From an uncultured Candidatus Poseidoniales archaeon (lineage in GTDB: Archaea; Thermoplasmatota; Poseidoniia; Poseidoniales; Poseidoniaceae), in the NCBI GenBank assembly GCA_902563095.1, contig CACEWA010000001.1, forward strand, positions 104,614-168,613: a stretch of 64,000 nt of DNA. The letters run 5' to 3'. Shown piece by piece: positions 1-64,000 of this stretch. The stretch's first letter is position 1. Each line of letters starts with the position of its first letter. The position numbers were made by a program, and so were the translations under genes. The notes under the pieces are model-generated. The model saw only the letters and a program-made list of their open reading frames with translations, searched no databases and was not told where the DNA came from.

Positions 1-172
1 CAGCGATCCATCCGACGACTCTGCCTGCGCGAACTATGCGATGGCCGCTAGCGGTTGACCTGCGGCCCAAATAAGTCGTAATCGAACCGTTTTCAAACGG
101 TAAAATTACACCATCACTAACATCGATTTCATTTTCAACTGGCATTCCATATGGCAGATCGAACATGTCCAT
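1..172 (-). CDS. Partial hypothetical protein (N-terminus; runs off the window), weakly DUF2226-like
   Basis: ATG at 172 overlaps the TGA of the roadblock ORF (TGATG). Open frame MDMFDLPYGMPVENEIDVSDGVILPFENGSITTYLGRRSTASGHRIVRAGRVVGWIA to the window edge. Family resemblance is by eye only. Confidence 0.55.
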   Translation of the reverse strand, partial: MDMFDLPYGMPVENEIDVSDGVILPFENGSITTYLGRRSTASGHRIVRAGRVVGWIA

Positions 173-513
173 CACCTCATCACTGAGTTCAGCATATCAA
201 CATCACACTCGACGGCGTGTCGCCACCTAGCAATCCTGCCACCCTTCTTTCCGGAAATCACCAGGCTTGCATCTTCACTCAAGCGAGTCAAGAGAAACAA
301 TCCTCCTCCTTCAGACCAGAGTTCCAAGCCTCTCCCAACACTAACTGTTTGTTCGAGTTTATCCATAGCTTGGACCAACTGGGTGGCATGTTCAACCATC
401 GGTGCACGACCTCTCTTCCCCACTGCAGCAACCAAACCATCTCGTCTAGAAACGATGTATGCTTGGTCTGCCCCTGGTAGGGCTGAAAATTCGGCCAAAA
501 TGCGTTGCATCAT
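172..513 (-). CDS. Roadblock/LC7 (MglB-like) domain protein
   Basis: 113 aa with the pattern L..F..LPGA..A.IVSRRDGL and a C-terminal beta-beta-helix arrangement typical of roadblock domains. Confidence 0.65.
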   Translation of the reverse strand: MMQRILAEFSALPGADQAYIVSRRDGLVAAVGKRGRAPMVEHATQLVQAMDKLEQTVSVGRGLELWSEGGGLFLLTRLSEDASLVISGKKGGRIARWRHAVECDVDMLNSVMR

Positions 514-720
514 GCGCGCTCAAATGGGTGCAGGTTGAAAACGGCTTCAAGAAGTTTGGCTTTTCAAAACGCCCGTAGGGCGGTTTGTAGGGTTGTTTGA
601 TTTTGCCAACTAGTTTTTTGGTAATCGCAAATTCTGATTTGTAAATTCCTATTGGAAATTTGATTTTTGAATTAAAAAATTCTACCGTTGACATCAAGGC
701 CAGAACCTCGTCGAATAACC

Positions 721-1680
721 ATGGCCGGCCTTTTTGATGTCCCGAGTTGCGATAAGTGTCGCAATCCGGCTATTCATCACCAAGTTTACTCTGGCAGAAT
801 GATGTGTGGAGCACACCTTGCTGAAAGCGTCAGGAAGAAAGCTTCCAAGGCATTAAGAGAACAATTATTCCTGCCAAAAGGAGAACATACTACAATCCTT
901 GTAGCGATCTCTGGAGGTAAAGATTCGGCAGTGCTACTAGAAAGGCTTCACGAAAATTTGGGGAAGCGACGTGATGTGACACTTGTTGGAGGATGCGTGG
1001 ATGAAGGAATTGAAGGATATAGGCCACCCTCTTTAGAATGTGCAAGACAACTTTGTGAAGATTTAGGAATAAGGTTCGAGACCGTATCTTACCCAGAACT
1101 TGGATTCAAAGAAATGGATGATGTCGTAAACAAGATAGTTCAACTTGAAGAAAAAAAGGCGCCTTGCTCATATTGTGGAGTGTTTAGACGACAGGGAATC
1201 AATCATCTTGCGGACAGAGTCAATGCTGACGTAATTGCCTTGGGTCACAATTTAGACGACATGGCTCAAACCATCATGATGAACATGCAAAACGGCGACT
1301 TGGAAAGAACGCTTAGACTAGCACCCCACACCAGTACGCCGCTGGAAGGAATGGTGCCTCGAATCGTGCCACTGCGCTGGATTCCTGAGCAAGAAATTCA
1401 CCTATATGCTCTTCATAAAAAATTGCCAATTCATCATGAAGAATGCCCTCACGGAGAAGGTGCTTTGCGATTCAGACATCGAGAAACTATCGCAATGATG
1501 GAATCTGACGTACCAGGGACTCGGCATGGTTTACTGCGAATGGCGGATGACCTGAAGAGATTACATGCTTCTGCGGGTGGAAAATTCAACACGATTAGCC
1601 CGATTAATTGTCCAGAATGTGGACAAATGTGTAGCGGCAAAATTTGCAAGGCTTGCGAAATGAAAAAACAAATGCAGTAA
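721..1680 (+). CDS. tRNA 2-thiolation protein, TtcA/TtuA/Ncs6 (Ctu1) family
   Basis: PP-loop SGGKDS, CSYCGVFRR, GHNLDD, and N- and C-terminal Zn fingers (CDKC, CPEC, CKAC). Confidence 0.9.
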   Translation: MAGLFDVPSCDKCRNPAIHHQVYSGRMMCGAHLAESVRKKASKALREQLFLPKGEHTTILVAISGGKDSAVLLERLHENLGKRRDVTLVGGCVDEGIEGYRPPSLECARQLCEDLGIRFETVSYPELGFKEMDDVVNKIVQLEEKKAPCSYCGVFRRQGINHLADRVNADVIALGHNLDDMAQTIMMNMQNGDLERTLRLAPHTSTPLEGMVPRIVPLRWIPEQEIHLYALHKKLPIHHEECPHGEGALRFRHRETIAMMESDVPGTRHGLLRMADDLKRLHASAGGKFNTISPINCPECGQMCSGKICKACEMKKQMQ

Positions 1681-3426
1681 TCAAACCCTGCGCCTTAGTC
1701 TTTCCATGAAACCATCTGCGAGACCGAGAGATTCCAATGTTTCATCTACTCTACCAGCCTTGTGTGCATCACCAGCTAAAGCAATTGCTTCTTCAACAGA
1801 TCTTCTATCTTCATCATCGACCTTGATTCCGCTGGCGTCACATTGATTCCTCAAAATATTCCATTCTTCTAAGACATATTCCAATAATTCATTGGCTTCG
1901 CCGCTGGCCTTGCCTTCTACATCCAAATCCTTTGTCAGGCGCTCTAGAAGTGTTGCTGCATGTGACCATTCAAGTGAATCAGCAGATTCTTCGATCTCTA
2001 TTAATCGTGAATCCCAATCTGCAGAATCTTCTCTTTCTGACCATCGAGAAATCAAGTGCACTTTCTGCCTGAGTGCTCTACGTACATCATCCATTGCCTC
2101 TCTTTCCGCGTTGATTTCCCTAACAATTCCATCGGCGAGGCCTTTGGCTTGAGCATGGTTACCTTGTTCTAATTCGTCTTCAGCGTTCTCGAGTCTTGCC
2201 TCCAGTAAATCTTTGTTGATTCCATCGGCAGATTTCAATTGCCTTGCAGCATCTTTGACTGATTTTTCAGCAACAATCATCGCATCGTCAGAAGCCTCTA
2301 ATTGGTCAGGAATAACCATTGCAAATTCGTATGCTTTTTGCGGCTTTTCGGAGTTGAGTTTCTTCTTTGCGTCAGCCAAAATTTCTTCCAATGCTTCTTG
2401 CTTATGTTTTGATGAAGATAACAAGGAAGATGCTTCTCTAATCGCTTCTTCGGCTTTCTGCCACCATTCGATAATTTCACTAGCTCTGTGCTTGGCTTGT
2501 CTGAACAAAGCCTCTCCTTCTCGTAAACTACCCAATTCAACTTCTCTTTGACCCATGTCCCATGCTTTCCTAGGGCGTTTTGCGATTGGAGCGATTTCTT
2601 CTGCCGATTCCACTGCCTTGAGAGAATCTGCTTTAATTTCCTCGACATCGCCAGCCAAAGATAGTGACCTCTCGATGTCCTCATCAGCTTCATCTAGAAG
2701 CCTCATACCCCACTCTGGCTCTCGATGGCCTTCTTCTCTAGCGGTCATAATCAGGCTTGCTGCTTGGTCTACCGCAGAACCAGTGCTTCGAAGACGAAGG
2801 ATTCTTTCTTCCATTGAATTTAATCGCGAATTGAATTCTTTTCTCAATCCGCGTTGGTCGTCTTTACCAAACCAATCTGTAACAATCAACATTAATCCAA
2901 CCACGCAAAATCCAATCTGGATCAACGAAGAGTTATCGTCAAATTTGATTGTGGTAAGCAAAGATACTGCAAGTACAAGGCCGAGTAAACCCATCAATGC
3001 ACGGAATTTCATAACAGCAACATCTCCTTCCAATATTGCCCGACTAGTCAAAAACAAGGCGACTGATGTTGATAACAAGATTACCATTCCTAGCATCTGT
3101 GAAATATTACCTTCCAGTTGAGATAATGCTACAACGGCTAATGGAAGCCATGCTATAGTGGAGATTATTCCAATTCTTGACCTAGATTTCTTATCCATCA
3201 AACCGAGGTCTTGAACAAAAACGCCCCAGGCGATGATGATTAAAGCGTACTTCAAATCTGAAGTAATCGAGTCACCGCTCATTCCTGATTTCAGAGACGG
3301 CCATGCTAACCAAACAGCCGCTACAAGCATTGCCATTGCTGATATTCCAGCCAATTTTTCGACTCTATCCAAACGGCTTTTGGCCTCCGCCTTAATCGCT
3401 TCATCCAAATCAACAAAGCCATCCAT
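1681..3426 (-). CDS. Hypothetical membrane protein: about 6 N-terminal TM helices plus a long acidic helical/coiled-coil region
   Basis: 581 aa ORF with hydrophobic segments in about the first 185 aa, then A/E/L/R-rich helical sequence. AGGTG SD-like motif upstream. Confidence 0.75.
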   Translation of the reverse strand: MDGFVDLDEAIKAEAKSRLDRVEKLAGISAMAMLVAAVWLAWPSLKSGMSGDSITSDLKYALIIIAWGVFVQDLGLMDKKSRSRIGIISTIAWLPLAVVALSQLEGNISQMLGMVILLSTSVALFLTSRAILEGDVAVMKFRALMGLLGLVLAVSLLTTIKFDDNSSLIQIGFCVVGLMLIVTDWFGKDDQRGLRKEFNSRLNSMEERILRLRSTGSAVDQAASLIMTAREEGHREPEWGMRLLDEADEDIERSLSLAGDVEEIKADSLKAVESAEEIAPIAKRPRKAWDMGQREVELGSLREGEALFRQAKHRASEIIEWWQKAEEAIREASSLLSSSKHKQEALEEILADAKKKLNSEKPQKAYEFAMVIPDQLEASDDAMIVAEKSVKDAARQLKSADGINKDLLEARLENAEDELEQGNHAQAKGLADGIVREINAEREAMDDVRRALRQKVHLISRWSEREDSADWDSRLIEIEESADSLEWSHAATLLERLTKDLDVEGKASGEANELLEYVLEEWNILRNQCDASGIKVDDEDRRSVEEAIALAGDAHKAGRVDETLESLGLADGFMERLRRRV

Positions 3427-3451
3427 AAACTACCCACCTTTATCGAACATA

Positions 3452-5953
3452 TCAGAATCGCGGTTCTTTGCGTGACCTTGCCCACACTACGGCCAAAATT
3501 CCTAAACCAACAATGATGACTAATTCTAAAGCACCAAATCCAATTCCTGAATTATATTCACTTGTAGAGTGTTTCACCACTGTCTGATTTGAATCATCTA
3601 GATATGACAACTCTACCGAGAATGTTTCAAACCAATCTAAATCGACTTTCATCGAGACTATTGAAGTCGAGGTTTGAGAATAAGTGGAAGGGGCGACAAT
3701 AGAATCTACACAAGTGTCGTCGCTACAAAGGATGAATTCTGTACTGCTTGCTCCATTATTTTGTATTGTAATCCAAAACTGATTCATCCCAGGCTCTACT
3801 TCAGTTGCAGAGGATTTGATTTCGATTACCTCGAGATCTCTAGCTATTGGCGGGGCGATTGCAACACCGATTGTGCTACCTGCCAAATTACCTGCTTCGT
3901 CCATTCCAGCGATGTTGATTTCATGATAGCCGATTCCCAATTCAGGCAGATCCCAATACTGTATTTCAGACCATGATAAATCGGTATATTCGCCGTTTAA
4001 ATTATTAATTGAAAAATTAATTTTGTCAATTGAAGAATGGTCGTCAAATGTTTGGGTTAAATTCAACCTTAACTTATCGCCGGGGCGAGACACAGAAGTC
4101 ACGGCTTTCCACCGGCCGTCCTCTTCCAAAGATTCCACTGTAGCAATGACAACTGGACCAGAATTATCGAGCAAGCGAATCGTCCAATTACCTGTAGAGG
4201 TATGGCCAACATCATCGCTTACTTCTGCAGACAACCAATACTCGATTTGATTACGTGCTTTGTGCCTCTCACTGATGTTATCATTGATTGAATTAAGTTC
4301 TGAATTGACACTAAAGCTAGTTTGCAGAACATCCCCGGTAAACCACCAATCGTCGGATTTGTTACTGGTCCAATACACTCTCAAATTGTCATCATGATCG
4401 TCTCCAACCATCAAGTCCCAGTTGAAGAAACCCGGAGTGATTTCTTGAACATCATTACTGGCGTTAATCCATGGACTACCGCCGTCTAAGACGAAGCTTT
4501 TCGAGAATGTTTCAGATAAGCCGCCTTCATCTACACAGGAGACCATGACAGGTAGGGATGAATCTTGTTCAAAGGTTGAAAGATTGACGTCCAAATTATT
4601 GGTCAGGCCTGAAATATTCCATTCACACTCGTGAACCGATAGCGGTGCATCATCTATGATTATATGGAAATCATAAGACTCATTGTCCCAAGGTAAAGCA
4701 TAATCTTCAGACATAGAAAGAACAGGAGCGGTATTGGGGCCTAGAGAGATAGTGTAGAAACCGGATACAGAGGTTACATCTCTTGTTAGTGTGAAGTCTG
4801 CGGGAGTGCCTTCAATCCATTCTCCTAATGGACTAGAAAGGTACTGCCATTCTCCATTAGTTACAATATTTAGTGGCGTTATTTGCCTCAAATCATTGTA
4901 GAATGGAACTTCTAATCTCATCAAATTGATATGTGAGCGATCCGCACTTATCGCTGCTGTTTCGTTCCACCCCCAGTAACCATTGGCAAAATCTATTTCT
5001 GCCTGAACACTAAGTCCGGAAAACAACACCGTTGAGTCATCAATAATACAACACAGTGCTTCCTTTCCGTTGAGATATTCTATGCTCTCAAGCAGAGATT
5101 CTAATTGTGAGATATCACCGCCCAAAAATCGATCAACTTGGCTTTCAATTCCTGCCGCAATATCAGGAATAAACGGCAATCCTATCCCGTTGTTGAAACT
5201 ATGCGATGCATTCCAAACTCCCGCAATATCCTCATTCGGAGTCAGATTAGAAGTGAATTCTAGACTGGCTTGTCCATTGATTACAGAGGAATTCAATTGT
5301 TCTGTAATCCATTGGCCGGTTGGAGGCCAAATGGAGTTTCCAAGTGGCATTCCTTGCAGATAAACACGAGCGCTCCAGCCCCCGCCGAATTCACCTACAG
5401 TCAAATTTTGATTCTCCCACTCAACGATATTACCAGAACCAGTATGTATGGCTTTTACAAGCACATCATCGCTATAATTCCCATGCAAATCATATGCAGT
5501 AGTCGCATTTGGAATAGTAATCGATGATTCTCCATACCTTATGTCTGAGCCGCCTTCACCAATCAAAACAATTGGAATCCCGTTTGGAGCGTCTACGAAT
5601 CCATCATCTATCGAAACCTCCCAAGTGCTACCCAATGCCTGCATTGTATGTGCGCCTTGAACTGTGAAGAGATCTTCAATGATAGGATGCGCTTGCAAAA
5701 CGACTGTTGTCTGAGAGGAAGGGATTGGAGGATGCCACATCACAACATATCCTTCACAGGTAGCACTCGCTTGATACATACCGCCACTAGGACTGTCGAC
5801 TATGCTGCCAGTCCAGGGTTCTGTCAAAACAATGTCGCAATCTGCAATTGGGTTGCCCAATGGGTCTTCTACTTCTACCGTCCAAGACTCTGATTCTTCT
5901 GCCCAAACCGCAGGCATGAGAAGTAGAAATACGAGCAACAAAACCCTGCGCAT
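3452..5953 (-). CDS. Large secreted, membrane-anchored surface protein (Ig-like/CARDB-like domains)
   Basis: Signal peptide MRRVLLLVFLLLMPAVWA, acidic beta-rich body, C-terminal TM helix followed by RSRK. Start supported by a TTGATG box at -30. Confidence 0.75.
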   Translation of the reverse strand: MRRVLLLVFLLLMPAVWAEESESWTVEVEDPLGNPIADCDIVLTEPWTGSIVDSPSGGMYQASATCEGYVVMWHPPIPSSQTTVVLQAHPIIEDLFTVQGAHTMQALGSTWEVSIDDGFVDAPNGIPIVLIGEGGSDIRYGESSITIPNATTAYDLHGNYSDDVLVKAIHTGSGNIVEWENQNLTVGEFGGGWSARVYLQGMPLGNSIWPPTGQWITEQLNSSVINGQASLEFTSNLTPNEDIAGVWNASHSFNNGIGLPFIPDIAAGIESQVDRFLGGDISQLESLLESIEYLNGKEALCCIIDDSTVLFSGLSVQAEIDFANGYWGWNETAAISADRSHINLMRLEVPFYNDLRQITPLNIVTNGEWQYLSSPLGEWIEGTPADFTLTRDVTSVSGFYTISLGPNTAPVLSMSEDYALPWDNESYDFHIIIDDAPLSVHECEWNISGLTNNLDVNLSTFEQDSSLPVMVSCVDEGGLSETFSKSFVLDGGSPWINASNDVQEITPGFFNWDLMVGDDHDDNLRVYWTSNKSDDWWFTGDVLQTSFSVNSELNSINDNISERHKARNQIEYWLSAEVSDDVGHTSTGNWTIRLLDNSGPVVIATVESLEEDGRWKAVTSVSRPGDKLRLNLTQTFDDHSSIDKINFSINNLNGEYTDLSWSEIQYWDLPELGIGYHEINIAGMDEAGNLAGSTIGVAIAPPIARDLEVIEIKSSATEVEPGMNQFWITIQNNGASSTEFILCSDDTCVDSIVAPSTYSQTSTSIVSMKVDLDWFETFSVELSYLDDSNQTVVKHSTSEYNSGIGFGALELVIIVGLGILAVVWARSRKEPRF

Positions 5954-6052
5954 ACCACTTAGCAGAAATTCATACCTCATCAAGAAAGCGGATTTTCGCG
6001 CCCATATGTTCATGGTCGGGTTTGGCACAAGACCCACGGAAGGGGGAGCGAC

Positions 6053-7003
6053 ATGCCCGGATTAATCACCATGGATGACCTAACGAATGATGAGATTATT
6101 TCTATTCTAGATGATGCGGAAAGGCTGCTTCCTGTAGCTCGTGGCGAGATATACTTGCCACTGCTACAAGGTAGAATCCTAGGCAACCTTTTCTTTGAAC
6201 CATCAACTAGAACTCGGATGTCTTTTGAGACCGCAATGAAGCGGTTAGGAGGAGATGTTGTCAATCTGGGAGATGTGAAAACCTCTTCTGTTGTCAAGGG
6301 TGAAACCCTATTTGACACCATCCAAATGGTTGATGGATATACCGATATTATCGCTATGAGGCACCCTAGACAAGGAGCCGCGCAATATGCTTGCGATAGT
6401 GCTAATGTTCCAATTTTGAATGGCGGCGATGGCGCTGGCCACCATCCGACTCAAACAATGCTTGACCTGTTCACTATTAGACAATCTCACGGAACCCTTG
6501 AGGGATTAAATGTAGTTCTAGCAGGTGACCTGAGATATGGACGTACTGTTCACTCGCTATCGCATGCTCTAGTTAGGTTCGGATGCAATGTCACATTTGC
6601 ATCTCCTGAAAGTTTACGAATGCCGGAAGAAATTGTTGCTGATTTGAAAGTACATGGTGCTGAAGTTGTCGAAACCGATGACTTGCTAGGCCAAATTAAC
6701 GACGCTGATGTAATTTACATGACTAGAATCCAGAAAGAGAGATTCCCTGACGAAGACGAATATGCAAAAGTTGCAGGAGCATACAAATTACAAGCTAGTG
6801 ACTTGGATGGAGCGAAGGCTGAGATGATTATCATGCATCCTCTTCCGAGAGTAAATGAAATTCATCCATCAGTAGATTCCACCAGGCATGCCAGATATTT
6901 CGAACAGGCTTTCAATGGAGTCGTTGCTAGAATGGCACTAATGTGTAGGTTATTGGGCGTCGATGTGCCTGCAACAATCGGTACTGAAGGAGGGATTCAA
7001 TGA
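6053..7003 (+). CDS. pyrB: Aspartate carbamoyltransferase catalytic subunit
   Basis: FFEPSTRTRMSF, HPTQTMLD, GDLRYGRTVHS, MTRIQKER and HPLPR motifs. Confidence 0.97.
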   Translation: MPGLITMDDLTNDEIISILDDAERLLPVARGEIYLPLLQGRILGNLFFEPSTRTRMSFETAMKRLGGDVVNLGDVKTSSVVKGETLFDTIQMVDGYTDIIAMRHPRQGAAQYACDSANVPILNGGDGAGHHPTQTMLDLFTIRQSHGTLEGLNVVLAGDLRYGRTVHSLSHALVRFGCNVTFASPESLRMPEEIVADLKVHGAEVVETDDLLGQINDADVIYMTRIQKERFPDEDEYAKVAGAYKLQASDLDGAKAEMIIMHPLPRVNEIHPSVDSTRHARYFEQAFNGVVARMALMCRLLGVDVPATIGTEGGIQ

Positions 7004-7476
7004 GCCAAGAAGCAAACATGAGAAGAGTTACTGCAATCAAAAATGGTACTGTTATTGACCATGTTCCTGCTGGTAAAGCTCTATCTGTTCTGAAGATGCT
7101 AGGTATCGGTGGCGATATGTCAAACCCAGTATCTCTTGTAATGAATGTCCCCTCCAAAAAAATGGGTGGGAAGGATATCATCAAGGTTGAAGATCGTGAA
7201 TTAACTCAGCATGAGTTAGACCGTTTGGCCCTTGTTGCTCCTGATGCATCCGTTGCGATTATTCGCGCATATTCTGTTGCTGAGAAATTAGACATCAACT
7301 TGACCGATGAAGTGGTCAATGTAGCAAGATGTACTTTCTCCAATTGTATCACTGAAAATCCCCGTGAGCCTTTGCCACATAGGCTAATCGTAACAAAAAG
7401 AGACCCACTTGAACTTCGTTGCAGATATTGTGGTAAAAAACAAGACATTGAGGCATTAGTGGACAATCTTATTTGA
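7000..7476 (+). CDS. pyrI: Aspartate carbamoyltransferase regulatory subunit
   Basis: IKNGTVIDHV, KDIIKVE, Zn ligands CTFSNC and CRYC. ATGA overlap with pyrB. Confidence 0.96.
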   Translation: MSQEANMRRVTAIKNGTVIDHVPAGKALSVLKMLGIGGDMSNPVSLVMNVPSKKMGGKDIIKVEDRELTQHELDRLALVAPDASVAIIRAYSVAEKLDINLTDEVVNVARCTFSNCITENPREPLPHRLIVTKRDPLELRCRYCGKKQDIEALVDNLI

Positions 7477-10011
7477 TTACAGGTCAAACAAATCGGCCTT
7501 TTCACAAGCGCGGAAATTGATCCATCCGGGCAATCCTAAGTCGATTGGCACACCACCAACTGTAGTGATTAATCCAGTCATTATCAGGTGATTTGCTAGT
7601 GGTGGATTTGTCCAATCAACTTTCTTCCAACCCTTCTTCCCAAGATTCTTGATTGTGGTTTCACGGCGTGAAGTCCACGCATTCGCATTCCATGCATGTA
7701 TTTTCATTGCATTGGTAGAGATACTTGGCGCAGCCACTACATTATGTGATTCTTGCCAATTCTTCTCCCAATCCCCGTCCATGGTATCTGCCCAAATTAA
7801 TCCGGTCTTTTCTTGGTCAGGAATATCCATCTCGCCAAGTGTTGCGAGATGTATTGCCAATCTCCTTAGGTGGGGATGGCGAGGGTGTTTCTTCATGGTT
7901 TTCTTTACGATGTTTATTGCACTTGCATTCATTCCTCTATCAAGATAGAGAAGAGCCCTAGCGGTTTGACCATGCGGCCATTCTTCCATGTCGATTTCAT
8001 TCTTCTTGGCCCAAGCTTCCAACTTATCCAACGCAATATCGGATTGAGACCATAGTCTGAATCTTGCTATATCTCCAAGGACGTATAATTTTGAAGCAGG
8101 TTTGTATTTCCAAGCAATATTGCTACCAGGTATGCCTTCTTTGAATCTCTTCAATAAGTCGATATTTCTCTTAGTGAGTGAATCCAATCGCAATAATGGC
8201 CTAACCGCATCTGGTAACTTTACAGAAGGATCTAGAACGGATGTAATCCACTTTAGTCGAGCGGATTCAATATCTTCGTCTGCTAGTAAATCAAGACGAG
8301 GAATCGCTTCAGGTATGTCTCTTTGAGCGAGGGAGGCTGCTGCTAAAATAACTCTAGCAATTTCTGCTGTACGCCCTGCTCTCAAGGCGAGGAAGGAAAG
8401 CGCCACCTGTTCGGCTTGGTCCCACCTCCCTAAGCCCATCAGCATCTCCATACTGGCTTCTGTTCGCCTGACTAGAGACAAACCTTCGATACTCTCTTCG
8501 CCATGATCCTCATACAATAATTCCATTTGTTCCATTGCTTTAGACCAATTGTCTGATGAAATCATCTTACGGAAATCTTCACCTTTACGGTAAATCATCT
8601 GTTCAATTGCTTCTAACTGAATTCTATTTTGGTTAGCCATTGCATCAAAGGAAATATCGTCTAAATGCTGCCCTGTTCTCCTAGATAGAGCCCAGATTCC
8701 TAAGAATACAACTTGCCCACCCGATGCTAACATCCAAGTCATTTCTTCTAAGGAATCTTTCCTGATAACTTGACAAATGGAATCTTGCCAAGAACCGCAT
8801 TGTTGGCCTTGAGGGAGATACTGTGAATCCCAAAACGTCAACATAGCCAAAGCTAGTAACAGCATAGATTGGCCAGCGAATCCTGTGAAACAGAAATTCA
8901 AGACATTGGCTTGTTGAGATTTCTCACTTCGCAATAATCGTGAGTCTGCAAGTCTGATTCCGCCTTTCCCGGACACATCAGCGATATCTAGGAATAAAAT
9001 TCTTGCAACTTCGTATACGAAAAGGAAACCTACGATTGCAACGTTAAGCAAAAGGAATAGGAGAACTATTGTGACTAATGGAACCCTAATTCCCGGTTCT
9101 GAAATGTTTGCAAATAATTCGATTGCATAGAATCCAAGTACTCCTCCTTCTTCCATAATCGTTGACTGTGGACGGTATTCAGGTAAATCGAGCACTCTCT
9201 GGGTATGCTCAAACATCGTTGGATCAATCGCCAGTAAAATAAGCGATACAAATGTGTTGAACGCGATAAATGGCATCGCTGCTGTGTTTAACCAAACGAG
9301 AGTAGAGATGAATTGTTTTCGAGCAGGGGGTTTGTATGGATAGAAAGCCGATGGCTCACCTTTGGATAACTGTCTGCTAGATTCTTTCAGAGCGGTCCAT
9401 GATGAACCCATGACTCTCCCATAAGCGATGAAACCAGGGGCGAATGCTAAACAACCTGTCAAAGCCAATCTCCTATCAAAATCCACTTCTACAAGACCCA
9501 TAATGAACCAGAGCATGATTAGTGAAGTGAACCACAAAATCGTAATTGTTACTCCGACTCCATTTCTGAATGTACTAGCACCTTGGAGGGTAGCTCGTTT
9601 GCCCCCAGTTCTGGTGATGATTTGGGTGCTCATGGAGACGCCGGTTGAGATCATTGCTGGTACAATAATCAAAATTAGTGCTACTGCTAAAGAAATCTGA
9701 TGAAGACCTTCTGAGAGTTCCATCTGATAGAGTAGCCATTCCATTCCTAGCAAAATTGCACCGGTTAATGCCATGACATATACAGTCAGGCCATTTCGCA
9801 TACCGGGCGTCTTCAACAGTTCTTTTGCCTCGTCTTTGTTATCTGTAACTGTATGAACTTCGTATCTCCTCGGGCCTGTAGGGAATGCTACTTGCAATCC
9901 AGAAAGGCCTCTTGGAATCACATACTCTTGGAATAAATATGCAATGAAAGCGGATAGAGAAATGGCAAAAATGGCCATAATATCGAATTCACTTACGAGT
10001 TCGATTCCCAT
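7477..10011 (-). CDS. Hypothetical polytopic membrane protein with a C-terminal TPR-like helical region
   Basis: 844 aa with about 9-10 hydrophobic segments, then helical repeats (LGRWDQAEQVA, ARALLYLDRG). Lies 9 bp downstream of thrS. Confidence 0.7.
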   Translation of the reverse strand: MGIELVSEFDIMAIFAISLSAFIAYLFQEYVIPRGLSGLQVAFPTGPRRYEVHTVTDNKDEAKELLKTPGMRNGLTVYVMALTGAILLGMEWLLYQMELSEGLHQISLAVALILIIVPAMISTGVSMSTQIITRTGGKRATLQGASTFRNGVGVTITILWFTSLIMLWFIMGLVEVDFDRRLALTGCLAFAPGFIAYGRVMGSSWTALKESSRQLSKGEPSAFYPYKPPARKQFISTLVWLNTAAMPFIAFNTFVSLILLAIDPTMFEHTQRVLDLPEYRPQSTIMEEGGVLGFYAIELFANISEPGIRVPLVTIVLLFLLLNVAIVGFLFVYEVARILFLDIADVSGKGGIRLADSRLLRSEKSQQANVLNFCFTGFAGQSMLLLALAMLTFWDSQYLPQGQQCGSWQDSICQVIRKDSLEEMTWMLASGGQVVFLGIWALSRRTGQHLDDISFDAMANQNRIQLEAIEQMIYRKGEDFRKMISSDNWSKAMEQMELLYEDHGEESIEGLSLVRRTEASMEMLMGLGRWDQAEQVALSFLALRAGRTAEIARVILAAASLAQRDIPEAIPRLDLLADEDIESARLKWITSVLDPSVKLPDAVRPLLRLDSLTKRNIDLLKRFKEGIPGSNIAWKYKPASKLYVLGDIARFRLWSQSDIALDKLEAWAKKNEIDMEEWPHGQTARALLYLDRGMNASAINIVKKTMKKHPRHPHLRRLAIHLATLGEMDIPDQEKTGLIWADTMDGDWEKNWQESHNVVAAPSISTNAMKIHAWNANAWTSRRETTIKNLGKKGWKKVDWTNPPLANHLIMTGLITTVGGVPIDLGLPGWINFRACEKADLFDL

Positions 10012-10020
10012 TGTTTAGCC

Positions 10021-12048
10021 TCATTCTTCCTTTGGTGGAACAATTGTTGGAGTTGCTCTCTTAGAATCGATTTCTTCCAACAACTCATCGATGAATTCAT
10101 CGAAGGGGACCCCTGCTCTTTGATCGCCGTTTCTTGCCCGAATAGAAACGGTGTTGTTGTTGGTTTCATCATCGCCAAGAATCAACATGTATGCTGGTTG
10201 GAATTTCCTATGCATTCGAATCTTCTTTCCGATTGTATCGTCGCCATCATCCAAATCTGCTCTAATTCCAGCAGCCTTGAGTTTAGCAGTAATTTCTTGG
10301 CCGTATTCGACTTGCTTTTCAGAGATTGTCAAAACATGCACCTGGGTTGGCGCAAGCCATGTTGGGAAGCGCCCAGCGAAGTGTTCAATCAATACTCCAC
10401 AGAACCTTTCCATCGAACCGAATGGTGCTCTGTGAATCATCACAGGCCTATGCATTTCTCCATCACTACCCTTGTATTGAAGTTCGAAACGTTCTGGTAG
10501 ATTGTAATCAACTTGGACAGTTCCTAACTGCCATTCTCTACCGATAACATCCTTGACTACGAAATCGATTTTCGGGCCATAGAATGCCGCTTCTCCGGGC
10601 TCTTCGGACCAATTGACACCTAGGCTGTTCGCAGCTGCACGACATGCTTCTTCGGCTAAATCCCACTTTTCGCTGGCACCGACATACTTGCTAGAATCAG
10701 GATCTCTAAGTCCGACTCTGACACGATAATCGTTCATCCCCAATGCTTCGAAGATTACCTGAACTAATTCGATACAGCCCATTACCTCATTTGCAATTTG
10801 GTCTTCTGTAACGAATAAATGAGCGTCGTCTTGTGTGAATCCTCTAACCCTAGTTAAACCGGAAATCTCTCCGGATTGCTCCCAGCGATAGACCGTCCCG
10901 AACTCTGCTAATCTCAATGGTAAGTCACGGTATGAACGTGCCTGGGAGGAGTAAATCTTGATGTGGTGAGGACAATTCATTGGTTTCAGCATATATCCTT
11001 CAATATCGCCTTCAGCCATCATATTCGACAACTCACCACAACTGCATCCTTCTTTGGCAAGACGGGCCATCATATCTTTTTCAACCAATGGAGGATATTG
11101 CGAATCCTGATAGTATGGGAAGTGACCACTGGTTCTGTACAAGTCTAATTTTCCGATGTGAGGAGTGTATACCTGATGGTATCCTTGTCTGGTTAGATGC
11201 TCGGAAATGAAGTCCTGTAAGCAAGAGCGGATAATTGCACCACGTGGTGTCCAAAGTATGAGGCCTTGACCTACATCTTCGTCAACATGGAATAACTGCA
11301 AATCTTTACCCAGTTTCCTGTGATCTCTTTTCTTAGCTTCCTCGATAGCAGACATTGTTGCCTTTAGAGCATCCTTGGTTGGCTCGACTATCCCATAAAT
11401 TCGAGTTAATTGCTCGCGGCTTTGGTCACCTCTCCAAAAAGCGGAAGATACCGATGTCAGTCTCACATGCATCAACTTAGCTGTTGAGTGAACGTGAGGG
11501 CCTAAGCACAAATCATACCATTCTCCTTGACGATAGATGGTCGAACCATCTCCAGCCTCTAATTTATCATTAATGATTTCAATCTTGTACGGATTGGAAG
11601 AGAATAATTCATTCAATTCAGAATCGCTACATTCCACTCTCTCAACGGTGATATTACGACGTGCAATTTCATGCATTTTCTTTTGAACTGCTTTCAATTC
11701 AGACTCTCCGAAATCTTCGAGTTCTGCGAAATCATAGTAAAATCCTCTATCGATAGCTGGACCGATTGTTGGCTTAGCATTAGGATAAATCGAAGTTACC
11801 GCTTGTGCTAGCAAGTGAGCCGCACTGTGACGGAGGATGTGAATACCCTCATCAGTGAATCCTGAAATCCCTTCAACTGAACAATCAGAATCTAAAGGCG
11901 CTGAGAAATCTTTCTGTTCTCCGTCGACTAAAGCAGCGACGCAGTCATGCTTTCTGCCTTCGATATCAATTACGATTTCTCCTGCCGTAATACCGGACGC
12001 GTATTCGTTAACTGAACCGTCCGGCAGGGTGACTGAAATCATCGACAT
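10021..12048 (-). CDS. thrS: Threonine--tRNA ligase (bacterial/eukaryotic type with TGS and editing domains)
   Basis: ITLPDG-like TGS start, RHSAAH, DLCLGPH, RDHRKLG, KPMNCPHH, FYGPKID, MIHRAPFGSMERF. GGAGG 7 nt upstream of the ATG at 12048. Confidence 0.96.
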   Translation of the reverse strand: MSMISVTLPDGSVNEYASGITAGEIVIDIEGRKHDCVAALVDGEQKDFSAPLDSDCSVEGISGFTDEGIHILRHSAAHLLAQAVTSIYPNAKPTIGPAIDRGFYYDFAELEDFGESELKAVQKKMHEIARRNITVERVECSDSELNELFSSNPYKIEIINDKLEAGDGSTIYRQGEWYDLCLGPHVHSTAKLMHVRLTSVSSAFWRGDQSREQLTRIYGIVEPTKDALKATMSAIEEAKKRDHRKLGKDLQLFHVDEDVGQGLILWTPRGAIIRSCLQDFISEHLTRQGYHQVYTPHIGKLDLYRTSGHFPYYQDSQYPPLVEKDMMARLAKEGCSCGELSNMMAEGDIEGYMLKPMNCPHHIKIYSSQARSYRDLPLRLAEFGTVYRWEQSGEISGLTRVRGFTQDDAHLFVTEDQIANEVMGCIELVQVIFEALGMNDYRVRVGLRDPDSSKYVGASEKWDLAEEACRAAANSLGVNWSEEPGEAAFYGPKIDFVVKDVIGREWQLGTVQVDYNLPERFELQYKGSDGEMHRPVMIHRAPFGSMERFCGVLIEHFAGRFPTWLAPTQVHVLTISEKQVEYGQEITAKLKAAGIRADLDDGDDTIGKKIRMHRKFQPAYMLILGDDETNNNTVSIRARNGDQRAGVPFDEFIDELLEEIDSKRATPTIVPPKEE

Positions 12049-12140
12049 GGTCTTGCCTCCGCCCCCTACGGGGGCGCTCCTGCCTTTCACCTTGGCGATT
12101 AACAATCGCCAAAAATTGAGTTATCTGCCATTCGAGTGGA

Positions 12141-12404
12141 TTACCACTCTACATCAAAATCGTCGCCTTCTTTGGATGATGGCTGTGAGACTACTTCCAC
12201 ATGCTTCTTTTCTGGAGCAGGTTGTTGTTTCTTTGACATACGAATCTCGCTTCGTGTCTCGACCACATCTCTTTGTCCACGGAAGGCTGGAGCCTCGTGC
12301 ACTTTGACCTCTTTCTTCTCATCAGGAGGTGATTCTTTCTTCTCTTCTTCGATTTGGTTTTTCCAAGCGCCCTCGAAAGTCAAGTCGTCCTTGCGCCTCT
12401 GCAT
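12141..12404 (-). CDS. Small charged, probably disordered hypothetical protein
   Basis: 87 aa E/K-rich ORF filling the gap upstream of thrS and ending in FDVEW. Confidence 0.55.
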   Translation of the reverse strand: MQRRKDDLTFEGAWKNQIEEEKKESPPDEKKEVKVHEAPAFRGQRDVVETRSEIRMSKKQQPAPEKKHVEVVSQPSSKEGDDFDVEW

Positions 12405-12468
12405 GTTAAATCCTTGAAACTAACAATACATAATCGGTTTGATGTATCGTGAACATCTGGACCTCAAT

Positions 12469-13572
12469 ATGCGCCTAGCGGTCATCGTCAATCCAGATGC
12501 CGGCCTTGGAGGAAGGCTCGGTTTCAAAGGAAGTGATGGTAGAGCAGCCGAAGCACGTGCAGCAGGAGCCCAAGACAGGGCGGGCCCTAGAATGCGACAG
12601 TGCTTGGAGAAACTTTCCGAATTGGCAAGAGAACCTATTGAAATCGTTGCATGGGATGGTAGAATGGGAGGAGATTGGATCCCTGGAGAATACACTTCAA
12701 CAGGAGTTACACCAGAATTTACTGACGCTAGTTCAACCTCTGATTTCATCAAAGCACATTCTCCGGACTTATTCCTATACGCTGGCGGTGATGGTACAAC
12801 ACGAGATATTGTCGAGGCATTGGATGAAAGGAACATCCCACTGGTAGGAGTTCCTGGTGGAGTGAAGATGCACAGCGGTTGCTTTGCTACCACTCCTAAG
12901 GCCGCTGCTGAAGTGGTTTGGTCATTCGTAACTGGGGACTTGATGGTTGCTAGAACTGAAGTCATGGATTTAGATGAAGAGGTCTACAGGAAAGGCGAGT
13001 GGAAAGTTCGGATGTATGGTGAAGCATTCACCCCAGCAAGTCCTAGATGGATGCAGGGAGCTAAAGAGCAAGTTCAGAGAGAATCCGAAGAAGAGACCCT
13101 TGAGGCAATGGCAATGCATGTTGCTAGCCTAATCGAAGATGATCCAGATTTGATGATTGTCTGGGGCAGTGGTGGAACACTGAGGCAAATTTGTCTAGAA
13201 AACGGATTTGATTCAACACTACTCGGCATCGATATACAGCATAGAGGTCAAATGTATCCCGACCTAAATGAGGAAGGTTTGCTTGAACGTATAGCCACCC
13301 ATGATGGTAAAATCCTGCTATTGCTATCACCTATGGGTGGTCAAGGATTCCTAATCGGCAGAGGTAACTTGCAACTTTCGCCCGATGTACTGCGTGCGAT
13401 TGGAACAGACAATATTCTTGGCATTGCAACTCCAGCTAAACTCCTAGGGCTAAACGAATTGAGAATCGATACCGGTGACGAAAACCTAGATTCTGAAATT
13501 CGTGCCAAGAAATATCTCAAGGTCTTACAGGGTTACAGAACTACTAGAGTAATCAGAGTGGCAGAGGATTAG
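12469..13572 (+). CDS. ATP-NAD kinase / AcoX-like family protein
   Basis: VNPDAGLGG..GFKGSDG, AGGDGTTRD, GVKMHSG and GGQGFLIGRGNLQLS motifs. Confidence 0.88.
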   Translation: MRLAVIVNPDAGLGGRLGFKGSDGRAAEARAAGAQDRAGPRMRQCLEKLSELAREPIEIVAWDGRMGGDWIPGEYTSTGVTPEFTDASSTSDFIKAHSPDLFLYAGGDGTTRDIVEALDERNIPLVGVPGGVKMHSGCFATTPKAAAEVVWSFVTGDLMVARTEVMDLDEEVYRKGEWKVRMYGEAFTPASPRWMQGAKEQVQRESEEETLEAMAMHVASLIEDDPDLMIVWGSGGTLRQICLENGFDSTLLGIDIQHRGQMYPDLNEEGLLERIATHDGKILLLLSPMGGQGFLIGRGNLQLSPDVLRAIGTDNILGIATPAKLLGLNELRIDTGDENLDSEIRAKKYLKVLQGYRTTRVIRVAED

Positions 13573-13687
13573 ACGAAGGCGAATGGAAAGGGTGTTCGGC
13601 CTACACAAAGGGTACCCATGCAAACGGGGGCTTTTGATAGGGTTTTGCGAGGGTATAATTTACATTAGTTCTGCGGGATTTTACAAA

Positions 13688-15100
13688 TTATCGAATTTTG
13701 TCTTTCTGTTCTCTAATCTGTTTCTCAATGCGAAAGATTTCTCTGGGTAAATCACTTAATGCCATTTCCGTCACCAGATAGTAACCTAGGTCTGTTTCTC
13801 CCGGCACCAACTTGCTAAATATCCGCTTCGTTTCCAAGAGCTTGTCACGTTTTTCCTGCAAACGTTCTTCCAACCGCTCGATCGTGCGTTTTATTCTATT
13901 TACCAAATTCGGGTTCTCCTTTTTCCATAGTTTTTGTCTAATTTTTACTAGTTTCCGTTTTGTTTCTGCTGCTAATTTTGCCGATGGAATAACTACATTC
14001 TTGCGTAATGAAAAAAACTCATTACCATAGGGAAAGGAAAGAAAGACATTTTGAAAATCGCCCGACAAACCGCATTCTGTTAAATCTAAATAACCAGAAT
14101 GTGTATCTTCTGCATCCCACCCCGTAACCGCAAAGAACTCTTCCTTCAGATCCAATTCCTTAGAATCTCGATCAGGCAGAAAATCTTGTTTTAATGAGAC
14201 ATCTACCCTAAATTGATGCTTTCCATCTGATAATACCGCCATATACCATTCCCATTCATGTTCACGGGCATCTGAAAGAAATTCGTCAAACATTTCTATC
14301 TGCTTTTCAGCCTCGGCAAGTGAATTGGGTTGATTATTAAGTTTAGTACTAAGAAACTGAGGAAATTTCTTACCCTGTTTTTCAAAGAGGTTAGATTTCT
14401 TCTTCAATTCATTCACCCCTTTCATTAATTCACTTCTATTTTCCCTTTGATGTTGGAAATTCCTACGTCTTTTTGACAATTCAGCTTCTTTTTCTGTTCG
14501 TTTTTCCTCATTCTTCGCGATCAATCTCTCCCACTCTTCGATAACTTTACGTTTGCCATATTTGCTAAACTCAAGTAGGTGTGAATCGGGCCATTGTGAT
14601 ATATCGATTAATAATGTAGATTCGTTTGTCTGAACCCTTTTTCTATTCTTATCGACAATTGTGATATCTGTGAACTTCCAATCAATATTCTCAGACTTAT
14701 TGTGGACAATATTGATGTCAGAAGATTTAGAGGTAGATTGATCCCATGATTTAATTCGGAAGATGCCCTGAACCTCTTCTTTTTCATTTTCAAACCATTC
14801 TATTAGATCGTGAAAAAACTGTGAAAAACGGTATGACTCACTTCTATTTCTCATGATTCTCTCAAATTTACAATTACTATCCTTGATGAAATTTCCCGTC
14901 CCAATCCAAAAGTGAGGGCTTCCTGGTCCCTTGCGAGCAAATAATGTATGGCCTGTACGCGGTGTCCTTTTGTAACAATCTGCATGGCAATGGATATCTC
15001 CTGTCCGTAAATCATTCCTCTCCCTTTTTTTGATAGCATCTTGAGCAGAAATCAAACTATCAGTTGGCCAATAATAAGCCAGAGAGGGCCATTTCCCCAT
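13688..15100 (-). CDS. Accessory hypothetical protein: CoiA-like N-terminus plus coiled coil
   Basis: C...C...LFARKG..PHFW..C..ES..F...L.EWF resembles the competence protein CoiA N-terminus. K/E-rich coiled coils follow. Visibly more AT-rich than its neighbours. Confidence 0.5.
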   Translation of the reverse strand: MGKWPSLAYYWPTDSLISAQDAIKKRERNDLRTGDIHCHADCYKRTPRTGHTLFARKGPGSPHFWIGTGNFIKDSNCKFERIMRNRSESYRFSQFFHDLIEWFENEKEEVQGIFRIKSWDQSTSKSSDINIVHNKSENIDWKFTDITIVDKNRKRVQTNESTLLIDISQWPDSHLLEFSKYGKRKVIEEWERLIAKNEEKRTEKEAELSKRRRNFQHQRENRSELMKGVNELKKKSNLFEKQGKKFPQFLSTKLNNQPNSLAEAEKQIEMFDEFLSDAREHEWEWYMAVLSDGKHQFRVDVSLKQDFLPDRDSKELDLKEEFFAVTGWDAEDTHSGYLDLTECGLSGDFQNVFLSFPYGNEFFSLRKNVVIPSAKLAAETKRKLVKIRQKLWKKENPNLVNRIKRTIERLEERLQEKRDKLLETKRIFSKLVPGETDLGYYLVTEMALSDLPREIFRIEKQIREQKDKIR

Positions 15101-15234
15101 GACCACAATTCATAGTAGCCCCTATTGAACCATTCGTTTTTTGAAAAATCAATTGAGGCCTGAAATCAAATATTCAATTCAGAGATTTGAATGGGCTTTG
15201 CGTGGGTCATTTTAGACGCTACCCTCTGATTGAA

Positions 15235-16851
15235 TCAAACAGTTTCCCCAGAAGCTGCCTTTAACAGTCCCAAGAATGGGGGACTTGGCTTCTCTGGCCT
15301 ACTCTTGAATTCAGGATGGTATTGAACTCCAACATAATACGGGTGTCCCTCTAACTCAAAGATTTCACAGCGTTGGCCAGTCTCATCCTTTCCAACGTAA
15401 ACAAGTCCAGCGCTCTCAATCTTCTCAATCAGGTCTGGATTTACTTCGTAGCGATGACGGTGGCGTTCATCTACCTGTGAGCCTCCGCCATACAGGCGCT
15501 TAGTCATACAATCGTCAACTTGGAAGATTGTAGGACGGCTTCCTAATCTCATTGTTCCGCCAAGATGGGTCTTGGAAATTTCTGGCATGAATACCACAGC
15601 AGGATTAGGAGTGTTCTCATCAAACTCTGTGGAATTAGCTCCTTCTAGGCCGAGAACGTTTCGGCAGAATTCTATGGTTGCGACCTGTAGTCCAAGACAA
15701 ATTCCGAGGTAGGGAACTTGATTGGTTCTAGCGTACTCGGCGGCGAGAATCTTTCCTTCAATGCCTCGAACACCGAACCCTCCTGGAACAAGGATTCCAT
15801 CTGCATTTCTCAGCACATCCCAGTCTGAATGGGTTGTGTCTACTAGATTTTCAGCCTCGATCCAATCGATTACCAGCGTTCGGTTTACAGCATATGAAGC
15901 GTGTTCTAGACCTTTAATGACTGAAAGGTAGGAATCTGATAATCCAGTGTACTTTCCAACCATTGCAATGTGGACATCATCACCAAGGTTGTCTACACGG
16001 TCGGCCATATCTTCCCAACGGCTCATCAGATCGGTAGCATTGCAGTCGATGTCTAGGGCATCACATATTCCTTGGTCACGTAATAGAAGTGGGACGCGGT
16101 AGATATTGGATACGTCATGAGCACTCATTACCGCATTTGGTGATACATGACAGAACGCTGCAAGTTTCTCTCTGGTCTCTTTTGCCAATGGTGCTTCAGC
16201 ACGGCAAACTATCACATCTGGAGTAATTCCAAGACCTCGTAATTCCTTGACTGTATGTTGGGTTGGCTTGGTTTTCTGTTCTCCAACAGGACCCATTACT
16301 GGTACTAGTGAAACGTGTACGAAACAGATGTTTTCTCGTCCTACTCTGAACTGGAACTGACGCAACGCTTCAATGAAAGGAGATGATTCAATATCTCCGA
16401 CAGTTCCTCCAAGTTCGATAACACAGGCTTCTGGAGTTTCGCCACTACCATCTGCTGATACTGCAGAGATGCGCTCAATCCAATCTTGAATTGCATCAGT
16501 TATGTGAGGGATTACCTGTACTGTCTTTCCAAGATAATCGCCACGGCGTTCGGCTTCGATTACCTGTGAGTAGATTTTCCCTGTGGTGATGTTGTTGTCT
16601 TTGTATAAGTCAAGCCCACAGAAGCGTTCATAGTTTCCAAGGTCGAGGTCGGCTTCGCCGCCATCATCGAGAACAAACACTTCACCGTGCTCAAATGGTG
16701 ACATTGTTCCAGCATCGCTGTTTAGGTAAGGATCTATTTTGACTGCAGTGACTCTGAGTCCAGCGCTTTTGAGAAGAACTCCGATGCTAGATGCGGTAAC
16801 ACCTTTGCCAAGTCCGCTGAGGACGCCTCCCGAGACAACGACATACTTCAT
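15235..16851 (-). CDS. pyrG: CTP synthase
   Basis: [47 protein letters not shown] and QYHPEF motifs. Confidence 0.98.
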
Positions 16852-17040
16852 GTCCTTCAACGGGCTTTGAGGCGGTCGCGCCTCCCCTTTCAACATTGGG
16901 TCGCGTCCGGAAACAAAATGCATGGATTAAAACACAATTAATCCAATTCTACAAAGGATACTGCGAGATAGTTTTCGCTTTTACACACTAAAAATTTCAT
17001 AATTGATAGATTTCGAAATTTCCGTTGCCGAGCACAAAAA

Positions 17041-17988
17041 TCATTGCTTGAGAGATTCAATCATTATGTCGCACATAGAATCGAGGTCATATTCCAACTG
17101 GAATCCCCATTCCTGTTCTGCTAATGCACCATCTGTTTCATCGGGCCATGAGTTTGCATATTCTTGGCGGTGATCGGGGGAAAACTCACATTCGAAGCCG
17201 GGTATTTTTTCACGAATCTTGTTGTATAGGTCTTCTGCGGTAAAATTCAGACTAGGAAGATTGTAACCTCCTCGTACCGATAAGTCCTCACTCGGAGCGT
17301 CCATTAATTGCAAAGTTGCTTTGATTGCATCATCCATGTACATCATTGGCAATCGGGTCTGACGATTTACGAAGCAAGTGTAACTCTCTGATGCTACTGC
17401 TTTATGGAAAATTTCTACAGCGTAATCAGTGGTTCCTCCACCAGGCATAACCTTCCATGAGATTAGCCCGGGATAACGTAGCCCTCTGATATCAACTCCG
17501 TGAACAGCGTGATAATACTCAGCCATCAACTCCCCAGCAACCTTCGTCACTCCATACATAGTTGAAGGGTTCTTAGGTGAATTTTGATGAGCAATTGTAC
17601 CAACGTCTGAACCGAAAACCGCTATTGAAGAAGGGGCGAAAATTCTGAATTTATACTTACGAGATAATTCTAATACATTCATCAATCCATCCATGTTTAT
17701 CTTCCAACATAGTTCTGGGTTTTTCTCTCCGGTTGCAGAAAGTATTGCAGCTAGGTGATACACTTCGTTGATGCTATGCTCTTGGATTATCTTCTCTAGT
17801 TCGCTATGATCTAGAATGTCTAATTTTTGAAATTGGAAATTCAGACCATGTGAATTGTCAGGTTCCCTAATATCTGTTGCAATGACATTCTTTGAGCCAA
17901 ACTTGTGAAGTAATGCATCTAGCAACTCCATTCCGATCTGGCCTAGGGCTCCAGTGACCAAGATTCGTCTATCTCCCGAGTCGCCCAT
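17041..17988 (-). CDS. NAD-dependent L-threonine 3-dehydrogenase (extended SDR type)
   Basis: VTGALGQIG, HLAAILSATGE, PSSIAVFG, YGVTK, PGGGTTDYAV and LPMMYM motifs. Confidence 0.88.
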   Translation of the reverse strand: MGDSGDRRILVTGALGQIGMELLDALLHKFGSKNVIATDIREPDNSHGLNFQFQKLDILDHSELEKIIQEHSINEVYHLAAILSATGEKNPELCWKINMDGLMNVLELSRKYKFRIFAPSSIAVFGSDVGTIAHQNSPKNPSTMYGVTKVAGELMAEYYHAVHGVDIRGLRYPGLISWKVMPGGGTTDYAVEIFHKAVASESYTCFVNRQTRLPMMYMDDAIKATLQLMDAPSEDLSVRGGYNLPSLNFTAEDLYNKIREKIPGFECEFSPDHRQEYANSWPDETDGALAEQEWGFQLEYDLDSMCDIMIESLKQ

Positions 17989-18069
17989 AAGACACCTACA
18001 GTAGAGTCGATACTTGAACCTAAAGGTGCCTAGAAAAATTATCTTGAAGCGATATCTGAGCAGAATTAC

Positions 18070-19659
18070 TCATTCTGCGCCAAAGCCTTGGAGTTGCTCT
18101 TGTACCTCGTCGGGGACTTGAGCATCCATTTGTGCCCAGAGAACATCATCGATTCTAAGTATACTAATCGCTGCTTCCGTGGCTCCTGAAATCGCCTGTT
18201 GAGTAATGCTCTTCGGCTCTAAGATGCCTCGAGAAATTGTGTCCTTTGCTTCACCATCATTCAAGTCTAATCCCATGTAATCCCCTGAATCATTGTGAGC
18301 AGCTGTTAGTTTGAGCAAAGAGTCAATTCCATCATAACCAGCATTTGCCGCTAAAGCCCTAGGTATCGATTCCAGAGCATCAGCCCATGCTTCAATTGCA
18401 AGCTGTTCGCGACCTGGTACAGTTTCAGCATACCTTCGAAGTCGGCGGCCAAGGGCGACCTGAGTTGCACCAGCCCCAGGAAGGAGAACTGGTTCTTCCA
18501 ACAATTGACAGGCTACTCCTAATCCATCAGCAAAACAGCGCTCAACCTCATCTAACACGCTTTGAGTGCTCCCTCTAGCAATCAGAGTTGCTCCACTATC
18601 TTCTGCATCCAAAATCCAGTGATTTACGCCGCCTCTCAATTCCTCTCTAGTCTTGATAAACGCTCCCAAATCTTCCTTGGACGCTCTACCTGCATCAGGA
18701 ACAAGATTTGCTCCGCATGCGCGTGAAAGAAGGTCGAGATCTTTCTTCTCAACTCTACGGTAAGTTAGAATCCCATGCTTAGAGAGTGCTTGTCTTGCTT
18801 CATCATCCACGCCTTCTTTGCATACTAACAAATCGCAACCGATTTCTACGAGATTTTCAACTTGTTTTAGAATGGATTTAGATTCAGCATTTCGGAATGC
18901 ATCTACCATTCCAGCAGATGTTATGTTCAATTTTGTTTCAAATTGAGGTTTTCTGCGTTCTATTCCACCATCCAAGATTAGTATTGAACCTGGGCCACCT
19001 CTCTCTTTCATCTCAGGGTGAATGCGGCTCTTTGCGAGTGCTAATCCTGTAATTAGCGTGGATTCTTGCATATTTCCACCGGTTTGTTTGATGATTTTGA
19101 CTCTTGTAGGGTCTGCTCTTCCCTCAGACAATATTGTCTTACCCGCTTGTAGGGAGATGTTTGCGAGATGCCTTTCCATCCCCTTGTCCAATTTCCCTGC
19201 TAGTGAAGTTTCTATCGCAGATTCAATCTGTTCAGTACTCGCATTAATGGCCAATTCATCTAATGCAGACAAAGCGAAGTTTTCTGCTAATGCGTATCCT
19301 CTTGCAATGATTGCAGGGTGCACACCTTGTCTAACTAATTGCCAAGCATTTCTCAACATTTCAGCGCAAATCACTACGGTGGTGGTTGTGCCATCTCTTG
19401 CAACTCTATCTTGTGTTGATGAAGCGCTGATAATCATTTTAGCGACTGGATGTTCAACTCTTGCGGTCTCAAGTACTGTAACTCCGTCATTGGTTACCAG
19501 AGTTTCACCTTGGTCATCTACCAACAATTTGTCAAGACCCTTTGGACCAAGAGTAGAGCGGATTGCTCCTGCTAGAGCGATTGCGGCTTGGACATTTTTG
19601 CGTAACGCCTCGCGGCCACTTGTTCTCTCAGTAGATTCGAGAATGGTTTCCTCCGCCAT
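18070..19659 (-). CDS. Thermosome (group II chaperonin) subunit, divergent
   Basis: STLGPKGLDK, VTNDGVTVL, (R)DGTTT, IPRALAANAG and ILRIDD motifs. Confidence 0.93.
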   Translation of the reverse strand: MAEETILESTERTSGREALRKNVQAAIALAGAIRSTLGPKGLDKLLVDDQGETLVTNDGVTVLETARVEHPVAKMIISASSTQDRVARDGTTTTVVICAEMLRNAWQLVRQGVHPAIIARGYALAENFALSALDELAINASTEQIESAIETSLAGKLDKGMERHLANISLQAGKTILSEGRADPTRVKIIKQTGGNMQESTLITGLALAKSRIHPEMKERGGPGSILILDGGIERRKPQFETKLNITSAGMVDAFRNAESKSILKQVENLVEIGCDLLVCKEGVDDEARQALSKHGILTYRRVEKKDLDLLSRACGANLVPDAGRASKEDLGAFIKTREELRGGVNHWILDAEDSGATLIARGSTQSVLDEVERCFADGLGVACQLLEEPVLLPGAGATQVALGRRLRRYAETVPGREQLAIEAWADALESIPRALAANAGYDGIDSLLKLTAAHNDSGDYMGLDLNDGEAKDTISRGILEPKSITQQAISGATEAAISILRIDDVLWAQMDAQVPDEVQEQLQGFGAE

Positions 19660-19771
19660 CGACCTTGCGACCCGATAACCTACCTTGAACATGTTGTGAG
19701 GTTGTAAGCGTCGAGTTCATATATGGGCTACTGCTCCGACTATACAACCGATGGTTACCTAGTGGGTGAGA

Positions 19772-20476
19772 ATGATGGCTGAAGACTGGGAAGAAAAGAT
19801 GCTCGAACAGATGGCTGAAATGTTTCAAAAGATGGGTATGACCGTCGATATCAAGCAATTGAAAGCCATGATGAAGCAGTTCCAATCCAAGTTTGAAGCC
19901 ATGGGAATAGACCCCGAGAGGCTTGCAAAGGGAGATGTCAACTTCAATTTCGACATGTCAGACATTTCGAAATTGTTCCAATCAGGAATGCCCCTAGATG
20001 ATATGCTATCCAACCTAGGAGTCGATGTCAAGGTTGATGCGGCACCTGTCGAGGTTGATATTGAAGAAACCGAACAGGACAATGATATTCTCAGGCTTCC
20101 TTCGGAAAACATCTATCTTTCAGGATGGAATATGTCAATCACAGTCGATTTCTCTACGCGAACAGACTTCGAAGAAATCGAAGTTGCACTCTCAAGCGGT
20201 GGTGAATTGTTACAGGTTCTCTCCGACCCAACCGAGCCGCCGCTAGCTCAAATCGAACTGCCGCACCAGTGTGACGACGTTGTTGACTGGTCGATAAATA
20301 ACGGAATCCTTGACATAACCTTGAAACTAACACCACAAGGTTCTGCTGTGGAATCCGATTCAGAAGACATCGATGATGATGTCGAAGACGATCTTGCTCC
20401 CGTCTCCTCCGATGTAAGCGTAGACCTTGCAGATGACGACGAAGACGAAGATGATGGAGGAATCCCGATTTTTTGA
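19772..20476 (+). CDS. Hsp20/alpha-crystallin-like protein with Met-rich N-terminus and acidic tail
   Basis: IELP...V..SINNGILDITLK matches the alpha-crystallin C-terminal signature. Ends in IPI, an IXI-like motif. Lies directly upstream of dnaK. Confidence 0.6.
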   Translation: MMAEDWEEKMLEQMAEMFQKMGMTVDIKQLKAMMKQFQSKFEAMGIDPERLAKGDVNFNFDMSDISKLFQSGMPLDDMLSNLGVDVKVDAAPVEVDIEETEQDNDILRLPSENIYLSGWNMSITVDFSTRTDFEEIEVALSSGGELLQVLSDPTEPPLAQIELPHQCDDVVDWSINNGILDITLKLTPQGSAVESDSEDIDDDVEDDLAPVSSDVSVDLADDDEDEDDGGIPIF

Positions 20477-20503
20477 AATCGGAAATTTTACGGATGTGAA
20501 ATA

Positions 20504-22390
20504 ATGGCTAAAAGTAGTGTAATTGGAATAGACCTGGGAACAACCAACTCTTGTGTTGCAACGATTGAGAATGGTGAAGCTGTAGTTATTGCGAACGCAG
20601 AAGGAGCAAGAACAACTCCTTCCGTAGTAGCATTCTCCAAAGATGGTGGAGAAAGAATGGTGGGAGTCACCGCTAAGCGTCAAGCAGTTACCAATCACGA
20701 GAGAACCATGATCTCTGTAAAGAGACAGATGGGTACTGATTGGAAAACCAAAGTGGACGACTCAGAATATACTCCTCAGGAGGTATCTGCATTCATTTTA
20801 CAGAAACTAAAAGCAGATGCTGAAGCATATCTAGGTACAACTGTAAAACAGGCTGTAATCACCTGTCCTGCATATTTCACAGATGCTCAGAGGAAGGCAA
20901 CCAAGGATGCCGGGCGTATCGCTGGACTTGAAGTTTTGAGAATCATCAACGAGCCAACTGCCGCTGCTCTAGCATACGGTGTTGACAAGGAAGAAGACCA
21001 AACCATCCTTGTTTACGACCTTGGAGGAGGTACTTTCGATGTATCGGTTCTCGAGATTTACGATGTAGATGGTCAACCTCAAATCGAAGTAAAGGCTACT
21101 GCTGGTAACAACAAACTTGGTGGAGATGACTTCGATGAGGTTCTAATCGATTACCTAGTTACAGAATACAAGAAATCCTCAGGTATTGACCTTGCAAAAG
21201 ATGTTCAAGCAATGAGCCGTCTCAAAGAGGCTGCTGAAAAGGCAAAAATCGAGTTATCCGGAACTGGCCAATCTCAGGTAAACCTACCATTCATCACTAT
21301 GAAGGATGGTCAACCAGAACACCTTGACATCACTGTTTCTCGTGCTAAATTCGAGGAACTTATCGCTCCACTTGTTGAGAAGACAATGAAGCCTACCAGG
21401 CAAGCGATGAAGGATGCTGGACTATCTAAGGGCGAAGTCGACAAAGTGATTCTAGTCGGCGGTTCTACTCGTGTTCCTGCAGTTCAAACCGCTATCGAGA
21501 AAGAAACCGGTAAGTCTCCATTCAAGGGAATCAACCCTGATGAAGCAGTGGCTATGGGTGCTGCATTACAAGCTGGAATTATCGCCGGAGACGAAGGTGT
21601 CTCTGACATTCTATTGCTGGATGTTACTCCACTAACCCTCGGAATCGAAACTCTGGGAGGAGTGACTACTACAATGATCGAGCGAAACACGACTATTCCA
21701 AGTCGTCGCTCTGAAGTATTCTCAACTGCAAGTGATAACCAGCCTGCTGTAGAAATCCACGTACTGCAAGGAGAAAGAGAGTTCGCTAAGGACAATGTAA
21801 GCCTTGGCCAATTCCACCTTATGGGAATCCCACCTGCACCTCGTGGTATGCCACAAATCGAAGTAACATTCGATATCGATGCTAACGGAATCGTAAACGT
21901 ATCTGCCAAGGATAAGGGAACTGGCAAGGAGCAATCTATCAAGATTGAATCTGATACCTCTCTATCCGAAGATGATATCCAGGCAAAGATTGCTGAGGCT
22001 GAAGAGTTTGCTGAGGCTGATAAGCGCCTGAAGGCACAAGTCGAAATGAGAAACATGGCTGACCAAATCGTCTACCAAACTCGAAGAACTATCGACGAGG
22101 CTGGCGAGAAACTCAGTGACGAAGACAAGGAGCCAGTTCTTTCCAAGGTTGACGAACTTGAAGCATTACTACAAAACGAAGAAGGCGTTGCTAAGGAACT
22201 TGATGAAATCGATGAGGCTGCCGTACAAGCCAAGGTCAAGGAAATCGAGGAAGGAATGCACGCAATCTCCGCTAAGTTGTATGAGGCTGCTGCTGCTGAA
22301 ATGGCCGAGCAAGAAGAAGCTAGCGCTGATGCATCTGATGATGGCGTCGTGGATGCTGACTTCGAAGTAGTCGATGAAGACGAAGACTGA
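20504..22390 (+). CDS. dnaK: Chaperone DnaK (Hsp70)
   Basis: [53 protein letters not shown], and a C-terminal VDADFEVVD. Confidence 0.98.
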
Positions 22391-24106
22391 TCACCAGATA
22401 AACGGTATTGCGCTGAAAATCAACATTACTGTTGGCACTACTAGTGCTTCTGTAGTAGAGCGCAAGCCAGCGATTAGTGACAACTCGGTTCCTCTGTGAA
22501 GATGCACTTGCATTCCAATGTCTTTGTTGCCGCGAACAACGAGTAATGAGTTAGGAATTGTAGTATCAATTCCTTCTTCTCGCTCATCGTGAGTCCTAGT
22601 CTCTACTCTGCCAAGACAGTATACTGGGTCACCGGCAGCTAATACCCAAACAGTCCATCTCCAACGACTTCTCTCCCAGCAATATAGTTCGTCTCCCAAC
22701 TCGACCTTATCCCAAGAATTAGGGTCTACTAGTATTCCTCCAGTTCCATCGTGTAGAATGAATTCAGTTCCCCCTGAATCGGTTCTTCTCGTTTCCCAAC
22801 TGCATGATTCATCTCCATCAGAATCCTTTGTACAAACATATTCTTCTTCTTTCCATCTATACTTGACTACACCCTCTACTTTCCTTGAATCGCTACCGCC
22901 GACATCCACTGACAGAGTACCTTGAGGTCCTGGTCTAACTTGGCCAACCAATTCGGCAGGCCCTACTGCAACACTTCTGACTCTGCTGGAAGGAGTGTCG
23001 ATTATATTGTGCATTAATTTCCATTTTCGGAATGCAAAAATCGACCACAATAGCGAAAATAGCACAATACCAACACGTAAGCATAAACCGATTGCCTGTC
23101 GTGTATCATCGCTGTGTCTTGCAGTTAAATCTGCAGCTAGCCATAATGCTGCAGTGATGAAGATTATGCCATTTATTGAGTACAAGGTGAAAGTTGCAGG
23201 GGTTGGGGTCCCGATAACGTCTGGATGTTCTTCGATTAGTGAATTTTCATCGTTTGGCGCATATGGATTATCAGGCCACGTTTCGTATTCGGGAGGAGGT
23301 AAAACCCAATCGTACTCGTCTACTTCTCTAATCGGCCCTTTTGCATCCTTCATTTCATCCGGAGTGCCATGCACGAAAGGTTTGTTTTCCCATCTTGTTT
23401 TCAAATTCTTGATATCATCTGAAAGTGAGGTAGGGGTTGTTACCATCATCAAGGCAGCTGCAACTCCAACAATTGCCAAGGCGACTCTTTGGGCATCTTC
23501 CCTCTCTGTTCTTTCGCCTGGCTCATTACCTTCAGCACCAACCGAGAGCATAGAATAATTACCATCGATACCTATCATAAATATCTCAATTTTATCACCT
23601 TCTTCAATGAACCAGTCACTATAGCCAGGGCATGATCTGCTATCTGTCGACACTTCAGTGCTAACTTCATCTGACCAACCAATTTCGAATGAATCACCTC
23701 CAGAAGTTGGCTTTACTGTCAAAATTACGTGATCATAAACATCAACATGATCTGAACAATTTTCACCGTCTGAATCAAGTGTCCAATATCCATGAACCAA
23801 TGTTCCTTCTTGGATCACCACATCGATTACAGCAAATGTAGCCTCATCGCCTGAATTCTGCCAACCAGCGCCTAAAGTCACTGTATCTTCATCATCGATA
23901 TCATCCAAAGAATCGACGTACTGACTATCTGCTATAGGAGGTACATCCGGGATATCAAAGCTTACTAGAAGAAATGCGCCTGCTCCAAGAAACAGTATTG
24001 CTGCAATGACCCATGGGACTATTCCCTTCCATGTGTGCGGGAAAGTGAATTGAAAAAGCCCGTGCTGCAGAGAGGTGTGGTCGATGGTTTGCTTACCCTC
24101 CACCAT
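22391..24106 (-). CDS. Membrane protein with a C-terminal GIDE-like domain
   Basis: TM helices, then IIDTPSSRVRSVAVGPAELVGQV ... FILHDGTGGILVDP ... LAAGDPVYCLG, the prokaryotic GIDE pattern. Confidence 0.7.
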   Translation of the reverse strand: MVEGKQTIDHTSLQHGLFQFTFPHTWKGIVPWVIAAILFLGAGAFLLVSFDIPDVPPIADSQYVDSLDDIDDEDTVTLGAGWQNSGDEATFAVIDVVIQEGTLVHGYWTLDSDGENCSDHVDVYDHVILTVKPTSGGDSFEIGWSDEVSTEVSTDSRSCPGYSDWFIEEGDKIEIFMIGIDGNYSMLSVGAEGNEPGERTEREDAQRVALAIVGVAAALMMVTTPTSLSDDIKNLKTRWENKPFVHGTPDEMKDAKGPIREVDEYDWVLPPPEYETWPDNPYAPNDENSLIEEHPDVIGTPTPATFTLYSINGIIFITAALWLAADLTARHSDDTRQAIGLCLRVGIVLFSLLWSIFAFRKWKLMHNIIDTPSSRVRSVAVGPAELVGQVRPGPQGTLSVDVGGSDSRKVEGVVKYRWKEEEYVCTKDSDGDESCSWETRRTDSGGTEFILHDGTGGILVDPNSWDKVELGDELYCWERSRWRWTVWVLAAGDPVYCLGRVETRTHDEREEGIDTTIPNSLLVVRGNKDIGMQVHLHRGTELSLIAGLRSTTEALVVPTVMLIFSAIPFIW

Positions 24107-24210
24107 GATGGGGCCAAACTTATTCGCATTAAGATAAAATCGCCTGCAAGAGTGAAAAATTACACCATTACAGCATAATGTTGAATATACGCCTGCATCG
24201 CCTTTTAGAC

Positions 24211-25683
24211 ATGGCAGATGTAATGGCTATTCTAGAGCAGATGCGCGCATCAAGTGGTCATGCTGAAACTATCGGATTGACTAACAATGTAATCCTAGAT
24301 TTTGCTTCAAGAGACAGCACTCTAGTCCAAGCGATTGAGGAAGCCGGTATTCGACAAAGGGAATTCTCCAGTGAATTGCTGATGATGGCTGAAAAGGATC
24401 TAGTCTCTCATTTACAGGAAGATTTTGTGAATTTCTATGCTCCAGCAACAATCAATCCATATGTCGCAGTTGCAGCAAAAGGGCCTTGGATTGTGACTTC
24501 GCACGGCGCAGTAGTCCACGACAATGGAGGATATGGCATGCTAGGTGGTGGACATGGCCCAGAGGAAATCATTGATGCAATGAGCAAAAACCACGTCATG
24601 GCCAATGTAATGACTCCTTCAATCTCTCAGGCTAGACTTGCTACTGCTCTAAAAAAGGAATTAGGGCACACAAGAGGAAGTTGTCCATTCTCGAAGTTCA
24701 TCTGCATGAACTCGGGTTCAGAATCGATGACTGTTGCAATGAGAATATGTGACGTGAACTCGAAAATAATGACTGGGCCTGGCGGCAAGCATGAAGGTAA
24801 ACCTGTCAAACTGTTAGCTATTGAGAGAGCATTCCACGGAAGAACCGACAGACCTGCACAAATTTCTCATTCATGTAAAGGAAAATACGACAAAGTTCTG
24901 AAAACATTTTCTGAAAGAGACAATCTTATCCTAGTTCCTTCTAACAATGTCGAAGCCCTACAGGCAGCTTTTGCAAAGGCAGATGAAGAAGGATACTTCA
25001 TCGAGTCCATGTCCATTGAGCCTGTACAAGGGGAAGGAAATCCCGGCCAATGTATTGACAGACATTTCTACGATGAAGCGAGGAGGCTAACAAATGAACA
25101 TGGTTCTATGCTTATTGTAGATTCAATCCAGGCAGGAATCAGAGGACAAGGAACTCTATCAGTTGTGGACTACGAGGGATTCCAAGATGCTGAAGGGCCT
25201 GATCTAGAAACTTGGTCCAAAGCATTGAACGCAGGGCAGTATCCACTATCGGTCTTAGGACTAAACGACAGGGCTGCTGAGTTGTATGTTGTGGGAATAT
25301 ATGGTAACACCATGACAACAAATCCGAGAGCGTTGGAGACTGCTGTCGCTGTGCTTGAAAGAATAACTCCTGAGTTGAGGCAGAACATTCGTGACCGAGG
25401 GCGTGAGTTTGTTGACAAGCTGAAAGTTTTGGCAGAAGAATTACCGGGCACTATCACCCAAGTTCAGGGCACTGGATTACTATTATCTGCAGAACTAGAC
25501 CCTGAAAAGATGAAAGTTGTTGGATTCGATGATGTCGAAGTTTGGTGCAGAAAGAAAGGCCTTGGAGTCATTCATGGAGGAATAAACGCCCTAAGGTATA
25601 CACCTCACTTCAATATTACAAGCGAAGAAGTCGACCTAGTAATCGACATCACTCGCGATGCAATCAAGCACTTTAGCCAATGA
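24211..25683 (+). CDS. Class III PLP-dependent aminotransferase
   Basis: MNSGSES, AFHGRT, IEPVQGEG, VDSIQAG (DEVQTG variant), and the WSKAL PLP lysine. Confidence 0.88.
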   Translation: MADVMAILEQMRASSGHAETIGLTNNVILDFASRDSTLVQAIEEAGIRQREFSSELLMMAEKDLVSHLQEDFVNFYAPATINPYVAVAAKGPWIVTSHGAVVHDNGGYGMLGGGHGPEEIIDAMSKNHVMANVMTPSISQARLATALKKELGHTRGSCPFSKFICMNSGSESMTVAMRICDVNSKIMTGPGGKHEGKPVKLLAIERAFHGRTDRPAQISHSCKGKYDKVLKTFSERDNLILVPSNNVEALQAAFAKADEEGYFIESMSIEPVQGEGNPGQCIDRHFYDEARRLTNEHGSMLIVDSIQAGIRGQGTLSVVDYEGFQDAEGPDLETWSKALNAGQYPLSVLGLNDRAAELYVVGIYGNTMTTNPRALETAVAVLERITPELRQNIRDRGREFVDKLKVLAEELPGTITQVQGTGLLLSAELDPEKMKVVGFDDVEVWCRKKGLGVIHGGINALRYTPHFNITSEEVDLVIDITRDAIKHFSQ

Positions 25684-27180
25684 TTACTGACCAGTAATCA
25701 AGTGGTGAAGAGTCCTTACATGGATTCCAGTAGCACCAGTCTTGACCAACTTGTTTGTCTTAGCACCCCATGCTGTTCCAGCGATATCTAGGTGTGCCCA
25801 AGGAATTTGCTCATCGGTTCCATCCTTGTTTGGAATAAATTGCTTCAAGAAAGCCGCAGCGGTGTTTGAACCACCCCAGCGGCCAGCACCGAGGTTGCGA
25901 ACATCTGCAATCTTGGAGTCAGTCATTTCCTTTTCGAATGCCTTGAACAGTGGCATAGGCCATGCGATTTCTCCACAGTGTTCTCCTGCTTCCTTGATCT
26001 TGTTTCTCAAATCATCGTCATTGGACCATAGGCCGCTTGCTTCGTGACCAAGTGCAACGACACAAGCTCCGGTTAGAGTTGCCAAATCGATAATGTAAGA
26101 CGGGTTCAGATGAGTTCCTGTGTACCACAATCCATCGGACAAAACCAATCTTCCTTCTGCGTCTGTGTTCAGAACTTCAACGGTCTTACCAGAGTATGTC
26201 TTGATTACGTCACCTGGGCGTTGAGCGTTAGAAGACGGCATATTTTCTGCCATACATGTAACGCCGATTACTCTGTCCTTGTGCCCGCTAGCAACGATTG
26301 CTTGCATTACACCAAAAGTGGTTGCAGAACCATGCATGTCGTACTTCATCTCATCCATTGAGGGCGGTGGCTTCAACGAAATTCCTCCAGTATCGAATGT
26401 GATTCCTTTTCCAACAATACATGGACTTGGCCCAGGCATATCTGGATTGATTTCGAATATTACCATACATGGTTTCCTTGCCGAGCCCATACCTACTCCA
26501 ACAAGCCCACCCATTCCCATGGAAATGGCTTGTTCGTAAGTGATGATTGTGACCTTTACATTGTCGTGCTTTGCACCAAATTCGATTGCTTGCTCTGCGA
26601 ATGCCATAGGGTATAGGTCGTTAGGTGGTGCATTACCTAGGTCTCTAGCTAGGTAAACTCCAGATGCAACCGCTTGAGACAGTTTTGCTGATTTTTGAAG
26701 ATCTTCAATCTTCTCTGCTTCACATGTAACATGCGCATGTACTTCACCATCATCAGAGTCATCATCTTCATCCTTTGACTTGTACTTGTCATAGGAATAA
26801 TCTCTCAAAATCATGCCTTCGACGAATGCTCCCATGTCTGCACTCTCCATACCGGAGAACTTGACGGTGATAGTTTTGCCATGAATCTTAGAAAGGCTTG
26901 CTGTAACCTTTGCTCCTGATTCTCTCATCGATTGAAGATTAGCATCTTCTGCCTTTCCTAGACCGATTAGCATTGCTTTGCCGCCGTCGGTTCCAGCCAG
27001 TGTCATTGCTGAACCAGCCTTAGCTTTGAAATCGCCTTCACTCAAGATTGTCTCTATTTGATTTTTCAGACTTCTATGGACTCCTGATTCGCTTCCTGAA
27101 GCCATTGAATTACTGTCTTGCCATATTGGAAGAACAAGCGTTCCGTTTATGTTGTCATTGGTGTTTACTGATACCTGCAT
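25684..27180 (-). CDS. pepA: Leucyl aminopeptidase (M17)
   Basis: VGKGITFDTGG, MKYDM, NTDAEGRL, DLATLTGA and WAHLDIAG motifs. AGGTGA SD. Confidence 0.95.
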   Translation of the reverse strand: MQVSVNTNDNINGTLVLPIWQDSNSMASGSESGVHRSLKNQIETILSEGDFKAKAGSAMTLAGTDGGKAMLIGLGKAEDANLQSMRESGAKVTASLSKIHGKTITVKFSGMESADMGAFVEGMILRDYSYDKYKSKDEDDDSDDGEVHAHVTCEAEKIEDLQKSAKLSQAVASGVYLARDLGNAPPNDLYPMAFAEQAIEFGAKHDNVKVTIITYEQAISMGMGGLVGVGMGSARKPCMVIFEINPDMPGPSPCIVGKGITFDTGGISLKPPPSMDEMKYDMHGSATTFGVMQAIVASGHKDRVIGVTCMAENMPSSNAQRPGDVIKTYSGKTVEVLNTDAEGRLVLSDGLWYTGTHLNPSYIIDLATLTGACVVALGHEASGLWSNDDDLRNKIKEAGEHCGEIAWPMPLFKAFEKEMTDSKIADVRNLGAGRWGGSNTAAAFLKQFIPNKDGTDEQIPWAHLDIAGTAWGAKTNKLVKTGATGIHVRTLHHLITGQ

Positions 27181-27236
27181 GGGCTCACCTAATCGTTCCA
27201 GAAGTAAGTGGCACTTGAAGATGCGCATCAAACGGT

Positions 27237-28664
27237 TCATTCAATGAGTTCCGCTTCAAGAGGTTCTTCTTCATCCAAATCAAACGGCTTCTCTTCTCTA
27301 GACCACCAAAATGCAAATGCTACTACGAACAATGGAACAGCACCCGCTTGTAAAATCCAAACCAATGTTTCAACAGATTGAGTAAGGAAACTAGACGTAG
27401 ACGGATTAATGTCGACACTTTCGTTTACCCATTGTGATGAATGAACAACCCGCTTTTGATAGGACAGGCGCCACTCGCCGCCTTCGTGATCAAATCCACT
27501 ACTTGTGATCGTTTTTGTGCTAGTTGCATTTGCTGTGAAATTATCTGATTCCCACAGAACTTTATCTCCATTAACATACTGTAGTGTAGCGTTTTGAGTA
27601 CTTGCACGACCCATGTTGTTAACTGTGAAGGTTACTACTTCATCATCGATACTAAACGATTCTACAACAAGACGTGCTCTCCAATACCAGATGTTGTCGA
27701 TTAGATATCGCATTACATCTAACTCTTCATCTAGTCTATCATTGACATCTTCAAATGTCCCAGGCGCAAACTGTTCATCATCAGTCTCAAATGTGAAAGT
27801 AGGGAAGCCCATTACACCATAGCCGTAATCTCTACTAGTCCCACAATTAGGGTAAAGGCCTTGATTCGCATTTTGGATAGGTATATCCGAAATTCCATCG
27901 TTTACTTCTTCCCTGATTCCGTGGAATAATTCCCAATCTGGAGGTTGTTGTGGCCATTTACCCCAAGGGTATAGCATAATCCAAACCCCAGTGTGCATGG
28001 TTACATACAGGTCTGCATCCTGAACTACTGAATTCATGTAATTCGCATTTGCACGTGTTTCTGGTTCACTAAATGCACTCCCCCCAGGTGCAAATGGGTC
28101 GCTTGGCGAGCAATCATCCCAGAAATGGTCGTAGTTTCTGTTTAGATCAATTCCTGTAGGAACGGGTTCACTTACGAATGGATTTGCTGCTGTGGTTACA
28201 TTCAGATTATGTCTTGTATCGGCATCATTCCCATCCGGATTAAGCATTATCATGATGTGTAATTCTGTACTTTGAAGAACGTTGATTGCTTCTTCATTTT
28301 GCGCATTCCATTCATTGATGTACCACTTTGCAGTTAACCAAGCTAATGCTGTTCCCAAGTACTCATTGCCATGATGTCCACCGTCGATGTAAATGATTTC
28401 TTTAACACTACCATCACTCTTAGTTTCCATAGACCAATCTGATAAGACGACCATCCACAATTCCTTTCCTAAGTAAGATTGACCAATGCTTGACAGCATA
28501 ACTATGTCGGGATTATCAATCGACCAATCATTGACTTCCTGGGTCAATGCTGCCCAAGACATGTATAGGTGGTTGTCTACTGGTTCACCTGGCCAATTTG
28601 GTTCTGCTGTAACTAGCGTCGGAGCCACAATAATCACTGCAAGGAAAATTGCAAGCCCGCGCAT
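27237..28664 (-). CDS. Secreted, membrane-anchored M14 zinc carboxypeptidase
   Basis: Signal peptide, HGNE (HxxE), NPDG, DLNRN, SEPET, TMH, YPWG, C-terminal TM helix. Confidence 0.9.
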   Translation of the reverse strand: MRGLAIFLAVIIVAPTLVTAEPNWPGEPVDNHLYMSWAALTQEVNDWSIDNPDIVMLSSIGQSYLGKELWMVVLSDWSMETKSDGSVKEIIYIDGGHHGNEYLGTALAWLTAKWYINEWNAQNEEAINVLQSTELHIMIMLNPDGNDADTRHNLNVTTAANPFVSEPVPTGIDLNRNYDHFWDDCSPSDPFAPGGSAFSEPETRANANYMNSVVQDADLYVTMHTGVWIMLYPWGKWPQQPPDWELFHGIREEVNDGISDIPIQNANQGLYPNCGTSRDYGYGVMGFPTFTFETDDEQFAPGTFEDVNDRLDEELDVMRYLIDNIWYWRARLVVESFSIDDEVVTFTVNNMGRASTQNATLQYVNGDKVLWESDNFTANATSTKTITSSGFDHEGGEWRLSYQKRVVHSSQWVNESVDINPSTSSFLTQSVETLVWILQAGAVPLFVVAFAFWWSREEKPFDLDEEEPLEAELIE

Positions 28665-28719
28665 GTCCGGCCCAAGTATCAGCATATCATCAATCTGACT
28701 ATTTGTTGTATTAGTCAAA

Positions 28720-30015
28720 TTAGTTTAGAATATATGAGAACAAGATTGGAGCTACGATTGTAGCATCTGATTCTATGATGTGCATTGGTGTGCCCGGTGC
28801 CAATTTACCCCAGGTTATTTTCTCACTAGGTGGCGCCCCAGAATAGCCGCCATAGGATGTTGTAGATTCGGAGATTTGAGCGAACCAACCCCACAGTGGT
28901 GCATTTTCTTGCATATCTTGTCGTAGCATCGGTACAACACATATTGGGAAGTCACCAGCGATGCCTCCACCAATTTGTAAGAAGCCAATCGGATGTTCCG
29001 CATTCATGTACCAATCAGCCAAATGCATCATGTAATCTACTCCTGTCTTTACTGCAGATTTGTCTACATCACCTTTGATACAATGTGCTGCAAAGATATT
29101 GCCAAGGGTGGAATCCTCCCAACCAGGTACGTAAACAGGGATGCCTGCATTCTTTGCTGCAATTAACCATGAGTCCGTTCTTGGAATCTCTGCTTCCAAG
29201 TCATCCAGTATAGCCATCAAATGTTCATGAGGGAAAGCAGGACCATTCTGCCATTGAGCGAGTATCTTGTCTTCTATGTGACGGATTGCTTGTTCCTCGG
29301 GGATACAAGTATCAGTCACTCGATTAAACCCTTTAGAATGCAATTCTTCTTCATCTTCTTCACTAAGATTACGCCAGTTTGGAATCCTTCGATAATGTGA
29401 ATGAGCGACTAAATTGAATACGTCTTCTTCCAAATTTGCTCCTGTGCAAGTTATGGCATGAATTTTTCCAGACCGAATCATAGGTGCAAGAGAGCGCCCA
29501 ATTTCTGCAGTACTCATAGCACCGGCCAAAGTTACCATCAACCTGCCCCCTTCATTCAAAAATTTGTCAAGAGATTTAGCACAATCACTTAGCGCTCCTG
29601 CGTTGAAATGATGGAAATGGCGTTCAACAAACCCTCTTACTCCACCGTTTACCGGTTCTGTTAGGAATCTCTCAACGCGCTTACGTCGATTGATTTTCAT
29701 ATTTGGATAACTTGATTTCAACTCAGTTTCTATTACTTCGATTATTCTAGCTGGGTCGGTTCCCCCACAAGAGAACGCATCTACTGCTAGTAAGCCTGTT
29801 TCTGAATAACAATGCGCGCTAACATGGCTTTCATCCAATAGTACCACCGAAGCAAAACCAAGTGGAGATACGCTTCCATCAAAATCTTCGTTGTGTGAGT
29901 GGACACGGCGCGCTCCAGAAGCATCGACCGCCTTCTCCATCAATGATAGCATCCAAGTTCCACTAACTCCAACCGCACCAGTGCAATCGAGCATTATGTG
30001 AGATCCATGTGCCAT
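28720..30015 (-). CDS. Fusion: pyruvoyl-dependent AdoMet decarboxylase-fold (SpeD-like) domain plus deoxyhypusine/homospermidine synthase-like domain
   Basis: aa 1 to about 118 carry GSHIMLD...LLDESHVSAHCYSE..LAVDAFSCG. The remainder carries HFNA, TLAGAMSTAE, CTGANLEED, NRVTDTCIPEE, IGGGIAGDFPICVVP and SGAPPSEKITWGK. Confidence 0.88.
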   Translation of the reverse strand: MAHGSHIMLDCTGAVGVSGTWMLSLMEKAVDASGARRVHSHNEDFDGSVSPLGFASVVLLDESHVSAHCYSETGLLAVDAFSCGGTDPARIIEVIETELKSSYPNMKINRRKRVERFLTEPVNGGVRGFVERHFHHFNAGALSDCAKSLDKFLNEGGRLMVTLAGAMSTAEIGRSLAPMIRSGKIHAITCTGANLEEDVFNLVAHSHYRRIPNWRNLSEEDEEELHSKGFNRVTDTCIPEEQAIRHIEDKILAQWQNGPAFPHEHLMAILDDLEAEIPRTDSWLIAAKNAGIPVYVPGWEDSTLGNIFAAHCIKGDVDKSAVKTGVDYMMHLADWYMNAEHPIGFLQIGGGIAGDFPICVVPMLRQDMQENAPLWGWFAQISESTTSYGGYSGAPPSEKITWGKLAPGTPMHIIESDATIVAPILFSYILN

Positions 30016-30019
30016 ATTC

Positions 30020-30910
30020 TCACCTCAACCTAGCGATTTGGGCTGCCGCTACTTTGGTTGCAATCATCGCTGCTGTAAACTGTGTAAGTGGGGTGTCATC
30101 CTGAGGAACAATTTCATTCACATCAGCACTAATGACATCACAATTAGAAAATACTGTTTCAATCGTTTGAACTACATGCCAGAAAGATAACCCTCCAGGT
30201 ACAGGCGTTCCAGTTGCTGGCACCAATGAACCATCTAGCCCATCGATGTCGATAGTAAGATGCACTGGACCATCAATATGAGTAAGTGAATCTAACCAAT
30301 CTGTCCAAGCCTTTGCTCCAGTACTAGGACTCATTACATCTTTAGCAAACCAAGTATGAATTCTGTCATCACTATCTATCAAATCCATTTCTTGGCGACA
30401 GAACGCTCTGATTCCTACTTGATGGACTGCTAATGCACCCTCGTCAAGCGAACGAGCAATTGCACAAGCATGCGAGTATGGCTCCCCATCTAATTCATCA
30501 CGTAGGTCTGCATGTGCATCGATTTGAATCAGTGTCACCTTTTTTGGACATCCTCTAAGTATACCAGGGAGGATTCCATGTTCGCCTCCCAAAAAAATCG
30601 GAAATGCACCACTGGAGTATTGTTCTGCAGCATATTTTCCTATTCCATCGAGTTGTTCCTGAAGAGAATTACCCTCTCCATTCCAGGGTTCTTTGGTTCG
30701 AATTATCTTGCCAGCAGGCAGTTCTTCACCAAGTAAATCATCGTACAACTCTACCTGTCCCGATGCCTCAATACATGCAGCAGGACCGTCAGCAGTACCT
30801 TGGCCATATGATGTGGTGAGTTCATATGGGACGGGCGCTATTACTACATCAGCAGCGCCCTCAAAATCAGGTAAACCGAGAAAATTACCCTCGGCGAACT
30901 GCTCAACCAT
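30020..30910 (-). CDS. speB: Agmatinase (ureohydrolase family)
   Basis: PYELTTSYGQGT..GP, GGEH, DAHADLR, DIDGLD and TGTPVPGG motifs. Confidence 0.9.
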   Translation of the reverse strand: MVEQFAEGNFLGLPDFEGAADVVIAPVPYELTTSYGQGTADGPAACIEASGQVELYDDLLGEELPAGKIIRTKEPWNGEGNSLQEQLDGIGKYAAEQYSSGAFPIFLGGEHGILPGILRGCPKKVTLIQIDAHADLRDELDGEPYSHACAIARSLDEGALAVHQVGIRAFCRQEMDLIDSDDRIHTWFAKDVMSPSTGAKAWTDWLDSLTHIDGPVHLTIDIDGLDGSLVPATGTPVPGGLSFWHVVQTIETVFSNCDVISADVNEIVPQDDTPLTQFTAAMIATKVAAAQIARLR

Positions 30911-31051
30911 GGAACTTCCGGGGTAGATTTCCCCTTTGAAGTGCTCGATTGGGCGAAATTCATCGCTGGGTTAATTAGGGACTTCGACCTATACATATTA
31001 CTGCGCAGCGGAGAAGAGTCGCGGGCTATATCTCCAGCGCGAGGTGATTAC

Positions 31052-31474
31052 ATGGGAATGACAATGATGGAACTTACAGAGGCAATTCGCCAGCATATCG
31101 ATATGGAAATGGACCCAGAGGTCGCCTGTGGAATGGCTGAGCATGCTCTTGGCTTCTTTGGATTCTACGATAGAATCATCGACAATGCACTGGAGCCAAC
31201 TGATCGCAACTTGTTCTACATGTTCCAAGATTATGACTTACTAACAACCGAATCTGAAGAAACCACTCTTTGGGACGGCCGTGAATGGAGGATTCACTAC
31301 TGGCGCTTTAAGCCTGAATTGCGAGAGCGTGTTGAAGCGTACATGAATCGTGAAGTCGAGGTTGTAGAGGTTGATCCATTCGGTGACGTATACGGCGATG
31401 CTGGTAGCATCTGGATGCGTGAAGGTGACAAACCAGTCAACCCTAATGCCTTCACTTCCGACCATTGGGGCTGA
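31052..31474 (+). CDS. Conserved Thermoplasmata-type hypothetical protein (DUF6015-like, probable winged helix)
   Basis: FFGFYDRIIDNALEP.DR..FY....LL..E.EETTL.DGREWRIHYW. GAGGTGA SD upstream of the ATG at 31052. Confidence 0.7.
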   Translation: MGMTMMELTEAIRQHIDMEMDPEVACGMAEHALGFFGFYDRIIDNALEPTDRNLFYMFQDYDLLTTESEETTLWDGREWRIHYWRFKPELRERVEAYMNREVEVVEVDPFGDVYGDAGSIWMREGDKPVNPNAFTSDHWG

Positions 31475-31520
31475 ACACTTTCCCACAAGTCTTGAAGAGT
31501 AGCAGGTACACCATAGTATC

Positions 31521-34463
31521 ATGAAGGCAAGAGCAAGTCTGCTAGTTGTGCTCTTTTTGGCCTCGGTTTTTCCGATTGTCAATGCTGATGAAGTAAATGC
31601 TGTAACAATAAATGTTGACTGGACAGAAGATCACGCATATGTCATTACAGGAAATGTTGAACTATCTGAAATCAATATCACTCACGAGCACGATTCTCAA
31701 ATGCTAGATGTAGGAATAATCTACGATACTACCGGTGAAAATCTCCGGATAATTCTGAATACATCGGTTTCTAACGGAGATATAATTACTGTACAAGCTG
31801 GTGATGTTACTCGAATTGTCAATGTCGGACTCTGGGGTCAACCGATAGCAGACCACGAGGTGACATTGAATTCCCATTGGGAAATGGACCAGCAGTGGGA
31901 AAATGAGAATGGAACTCAAAAATACATTCTCCTATTCGATGGACAGGGATGGCAACAGAGAATTGGAAGCACTCTAGAATCATGGGAAATGGGTAATGGG
32001 TCTCTACTCATTGTCTCTAACACTGCAGACAGTAGTATTTCGATGATGATAGATTTGGATTCGGTCTGGAAAAATGAAACTACTGTTGATGGAGTAATGA
32101 CTGGCCAGGTATTTGATGCCCGTGGAAGCGGAATGATTGGAGTTGAAAACGAAGGTGACGAGGGTGACCTTCAGATTCAAGGAACTATTAGCGATGCATG
32201 GATTAACAGAACAACTCTGAACGGAATCGTAGATGAAAGATTTAGAATTGAAGCTAATGGTTCAATTTCAGTTGATGCAAACGAAGATGATGAAATGATG
32301 AATCTAAGCGGCGATTTAGCCGTACTATTGATTGAGACCTGGGACTCTAACGGTACCCGAGTACTTTCTCACACTCAATTCGAAGCGACTGCCGATTTGA
32401 TTGTGGAAAATAACGATACTAGGATGGACATATCTCTGGATAGTTTCGAATCAATTGAAAGGTGGGAAGATGGTGTTCGCGTGGACCATCTGAACAAAAT
32501 GATCGGTCAAGGAACATTCGGATTTTCTGGCGAAGATGAGAACGCTAGTGTACAAATCAATGGAACTATTCACGACTTTCACCAAGAGCAAGAAGATGGT
32601 TTGGTGACTGTTGATGACCTGCATGTGGATGGAGTAATTACTGGAGACGCACAAGGTACGTTTGGAGTTGTTCGCACCATAGAAGATTTCACATCGCAAG
32701 CAAACGAAACAGGCGTAATGTACGATGTTATCATTGTACACCAAGAAGATTGGTTCAATATTACTGGAATTTCTGCTCTTCCTAATTCTGATTTAGGGGC
32801 TGGAGCTCATCACAATGAATCTTGGTCATATGATGCGAAACAAGCGGAATGGGATAATCGAACTATTCGCACGGTTTGGAGTCAAACCGGACCTGACCCA
32901 AGCAGCGGCGACATTATACATTCAAATTCACCAATTCAAAACTCACCTGAAGCGCCTTCTGTAGAAGAAGGGATAGGAGATGTAACTGTTAGTCGTGAAT
33001 CCGGGTTTGCTCCTATCGATGCGATGACTGGAGATGTATTCACTCTAGACCAACAAAGCGGGATGTCACTAACTGTGACAGCAGGACAAGCAGAAACAGT
33101 TGCTATGGATGGGCATTTAGTGGATACTGTTGCATGGACTGGAGTATATTCTACTGATGTTATTGGAACTGCAAATGGTAACCTAATCATCGATGGCCCG
33201 CTTTCTGGACTAAATGTAGCTATTCAGCGTGCTTTCCAGATCGAATTTGGAGAGGATGAGCAATTGGTTAATCTAACTGAAAATCAGTCCGTCAATCGTG
33301 TATTATCTCCCTCAATCATTTCAGTTCACGATAATAACGACCCTAGTGTAGATTTGATCACACTAGCGCAAGGAGTAGTTACAGGTGAGGGCGGTACACC
33401 AGGATTCCTTGAAGTCACAGTATCAGATGTTGATTTCAACATCGTAGGTGTAACTGCAAATACAACTTCAATCGGAGGTTCTGCAACTCTGACTTTGAAC
33501 GACAAGGGACTAAATGGAGATAGGGTAATTGGCGATGATATTTGGACTGCAGAACTATCAGTTCCAGGATTAGAATACGGTGACTTGCCAATTACTGCTA
33601 CCGTAATTGATGCATTTGATGCAACTGACTCTGACTCAGCCAACATCACTGTTCTGAATCAGCCACCTCGGCTCACTTCTATGGAAATCGTTCCAACGAT
33701 AGTCAATAGAGGCGAGATTATGCTAATCAATGCTGAAGTTTTTGATGGCCACGGGGTTTCCTCCGTTTCAATAGACATGCGAGAATTCGGAGGAAATCTT
33801 ACTGACTTGAATAGAGTAGGAGACGTGTGGGCTGGCCAAGTTGAAATTCCATTAGGAATGAGCCCTGGGGAACACCTATTGAAAGTTAGAATGGTGGACA
33901 CTTTTGATTCCTCAATAACCGTTCAAAGAACGATTACATCGGGGCAATATCATATCGAAAGCACGATGGATGAAGATTTAGAAATCATGGTGATGAATGA
34001 ACCACCAGTTATCGACATAGGTGAACTAAGAATCATTGAAATCGGAGATGAAGAAGTTGATTATGTTCTTACAATTTCAGTAAATGATCACGATGGATTA
34101 AATTGGGTCAAGGTGAAATTAGGAATTCTAGCACCTCCGGGTCAATCAAGTACATGGTTCACAATGACATCGAACGGTGACGGTACATATTCCAAAGAAA
34201 TTTCCATCAAGACATATATCGCTTTAGGAACTCACGAATTACTTGTCAAGGCAATGGATACTTATGGATCACAAAGTGCTGAAGAATCGGTTCCTATCGT
34301 ATTGAAAGAACCAGTAGGAGATATCTCCTCTGGCTCTGCCAGTGATACTCTAACCTATGTGGCGATTGGTGGACTCGCGATACTTGCAATTGCTGGCGCT
34401 ACAATATATGTGATGCGTGGGTCGGATGAAGAAGGTGGCTTAGGTGGGTTTGGAGACGCCTGA
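31521..34463 (+). CDS. Large secreted, membrane-anchored surface glycoprotein (Ig-like repeats)
   Basis: Signal peptide, many NxS/T sequons, repeated N.PP domain starts, an LNDKG.NGD..GDDIWTA loop, and a C-terminal TM helix. Confidence 0.78.
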   Translation: MKARASLLVVLFLASVFPIVNADEVNAVTINVDWTEDHAYVITGNVELSEINITHEHDSQMLDVGIIYDTTGENLRIILNTSVSNGDIITVQAGDVTRIVNVGLWGQPIADHEVTLNSHWEMDQQWENENGTQKYILLFDGQGWQQRIGSTLESWEMGNGSLLIVSNTADSSISMMIDLDSVWKNETTVDGVMTGQVFDARGSGMIGVENEGDEGDLQIQGTISDAWINRTTLNGIVDERFRIEANGSISVDANEDDEMMNLSGDLAVLLIETWDSNGTRVLSHTQFEATADLIVENNDTRMDISLDSFESIERWEDGVRVDHLNKMIGQGTFGFSGEDENASVQINGTIHDFHQEQEDGLVTVDDLHVDGVITGDAQGTFGVVRTIEDFTSQANETGVMYDVIIVHQEDWFNITGISALPNSDLGAGAHHNESWSYDAKQAEWDNRTIRTVWSQTGPDPSSGDIIHSNSPIQNSPEAPSVEEGIGDVTVSRESGFAPIDAMTGDVFTLDQQSGMSLTVTAGQAETVAMDGHLVDTVAWTGVYSTDVIGTANGNLIIDGPLSGLNVAIQRAFQIEFGEDEQLVNLTENQSVNRVLSPSIISVHDNNDPSVDLITLAQGVVTGEGGTPGFLEVTVSDVDFNIVGVTANTTSIGGSATLTLNDKGLNGDRVIGDDIWTAELSVPGLEYGDLPITATVIDAFDATDSDSANITVLNQPPRLTSMEIVPTIVNRGEIMLINAEVFDGHGVSSVSIDMREFGGNLTDLNRVGDVWAGQVEIPLGMSPGEHLLKVRMVDTFDSSITVQRTITSGQYHIESTMDEDLEIMVMNEPPVIDIGELRIIEIGDEEVDYVLTISVNDHDGLNWVKVKLGILAPPGQSSTWFTMTSNGDGTYSKEISIKTYIALGTHELLVKAMDTYGSQSAEESVPIVLKEPVGDISSGSASDTLTYVAIGGLAILAIAGATIYVMRGSDEEGGLGGFGDA

Positions 34464-34491
34464 TTTAGGCTGAATTTCTCATCGACAACGG

Positions 34492-34497
34492 TTTATA
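34492..34497 (+). promoter_or_regulatory. Canonical TATA box (TTTATA) of tRNA-Gly
   Basis: TTTATA begins 33 nt upstream of the mature tRNA 5' end. Confidence 0.55.
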
Positions 34498-34524
34498 CCC
34501 CTGTCCAATCCGATGGTTACACTT

Positions 34525-34599
34525 GCGAGAGTAGTGTAGTGGTTATCACCGAGCGTTGCCAACGCTTGAACCCGGGTTCGAGTCCCGGCTCTCGCACCA
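34525..34599 (+). tRNA. tRNA-Gly (GCC), CCA encoded
   Basis: Acceptor stem GCGAGAG/CTCTCGC, anticodon arm GAGCG-TTGCCAA-CGCTT, T arm GGTTCGAGTCC, ACCA end. Confidence 0.96.
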
Positions 34600-34601
34600 T
34601 T

Positions 34602-35075
34602 CTAATCTCTGAGCATCATAATTACTGCCTTATCTCCATGCTCCACTTGACCGACTTCAACAAAATCGTGCCGAACGTGGAAACGCACAGAATCCGGATT
34701 TGGTGGCCTTAGGTTAACTTCAGCAGTCACAGGAACTCCAAGGTTTGCTGCTTGTTTGAACACTTCAAGATACAGTTCTGTTCCAATCATTCGGTTTCTT
34801 TGATCTAAAGATACAGCTATTCTGTCAACGTAAAGAAAATCGTTGTAATTCTGGCTAAACCAAGTATAATTCGGACTGCCGTAGGATGTTCCAGGTGGAA
34901 GACATATGACAAAACCTAGCAATACTTCGCCATCAAATGCACCAACTGAAAAGGAAGAATAGTGCAGTAAATCTACGATTTCGTCTTCTGAAACCTTTCC
35001 TGTTCCAGGTAACCCTTGTTCATTGATTTTCCATATTTCATGGGAATCGGCTAGACGTAATGGCCGTATTTCCAT
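34602..35075 (-). CDS. GNAT family N-acetyltransferase
   Basis: Y.SPNY.WF, FLYVDRIAV...RN..IG..LY, EVNLRPPNPDS.RFH...F.EVG motifs. Confidence 0.87.
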   Translation of the reverse strand: MEIRPLRLADSHEIWKINEQGLPGTGKVSEDEIVDLLHYSSFSVGAFDGEVLLGFVICLPPGTSYGSPNYTWFSQNYNDFLYVDRIAVSLDQRNRMIGTELYLEVFKQAANLGVPVTAEVNLRPPNPDSVRFHVRHDFVEVGQVEHGDKAVIMMLRD

Positions 35076-35112
35076 GGATATGACAGAATGACTTGGTGGA
35101 TAATGCCTTCGT

Positions 35113-35787
35113 CTATTCCAACAAACCAGCAATCATAGTCATCATCGCTGTTCTAAGCGGTACCAAAGGTCGCCAACCATCTCCAGTTAATTCCAATAAC
35201 AATTGATGTAATGGAGTTAAATTTGGCCTCTGCCTCTCGTTTTCATGGATTGGTTTCGCCTCCATCCCCGCGATTTCATGACCAAATAATGTCTCAGCAG
35301 TAAATTTACCACTAATCCCCTGATTCGTCCTCGCCCACAGCATTTCAAATTCTGCCTTACTATCTTGGGGAAGCCATTCTCGACGACCACACATGTATAA
35401 TTGGGAAATCTTAGATTCTGATTTTGCAATATGCGCTATAGCATTTGCAGCATCAATAACACTCAACCAATATCTTGAATCAGGCCCTGAATGTTTGCCT
35501 CCAAGCCAACATTGGATTTCTTCTGGCATCCACTTGTCATTACGACTTGGAATGAGATCTTGAACAATTATATCCTTGCCAATCTCTATGTCTGCTGAAC
35601 TACCATCAAATGAAATTGAGAATCCTGTGCCTGTTTCCGATAGATTAACTTGTGAATATTCTAGCAATGTTTGGTTTCTAATTCTGTGTGAATCTTCGGC
35701 TGCGACAACATCGATGTCCATAGATAGCAATTTGTCAATCACTGCCTCTCCCAGTGAACAGGTTGCTCCCTTGACAACTATTGCCAT
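35113..35787 (-). CDS. Degenerate NAD(P)-binding Rossmann/SDR-like protein
   Basis: N-terminal IVVKGATCSLGEAVIDKL and WLSVIDAANAI resemble an atypical SDR. No YxxxK motif visible. Confidence 0.55.
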   Translation of the reverse strand: MAIVVKGATCSLGEAVIDKLLSMDIDVVAAEDSHRIRNQTLLEYSQVNLSETGTGFSISFDGSSADIEIGKDIIVQDLIPSRNDKWMPEEIQCWLGGKHSGPDSRYWLSVIDAANAIAHIAKSESKISQLYMCGRREWLPQDSKAEFEMLWARTNQGISGKFTAETLFGHEIAGMEAKPIHENERQRPNLTPLHQLLLELTGDGWRPLVPLRTAMMTMIAGLLE

Positions 35788-35832
35788 CAAAATGTCTGCA
35801 AATATACTACCTTCATGAGGTTGTCCCTTGGC

Positions 35833-36010
35833 TAAAAATTCAATTAAATTTTTTAATTTTCAATTGAAAAATATGTTTAGGATTAAATTTTGGACGCGCG
35901 TTATGCGACATCAATTGAAAGTAAACTTTGAGCCACTCTCTCAAAAATGAAACGCGACTACTTATTCAATTGGAGATGAACTAATTATGCGACAAATCCA
36001 ATTGGAAAAG
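35833..36010. repeat. AT-rich divergent intergenic region with four CAATTG-centred palindromes
   Basis: TTTTCAATTGAAAA at 35857-35870, TCAATTGA at 35911-35918, CAATTG at 35967-35972, TCCAATTGGA at 35997-36006. TTATGCGACA occurs twice. Confidence 0.6.
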
Positions 36011-36093
36011 GATTCTTAGAAGGGGGCAAGTATAATAGTCGCCACTGTCGAGGGCAGATTGGTCAAGAGCCTGAAGACCAAGGAGATGGGAAA

Positions 36094-36687
36094 ATGCCAA
36101 ACAACGATTATGACATCCAGGAGTTACTCCAAAGGGATGTATATGTGAATGATACAAAGGTGGGCGTCATCGTAGGAGAGAGACACCACCCGAACGAAGC
36201 AAGAGTGCGCTCAATGCGCATAATGGTAGAGCCAGGAGTCGCAGATGAATTTATGCGAAAGCCTGCTGAACTCGCACCATTACACAAGGAACTAATACAC
36301 AGTATCAGAAATGATGGATCTGTTAAACTCTCAAAATCTATGAGAGAACTCCAGCGCCGCTGGAGAAACACAGTTCGAATCGATGAAAAGTTGTATGCGC
36401 CTGATGAAATGATGGACAGAGCTGTCCTAGACAATCAAGGTATGGAAATCGGAGTAATAACCGATTTAGTCAAAATCAAAAGAACATATCGTGCTGTAGT
36501 AGTAAAGACTCGAATCGGAGTCCAGATGCAATATGGCATTGACACAACTATCAATATTCCAATTACAGCACTTGCACGCACACGCGAGCGCTTGGACGAA
36601 GTAGTTCTATCCAGAACATTCGACAAACTGCTAGGTTTGCCTTCATACATCCAGGCGAACGACCCTGACGCAGTGATGGAAGAATAA
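36094..36687 (+). CDS. Tandem PRC-barrel domain protein
   Basis: Two PRC-like starts (ELLQRDVYVNDTKVGVI and EMMDRAVLDNQGMEIGVITDL), with IP...L and VVL at the end of the second. GGAG SD. Confidence 0.7.
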   Translation: MPNNDYDIQELLQRDVYVNDTKVGVIVGERHHPNEARVRSMRIMVEPGVADEFMRKPAELAPLHKELIHSIRNDGSVKLSKSMRELQRRWRNTVRIDEKLYAPDEMMDRAVLDNQGMEIGVITDLVKIKRTYRAVVVKTRIGVQMQYGIDTTINIPITALARTRERLDEVVLSRTFDKLLGLPSYIQANDPDAVMEE

Positions 36688-36735
36688 GCATACCGTCGTC
36701 TTTATGATGGGATGGTCGGTCGGCGACCTGCCTTT

Positions 36736-36812
36736 GCGCGGGTAGCTTAGTCGGCTGGAGCACCCGGCTGATAACCGGGAGGTCGCAGGTTCAAGTCCTG
36801 CCTCGCGCACCA
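36736..36812 (+). tRNA. tRNA-Ile (GAT), CCA encoded
   Basis: Acceptor stem GCGCGGG/CTCGCGC, anticodon arm CCCGG-CTGATAA-CCGGG, T arm GGTTCAAGTCC, ACCA end. Confidence 0.96.
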
Positions 36813-36912
36813 TTTATCCACTCAGTCACAGACTTTGTGTCATTTTTTGAAAGAACGCGAATACTCTGTAGCAGGAGAACCCTCATTTAGCCCCCTCGCC
36901 GGCACTAACAAC

Positions 36913-37854
36913 ATGGTAGTAGTGTCGGGGAGCAACTCCCGAGCGCTTGCAATCGACCTTGCCAATGAACTTGGCTGGGACCATCACTCTCTAGAGGCGA
37001 GAAGATTTCCCGATTCTGAAGGATACATCAGGATCCCTGAAGAAGCGATTGAAGCAGTACGAAAGGAACCCGTAATTTTGGTATCGAATACATTTCCCGA
37101 TGCAGGGATAGTTGAAACACTTCTACTATTGGAAGCCCTAAGAGATGTGAGGGCAGGCCGGACTGAAAATCTGAAAGAAATAGGGCCTCAATCGATGGAA
37201 TCGGTGGGCCCAGGGGTAATTGTAGCAATACCATACTTTGGATATTCTCGACAAGATAAGAGATTCCGCCCTGGAGAAGCAATTAGTGCCAAAGCGATTG
37301 GAAAATTGCTCGCATCCCATTGTGATGGAATCGTTGTGTTTGATTTGCATGCCCCTGCTGCCCTGGAAGAGATGCCGATACCTGTTGCATTTACCTCTGC
37401 TATGCCAGAGATTGCTGCACACTTGCAAGAAAATGTGAATCCTGATTTCATTCTGTCTCCAGATAAAGGGGCAATCGATAGAGCAAGTGCAGTTGCCAAA
37501 TCTATCGGCTTACCTTTCTCTTATTTGGAGAAAACCAGAATTGATGCACACACTATAGTCCACAAAGCAAAAGATTTGCAGGTAGATGGGAAAATTGTGG
37601 CAATTGTCGATGACATGATTGCGACTGGAGGGACAATTTGCAAAGCTGCAGATGCATTGAGAAACCAGGGAGCTACTGAAGTTCATGCTGCATGTACTCA
37701 CGGATTGTTCACTGGAGGGGCTATCGCAAGATTGTCAAATCATGTTGATGGCGTACATGCTACGTCCAGTCTTTCCAATAGTCGTGCAGTAATCTCTGGA
37801 GGGGCTGCATTGGCTCGTGGTGTGCGGAAAATCCTCGATGATTTGCAAAAGTAG
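36913..37854 (+). CDS. prs: Ribose-phosphate pyrophosphokinase
   Basis: RFPDSE, PYFGYSRQDK, DLH, SPDKGA, IVDDMIATGGT and CTHGLF motifs. Confidence 0.95.
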   Translation: MVVVSGSNSRALAIDLANELGWDHHSLEARRFPDSEGYIRIPEEAIEAVRKEPVILVSNTFPDAGIVETLLLLEALRDVRAGRTENLKEIGPQSMESVGPGVIVAIPYFGYSRQDKRFRPGEAISAKAIGKLLASHCDGIVVFDLHAPAALEEMPIPVAFTSAMPEIAAHLQENVNPDFILSPDKGAIDRASAVAKSIGLPFSYLEKTRIDAHTIVHKAKDLQVDGKIVAIVDDMIATGGTICKAADALRNQGATEVHAACTHGLFTGGAIARLSNHVDGVHATSSLSNSRAVISGGAALARGVRKILDDLQK

Positions 37855-37934
37855 CACCAAATGTCCAACCCGTGGTGTTTATATTCGCGAGGCCGTGCGA
37901 AGCCTTGCTTCACATAAGCATGAGAGTGATTTCA

Positions 37935-38306
37935 ATGAGTGCACACGTGTCATATGAGACCCCTAACGATGTCGCAGATAAGATCTACGAGATGGTTTCG
38001 GCAAACAAGAATGGAAAAATGAAAAAAGGATCTAATGAGGTAACTAAGACCGCTGAACGCGGTACTGCACAGTTCATCATTATGGCAGAGGATGTCAACC
38101 CGCCAGAACTACTGGCTCACATTCCTCTAATCTGCGCTGAGAAAGGTATCCCGTTCGGATATGTTCCTAGCCAAGAGTTCCTAGCAAAAGAAGCCGGAAT
38201 GCCAAACGGCGTTAAGACCGCTTCTCTCGCTCTTCTGGAAGTTTCCAAGGGAGCACAAGAAAAATTCAACGAAGTTGTAGAGTTAGTCAAGGGGCTTTCC
38301 AACTGA
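37935..38306 (+). CDS. rpl7ae: 50S ribosomal protein L7Ae
   Basis: KKGSNEVTK..ERG, AEDVNPPELLAHIP.IC.EKGIP. First gene of the conserved archaeal operon. Confidence 0.95.
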   Translation: MSAHVSYETPNDVADKIYEMVSANKNGKMKKGSNEVTKTAERGTAQFIIMAEDVNPPELLAHIPLICAEKGIPFGYVPSQEFLAKEAGMPNGVKTASLALLEVSKGAQEKFNEVVELVKGLSN

Positions 38307-38335
38307 ACATATCACTGATTTCGGAGGAATAAGAG

Positions 38336-38560
38336 ATGTCTGAAGAACTCGGAGGATGGCCTGCAGAGGTTGTCGAAATTGTAGGTAGAACCGGAATGAC
38401 CGGCGAAGCTACACAGGTAAAGGTGCGTGTTAACGACGCACCTAACCCACGTGACGTCGGCCGAATTATCACTAGAAATGTGGTTGGACCAGTTCGTGTA
38501 GGTGATATTCTAATGTTAATCGACACTGGCCGAGAAGCCCGTAAACTCAACTATAGGTGA
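38336..38560 (+). CDS. rps28e: 30S ribosomal protein S28e
   Basis: [37 protein letters not shown]. Confidence 0.96.
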
Positions 38561-38565
38561 TCTAA

Positions 38566-38754
38566 ATGCCAGAACAAAGAATCTGCAGTTTCTCGGGAGA
38601 TATCATCGAACCTGGTACAGGATTGATGTTTATTCGCCGTGATGGCACAGTACAGTGGTTCGCTAACAGCAAGGCTCGTAAGAATGCAGTCAAACTGAAG
38701 CGAAACTCACGCAAAGTAAAGTGGACCCGCCATTATGTAAAAGGCGGAATCTAG
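38566..38754 (+). CDS. rpl24e: 50S ribosomal protein L24e (reduced Zn ligands)
   Basis: CSFSG..IEPGTG.MFIR.DG...F..SK, RKVKWT. Confidence 0.95.
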   Translation: MPEQRICSFSGDIIEPGTGLMFIRRDGTVQWFANSKARKNAVKLKRNSRKVKWTRHYVKGGI

Positions 38755-38826
38755 ACAATTTAGCGAATCGCTACAATCGTTGCGCTCAAATAGGGCATGC
38801 TAGTGGACTGCATTGGTGGAATTAGT

Positions 38827-39273
38827 ATGGAGACTACCTATGTTATGGTAAAGCCTGATGGCGTACAAAGAGGATTGGTTGGAGAAATCATCCAGAGATT
38901 TGAAAGAAAAGGACTACAATTAGTTGGATTAAAGCAGGTTATTCCTAGTGAAGAAATCGCTAAGGAACACTATGCCGTTCACGCTGAGAGACCGTTCTTC
39001 CCTGGATTGATTAAGTTCGTAACCAGTGGACCTGTTGTATGTATGGCTTGGTCTGGAAGAGATGCAATCAGTGTTGCTAGAAATTTGATTGGGCCAACCA
39101 ATGGTCGTGAAGCTGCGCCTGGCACAATCCGTGGTGATTTCGGAATGGATATTGGCTACAATATGATTCACGGATCCGATGCTCCAGAAACTGCTGAGTT
39201 TGAGCTTGGATTGTGGTTCCCAGAAGGAACTAACGAATGGACACAAGATAGTCAATCTTGGGTCTATGAGTGA
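38827..39273 (+). CDS. ndk: Nucleoside diphosphate kinase
   Basis: [25 protein letters not shown] and N.IHGSD motifs. Confidence 0.97.
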
Positions 39274-39322
39274 TTTTTGAATTCCAATTGCGGAATTAAA
39301 AAAACCAATTGGAGGTTTTGAT

Positions 39323-41149
39323 ATGTCAGAAGAGGAAAATGACTCTGAAGAAGAGAGCAAAACCCTCGGCTGGCAACGTCAACCAATCGTTTCAGTTCTT
39401 GGCCATGTAGACCATGGTAAGACCAGTGTTTTAGACCATTTTAGATCGCTTGGCTCTGAAAGACAAGCCAGTGTAATGGATAGAGAAGCTGGAGGAATTA
39501 CTCAGCACATTGGCGCGACTGAAGTACCTGCAAAAATACTCAACGAAACCTGTGCTGCAATGACCGGTGGAAAGGATTTCAACAGCCCCGGGTTATTGTT
39601 CATTGATACTCCGGGCCACCACTCGTTCACTAGTTTGCGAAGTAGAGGTGGTGCATTAGCTGACATAGCAATTCTTGTTGTCGATGTAATGGAAGGTTTA
39701 CAACCGCAGACGATTGAAAGTCTTCGTATTCTACGAGAAAAGAAAACACCGTTTGTAGTCGCTGCTAACAAAGTCGATAGAATCCATGGGTGGAGAACTG
39801 AAAAAGGACGTTCTTTCATCGAATCATGGGCTAATCAACGAGACGATGTTCAGCAATATTTCGAAGAGAAATATTGGAAACTACTTGGTCAATTTAGCGA
39901 GCATGGCTTCAACATTGAAAGATACGATAAGATTCGTGATTTCAAGTCAAACCTTGCTTTAGTACCATGTTCTGCAAAAGATGGTGAAGGACTTCAAGAC
40001 CTGCTAACTGTTACCGTAGGACTAGCAGAACGTTTCCTAGAAGAAAGACTGAGAGATACTCTTGGCTATGGCGAAGGAACTGTTCTAGAGATGAAAGATG
40101 AAAGGGGATTGGGTAAAACCATCGATGTAATCCTAAATCGTGGTGAGTTGAATGTAGGTGATACTATCACATTAGTTGGACCAGATGGGCCCTTTTCCAC
40201 GCATATCAAAGGGATGTTTAGGCCAAAGGGCATGTCTGAAATGAGAGATGCTGGTGACCGTTGGGAAGCATGCGAAAACGCAGTTGCTGCTTGTGGACTC
40301 AAAATCGTGGCACCGAATCTCGAAAATGTTCTGGCTGGAACTACATTGCGTCAAACCAATACTTCTGAAGCAAAATCGATTGCTGAAAAAGAAGCATACA
40401 AAGAAGCAAAAATTTCAGTGGGCATAGCTGAAGAAGGAGTAGTAATCAAAGCGGATACTGTTGGTGGCTTAGAAGCACTTGCTTTCGAATTAGATAAGAT
40501 GAAAATCCCAATTCGAATGGCAACTGTTGGGCCTGTTAACAAAAGAGACATCATCACTGCTCAGTGTGCAGATGATGCATTGAATCAGGTGATTCTCGGA
40601 TTTTCAGTGAAAGGAAACTCAGAAGTCCAACCAAAACTAGAGGGGCCAGATGCAGAAATTAAATTCATCAGCGATGACATCATCTATCGTATTCTCGAAG
40701 AGTTCGAAGAATGGAGAGATAACACAAAGGCTGAGATGGAAGCTGAGGCTCGAGAGAATCTAGTATATCCAGGTCACTTGTTGTATCTCAAAGATCATAC
40801 TTTCAGAAATAAGGGACCTGCAATTGTCGGGATGAGAGTTCTTGGAGGCAGAGTTCATGTGGGACAGAAAATCATGAAATTAGACGGAACTCCTATCGGG
40901 CAAATCAAGAGTCTTAGAACCAGATCTAGTGAAGATGTCAAACAAGGCCACCAGGGTGAGGAATTAGCGGTCGCAGTAATGGGCCCAACGGTTGGTAGAC
41001 AAATCGAAGAAGGTGACGAATTTTGGGTAGATGTCCCATCATCACATGCTAAGCGATTAAGAAAACTCGATTTGACCCCGATTGAAGAAGAGATTTTGGA
41101 AGAATTAACCCAGCTTCATCGTAAGCAAGACCACTTTTGGGGACGTTGA
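39323..41149 (+). CDS. infB: Translation initiation factor aIF5B (IF-2)
   Basis: RQPIVSVLGHVDHGKT, EAGGITQHIGA, DTPGH, NKVD, KADT.G.LEA, PTVGRQI motifs. Confidence 0.96.
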   Translation: MSEEENDSEEESKTLGWQRQPIVSVLGHVDHGKTSVLDHFRSLGSERQASVMDREAGGITQHIGATEVPAKILNETCAAMTGGKDFNSPGLLFIDTPGHHSFTSLRSRGGALADIAILVVDVMEGLQPQTIESLRILREKKTPFVVAANKVDRIHGWRTEKGRSFIESWANQRDDVQQYFEEKYWKLLGQFSEHGFNIERYDKIRDFKSNLALVPCSAKDGEGLQDLLTVTVGLAERFLEERLRDTLGYGEGTVLEMKDERGLGKTIDVILNRGELNVGDTITLVGPDGPFSTHIKGMFRPKGMSEMRDAGDRWEACENAVAACGLKIVAPNLENVLAGTTLRQTNTSEAKSIAEKEAYKEAKISVGIAEEGVVIKADTVGGLEALAFELDKMKIPIRMATVGPVNKRDIITAQCADDALNQVILGFSVKGNSEVQPKLEGPDAEIKFISDDIIYRILEEFEEWRDNTKAEMEAEARENLVYPGHLLYLKDHTFRNKGPAIVGMRVLGGRVHVGQKIMKLDGTPIGQIKSLRTRSSEDVKQGHQGEELAVAVMGPTVGRQIEEGDEFWVDVPSSHAKRLRKLDLTPIEEEILEELTQLHRKQDHFWGR

Positions 41150-41249
41150 GATAATCGCTATACGTCGTGATTCTGTGCGACTTGTGGACGCAATACCTTG
41201 AAGTATGGAATGGGCTGGTTGGCTTCTTGTACCAAGGAGTGTTATCACC

Positions 41250-42257
41250 ATGAACGCAGGATTCCAAGCAGGAGCACCAGCAGGCGACCACCGCACAAAG
41301 GACCTCATTGCAACTGTAGCTTCGATTGCAAATTCACTAATGGGTGAAGTTTCAAAGGTTATCATCGGTAAGAACGAAAATCTTCGAAGAGTTACTGTTG
41401 GAATCTTATCCAATGGAAACATGCTGCTGGAAGATTTCCCTGGATTAGCAAAGACCTTGCTAGCAAATACATTCGCACGTGCACTGGGTTGTAAGTTCAA
41501 GCGTGTTCAGTTTACTCCTGATTTGCTACCTAGCGACATTATGGGTACATACATGTATGATCAAAAGTCTGGAGAATTCAAACTTCGTGCAGGTCCACTA
41601 TTTTCAAACATCCTACTTGCTGACGAAATTAACCGTGCCCCTCCTAAGACTCAGGCTGCTTTGCTTGAGGCTATGGAAGAAAAGCAAGTTACTATTGAGG
41701 GTATTACTCACAAGTTGCCTGCACCTTTCGTTGTATTGGCAACACAGAACCCTATTGAGCAGGAAGGAACATACCCTCTACCTGAAGCACAGATGGACCG
41801 TTTCTTGATGAAGATGAGTATGGGTTACCCTGATCGTGCTGAAGAAAAAGCAATTCTAGCTCGCAGAAAACTACGTGGTAAAGACCAACACGATGTTGAG
41901 CAAATTACCTCACCAAAGAAGGTTGTAGCTATGCAAAAGGCGCTAGAAACCGTTCACGTCGACCCTGCGATTCTATCTTACATCGTCGAAATAGTTCAGA
42001 GAACTCGTGAAGATCACCGTGTTGTAAACGGTGCTTCTCCTCGTGCTAGCCAATCATTGTTCAAGACTGGTCGTGCTGCAGCAGCAATCGATGGAAGAGA
42101 TTACGTCATTCCTGATGATATCAAGGGAATCGCATTACAAATTATTTCTCACAGAATCGTGATGAAACCAGAAGCAAAGATTCGTGGAATCACCGGAATG
42201 CACATCGTTCGAAAGATCCTGTCCGAAGTTCCAGTTCCTGTCATTCAACAGGGATGA
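41250..42257 (+). CDS. MoxR family AAA+ ATPase
   Basis: LLEDFPGLAKT, RVQFTPDLLPSDI, LADEINRAPPKTQAALLEAM, ATQNPIEQEGTYPLPEAQMDRF. Confidence 0.94.
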   Translation: MNAGFQAGAPAGDHRTKDLIATVASIANSLMGEVSKVIIGKNENLRRVTVGILSNGNMLLEDFPGLAKTLLANTFARALGCKFKRVQFTPDLLPSDIMGTYMYDQKSGEFKLRAGPLFSNILLADEINRAPPKTQAALLEAMEEKQVTIEGITHKLPAPFVVLATQNPIEQEGTYPLPEAQMDRFLMKMSMGYPDRAEEKAILARRKLRGKDQHDVEQITSPKKVVAMQKALETVHVDPAILSYIVEIVQRTREDHRVVNGASPRASQSLFKTGRAAAAIDGRDYVIPDDIKGIALQIISHRIVMKPEAKIRGITGMHIVRKILSEVPVPVIQQG

Positions 42258-42337
42258 TTCCCACTCCGTAAAAGCGACTCTTTACAGGGGGGCGCCTATC
42301 TCGGCGTTACACGGCAGCGAGTTTAGGAGGCGATTAG

Positions 42338-43306
42338 ATGAATCCGTACAAGATGGTAGTAGCGGTTGCAAACCAAAAAGGAGGGTGTGCAAAAACGACT
42401 ACTGCGGTAAACTTAGCTGCTGCATTGGCAAAGGGTAACCCCAAATTCAAAGTTCCCCCAGCAAAGGTTCTTCTCATCGATTTAGACCCTCAAGGAAATT
42501 GTGCAACTTCTTTCGGTGTTGAGAAGAAAAAAATCAAGAAAACCGCTTATGATTTATTAGTCAACGATAGTGGTGAAGATTTACCATTGATGGAAGAATA
42601 CCTCATTTCTCCTCAAGAATTAACTGAGTCGATGCAAAAAGCGTGGGCAAAACGTAATGACAACTCAAACAGAGTGCCTGAAGATTTGGCAATCGACAAC
42701 TTGTGGCTACTTCCTAGTGACATACATCTATCCGGTGCTGAAATTGAATTGAGCCATAGAATTGGACGTGAAACGAGGCTAAGAGAGGCTCTTGCTCCAA
42801 TCATTGACAAATTCGACCACATAATTATCGATACCCCTCCTTCGCTAGGATTATTGTCGATAAACGCATTATGCGCTGCAAATTGGGTTTTCATTCCAGT
42901 ACAAGCAGAGTACTATGCTCTCGAAGGATTCAGTATGTTGATGAATAGTGTGAAAATGATTCAAAAGAGAATTAATCGAAACCTGAAGATTTTCGGTGTT
43001 GCTATGACTATGGTAGACCAGCGATCGAAATTATCTCTTCATGTATGTAATGAGGTTCAATCTAAGATACCAAGAAAGGTGTTCAAGACGCCTATTCGAA
43101 GGCTTGCAAAGGTTGCAGAAGCCGCTTGGACAGGGGCTCCAACTGTAATCCTGAATCGACCGAGTAAAAGTGGAGCAGGAGCGGGTAGTAGAGAATACTG
43201 GTCTCTTTCGAAAGAGTACCATCAGAGAGTGCAAGAAATGCGCCGACAATTCGGAGTTACAGAACACCCCAGATTGCTTCTAGAAAAGCAAGGCCGGTCA
43301 GTTTAA
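42338..43306 (+). CDS. ParA/Soj family ATPase
   Basis: Deviant Walker A NQKGGCAKTTT, DLDPQGN, IIDTPPSLG, PVQAEYYALEG. AGGAGG SD. Confidence 0.92.
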   Translation: MNPYKMVVAVANQKGGCAKTTTAVNLAAALAKGNPKFKVPPAKVLLIDLDPQGNCATSFGVEKKKIKKTAYDLLVNDSGEDLPLMEEYLISPQELTESMQKAWAKRNDNSNRVPEDLAIDNLWLLPSDIHLSGAEIELSHRIGRETRLREALAPIIDKFDHIIIDTPPSLGLLSINALCAANWVFIPVQAEYYALEGFSMLMNSVKMIQKRINRNLKIFGVAMTMVDQRSKLSLHVCNEVQSKIPRKVFKTPIRRLAKVAEAAWTGAPTVILNRPSKSGAGAGSREYWSLSKEYHQRVQEMRRQFGVTEHPRLLLEKQGRSV

Positions 43307-43381
43307 TCAGGTTTCAAAACACGCATTCCAAGCAATGGTATGCGCGCGGGATTCAAGTAGTCAACAGTCGCCATAGCATAC

Positions 43382-43624
43382 ATGACCGGAGAAGGGATGA
43401 CCTCTGTGAGTGTAAGTTATGAAGTTAGAAGGCAGTTGAATACATTGAGAACGATGGATGGTCATCGTAGTGTAGACTCTTTCTTATCAGAATTGATTAG
43501 GGCACATAAATTAGCGAAAATGAACGGGGATTTGGAAGAGTTGCGCACTCATATGAAAGAGGTCGCCGATGTTAGTGCTGAACACCTAGTTCAAAGGTTG
43601 AACTTAGCACCATTCAAGGTTTGA
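43382..43624 (+). CDS. Ribbon-helix-helix / VapB-like small DNA-binding protein
   Basis: TSVSVSYEVRRQL..L....G..SVDSFL.ELI fits a strand-helix-helix RHH pattern. TTCAAG box at -30. Confidence 0.6.
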   Translation: MTGEGMTSVSVSYEVRRQLNTLRTMDGHRSVDSFLSELIRAHKLAKMNGDLEELRTHMKEVADVSAEHLVQRLNLAPFKV

Positions 43625-43633
43625 GGTGATTCC

Positions 43634-43891
43634 ATGGATTGGAGGCCCTCAGGTTACATGTTATCGACTAAAGACCTGGTTCACGCTATTTTTGATGGCA
43701 ATAGTGATGCTGGGAAATTACTAGTCAAAGCCACTATGGGTGAAGTGGAATTATTCGCAGCACCGAAGAGTTGGAACGCAATATTGTGGCTGATTACTAG
43801 CACATTGAAAGTTGATGGAACACCAGTCTATTCTGGTACTAAATTGGGCGAATTAAAATCTAGTTTACCCATTGTATGGCGCGCTGATTAA
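43634..43891 (+). CDS. Small protein resembling a truncated, degenerate PIN (VapC) domain
   Basis: YMLSTKDLV..IF......KLL..A..GEVELF..P.SW..I aligns by eye with the PIN N-terminal half but lacks the catalytic Asp/Glu. GAGGTGA SD. Confidence 0.45.
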   Translation: MDWRPSGYMLSTKDLVHAIFDGNSDAGKLLVKATMGEVELFAAPKSWNAILWLITSTLKVDGTPVYSGTKLGELKSSLPIVWRAD

Positions 43892-46351
43892 TCACTTTCC
43901 TTGCTTAGCAAGCCATTCTGCACCATACCATTTCCACTGGTCCATGGTCCAGCCTTCTGGTAATCCTTCAGCAGGAACTGGGGGCGCTTCTGGCGGTGAT
44001 TGTGGAACAGGGGCAGCTTGTGGCTGTGGCTCAGCAACCTCTTCAGTAGTGGTTTCTGGTGGCATTCCTGCTAATTCCTCTAAAGATGCTGATTCTTCAA
44101 GCACTTCGGTGGTCTCGGTTGCAGTGCCATCTCCTTTGATATCGATATCATCGAATCCAGTGCCCAATTCTTTTCCATCATCACCAACTTCCATCGGTTC
44201 GATTTCATCATCCCAATACTTGTCAGATTCGACTCCTCCAGATGCTGACAAACCTGCTTTGCCTTCCAATGCCTCATCTTCAGCACTGTTTTCACCTTGT
44301 ACTAATGGAGCGCCATAGGTCTTGACCAATGCTCTGCGACGACGCGCCTGCCCTATTGCTGCATATATCAGTAATACAGCAACAATTGCTGCAAAGCCAG
44401 CACCAAGGAATGGTAAAATCTCAGTAGCTGTCTCAAGATACTGGTCACTCGATTTTGCTTCATCCTCTTCTACATCACCTGAATTTCTCCAAGCGAAATA
44501 ATCCTTAGCAGTCTCGCCGGCTGATTCCTTATCTGCGAGATAATTTTGGTAATCAACATCTCTTATGCCCTGGCAAGTTTCTGTTTCATCTGTAATCACT
44601 AATGCACAGTGATCTTCTATCGTCTGAACTAGTTTGTTTGAATCGTTATAATCCATACTGAGACCAACTTCATCATCATCAGCATCGATGTAATCTCTTG
44701 CATCGTTTGGCAAATCATCGCCGTAGTCGTAGAATCCATCTCCATCGCTGTCAATGCAACCGAACTTTTCTGTTACAACATAAGTCAATGTCAATGAACC
44801 ATCGCTTGAAATTTCTGGGATATACGCGCTGGTTGAATTGCCCCATTCCAGTGGGCAAGCATCAGGGTCATTACCCTGCAAATTATCTCCATAACCGTCG
44901 CTATCAGAATCCATCCATTGAGTTACATCATATATTGCGAAATCCGCTCCATCCCCGATGGTCCAATCATCTGTAGGGTCAGAATAACCGTCGCTGTCAG
45001 AATCCTTGCATCCGATTCGGTCCATGGTAGAAAATCCGTTCTCATCTGGACATTCGTCTCCGTCAGTTCCGTTGAGATTATCTCCAAAGCCATCAAAGTC
45101 AGAATCGGACCACTGCGTGGGATCTTGAGGGAATCTGTCTCCATTCTCTGAGCCCATGTTGTCGCCGTATCCATCGCCGTCAGAATCCATCCATTGTCCT
45201 GCATCATTAGGGAATGCATCAGAATCATTTCCGTCAGGATTATCTCCATACCCGTCTCCATCAGTATCTACCCATTGTGAAACATCACTAGGGAATTCGT
45301 CGGAGTTGTTTCCGTTTGGATTATCTCCATATCCATCTCCATCAGTGTCTTCTGTTTGAGAAGAGTCTTGCGGGAAATGATCTTGACTATCTGTAACTCC
45401 ATCTCCGTCAGTATCTAAATCGAACAACCTGATTTTAGAAGATGATGAAAATGTCGAGATTATGTATAATTCTCCTGAATCTCCGTATACTCCCATCATC
45501 ACCCTACCTGCGGAGGAAAATTCGTCACTTTCGGTAAATGTGGTATCATCAATTACGTGCAATTTACCATTTTGAGTTCCTACTAGAATTTCTCCATTTG
45601 CAGCGACGGTAATCGAAATGATACTTTGTCCGCTAGAAATAGAAGTTTCTTCTTTAGACCAATCCGTGAAATCATATCGGAATAAATCACCGTTCGAACA
45701 ACCAACAATGATGTTTCCATTTCCGTCATTGATTATCTTGGTTGGATAAGATGTGAAATCTGAAAGACTGTTTTGCAATACTCCTTCTTGTGTGAATACT
45801 TTGACTAAATTATCTCTTCCACCAGTAACTATTCTGTCTTCAGAAATAATGGTCATAGCAGTCATTGCTGTGTTATGCGCTTCTGTATTTTCTCCAGTTT
45901 CTTCGATTGAATCGTATTCTTTAGCACGCCTTTCTCCTCCAAAGAAACCAAACCACAAATCTCCTTCTGAATCCCATTCGACCGCATCTACGGAATTGGA
46001 AGTATTGTACTGTGATGTAACGATTTTGAGTTCGGTATTAACGATGTATACTCCACCGGTATGTGCGACTGCAACCTGTAATCCAGTAGCATCAGGAGTT
46101 GCTGAATGAGCTGTTGTGTTTAACTCGAGTGACCATTGGGTAATCAACTCACCACTACCCCAGAAATGCTCGGAAACATTACCCGCAGTGGTTACGGTTA
46201 GCAGGGTTGAGGAAGAGGAAAACGATGTGTGTATGAATCGACCATCTACAGTATCGATAATCCCGACTTCTAGTAAGTTAGATTCAGCATCTACTGCAGG
46301 TATTGCAGGCAGTAGTAACAGAGCAAGAAGAACAGCGAGTGCTTTCCTCAT
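43892..46351 (-). CDS. Surface protein: signal peptide, WD40-like beta-propeller, thrombospondin type-3 (Ca-binding) repeats, TM helix, acidic/Pro-rich tail
   Basis: IVTGGRDNLVKVF propeller blades, repeated WxDxDGDGYGDN, TM helix ILPFLGAGFAAIVAVLLIY, terminal GLPEGWTMDQWKWYG. Confidence 0.82.
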   Translation of the reverse strand: MRKALAVLLALLLLPAIPAVDAESNLLEVGIIDTVDGRFIHTSFSSSSTLLTVTTAGNVSEHFWGSGELITQWSLELNTTAHSATPDATGLQVAVAHTGGVYIVNTELKIVTSQYNTSNSVDAVEWDSEGDLWFGFFGGERRAKEYDSIEETGENTEAHNTAMTAMTIISEDRIVTGGRDNLVKVFTQEGVLQNSLSDFTSYPTKIINDGNGNIIVGCSNGDLFRYDFTDWSKEETSISSGQSIISITVAANGEILVGTQNGKLHVIDDTTFTESDEFSSAGRVMMGVYGDSGELYIISTFSSSSKIRLFDLDTDGDGVTDSQDHFPQDSSQTEDTDGDGYGDNPNGNNSDEFPSDVSQWVDTDGDGYGDNPDGNDSDAFPNDAGQWMDSDGDGYGDNMGSENGDRFPQDPTQWSDSDFDGFGDNLNGTDGDECPDENGFSTMDRIGCKDSDSDGYSDPTDDWTIGDGADFAIYDVTQWMDSDSDGYGDNLQGNDPDACPLEWGNSTSAYIPEISSDGSLTLTYVVTEKFGCIDSDGDGFYDYGDDLPNDARDYIDADDDEVGLSMDYNDSNKLVQTIEDHCALVITDETETCQGIRDVDYQNYLADKESAGETAKDYFAWRNSGDVEEDEAKSSDQYLETATEILPFLGAGFAAIVAVLLIYAAIGQARRRRALVKTYGAPLVQGENSAEDEALEGKAGLSASGGVESDKYWDDEIEPMEVGDDGKELGTGFDDIDIKGDGTATETTEVLEESASLEELAGMPPETTTEEVAEPQPQAAPVPQSPPEAPPVPAEGLPEGWTMDQWKWYGAEWLAKQGK
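44660..45420 (-). repeat. Coding tandem DxDGDG(Y/F)GD thrombospondin type-3-like repeats
   Basis: About 8-9 imperfect copies in the translation, with a roughly 27-aa period in the core copies. Boundaries approximate. Confidence 0.75.
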
Positions 46352-46407
46352 ACCTACCCCCAAGTACGACGGCCCTATGAATGGCACGGAGTGAAGTGTT
46401 TGAGCAT

Positions 46408-49047
46408 TCAGGCTTCATCTTCATCTGATTCGATGTTCAAATCAGTGTTTGGAGACTCGACTGGATTGAGTTTACTAATCGGCTTCAATGACGCAGTTGC
46501 CTCTTTTTCTTTCTCTTCGCCTGGTTTTTGTCCTGGTGCAGATGATGGAGGAGGTCCTCTTCTCTTGACTGGAGTTAGAACTTTCATTGTAACTGGCTTT
46601 AATACGGCTGTTTTTACTTCCTCTACAGTTTCTACAACTTCGAGTTTCTTAATTGGAACCAGTGTGGAAATCTTTTGAATCTCTTCGACTAAATCTTCGG
46701 AGGCCTCTTCCAATACATCTTCGATAGATTCAATTTCAGTTTCTTCTACTTCCGACTCAATAACAGATTCAATCTGTGTTTCGATCTCAGGTTCTAGATT
46801 CTCTACTACTGGAGCAACGGCTTCAATATTTGCTACTTCAGGTTCTACAGGCGCTGTTTCAATTTCCAGTTTAGGTGCGGTTACCACCTGTTCTGGAACT
46901 GATTCTATTACTGGCGCTTTGATTTCTGGAACTTTTACAACAGAAGGTGCAATTACAGGACTTGCTGTAATCGGCTTTCGGACAACCTTTGGTTGAATCG
47001 GCTGAGGGAGGTTGGCTGCCATACCTGGTAGATTCGCTCCACCTATTGGTGTCTTCACAGGTCTAGCTATCGGTTGAGCGCCGCTTAGAGCCTTGGCTGC
47101 TGAGCGAGGTGCTCGCATTCCTGCTAATCCCATCGAAGGAGTATGTTGTGCTGCTGCTTGAGCTAATGCACCGCGTGGTTGTCTACCGGCTGTAGCGCCC
47201 AAAGAGCCGGGTCTTGCACCTAATGCGCTTGGGTCAATTCCCATCTGTGGTTGTTGTGCTTGAGTTCCTTGTCCGGAAATTGCTTGTAACCAAGATTGGC
47301 GCTTTTCTGCTCTTGCATCTTGAGATTTGAGAGTGTCAAACTCTTGTTGCTGTTCCGCAAGTCTTGCTTCATCAGCATCGATATCGCTCTGTACTTTACC
47401 TTCAATAGATTCACGCATCTTGACTTCCGCCATAGTACGGAAGTCATCCATTTGCTGAGTCAGCGATGAGAGACGGTCACGGATTTCGGAGCGCTTGACG
47501 CCCAGTTGTGCCTCAATTTCTGCACGGATGTTAGCCTCACGCTTTCGCACTTCGATAAGTGCCTTGTTTCGCATGATTTCCTCGCGCTTGTCGAGTTGTC
47601 TCTCTAGTTGAGTTGCAACCTCATCTTCCTTACGTGTTCTGAATTCTGATAAGCGCTGCTCCATCTCTGCTTCGAGTTCAAGTACAGTTTCTTCCTTTAG
47701 CAAGTCTAGATCGGTTTCGTGAGTAATTCTTTCATTACGTAGTCTACCATCAATCTCTGACATGATGGCCTTTCGAGCCGCTGTCTCTCTTGCCTTGAAT
47801 TCTAATTCTAGACGCTCAGACCAATCGGTCTTCTTTGCATCATACCTTTCGGATAATTGGTCATGTAACTCTGCTTCTCGCTCGTATCGGAAACGTGCAA
47901 GACGATTTTGGATTTCTGATTCTCTTGCATTGCGATATGCAGCAAATTCTTGGTCCATCCTAGCTTCGAGTTCTGTTTCAATTTCTGATTCTAATGAGCG
48001 AGAAATATCGTCAACAGCCTTGGAGAATGTCAAATCATATTTCTCTCTAATTCGGCTCTTTCTTTCAGACAATTTTTCGGAATACTTAGCCTCTAACTGC
48101 CTTTCTACTTCTCCTCTGAGCCCTTCTCTCCTTCGAGCGACTGCTAGTTCGATATCTTGTCGCATCCTCTCTTCTAATTCCTTAGTTTCTGAAGATAATT
48201 TAGATTCTAATTCTTCTTGAATAGATGCGGCTATATCTTCCTCCAATCTTAGGCTGCGTCTCTCATATTCCGCACGCATAGTCGCTTCTCTTTGCTTCAA
48301 CCTCAACTTGAGTTGCTGCTCCAATCTTGTTCGAATTCCTCTGCGCAGAGATTCTTCTCTCTCGGCTAGTTTCTGGTTTTGAACTTCCTCTAGTTTCTCA
48401 ACTTCCTTGGATTCCAATTCTTCGAATCGGCCTTCCATTTCTTTCTGGATTGTAGCTTCCAAATCACGGATTTTTCTCTGCAGAGACTGGTTAAATTCTA
48501 TCTCTAACCTTTCTCTTTGGAATGATAGGCGTCTGCGATGCTCGTCGGATAGTTGACTTTCCAATTGAGAAATTATGGTAGTGCGGTGTTCCTCTACCTT
48601 ACGGTTTTGCTCAACTTCTAAAGATTCTTTCAAACTTTGAATTTCTCTTTCGAGGCGCATTTCATGCATTTCTCTCAATCGAATTTCTTCACGAGTCAGA
48701 GTCTCGGATTCTAATTGCGATAATTCCTCTTCCATCTGGCCTCTTAGTTCGCCTTCAAAGGCGCTGAGTGTCATTTCATGCTGGCGGGAAATATCGGTAG
48801 CCATATTGTCTTGCATCAAAGAAATTCTTTCTGCTAAAGCCTCACGGCGTAATTTGCTTTCGCGCCTTAATTTGGCACGGAGTTTTTCTTCCTCTCGGAA
48901 ACGCGAGTTTTGCATTAACGTCTGATCCAAAGATGGGGACGGAGTAGACGTGAATTGGGCTCGTAATGCTGAGAGGTCGACTTGGCCTGAAGAATTACCT
49001 CTCCTCAAACCACTTTTTGCTCCTGACTTGCTATCGCTAGCACTCAT
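46408..49047 (-). CDS. Long coiled-coil protein with a low-complexity Pro/Glu-rich tail
   Basis: About 540 aa of uninterrupted, Pro-free E/R/L/K helix, then Q/G/A/P-rich and acidic segments. No TM helix or ATPase motifs. Alternative start at 49080. Confidence 0.78.
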   Translation of the reverse strand: MSASDSKSGAKSGLRRGNSSGQVDLSALRAQFTSTPSPSLDQTLMQNSRFREEEKLRAKLRRESKLRREALAERISLMQDNMATDISRQHEMTLSAFEGELRGQMEEELSQLESETLTREEIRLREMHEMRLEREIQSLKESLEVEQNRKVEEHRTTIISQLESQLSDEHRRRLSFQRERLEIEFNQSLQRKIRDLEATIQKEMEGRFEELESKEVEKLEEVQNQKLAEREESLRRGIRTRLEQQLKLRLKQREATMRAEYERRSLRLEEDIAASIQEELESKLSSETKELEERMRQDIELAVARRREGLRGEVERQLEAKYSEKLSERKSRIREKYDLTFSKAVDDISRSLESEIETELEARMDQEFAAYRNARESEIQNRLARFRYEREAELHDQLSERYDAKKTDWSERLELEFKARETAARKAIMSEIDGRLRNERITHETDLDLLKEETVLELEAEMEQRLSEFRTRKEDEVATQLERQLDKREEIMRNKALIEVRKREANIRAEIEAQLGVKRSEIRDRLSSLTQQMDDFRTMAEVKMRESIEGKVQSDIDADEARLAEQQQEFDTLKSQDARAEKRQSWLQAISGQGTQAQQPQMGIDPSALGARPGSLGATAGRQPRGALAQAAAQHTPSMGLAGMRAPRSAAKALSGAQPIARPVKTPIGGANLPGMAANLPQPIQPKVVRKPITASPVIAPSVVKVPEIKAPVIESVPEQVVTAPKLEIETAPVEPEVANIEAVAPVVENLEPEIETQIESVIESEVEETEIESIEDVLEEASEDLVEEIQKISTLVPIKKLEVVETVEEVKTAVLKPVTMKVLTPVKRRGPPPSSAPGQKPGEEKEKEATASLKPISKLNPVESPNTDLNIESDEDEA

Positions 49048-49147
49048 AATATCCCATCCAGTAACGCATGGTCTTCTCATGATAGATAAGGAGCGCGATG
49101 CGGTCGATACATCGCGAGGCGATTTATACGACTATTCGCGTCTGCCA

Positions 49148-50032
49148 CTACTCTTGTTCTTCAAACGCCTTTTCAATATCGACTAAACGGGGTCCTAAGA
49201 CGATGTAAACCAAAACTAAAATTAAAGAAACACCGAACATAAACATGGTAAATGATGTTCCTGAAAGATCCTCTGCTGCATCGGTCTTGTGAGTTAGAGA
49301 CATTGCATGAATCACAGCGAATAATATCGCAACAAATTGAGCAACAGATAGCCTCAATGGAATTCCCGATTTTAGTTTCGACATTTTTCTATCTGAAATC
49401 ATCAATGCTCCGCTTATGAATAAAATTGGAAGCATAATGAAGTCAAGATAGGGGTGCTCCCCTTCTCCAAAACAAATATCACAATTCCAAGTAGACAAAT
49501 CTGGACCATATCCCGACGATGGTTGAAGCCAAATCAATCCGGCTGCTGAAAGAATCAGCATTGCATTAGCCGGAGATGATAGGCCGTAGAAATAAGGCAC
49601 GTATCCACCTTCATCGTGTTGGAATCTCGCTAAACGCAACATTCCACAAGCAATCAACCAACAACAAGCCAGTGCTAAGCTAATTGTCCAAATTGGAGTT
49701 GCTTCTCCCCATCTTCCAAACATTGTGAAAACCATCAATGCAGGAGCGACACAAAATGAAATGGAATCTGACATAATGTCAAGAGAGCCACCTAATAATT
49801 GCCTTTTTGAATATCTTCGCGCAATTGGCCCATCGACAATATCTCCTAATGCGGAAAGAAGAATGCAGAGCATTGCTGCCCAGATATAATCGGTCAAAAC
49901 GCCTCCTTCTGTGTATGGTTCTCCCATGTCATCAACGGCAAGAAGGAGTAAAAATATCGCAATTGTTCCCAATAGACCATTTACAATAGTGATGTAGTCT
50001 GCAATTCCCATCATCCTGTAAGTTGTCTTCAC
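49148..50032 (-). CDS. CDP-alcohol phosphatidyltransferase (archaetidylserine synthase-like)
   Basis: DIVDGPIARR....LGGSLD.MSD signature, LRLARF, FYGLSSP, multiple TM helices. GTG start with a GAGG SD. Confidence 0.88.
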   Translation of the reverse strand: MKTTYRMMGIADYITIVNGLLGTIAIFLLLLAVDDMGEPYTEGGVLTDYIWAAMLCILLSALGDIVDGPIARRYSKRQLLGGSLDIMSDSISFCVAPALMVFTMFGRWGEATPIWTISLALACCWLIACGMLRLARFQHDEGGYVPYFYGLSSPANAMLILSAAGLIWLQPSSGYGPDLSTWNCDICFGEGEHPYLDFIMLPILFISGALMISDRKMSKLKSGIPLRLSVAQFVAILFAVIHAMSLTHKTDAAEDLSGTSFTMFMFGVSLILVLVYIVLGPRLVDIEKAFEEQE

Positions 50033-50041
50033 AAAATCCCC

Positions 50042-50443
50042 TCAAAATGATACCTTGAATTCAATTTCGCAGGCTGGACAAGTTATTTCTCTCTCTCCGG
50101 GCCTTTTGTTCATCCTAAGTTTGCGGTCGCAGGCTGGACATGTAATTTCGACCTTCGGCCGGTTTGGTTTCAAAACAAAATGGGCATTGCATGATGCGCA
50201 TTGTAAGTTTGCAGGCCTCTTATCGACGCCGCAGACAAGTACCTTCGAACATTCTGGGCAACTGATTTTTTCCTCTCGCCACTTTTTCCGAGTACCTTCG
50301 TGCTCGACCTTGACTTGAGCATTACACATAACACAAGTTATGATTCCTAAACCGTTAGGAAGAAGATTGTCACACTTGGGGCATGTGAGGTCAGGAGCAG
50401 GTATTCTGGATTCGATTCCAGGAGTCTCTTCTTCGTCCGACAT
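50042..50443 (-). CDS. Triple zinc-ribbon protein
   Basis: Six CxxC motifs arranged as three pairs (CPKC/CVMC, CPEC/CASC, CPAC/CPAC). Confidence 0.75.
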   Translation of the reverse strand: MSDEEETPGIESRIPAPDLTCPKCDNLLPNGLGIITCVMCNAQVKVEHEGTRKKWREEKISCPECSKVLVCGVDKRPANLQCASCNAHFVLKPNRPKVEITCPACDRKLRMNKRPGEREITCPACEIEFKVSF

Positions 50444-50485
50444 TACCTGCCCCACCTAGTTATCATTCTTGAGCGATTTTGCGAA

Positions 50486-50905
50486 TCAATTTCTACGACC
50501 AATGATTTGCAAGTTTTCAAGTGTTGCCGAATCTAAGTCTAAATCTGAACCAGATAATGATGCTAATTCTCTCAACATCGTTCTTGCAGCTGCCTGAACT
50601 CTTGGGTTTGATAGGTCGATTGACCCAAGGGAGTTTTCACTGGATGTTGCACTGCCATCACTTGGAAGAGGTACTCGGTCAATAACACACCACCAGCGAG
50701 TTCGGCCCTGGTCTCTATGATTCATTACCAATCCGAGGGATTCTAATTTCCTCAAATGATGGTATAAGTTGTAGCGATCTACACCTACAATTTCCTGCAG
50801 TTGAACAGTTGTATATTCGTCAGCCTCGAGCAATGCCACGTACAATGCGCGGCGAGTTGGGTGCATCAAAGAAGTACTAACCGGGTCAGCATGAATTCTC
50901 GCCAT
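50486..50905 (-). CDS. ArsR-like winged helix-turn-helix regulator
   Basis: LMHPTRRALY..L, NLYHHLRKLESLGLV, and the wing RDQGRTRWW. Confidence 0.8.
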   Translation of the reverse strand: MARIHADPVSTSLMHPTRRALYVALLEADEYTTVQLQEIVGVDRYNLYHHLRKLESLGLVMNHRDQGRTRWWCVIDRVPLPSDGSATSSENSLGSIDLSNPRVQAAARTMLRELASLSGSDLDLDSATLENLQIIGRRN

Positions 50906-50968
50906 CGGGGTTCACCGTTGTCATATGCTACCGTCCATGAGGCTTGAAGGTAGCGTTTGAATTGAATA

Positions 50969-53641
50969 CTAAATTGAATTGTATAATGACTTAAATGAAT
51001 CTAAAGTTCCTTGCCAAATTGAATAGAAAATATCCCTAATCAATTTCAGAGTCCCCCCGGTACCTGAAAGACGTGCTCCGTTGATGATTACCCCGATAAC
51101 ACTCAATTCGTGAACCAATACTCCAATCGCTAGACTATCATTTATTCCTGTCAGTACAAGATACACTAGGAACAAGGTGATTGCTAATGAATAATAGATG
51201 TTCCATATCAGTATTGAATGCGTCCTTTTTGATAGTGATAACAACTCTGCAATAAGTCTTGGATCATCACCAGGAATCAATACATCAGCTGCTTCAAGGT
51301 TTACCGATTCTCCGGTTCCAATCGCTATGCCGACATCAGCTGCTGCCATAGCAGCCGCATCATTGAACCCGTCCCCAACCATCATTGTAATGTGAGTTTC
51401 AGACCTTTGCTGCACCCACTTTACCTTGCCTTCTGGAGTCATTTCACCTCTGGCTGCGCTCTGTTCAACCCCGATGCTTTTTGCTAGTGCGTCGACCGCA
51501 TCTTGATTGTCTCCCGAGAGGATTTCTATGTTCACTCCTTTCGCATATAGTGCACTAACCAATTCATCAGTACCTTCTCTCAAATCATCATGTACGAAAG
51601 TGAACAATGCTACTTGCTTCCCACTTTTGTATAAAGCGCTGGCACCATGCCCTTGTTTCAAAGCAGCTTCTAAAGACTTCAATAATGAACCAGAAACCAT
51701 CGACTTATCTGCTCTAAGCAACGATACTTCGTCGCCATTTAATTTTGCAGAAATCCCATTTTCAATATCCGAAATTTCTGTTAACTCGAGTGGTTCGATT
51801 GATTCATCTTTTGCTAGAGCGATGACCGCTTGAGCGTAAGGGTGATTCGAAGATGCTTCGAGACCTGCTGCTAAAGCAATAGCAGAATCTCTGCGTCTAC
51901 CTCTTGCTAGAGTCAAATTGCCAACCACTGGCTTCCCAGAGGTTAGTGTTCCTGTTTTGTCAAGCAATACTAGGTTGACCTTTGACAACGCTTCCATTAC
52001 ATCGCCACCTCTGGCTATTGCGCCTGATTTAGATGCCAATGAAAGGCTAGCAGCATGTGGAACTGGTGAAGCCAAAAGTAAGGCGCAAGGACAAGCTACT
52101 ACCCATAGCAGTAGGATAATTTTCCAATCTGCACCAGGGATAACCAACCAAGCTAATACCGCTCCGATCAGTACAAACGGTATCCAAATTGATGTGAAAT
52201 TTTGCAACGCACCCTGTAATCTAGTTGGTTTATCCTTGTAGATGTGAACCTTTTCGATTAAGCCTGAAAGTCGAGTGTCTTCTCCTACTGCAGTTACCTC
52301 GATTGTTACCGGACCGCGCGAAAGGGTTAGCCCGGCTTGTAATTCATCATCCATTGCAACATCTACTGGAACTGATTCGCCAGTTAGAGGTGCCCTGTTT
52401 ACAGAACCGGTTCCAGCGACTATTATTCCATCTGCAGGAATTAGCTCACCGCTTCTAATCTCTATATGGTCTCCTCGCATGACTAGGCCAATTGGGATTT
52501 CTTCTACAGTAGGAGCATTCGTGGCAACTGGAGTCATCATACTAGCGGCTGAAACAACTTTCATCGATGAAATGGAAAAATTACCTATTGGTTTCTTTGG
52601 TACTCTTCTTGCAGTACGCGGTAGTCGGTCAAGTCCCCCTTGCATTGCTTCTCTTGCCTTCACAAGTGCTTCATTTTCCATATGCTCAGTCCATGATACC
52701 AAAATCAAAACCATCAATGCTTCTTCCCATGCCTGCAAGTAAGATGCACCAATGACCGCTAAAGATGTCAAAACTTGGAAACCGAATTGTCTATTTTGCA
52801 CGGAAGCCCATGCTTTTGAGAACATCTTGACTCCACCTAAGGAGACTCCTGTCAAACCAATCGCACCCAAAACCCATGGGTTTTCTGTGATCAATGATTC
52901 TGTAACAATCAATACTACTAACATCAAGAATGCAATTCCTGAACCAATCATTCTCCACTGGCCGGGTGTAACGGTGTTTATTTTCTCTGGGACCAGTTTG
53001 AAATCTCTACCGATCACTTTTTTTAGAGATTCATCCAACGCAATCTGCATTTCCTTAACGAGATTCGGAACGGTTTGGAGTTTGATGTTCCCGTCTCTAT
53101 CTAATTCACATTCCAAGACTCCAGGTTGGCGCCTAAAGATTCGAGGCAATGATTTGACAGGTACGGAATGCCTTGCTGCAATTTCGCTTGATTTTACTCC
53201 TGAAATTTGCATGAATGGTATATCCGGTGGATTTCCAAGAGAACGTAAAACAGCAGAGGCTTCGGAAAGGTTTCCTTTCTCAAAATTTACATCGACTGTT
53301 ACTGTTCCATCAGTAGCACTAACCAGTGACGTGTCAACATGGCCTAGACGATTTAGAGCACTCATTGCTTCTGCAGCACAATGAGGGCAATCCATATCTT
53401 GAATTGGCCATGAAATACTATGACTACCGCTATATTCAGCTAAAACTCGCATGTCCATCGGGTCAGTTTCTTCAGCGATAACACTGTCGGTTAGCGGTTT
53501 CAAATTCTTTGATAGTGGTTTGCGAGACTTACGTGGCTTAACCTCTGGCAGAGGCGACGAGAGGTCCTCAAGGGACAGGAACTGTTCACTATCTTCCTGC
53601 ACATTATACCCTGAGAATTCATCAGTCAATAAGCCTCCCAT
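50969..53641 (-). CDS. Heavy-metal-translocating P1B-type ATPase
   Basis: HMA motif MDCPHC, LTGES.PV, ACPCAL, DKTGTLT, S.HP, MVGDGFND, VHELS in the last TM. Confidence 0.93.
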   Translation of the reverse strand: MGGLLTDEFSGYNVQEDSEQFLSLEDLSSPLPEVKPRKSRKPLSKNLKPLTDSVIAEETDPMDMRVLAEYSGSHSISWPIQDMDCPHCAAEAMSALNRLGHVDTSLVSATDGTVTVDVNFEKGNLSEASAVLRSLGNPPDIPFMQISGVKSSEIAARHSVPVKSLPRIFRRQPGVLECELDRDGNIKLQTVPNLVKEMQIALDESLKKVIGRDFKLVPEKINTVTPGQWRMIGSGIAFLMLVVLIVTESLITENPWVLGAIGLTGVSLGGVKMFSKAWASVQNRQFGFQVLTSLAVIGASYLQAWEEALMVLILVSWTEHMENEALVKAREAMQGGLDRLPRTARRVPKKPIGNFSISSMKVVSAASMMTPVATNAPTVEEIPIGLVMRGDHIEIRSGELIPADGIIVAGTGSVNRAPLTGESVPVDVAMDDELQAGLTLSRGPVTIEVTAVGEDTRLSGLIEKVHIYKDKPTRLQGALQNFTSIWIPFVLIGAVLAWLVIPGADWKIILLLWVVACPCALLLASPVPHAASLSLASKSGAIARGGDVMEALSKVNLVLLDKTGTLTSGKPVVGNLTLARGRRRDSAIALAAGLEASSNHPYAQAVIALAKDESIEPLELTEISDIENGISAKLNGDEVSLLRADKSMVSGSLLKSLEAALKQGHGASALYKSGKQVALFTFVHDDLREGTDELVSALYAKGVNIEILSGDNQDAVDALAKSIGVEQSAARGEMTPEGKVKWVQQRSETHITMMVGDGFNDAAAMAAADVGIAIGTGESVNLEAADVLIPGDDPRLIAELLSLSKRTHSILIWNIYYSLAITLFLVYLVLTGINDSLAIGVLVHELSVIGVIINGARLSGTGGTLKLIRDIFYSIWQGTLDSFKSLYNSI

Positions 53642-53677
53642 CGCAAGCGTATTGAAGAAAACCTGCTAGCGGTAAAT

Positions 53678-54394
53678 ATGCAATGGGTTCCAAATGGATG
53701 GAGACCTAAGGCTGTAGCAGTCGACATTGACGGTACAATTACCGATTACAATAAGAAATTACATCTCGATGCAATACAAGCACTGCGCCGTCTTGAAGAT
53801 GCTGGGATTCCGATTATTCTAGCAACTGGAAATGTCAGAGCCATCACCTATGGATTGTGGAGATTTATCGGTGCAAGCGGGCCTATGGTTTGCGAAAATG
53901 GCGGTGTTGTTTGGCACCCTAAATGGAGTGAGCCTATCGTCCGTGCCGATGGAGAAAGAGCAAGAAATTGTGCGAATGAAATGGCCAAGGAAATTGACAT
54001 CGACTCTCAAGGAATCACCACCAATGCATGGAGGGAATCGGAATGGTGTCTATTCGCATATGAGGATTTAGATGCTGTAAATGAATGGGTTTCCAAATCA
54101 GAATTTTCAGACCTGTCGGTAGTAAAAACTGGTTTTGCCATCCACCTTATGGAACCGCACCTCTCCAAGGGAGAAGGGCTCAAAGTTGCTCTAGAAAAAA
54201 TGGGATTGTCTCCTGAAGATGTCTTAGCGATAGGTGATGCACCCAACGACATTCCAATGTTCAATCTAGTAGGACATTCTGTAGCAGTTGGAGGATGTTT
54301 TGAGTCCTTAGCAGCCGTTGCAAAGGTAATTTCGCCTCATCTACATGGTGATACATTTGCGCCGCTAGTCGATGCTATTCTAAGCACAGAATAA
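53678..54394 (+). CDS. HAD phosphatase, archaeal phosphoglycolate phosphatase (SPP-like) type
   Basis: DIDGTIT, LATGN, ENGG, SKGEG and GDAPND motifs. Confidence 0.88.
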   Translation: MQWVPNGWRPKAVAVDIDGTITDYNKKLHLDAIQALRRLEDAGIPIILATGNVRAITYGLWRFIGASGPMVCENGGVVWHPKWSEPIVRADGERARNCANEMAKEIDIDSQGITTNAWRESEWCLFAYEDLDAVNEWVSKSEFSDLSVVKTGFAIHLMEPHLSKGEGLKVALEKMGLSPEDVLAIGDAPNDIPMFNLVGHSVAVGGCFESLAAVAKVISPHLHGDTFAPLVDAILSTE

Positions 54395-54564
54395 GCAAAG
54401 ATGGTTTCTGAAAGTGCCAATCAATGGATAACGCTCTTATTGTTAGAAGCCCTTCAGTTCGAGATTTAGTTTTACAATAATTGAGCGGCAATACTAATTA
54501 TGCCCTCTCAATCGAAAGAACAACTTCGATTATTTCCAATTATCAAAGCAGAGGTTTGATTAAA

Positions 54565-55188
54565 ATGACTACGAAAATAAAATTCGTTATTGCAACTGAT
54601 CAAACCAATAAGAAAAGGTCGGATTCTGTTGATTTGTTCAGTCAACAAATTTGGTGCTGGGGCCGAGATATTTTGCGCACAGAAGGAAATTGGTTAATTC
54701 ACCAGGGGTTTGATGGGATCTATCCCCCTGCAGAAAAGGCTGGTTGTAAAAACATATATTCCCTCTCATTATCAAGTTCGAAGAACCTAATTTTACGAGG
54801 TTTTGGAGCTATATTCTCAGACCAAGATTTTGGAACAATTTTTGTTCCAAGAACTGATTTTCGACCAAAGTATACTAGATCGGGAGAACTGGAAACGCCC
54901 CCTTGGGAAGTTGGAGATTTGTCAGACCTAAAATTCCCAGTAGGACCAGAAATAGAGCATAGTTCTTCAATGCTCATCGAACTTGTTGATTGGATAATCA
55001 AATACGAAAATGAGGTTCAAAATCAATTAGGAATCAAGTACCGAGCTAACACATTATCTGAGTGGGATAATGGAAAAAGAAGAGTAATTCCTCCTGAGGA
55101 AATTATACCTATGTGGGTCAAAATAAAAAATGGCCTTCAAGAATCCATTGCTGTACCAATAATAACCAGTGATGAGCAATCGTGTTAA
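54565..55188 (+). CDS. Hypothetical protein (accessory)
   Basis: About 207 aa ORF with a QQIWCWGRDI...GNWL..GF motif. AT-rich coding sequence. GAGG upstream of the ATG at 54565. Confidence 0.6.
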   Translation: MTTKIKFVIATDQTNKKRSDSVDLFSQQIWCWGRDILRTEGNWLIHQGFDGIYPPAEKAGCKNIYSLSLSSSKNLILRGFGAIFSDQDFGTIFVPRTDFRPKYTRSGELETPPWEVGDLSDLKFPVGPEIEHSSSMLIELVDWIIKYENEVQNQLGIKYRANTLSEWDNGKRRVIPPEEIIPMWVKIKNGLQESIAVPIITSDEQSC

Positions 55189-56213
55189 TCTATGAGCCAT
55201 ATATGGGCCAAGACTTATTTCATGATGTTAGTTGGAAAAAAAAAGTGGGTTTGATGAGGTCACAGAGAATTTGGCTGTGGATTTTACTCTCACTATCAAT
55301 CATTGCGATTTCGAGTGCGGGAGCCATCTTCCAACTCATGGAGGATGTCCCTCCTCTCCTTCGTGCATCATGGAGGTTTCAAGTAACTTCATTGCTGATT
55401 GCGCCTTTATTTGTCGTACAGTATAGAAGTATGCGAAATGACAATCACGCCATGACTAAATTTAGAATGCCAGAAACACGGTGGATTTTGATTGGTTCCG
55501 GTATCAGCCTTGGCCTCCACATGGGCGCATGGGTTTGGTCGCTAGACAATACCTCTCTCACTCACAGCCTTCTGTTTGTTACGATACATCCCCTTCTAAT
55601 CGTGTTTGGTGCACTTTTGTTAAGGAGATATGTGCCAAAACAACAAGTTTGGGGCGCGAGTATCGGTTTTATTGGAGGCGGGATTACACTTCTGGGGATT
55701 TCTGTCGAAACTGAAGTGACCTTGATGGGCGACCTTGCTGCCATCATCGGTGCTTGTGCTGTAGTGGGTTATTTTGTCGCAGGTAGAAAACTTAGGCAAT
55801 GGATGCCCTTGTTCGTTTACATCCTCCCAGTAACCTTACTCGCTGCTATCTTCCTTGCCATAATGTCCCTCATACTTGAGGGTAGTACTTTCTCAATTGG
55901 AAACGAAAACCTTTCACTATTCGGATGGATGAGTAGTGCGTGGATATTGTATGTCCTTTACCTAGCTGTTTTCCCAGGAATTGTAGGACATGCAGGAATC
56001 AGCGGCGTACTTCGCTGGTTCCCTCCCATCATTGTAAGCGTCGCTTATCTGTTTGAACCTCTTATTGGATCGTTCATTGGATGGTTACTTGGAACAACAG
56101 AAGTCCCGAGTTTATGGACATTGGTTGGCGCAACTGTTTTGATGATTGGTATGGGTTTAGTAATCAAAGGCGAGGAAGTGCTCGAAGAGGCTGGCGGTGT
56201 TGAAAATGAGTGA
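55182..56213 (+). CDS. DMT/EamA family transporter
   Basis: About 10 TM helices in two EamA-like repeats (ASWRF, H...W..SL..TS, GD..A, EP). Exact start uncertain. Confidence 0.87.
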   Translation: MLIYEPYMGQDLFHDVSWKKKVGLMRSQRIWLWILLSLSIIAISSAGAIFQLMEDVPPLLRASWRFQVTSLLIAPLFVVQYRSMRNDNHAMTKFRMPETRWILIGSGISLGLHMGAWVWSLDNTSLTHSLLFVTIHPLLIVFGALLLRRYVPKQQVWGASIGFIGGGITLLGISVETEVTLMGDLAAIIGACAVVGYFVAGRKLRQWMPLFVYILPVTLLAAIFLAIMSLILEGSTFSIGNENLSLFGWMSSAWILYVLYLAVFPGIVGHAGISGVLRWFPPIIVSVAYLFEPLIGSFIGWLLGTTEVPSLWTLVGATVLMIGMGLVIKGEEVLEEAGGVENE

Positions 56214-57282
56214 AATTTCAAATCCATCACTAATCATTGCTGGAATTATATCCGGTTTGGTTGGAGTCTTTCTCACGGGCATTTCTCGATTAGCCACTGG
56301 TGAGCAACTGATTGAAGCCGATACGATGGTTATATCTCAATACATCTTGACCAGTGCGGCAACAAGCATCATTGGCCCTGCAGTGATTTTCATTCATCGT
56401 CTCCAACAGAAAACGAACGAGATGGAATATGGCGTCCTCTCCATGAATTGGCCAAAATCCAAGGCTTCGTTAACAAAAATAGGTCCTGTTCGTGCGAAAA
56501 TTGCTTACTCATTGCGCAACCTAATCGAAGGAATTGCTTCAAAGGACGCTGATGGGCGTAGCGAGATTGTTGCCAATGAAATCGTTCATTGGACCTTACA
56601 CGAACAAGAAGCGAATGTTCGGGACTTCGGCCGTATTCAACTCATTTCACAGACACCTGGCCTATCCAAAGACGCACAGGCAAAAGACACGTATCAACTG
56701 ATCACTGAATTCGCCGAAAGCGGGGATGCTATTTTCGCTACAGCCTTCACTAACACGCGTCTATGGTGGCTAAGACCACAAACTGGTGAGAAATTTCTCA
56801 ACTTCAACCTTGATCTTATCAGCCGAGGACTAAGCATTAACCGAATCTTCGGCATCAACCACCCTGATTGGCCGGGTTTCAACCTCGCCGAAGATGAACA
56901 AGGTGCAAAAAAGGAATTGATTCAGCTTCATGCAAATATAAAAGGGACTGAAACCTATACAATAGAATACGATTCATTCAACAATTCAATGATTCGGTCA
57001 CGCTACAACATCGACTTACGCGATTGTATGTTACTCGTGCGTAACGGAAAGCCATATTTCGGACTTGAATGGGCAGTGGACGTTTTCGGAGAGGCAGATA
57101 AGGTCTATGTCGTGTTTGGCCAATCTCAATTGAACAGCCTTTATGACAACCTTCAATCGATTCTTCGTGTTGAGGAGTCCGACGGATTGACACAAATTGA
57201 AGCAAATTCACCCCTTGATACCATTACAGAAGATGGCCGAAAAGAAGCTATGAGATCCCTTAACGGCATTCTAGGCAATTAG
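56206..57282 (+). CDS. Hypothetical protein: 2 N-terminal TM helices plus a DUF6879/PLD-like C-terminal domain
   Basis: Two hydrophobic segments, then WW....GEKFLNFN.DLI.RGL.INRIF ... DCMLL, resembling PLD-like sensor folds (by eye). Confidence 0.5.
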   Translation: MSEISNPSLIIAGIISGLVGVFLTGISRLATGEQLIEADTMVISQYILTSAATSIIGPAVIFIHRLQQKTNEMEYGVLSMNWPKSKASLTKIGPVRAKIAYSLRNLIEGIASKDADGRSEIVANEIVHWTLHEQEANVRDFGRIQLISQTPGLSKDAQAKDTYQLITEFAESGDAIFATAFTNTRLWWLRPQTGEKFLNFNLDLISRGLSINRIFGINHPDWPGFNLAEDEQGAKKELIQLHANIKGTETYTIEYDSFNNSMIRSRYNIDLRDCMLLVRNGKPYFGLEWAVDVFGEADKVYVVFGQSQLNSLYDNLQSILRVEESDGLTQIEANSPLDTITEDGRKEAMRSLNGILGN

Positions 57283-57359
57283 AATTACAATTAATTCTCG
57301 TTGTACCTAAGGTTGGACTTGGTTGATGCAAACATCACTACTCATCAATGAAAAGTAGG

Positions 57360-57441
57360 TGCCGGAGGTAGGATTTGAACCTACGAAGCATTTCGCAGCG
57401 CATCTTGAGTGCGCCCCCTTTGACCACTCGGGTACTCCGGC
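57360..57441 (-). tRNA. tRNA-Leu (CAA), CCA not encoded
   Basis: Reverse complement reads GCCGGAG...GCGCA-CTCAAGA-TGCGC, with a variable arm, GGTTCAAATCC, and CTCCGGC-A. Confidence 0.95.
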
Positions 57442-57469
57442 TTGAGCCCAGCGCAGAGTTCATCAAACA

Positions 57470-60400
57470 TCATTCTTCCTCATCGAAAGAGAACTGATTA
57501 TTCTTACGAGAATTTGCAATGAAGAGTATAATTCCTGCTATGAAAACAGACAAAACCGACAGACCAAGCAGTGTTGCTTGTGAATTAGCGCCATCATCTA
57601 CCCTAACCTGAACATTTGAAATTGGGACCGGAGTTAACTCTTGGCCGTCTAATTGTAAACGCAATCCAAGGTCGCCCTCTTGCCAAGCCTCAACTTCGAA
57701 GGTGTGGATAAATTCCATGTTCACTAATAATGTGAAATTGACCCGCTCTAATTCTTTCCCATCACCATCGATGAGAGTTAAATTTGAGTGGCCTTCAAGC
57801 AAACCAATGTTCTGAACTCTACATTGTATGAATATTATATCCCCTACATCTGGACGATAAGGAGTAGTGACGATTTCCTGTAATTCTGGCTCATATGCAA
57901 TCCAGCGAATTATCGTTTCAATCGGTTCGACATTGCTTGTTCCTGTGCCAACTATTTCGCGACCTGAAGCATCTGAACCCTCAAACCAAACCATCAAGAA
58001 ATCGCCCTTTTGTAAATCTGAAGATGTATTCAGATCTATGAACGCTGAATACAGATTAGACCTCACACTCTGGAATTCTACTGGAATAATTGCAGTTCCT
58101 TGTGAGTTTTCGACAATTCTTCCTTGGCGTACATAATTCCAATTCATTGTAAGCGGATTTGAATTTAGGCCGTGGTCATCAGTCATTGTTACCTTGATTT
58201 GTACTTGGTCTAACTCATCGGAATCAATCGTCACCAAATGACCGCTTGAAACTACAATTACAGGTGGACTATCATCGATTACTATGTCTATGTCATCTCC
58301 CGTTGTACTATGATTATACACGCTGCTTAACTCAACTAGCATTTTTATTTGCGTACCATACAAGGCTGAATCAAATACAATTCTGTTGATTGAGGTGCCA
58401 TCACTATTCAGAGAATTTGTTGATTGAGTGGAAGCATTGTTACCAATCAAATCGATCGAATATGTTGTACTGAATGGTAAATTTTCGGCAGGGATATCAT
58501 ATCCCATATGGAACGCTGTAACTTCGATATCGACAATGTCTTGGCCGTGGATATACGCTACTCCATCAATGAAATCGCCAAGAGGAGCGACCTTGTCTAC
58601 GGCATTGACTATGCGTAAATCTATGCCGCTATGAATCTCCCAGGAATGAACATCGATGGAGGTGAATAAGGCATCTAATGGTGCATTTTCGTCCCATAAA
58701 CTCAATGATGGTACATTTGTTATTCCTGCGAGGTCTTCATCCAAATCCCATCGCAGTTCAAAATCAAAGTAAACATCCCAAGTATTTGCTTGCCACCTTT
58801 GTACCGCTTGTATTGTTGGTGGTTTAATGAAACATCCAACATCGTGAACAATCTCTCCACTCCAAGGCATCCATTCTATCCAACACATGCCTTCGTCTTT
58901 GGAAAGAACGACTCTCATCATGTCAATAGATTCGATTCCATTTTCATCCGACACTGTGAAATTGAATCGATGAGTGTTTCCTGGTAACAAATTCCCATCG
59001 ATTATGTCGAGCCCAATCGATTCTCCATTAATCCATGTTGAATACCTAGGCTGAACATGTATGCGAGCATAGGGTTGTTCAGAGTCTCCTCCACCAATCA
59101 GAGAGTTACCAGCTAAATCAGTACCTGAAATGTAAACGTCGAGCCATCCAACTTCTTCTGTAGGCAATGGGACGCTAGTTTCATCGATTAAAGGCAAGTC
59201 GATTACAGCATATGTCGCGCCTATTGGTGTGAGGAAGTCGATAGATTCCCAACCTCTTCCACTCCTATTGTAGAACAATTCCATCTTCGCAGGAAGGCCA
59301 TTATCGTCCTCGATTTCCAACTGCAAAGGAATGTCCTGCCCTGGATGCCATATATGTCCATCCGCAGGCTGATTTCCTCCCGGTGCATCGATTTCTAGCG
59401 AAATTACTCCTGAATTTATCAAATCTAATACAATCCTAATTTCTTGAGAAATTGACGTTGAATCATTTGCTGTAGTTGTTTGAGAATCTCCAATATTCAC
59501 TAATTGTGGAACCAATTTCAACTCTGTGCCGCTCAAACCGGTATCGTTCGGTGTAGTTAGGGAAGCGTTGAATATACCATTGGAATTGATTGTTACCGAA
59601 GTACTGGTCAATACTTGTTCACCATCTAGCAACTCTAGAATCACATCAACATCCTCTGGCAGAGGGTTGATTCCATCTAATCCCGAATACCTCACTTCTC
59701 CAGAAACGACGATTTCTTTGTCACCCATTACATTCAACGGCCACAATGGATCAGAAAAATCGTGCAATGCTCTATTATCGGACCAAGCATTCAATGAAAT
59801 GACCTCAAGGTCGTTTACAGATGCTGCGTGCTGTGCGGAACCGGTTATTCCCATGACAGGCCCAAGTGTTATTCCATCAATGTTTGAAGCGGATGAGAAC
59901 CAATAAAGACGCGCATTATCATCAAGTAACCACTTGCCTTGAACAGACCAAGTGACATTTTGTCCATCCCATGTACTGTTCGCAGAATCTAAGGCAAGGA
60001 CTCCAGCTCCTGAATTCTGTAGGAATCTACCACCAGAGTCTAGATTATCAAGTGTCAACTCTGCTATTGTGTCCTCAATGTTTTGGCTTGTAGAAACCTT
60101 GAGTTTTACCGATTCTAATTCGGATGCATTTGCTAGAATTTCATGGCTCGATGTTGCCGACTGTATTAGACCTGGTCTGAAAGTTAGTTGTGGTAGTGAA
60201 ATCCATGTATCGATTATCGATTTCTCATGAGTTATCTCGCCATCAAAGATAATTCCGCCGACATCAGATGAAATCTTCACAGGCATAGTAGAGGTCATAT
60301 CTTGATTAGGAACAAATAATCCTCCAAGCGAAGTATTGATTGTAACCGTTTGCTCGAAACCTGAGATATAATTTATTGATAACAATTTGAAAGCAGTATC

Positions 60401-63400
60401 CTGATTGGTCGTGAAATGGAATTTGTATTCGGTCATGTAATGTGCAAACCCAGAATTTTGTATCCAAACATACTCCTCGGTAAAACTTGGATTTTGTGAG
60501 CCGTTTGTAATGAAATTTAGAGCACCGTTGTAACAATTAGACTGCTGTCCACAAGTCCAAACTTGTTGAGAAAGATTCCGCGCAGGAAGCAAAATTGAGA
60601 AATTCAGAGATTGAGAATAATTTGAGGAGAATCCAGATAGATTTGCGACAGACGTTTCAATACCGTCCACTACCAAGGAGTGAAGATTGCTAGTATGATG
60701 GAATCCTCCTTGCCACGCCCAATCAATAACACCGTCATTGCCTAAATCTATGCTCGGGTTTTTTGGTGCTAGCAAACCGATAGGCTCGATTTTTATCCAA
60801 TCAAATTCCTCTCCGCCTTGTATTCTTAATTCTAGAGTGGTTGCTTGTGCGGGCCCGAAACTATTCACCAAAACATTGCCGCAATCAGCCTCGTCAATTA
60901 CGCTTCCTTGAGCAGTTACGGGGACTGATGGGTAAACCAAAACAGGAATCCTGTCTGTAATCGAACTAATCCGTGCTGAAATATTACCGTCACATTCCAG
61001 TTTAACATCGCTGAATGGTTTCCAAGAGGGAGTTTCGATTTGTAAGATATATTCTGAGGAATTAGATGTCGCAAGGCTCGGTGTAGTGACCCAATTGGGC
61101 AAATTTGGGTCCATTCGCTGAAGCATTTCTAAATTGAAATATTCAGTGATTCCATGATGTAGAATTTTCACTCTGGGTGTTATTGTTTCATTGGCAGTTG
61201 ATAGATTAAGTCTGAACTTTAGTTGTGGATATTCCCAGGCTGCTATCTTCAAATCTAAAGGTAAGGACATGTTCTCATGCCCTTCAATGATGTTATTGTT
61301 TACATCTAATACATCCACACTAATTTGGGTCTCATCTGGTGATTCGTATAGCGAAGTCAATCTAGCCCAACCAGCATCATCAGCATCGACTACCGGGCTA
61401 GTCCAAGTTCCGTGTTCTCGGAATCTATCGATAATTATTCCAGCATCATCAATGTACCATCCATCTTCTTCCACGTATTGATCTGTGAAGAATGAAAACT
61501 TGACTCGAACTTCGTTGCCCGCAAGATGCGATATGTCGCCACTAACGCGACTGAATGTATGATTGGAATTCGATGTTCCGCATCCATTTGCTACGGTCGA
61601 GCCATCAAAGATTCCCAATCCAAAAAATGGTGAATTGACGTTGATTTGCGAAACTGTATCATAGAAACCACTGATATTATCTCCATAGTGTTGCCAAGAG
61701 AGCCCATCATCGATAGATGTGAAAATTGAGCCCCCGTCCCATGCAGCCTCTGTGCAAATCCAATGATTGAATGTTAATCTTGCAGTAGCACCATTCGGAA
61801 TATGGTATATTGGCGAAATTAGGTGAGTATAGACATTGTTCGAATATATTCCATCTAGATTGATGCCCATTCCTTTGTGACCACTTGGCCAAGATGTGGA
61901 GTTCGGACCATACCCGTTGCTATTGTCGATTGCCCCCCTCTCCCAAGAGGTAGCTCCGCGGATGTGGTCTACTCTCCAACCAGAAGGTAATCCTTGGACT
62001 GCCTCGAAGGAATCAAACTCTGACCATGGGCCATTGTGGCCTTCCCAATCGACATACTGCCAATCATTCGCATATCCTTGAACCGATTCTAATGTGTGAC
62101 TAGAATTGTCTGTGAAATTCTCAAGTAAGCGTGATTGCATATTTGGAGTGCCAACCGCTGAAACCACTCGTAAATCATCAATCATTATGCCTTCCCAGCC
62201 GTCTATTGCACTTCCGCCATGGTTGATTGAACCATCAGTGGTTACTCTGAATTTCAGTAAAGTGTTCGATGCATTTGCATGTCCTGCTGCCCAATGGGGG
62301 AAAGGATGCAATAATTCTCTCCAGCCATATGATTGTTGATTGTATGTAGTGCCTCCATATGGAATTCCATGGGCCGGTACACCGGGTAATGGGCTCATAA
62401 TCGTCCATGATGAGCCGTTGTCTTGAGATATCATGACAACCAAATTATCGTAGTTTCCACCTTGAATATCCCAATTCGCCCAATAATTCAACTCCAATGG
62501 AGCACTAAGTCCAGATACATTTACTGGAACAATTAGTGTTCCGTCGGCATGGACCGAATATTGGCCAGTTGCATTTCCATGAAACCATGCAGCCAACGGC
62601 TCACCCTCATTCGAAATATTGAATGAATCTATGAACAAACCTGCTGTTGGATTTGATTGATTCAGAGTTTTTACATAGAATCTAAAACCGATAGAAGAGG
62701 CACTCTGAACCAATGCGTCTAAGGAATAATCTTCAGTAATCCAATCCGAAGTTGTTCCTGACCAATTATCTAATGCTTGCCAATTCAAACCACTATCTAT
62801 CGAATAATGTAATTCTGCAATATCTCCAGAATCCATAGAATTCCAGCGATCAAATGTTAGATTGAAGTATCTAACAACATTAGGAATTTGCCAAAATTGC
62901 GACCTAATATATCCCTCGGAACCAGGAGGGATTGAACCATTGGTTCCTGCAGCGTAATCACCAGAAGTTGCATCTTTGGGGCCATATGTTACGTTTGATA
63001 AATTGACAGGCATCCAAAACTCATCGCCTTGAGAAGACCAAGAGGCAAACTGTAGTTTGCTTGTCTCAAAGTCGGTCATTTCACCATATGTTGAATTGGT
63101 TGCTAAGGTCAAATCTCCATTGGTTGTGAGATATGATGTTCCATTAACGCTACCTTGAGCAAATCCTGAAGAATCTCCAGACCACAAGGTTCCATTATCT
63201 TCGGCTTCAACCCATTTAGGTTCGATAGAGAACTCTGATGCTGTTATTGTAGAATTGGTTGGCATAGTGAAACCATCGTAAATTGAATTCGATGGATTAA
63301 GACCTGCATCATCTGGTGAATAAGTTGGACCCTGCCAAGTTGAAACATCTGCTGCAGCCCAGGGGGTTGACAGCATCAGAAACACAAGGATGCATGCTTG

Positions 63401-63466
63401 TCTAATTGGGTTCACCGCTGGTGAACCCAGCGTCAAATGGTTTGAAACTTCGTTTTGTTTGTTCAT
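57470..63466 (-). CDS. Giant (about 2000 aa) membrane-anchored surface glycoprotein with repeated jelly-roll (MAM / immune-inhibitor-A-like) and Ig/CARDB-like domains
   Basis: Signal peptide; three G.(F/M/Y)ID(S/D)-ending beta-sandwich modules with S.D.G.(N/S)W; many NxS/T sequons; C-terminal TM helix. True start may be the GTG near 63415. Confidence 0.8.
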   Translation of the reverse strand: MNKQNEVSNHLTLGSPAVNPIRQACILVFLMLSTPWAAADVSTWQGPTYSPDDAGLNPSNSIYDGFTMPTNSTITASEFSIEPKWVEAEDNGTLWSGDSSGFAQGSVNGTSYLTTNGDLTLATNSTYGEMTDFETSKLQFASWSSQGDEFWMPVNLSNVTYGPKDATSGDYAAGTNGSIPPGSEGYIRSQFWQIPNVVRYFNLTFDRWNSMDSGDIAELHYSIDSGLNWQALDNWSGTTSDWITEDYSLDALVQSASSIGFRFYVKTLNQSNPTAGLFIDSFNISNEGEPLAAWFHGNATGQYSVHADGTLIVPVNVSGLSAPLELNYWANWDIQGGNYDNLVVMISQDNGSSWTIMSPLPGVPAHGIPYGGTTYNQQSYGWRELLHPFPHWAAGHANASNTLLKFRVTTDGSINHGGSAIDGWEGIMIDDLRVVSAVGTPNMQSRLLENFTDNSSHTLESVQGYANDWQYVDWEGHNGPWSEFDSFEAVQGLPSGWRVDHIRGATSWERGAIDNSNGYGPNSTSWPSGHKGMGINLDGIYSNNVYTHLISPIYHIPNGATARLTFNHWICTEAAWDGGSIFTSIDDGLSWQHYGDNISGFYDTVSQINVNSPFFGLGIFDGSTVANGCGTSNSNHTFSRVSGDISHLAGNEVRVKFSFFTDQYVEEDGWYIDDAGIIIDRFREHGTWTSPVVDADDAGWARLTSLYESPDETQISVDVLDVNNNIIEGHENMSLPLDLKIAAWEYPQLKFRLNLSTANETITPRVKILHHGITEYFNLEMLQRMDPNLPNWVTTPSLATSNSSEYILQIETPSWKPFSDVKLECDGNISARISSITDRIPVLVYPSVPVTAQGSVIDEADCGNVLVNSFGPAQATTLELRIQGGEEFDWIKIEPIGLLAPKNPSIDLGNDGVIDWAWQGGFHHTSNLHSLVVDGIETSVANLSGFSSNYSQSLNFSILLPARNLSQQVWTCGQQSNCYNGALNFITNGSQNPSFTEEYVWIQNSGFAHYMTEYKFHFTTNQDTAFKLLSINYISGFEQTVTINTSLGGLFVPNQDMTSTMPVKISSDVGGIIFDGEITHEKSIIDTWISLPQLTFRPGLIQSATSSHEILANASELESVKLKVSTSQNIEDTIAELTLDNLDSGGRFLQNSGAGVLALDSANSTWDGQNVTWSVQGKWLLDDNARLYWFSSASNIDGITLGPVMGITGSAQHAASVNDLEVISLNAWSDNRALHDFSDPLWPLNVMGDKEIVVSGEVRYSGLDGINPLPEDVDVILELLDGEQVLTSTSVTINSNGIFNASLTTPNDTGLSGTELKLVPQLVNIGDSQTTTANDSTSISQEIRIVLDLINSGVISLEIDAPGGNQPADGHIWHPGQDIPLQLEIEDDNGLPAKMELFYNRSGRGWESIDFLTPIGATYAVIDLPLIDETSVPLPTEEVGWLDVYISGTDLAGNSLIGGGDSEQPYARIHVQPRYSTWINGESIGLDIIDGNLLPGNTHRFNFTVSDENGIESIDMMRVVLSKDEGMCWIEWMPWSGEIVHDVGCFIKPPTIQAVQRWQANTWDVYFDFELRWDLDEDLAGITNVPSLSLWDENAPLDALFTSIDVHSWEIHSGIDLRIVNAVDKVAPLGDFIDGVAYIHGQDIVDIEVTAFHMGYDIPAENLPFSTTYSIDLIGNNASTQSTNSLNSDGTSINRIVFDSALYGTQIKMLVELSSVYNHSTTGDDIDIVIDDSPPVIVVSSGHLVTIDSDELDQVQIKVTMTDDHGLNSNPLTMNWNYVRQGRIVENSQGTAIIPVEFQSVRSNLYSAFIDLNTSSDLQKGDFLMVWFEGSDASGREIVGTGTSNVEPIETIIRWIAYEPELQEIVTTPYRPDVGDIIFIQCRVQNIGLLEGHSNLTLIDGDGKELERVNFTLLVNMEFIHTFEVEAWQEGDLGLRLQLDGQELTPVPISNVQVRVDDGANSQATLLGLSVLSVFIAGIILFIANSRKNNQFSFDEEE

Positions 63467-63513
63467 CGATTTCGCTGAAGGGTTGATAGGAGTCCCGCGC
63501 CACGAGGATAAGC

Positions 63514-64000
63514 ATGGCCGAGCGGACCTTCCTCAATCCATCTCAGGCCAAAGAGATTGAAGAACAGTTATTCTCGACTCTAAGACAACAAGCTGGAAGA
63601 AGCGTACCTATGCCTTTGCCGAGAAGTGATTTCTGGACTAAAGTAGGCCAACTGTTGGACACAATAGAAATGGAGATTCATGAAGTCTACAAAACTGTAG
63701 GCCCATCGCTAAAGATGCAAACCATGCAAAAGCGTCAAGCAAACATTAGACGCACTGCTTCAGAATTAGCAAGAAAAAGAATGGTTGCAATGCTACAACA
63801 TTCAGCGAGTATGACATTAAGGACAGAGGGTTTGCAAGGTCAAGATCTAGCGGCAATGGATTGGTCTAGACATGACCCTGCAGAGAGAGAATTCTATGCT
63901 AATGCAACTGAACAGTTGAACAAATTCAAGCAGTCGGTTAACTGGAATGCCATGCAAAGAGGAGTCGCTGCAGAAGGAGGCCTTGGTGAGCCAAAAATGG
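63514..64000 (+). CDS. Partial GINS complex subunit (Gins51-like A domain), runs off the window
   Basis: Hand translation MAERTFLNP...LRQQ...PMPLPRSDFWTKV..LL...NIRR...ELARKRM.AM...DPAEREFY...L.KFK matches the archaeal GINS helical-domain pattern. Confidence 0.6.
   Translation, partial: MAERTFLNPSQAKEIEEQLFSTLRQQAGRSVPMPLPRSDFWTKVGQLLDTIEMEIHEVYKTVGPSLKMQTMQKRQANIRRTASELARKRMVAMLQHSASMTLRTEGLQGQDLAAMDWSRHDPAEREFYANATEQLNKFKQSVNWNAMQRGVAAEGGLGEPKM

Follow-up and report, generated by a model that had tools for sequence, protein, structure and literature searches.

A fused speDA-speY gene next to a speB-like gene suggests an agmatine-dependent homospermidine pathway in Poseidoniales

Within a 64,000-nucleotide stretch of the genome of an uncultured Candidatus Poseidoniales archaeon (contig CACEWA010000001.1, positions 104,614 to 168,613; hereafter the window), two neighbouring genes bring together three enzyme families of polyamine metabolism, raising the question of which product they make, in what order the three activities operate, and what could be gained by placing two of them on one polypeptide. 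The initial annotation described an agmatinase-family gene 4 bp upstream of one continuous 431-aa ORF, and the coordinates bear this out: a speB-like ureohydrolase gene of the arginase family (296 aa; 30020..30910, minus strand) ends with a stop codon 4 bp from the ATG of the ORF (28720..30015, minus strand, with its own stop codon at 28720-28722). Pfam profile searches confirmed that both proposed domains reside on this chain, PF02675 (AdoMet_dc) matching aa 22-111 (60.7 bits, cut-off 25) and PF01916 (DS) matching aa 137-428 (139.4 bits, cut-off 27). The first corresponds to a pyruvoyl-dependent SpeDA domain of the class 1b AdoMetDC fold, a probable L-arginine decarboxylase (aa 1-118; 29662..30015, minus strand), and the second to a SpeY domain, an NAD-dependent paralogue of deoxyhypusine synthase (DHS) and probable agmatine homocoupling enzyme, or G44G/diagmatine synthase (aa 136-431; 28723..29610, minus strand). 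At the junction between them (aa 119-135; 29611..29661, minus strand), translations of 20 loci and the underlying DNA show about seven linker residues in place of the speDA stop codon and speY start codon of split relatives. Of 93 fused protein clusters, 76 have a spacing of 18 residues between the RF and HFNA motifs, which reaches 52 in distant ones, and confidence in the predicted structure of the fused protein is lowest at aa 117-119.

Sequence comparisons indicate that the C-terminal domain is probably SpeY rather than DHS, because a separate gene in the same genome (contig C1:59291-60202) passes the canonical archaeal DHS model NF002294 (371 bits, cut-off 350) and because the domain shares 59% identity with SpeY genes of one Caldilineaceae and one Flavobacteriales genome, both located in ADC-speB-speY clusters. 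The canonical enzyme, whose presence the initial annotation had left to be checked, shares with the SpeY domain its fold, NAD-binding motif region and catalytic lysine, but the two are only 22% identical and the domain reaches just 81.8 bits with NF002294; its best canonical-DHS equivalog models gave 100.8 bits (cut-off 364) and 100.6 bits (cut-off 434). The earlier impression that the domain resembles bacterial DHS-like enzymes more closely than it does archaeal DHS is consequently upheld, and identities of 54-61% extend to enzymes of 68 bacterial genomes. Upon inspection, the Caldilineaceae and Flavobacteriales relatives were found inside PvlArgDC-Arginase-DS and ADC-Arginase-DS clusters, the gene arrangements known from the characterised clusters of C. 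aerophila and W. algicola. As in SpeY/CdmS of Thermus thermophilus (PMC10981699) and of diverse bacterial phyla (PMC13625781), both sources being available in part, a DHS paralogue with a catalytic lysine here lies beside an arginine decarboxylase and a SpeB-type gene; the present genome has another DHS elsewhere. It differs from these in its archaeal host, in its fusion to the decarboxylase, and in falling below the cut-offs of the NCBIfam SpeY-type models NF002699 (82.1 versus 500 bits) and NF001980 (118.7 versus 450 bits), two models by which its clade is poorly covered. The lysine of its WGK motif, K404 (28804..28806, minus strand), aligns with that of DHS chains, is invariant in 34 fused proteins, and corresponds to human K329 and Thermus CdmS K299, the imine-forming lysine of DHS (PMC10981699). 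A Foldseek search with the whole fused model listed only DHS chains, with top target-normalised TM-scores of 0.70-0.76. The contrast between human D316 and Tyr391 was considered as a marker of specificity and abandoned, since the genome's canonical DHS also lacks that aspartate.

The translation of the upstream gene matches PF00491 (Arginase, 171.3 bits) and the agmatinase model TIGR01230 (177.3 bits, cut-off 174.3), and carries GGEH, DAHxD and DxDxxD, which we take to be the metal-binding motifs of the arginase family. It is the sole arginase-family locus of the genome. Across the genus, 36 of 38 genomes possess one such gene each, and in every case the fused gene follows it directly. What looked like a 320-bp insertion in the speB gene of one genome (G025, locus L007) corresponded to a run of N. 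Together with genus g9, in which speB is fused to speDA instead, this gene arrangement supports a functional coupling of the three genes.

We consider it likely that the two genes form the complete agmatine-dependent homospermidine pathway of Poseidoniales, with the first two enzymes in one polypeptide. Such a route would lead from arginine to agmatine, N1,N9-bis(guanidino)homospermidine (G44G) and homospermidine, bypassing putrescine, because in the available portions of two studies every bacterial SpeY tested couples two agmatines to G44G, from which SpeB-type hydrolysis yields homospermidine (Kobayashi 2024, PMC10981699; Li 2026, PMC13625781). The 431-residue proenzyme would cleave itself between E62 and S63, giving a 62-residue beta chain and a 369-residue chain that starts with the pyruvoyl group and comprises the remainder of the decarboxylase fold, the linker and the SpeY domain. 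The SpeDA part would then turn L-arginine into agmatine, two molecules of which would be coupled to G44G by the SpeY part with the help of NAD and K404, and the ureohydrolase, probably the last enzyme, would remove two ureas from G44G to release homospermidine. By analogy with the bacterial enzymes, the earlier suggestion that the module makes a homospermidine-type polyamine is thereby supported, and homospermidine is probably the main triamine of the cell. The fusion may be regarded as a natural “Rosetta stone”, suggesting that SpeY takes the decarboxylase product agmatine directly in archaea as it does in bacteria, and it supports extending the G44G route to archaea. A likely benefit is that agmatine would be passed straight to SpeY and kept from the ureohydrolase, offsetting the weak kinetics measured for marine SpeDA.

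The initial annotation had placed the steps in another order: agmatine from the decarboxylase would be hydrolysed to putrescine by the agmatinase, and the DHS-like domain would produce homospermidine, such that the first and last steps are the ones joined. Having passed the agmatinase equivalog cut-off, and sharing no more than 31-37% identity with SpeB from the bacterial SpeY clusters examined, the ureohydrolase could hydrolyse agmatine, and at this level of identity homology gives no answer on a preference for G44G or agmatine; in addition, the SpeY enzymes assayed in the available part of Li 2026 are bacterial, not archaeal (PMC13625781). We nevertheless regard the putrescine route as improbable. 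Bacterial SpeY produced in E. coli without agmatinase accumulates G44G, homospermidine appearing only with SpeB (PMC13625781), SpeY-associated SpeB enzymes are described as inactive on agmatine in the portions available (PMC13625781; PMC10981699), and a canonical agmatinase would, as argued in PMC13625781, starve SpeY of its substrate. The 59% identity that the domain shares with SpeY from identically arranged clusters also speaks against this order, which would moreover join non-consecutive steps without obvious advantage. Most likely, the fusion joins steps one and two, and the “agmatinase” probably acts last.

A second possibility raised at the outset was an agmatine-based modification of aIF5A, in which the DHS-like domain would act on aIF5A directly with agmatine as donor and the agmatinase would finish deoxyhypusine, following a scheme proposed in haloarchaea (PMC5178350, available in part). 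The genome and genus possess aIF5A, and with spermidine synthase essentially missing from the genus a donor other than spermidine is needed. This direct role is nonetheless very unlikely, because aIF5A occurs alongside a separate canonical DHS that passes its equivalog model; the fused domain is also far more similar to the enzymes of the 68 bacterial genomes than to that DHS, and bacteria, to our knowledge, have no aIF5A. Homospermidine made by the proposed pathway may instead serve as an aminobutyl donor for the canonical DHS. A more far-reaching form of the proposed pathway, in which the fused enzyme channels arginine to G44G without releasing agmatine, and homospermidine, G44G or agmatine is the sole aminobutyl donor for aIF5A hypusination by the canonical DHS, can be put forward only tentatively and is rather doubtful. 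If true, it would make the module essential for translation, and a single archaeon would contain both agmatine-dependent and donor-dependent DHS-family enzymes, a question posed in the Discussion of PMC13625781. The finding of a canonical DHS and an agmatine-linked DHS paralogue in one genome already bears on whether archaea encode both kinds, as raised in that study.

The first step of the proposed pathway calls for an arginine decarboxylase, which the N-terminal domain very probably is, rather than an AdoMet decarboxylase (AdoMetDC), because it lacks the AdoMetDC proline, scores below the equivalog cut-off, and belongs to a genus in which spermidine synthase is essentially missing. The self-cleavage site and downstream motif recognised in the initial annotation are present, as E62 and S63 (codons 29827..29832, minus strand; predicted autocatalytic cleavage site), H68, and C83 within the motif at aa 79-84. 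All 34 fused proteins compared (52-100% identity) have E62, S63, H64, H68 and C83, and S63, H68 and C83 match the processing and catalytic residues S63, H68 and C83 of the T. maritima enzyme (PMC10407285, available in part, as for all citations of it here). With S63 heading the chain of residues 63-431, cleavage would put the pyruvoyl group on the chain bearing the DHS-like domain, as had been anticipated. The domain has sequence matches in the PDB (2iii, 1tlu and 1vr7), a predicted structure with a beta/alpha pattern (pLDDT about 90), and 50-60% identity to stand-alone Poseidoniaceae SpeD homologues. A fully conserved proline marks true AdoMetDC as opposed to SpeDA (PMC10407285); its position is occupied here by Ser71, and by Ser in 92 and Ala in one of 93 fused clusters. 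The adenosylmethionine decarboxylase equivalog TIGR03330 gave 63.8 bits, under its cut-off of 75.65. The absence of a spermidine synthase, first noted for the window, extends to the whole 1.38-Mb assembly (63% complete), in which PF01564 was not found; among the 38 genus genomes it exceeded the cut-off in one, as a 23.3-bit partial match, and it did not do so in either of the two genomes whose completeness reaches 90%. Each of the three features of a bona fide SpeD, namely the conserved proline, a score above the equivalog cut-off and a partner spermidine synthase, is thus missing, in agreement with the earlier assignment of the domain as an arginine-type decarboxylase. Searches of the genome also found no PvlArgDC or AR-fold decarboxylase, and the genomic signature of SpeDA described by Li et al. 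2023, in which speE and any further ADC or ODC are absent and the gene sits in a cluster with speB and speY (PMC10407285), is displayed here. It is highly improbable that the domain is a genuine AdoMetDC whose partner spermidine synthase is encoded in a portion of the genome missing from the assembly. The PF02675 match and the 63% completeness are compatible with that reading, but the loss of the diagnostic proline, the TIGR03330 score and the near-absence of PF01564 from the genus speak against it, and stand-alone marine group II SpeDA proteins were active on arginine only, showed no AdoMetDC activity and did not rescue spermidine synthesis (PMC10407285).

Since homologues that are always split, or reads with a stop or frameshift between the domains, had been named as observations that would count against a true fusion, the integrity of the ORF was of particular relevance. 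Of the 36 other species in the genus, 33 have the fused ORF unbroken, with identities of 76-92%; among the remaining three, one is truncated at contig ends and no match was obtained in two. One metagenome contig covers 28600-30989 with eight substitutions and no gaps, contigs of two other studies extend across the junction with no indels (three metagenome studies in all), and none of the 14 listed variant letters creates a stop. Both motifs also occur in a single chain in 93 of the top 120 protein clusters. Although the database contains a few split proteins of near-identical sequence (P0123 and P0126, 109 aa; P0067 and P0070, 326 aa), the unbroken genus orthologues, the indel-free metagenome contigs without stop-making variants, and the predominance of clusters with both motifs in one chain allow an assembly or frameshift artefact concealing two truly split genes to be dismissed. 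Estimates of dN/dS were 0.025-0.062 in all three parts, with dS saturated, and this codon pattern indicates that both halves of the fusion are under strong purifying selection. Transcript evidence consisted of two small contigs from one RNA (metatranscriptome) library, and does not show expression.

The homospermidine pathway and the unfused gene cluster are already known, and only the joining of the first two steps is new. Li et al. 2023 (PMC10407285) described a speB-speDA-speY cluster in marine group II archaea and showed by assay that the stand-alone SpeDA proteins of these organisms decarboxylate arginine. The clusters of marine group II/III euryarchaeote KM3_15_H06 and Ca. Poseidoniales archaeon 70165 belong to the same archaeal order and comprise the same three clustered enzyme families; in the available part of that study they are described as separate genes, whereas here speDA and speY form one ORF (PMC10407285). 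The SpeD-SpeDC fusions of Desulfotignum and Omnitrophica likewise join a pyruvoyl SpeD-fold domain to another polyamine enzyme, and in both cases cleavage leaves the pyruvoyl group within a multidomain chain, as predicted for the protein described here. Their partner, however, is a second SpeD-fold domain, while the present one is an unrelated NAD-dependent DHS-fold enzyme that would use the decarboxylase product (PMC10407285). No description of a SpeDA-SpeY fusion was found in the paper texts searched, consistent with the initial annotation, to which no characterised example was known. As a compact two-step enzyme, the protein could be used for studying substrate channelling and pyruvoyl self-processing in a multidomain chain. 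The proposed pathway would need only arginine and NAD, with neither PLP nor AdoMet, which bears on polyamine and nitrogen cycling in the sea, where Poseidoniales count among the most abundant planktonic archaea.

Among 401 Poseidoniales genomes, the fusion was identified only in five genera of a single family, where it is probably fixed, the genes elsewhere being adjacent but split, and it would have originated through loss of the stop and start codons between neighbouring speDA and speY. A tree of the SpeY domain was reconstructed from 55 rows, leaving out L056 (a long branch at 27% identity) and the short or partial loci L017, L034 and L035. Fused rows of genera g1 and g20, together with one g18 genome, form a starred clade (100/96), and the g17 pair, the g21 pair and genome G133 share a polytomy with the split f3 clade. 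At least two changes between fused and split states are required on this tree, and an AU test holding all fused rows together gave p = 0.098; the fusion possibly arose in one to three events. Programmed read-through in split lineages was also considered, as a hand count found that in about 103 of about 330 split genomes a single stop separates two genes lying in the same frame, and was dropped because about one third in frame is the chance expectation. DUF6015, a conserved divergent neighbour for which no PDB relative was found, was rejected as a pathway-specific partner, since all 121 genomes sampled from across the phylum have it, including some that lack the pathway. In genus g22, the slot between speDA and an M14 gene is occupied by a different, Thermus-type DHS-family gene, which is 27% identical to the SpeY domain.

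The speB-like ureohydrolase ORF (window positions 30020-30910, minus strand, 296 aa) ends 4 bp before a 431-aa ORF, speDA-speY (28720-30015, minus strand), confirming in full the initial annotation of an agmatinase gene 4 bp upstream of a single two-domain ORF. Profile searches placed both the AdoMet_dc family (PF02675; aa 22-111, 60.7 bits) and the DS family (PF01916; aa 137-428, 139.4 bits) in this one chain, which carries catalytic-type residues E62, S63, H68 and C83, and the deoxyhypusine synthase (DHS) catalytic lysine as K404. An AlphaFold2 model generated from 34 fused homologues (mean pLDDT 89.4, pTM 0.70) comprises two well-folded domains, with confidence lowest at residues 117-119, within the junction. 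Foldseek searches with the model returned DHS structures as top matches, and a PDB sequence search with the 431-aa chain also matched class 1b AdoMetDC chains (2iii, 1tlu and 1vr7).

The fusion of speDA and speY is real, conserved and lineage-specific. Homologues are not always split: 33 of 36 other species of the genus gave an uninterrupted match to residues 1-429 or 1-431 (76-92% identity), with one of the remaining three broken by contig ends and two lacking a match. Sixteen DNA runs, drawn from at least seven studies, each contain at least 0.88 of the words sampled from 28600-31000. In the four runs examined, a single metagenome contig covers 28600-30989 gap-free, with 8 substitutions, and contigs from two other studies also cover the junction (29611-29661); no insertions or deletions across the fused gene, and no stop or frameshift between the domains, were listed in the contigs from these runs. 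Of 14 variant letters listed, three alter an amino acid and none introduces a stop codon. Among 11 sequences from the genus, dN/dS was 0.036 for SpeDA, 0.062 for the linker and 0.025 for SpeY, values which indicate strong constraint and no more, since dS is saturated and only 26-30 of 55 pairs had usable dS. Both motifs occur in one chain in 93 of the best 120 clusters of a large protein collection. Near-identical split relatives (82-93% identity) were also identified, namely database proteins P0123 with P0126 (109 aa) and P0067 with P0070 (326 aa), annotated on long contigs with a split point at about residue 106-110 of the fused protein; either sequencing errors or genuine secondary splits could account for them.

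From a survey of 401 Poseidoniales genomes, 372 had a match at E <= 1e-15, and uninterrupted full-length matches were confined to five genera of family f1: the window's own genus (its own genome and 26 of 28 others sampled), g20 (5/5), g18 (3/3), g21 (2/2) and g17 (3/3). Throughout the remaining f1 genera and families f2 and f3, speDA and speY are adjacent yet split, with both genes in the same frame and one stop between them in about one third of split genomes by hand count. In split forms speDA stops a few residues past a conserved VERF motif and speY starts ~10 residues before HFNAG; the window junction, RKRVERFLTEPVNGGVRGFVERHFHHFNAGAL, reads straight through, with ~7 residues where split forms have stop and start codons. 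More distant fused forms possess longer linkers, VERF-to-HFNAG spacing reaching 52 residues. On a tree of the SpeY part the fewest changes were two, and an AU test for a single clade gave p = 0.098; the tree appears compatible with one to three fusion events and cannot decide among them. Genus g9 differs from the window in that the other junction of the same three-gene cluster is fused, SpeB then SpeDA forming one ORF (locus L031:1792-3405, genome G045; listed at 537 aa, starting at TTG) ahead of a separate SpeY. A representative library likewise includes P0245, a 500-aa protein with Arginase and AdoMet_dc domains. One f3 genome, G159, carries two speDA-speY pairs on separate contigs (C42:3938-5266 and C44:2918-4264).

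Arginine, rather than AdoMet, is the predicted substrate of the N-terminal domain. In the text of Li et al. 2023 (PMC10407285), purified SpeDA proteins of marine group II archaea, among them one from a Poseidoniales MAG, accepted arginine only (Km 2-3 mM, kcat/Km 64-180 M-1 s-1), assayed SpeDA proteins did not restore spermidine synthesis, and true AdoMetDC enzymes have an invariant proline that SpeDA does not conserve. The corresponding position is Ser71 in the window protein and proline in 0 of 93 fused clusters, and the domain scores below the cut-off of the AdoMetDC equivalog model. The own genome (63% complete) holds one AdoMet_dc gene, and searches of it found no PvlArgDC, AR-fold decarboxylase or spermidine synthase. 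Spermidine synthase, initially noted as missing from the window, is also scarce in the genus, PF01564 exceeding its cut-off once across 38 genus genomes, in a 23-bit fragment.

The C-terminal domain is nearer to bacterial DHS-like enzymes, as initially proposed, with 54-61% identity to DHS-family genes of 68 bacterial genomes (among the best 80 loci) versus 22% to the genome's own canonical DHS. Two of these relatives lie in clusters of published architecture, PvlArgDC-Arginase-DS in a Caldilineaceae genome and AR-fold decarboxylase-Arginase-DS in a Flavobacteriales genome (DS 59% identical to the window domain in each). According to the texts of Kobayashi et al. 2024 (PMC10981699) and Li et al. 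2026 (PMC13625781), Thermus CdmS/SpeY and SpeY of diverse bacteria couple two agmatines to bis-guanidino-homospermidine (G44G), a SpeB-type enzyme converts G44G to homospermidine, and agmatine was not a substrate of the two assayed SpeY-associated SpeB proteins. Counting against SpeY membership, the window domain scores well short of the cut-off in each of the two NCBIfam SpeY-type models. In genus g22 (genome G234, L056:3384-4487), the slot between speDA and M14 holds a different DHS-family gene, only 27% identical to the window SpeY part; the model it scores highest with is that of the Thermus-type G44G synthase (392.9 bits, cut-off 500). One SpeY type has here been replaced in situ by another, and such a swap speaks for a shared function of the two genes. 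By analogy with assayed SpeY enzymes, which are all bacterial, the window domain would homocouple agmatine.

The interpretation given in the initial annotation holds in part. It had further proposed modification of aIF5A by the fused protein from agmatine, which is unlikely given that the genome has an aIF5A gene and a separate canonical DHS, elsewhere on the same contig, passing NF002294 (371 bits, cut-off 350). Its other proposal was a route through putrescine with the first and last steps fused; putrescine is very probably bypassed, and the fused steps are therefore consecutive, the first and second. From characterised relatives, we suggest that SpeDA would convert arginine to agmatine, SpeY would homocouple agmatine, and the SpeB-like enzyme would yield homospermidine by ureohydrolysis. 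Putative self-cleavage would leave chains 1-62 and 63-431, and agmatine channelling may be the selective advantage of the fusion. DHS is able to use homospermidine as a donor, and homospermidine, G44G or agmatine are candidate donors for the canonical enzyme here.

The 296-aa ureohydrolase matched PF00491 (Arginase) and just passed the TIGR01230 agmatinase model (177.3 bits, cut-off 174.3). Its identity to the bacterial SpeB genes compared is only 31-37%, so a preference for G44G over agmatine would follow from pathway logic alone. It is the only arginase-family gene of its genome; across the genus, a single such locus occurs in 36 of 38 genomes, in each case immediately ahead of the fused gene, and the two lacking it also lack the fused gene. 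Five f3 genomes with speDA-speY alone carry their single arginase-family gene elsewhere.

The unfused pathway in this archaeal group is already in print (PMC10407285), and the novelty is the joining of its first two enzymes. Word look-ups in the texts of the 2023, 2024 and 2026 papers (PMC10407285, PMC10981699, PMC13625781) found only SpeD-SpeDC and aguA-aguB fusions and a TBLASTN query construct; a SpeDA-SpeY fusion was not found there, although Figure 2 of PMC10407285 or the supplements of these papers might show one.

The fused gene is followed immediately 3' by genes for an M14 carboxypeptidase (493 aa, with a membrane anchor judged from its sequence) and then an M17 leucyl aminopeptidase (both within 25684-28718, minus strand), each stop codon abutting or overlapping the start codon that follows. 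That these supply peptide-derived arginine to the pathway is only a guess. The order DUF6015/speB/speDA-speY/M14/M17 recurs in both large families. DUF6015 (30941-31474, plus strand, 332 bits), divergent from speB, stays beside it even where speDA-speY has moved away. All members of a phylum-wide sample of 121 genomes encode DUF6015, and no relative was found in the PDB, so a housekeeping role of unassigned function is probable. In two g15 genomes the DUF6015 match lies inside a 621-623-aa open frame (G067:C7:26724-27140; G068:C39:4321-4737), possibly as a result of fusion to the adjacent M14 gene. SpeDA-like domains also occur in unreported-looking architectures, comprising AdoMet_dc with an NNMT/PNMT/TEMT methyltransferase and DS (756 aa), PQ-loop with AdoMet_dc, and AdoMet_dc with SET (P0264, P0313, P0317, P0355; P0364, P0312, P0314; P0335), whose hosts may be eukaryotic.
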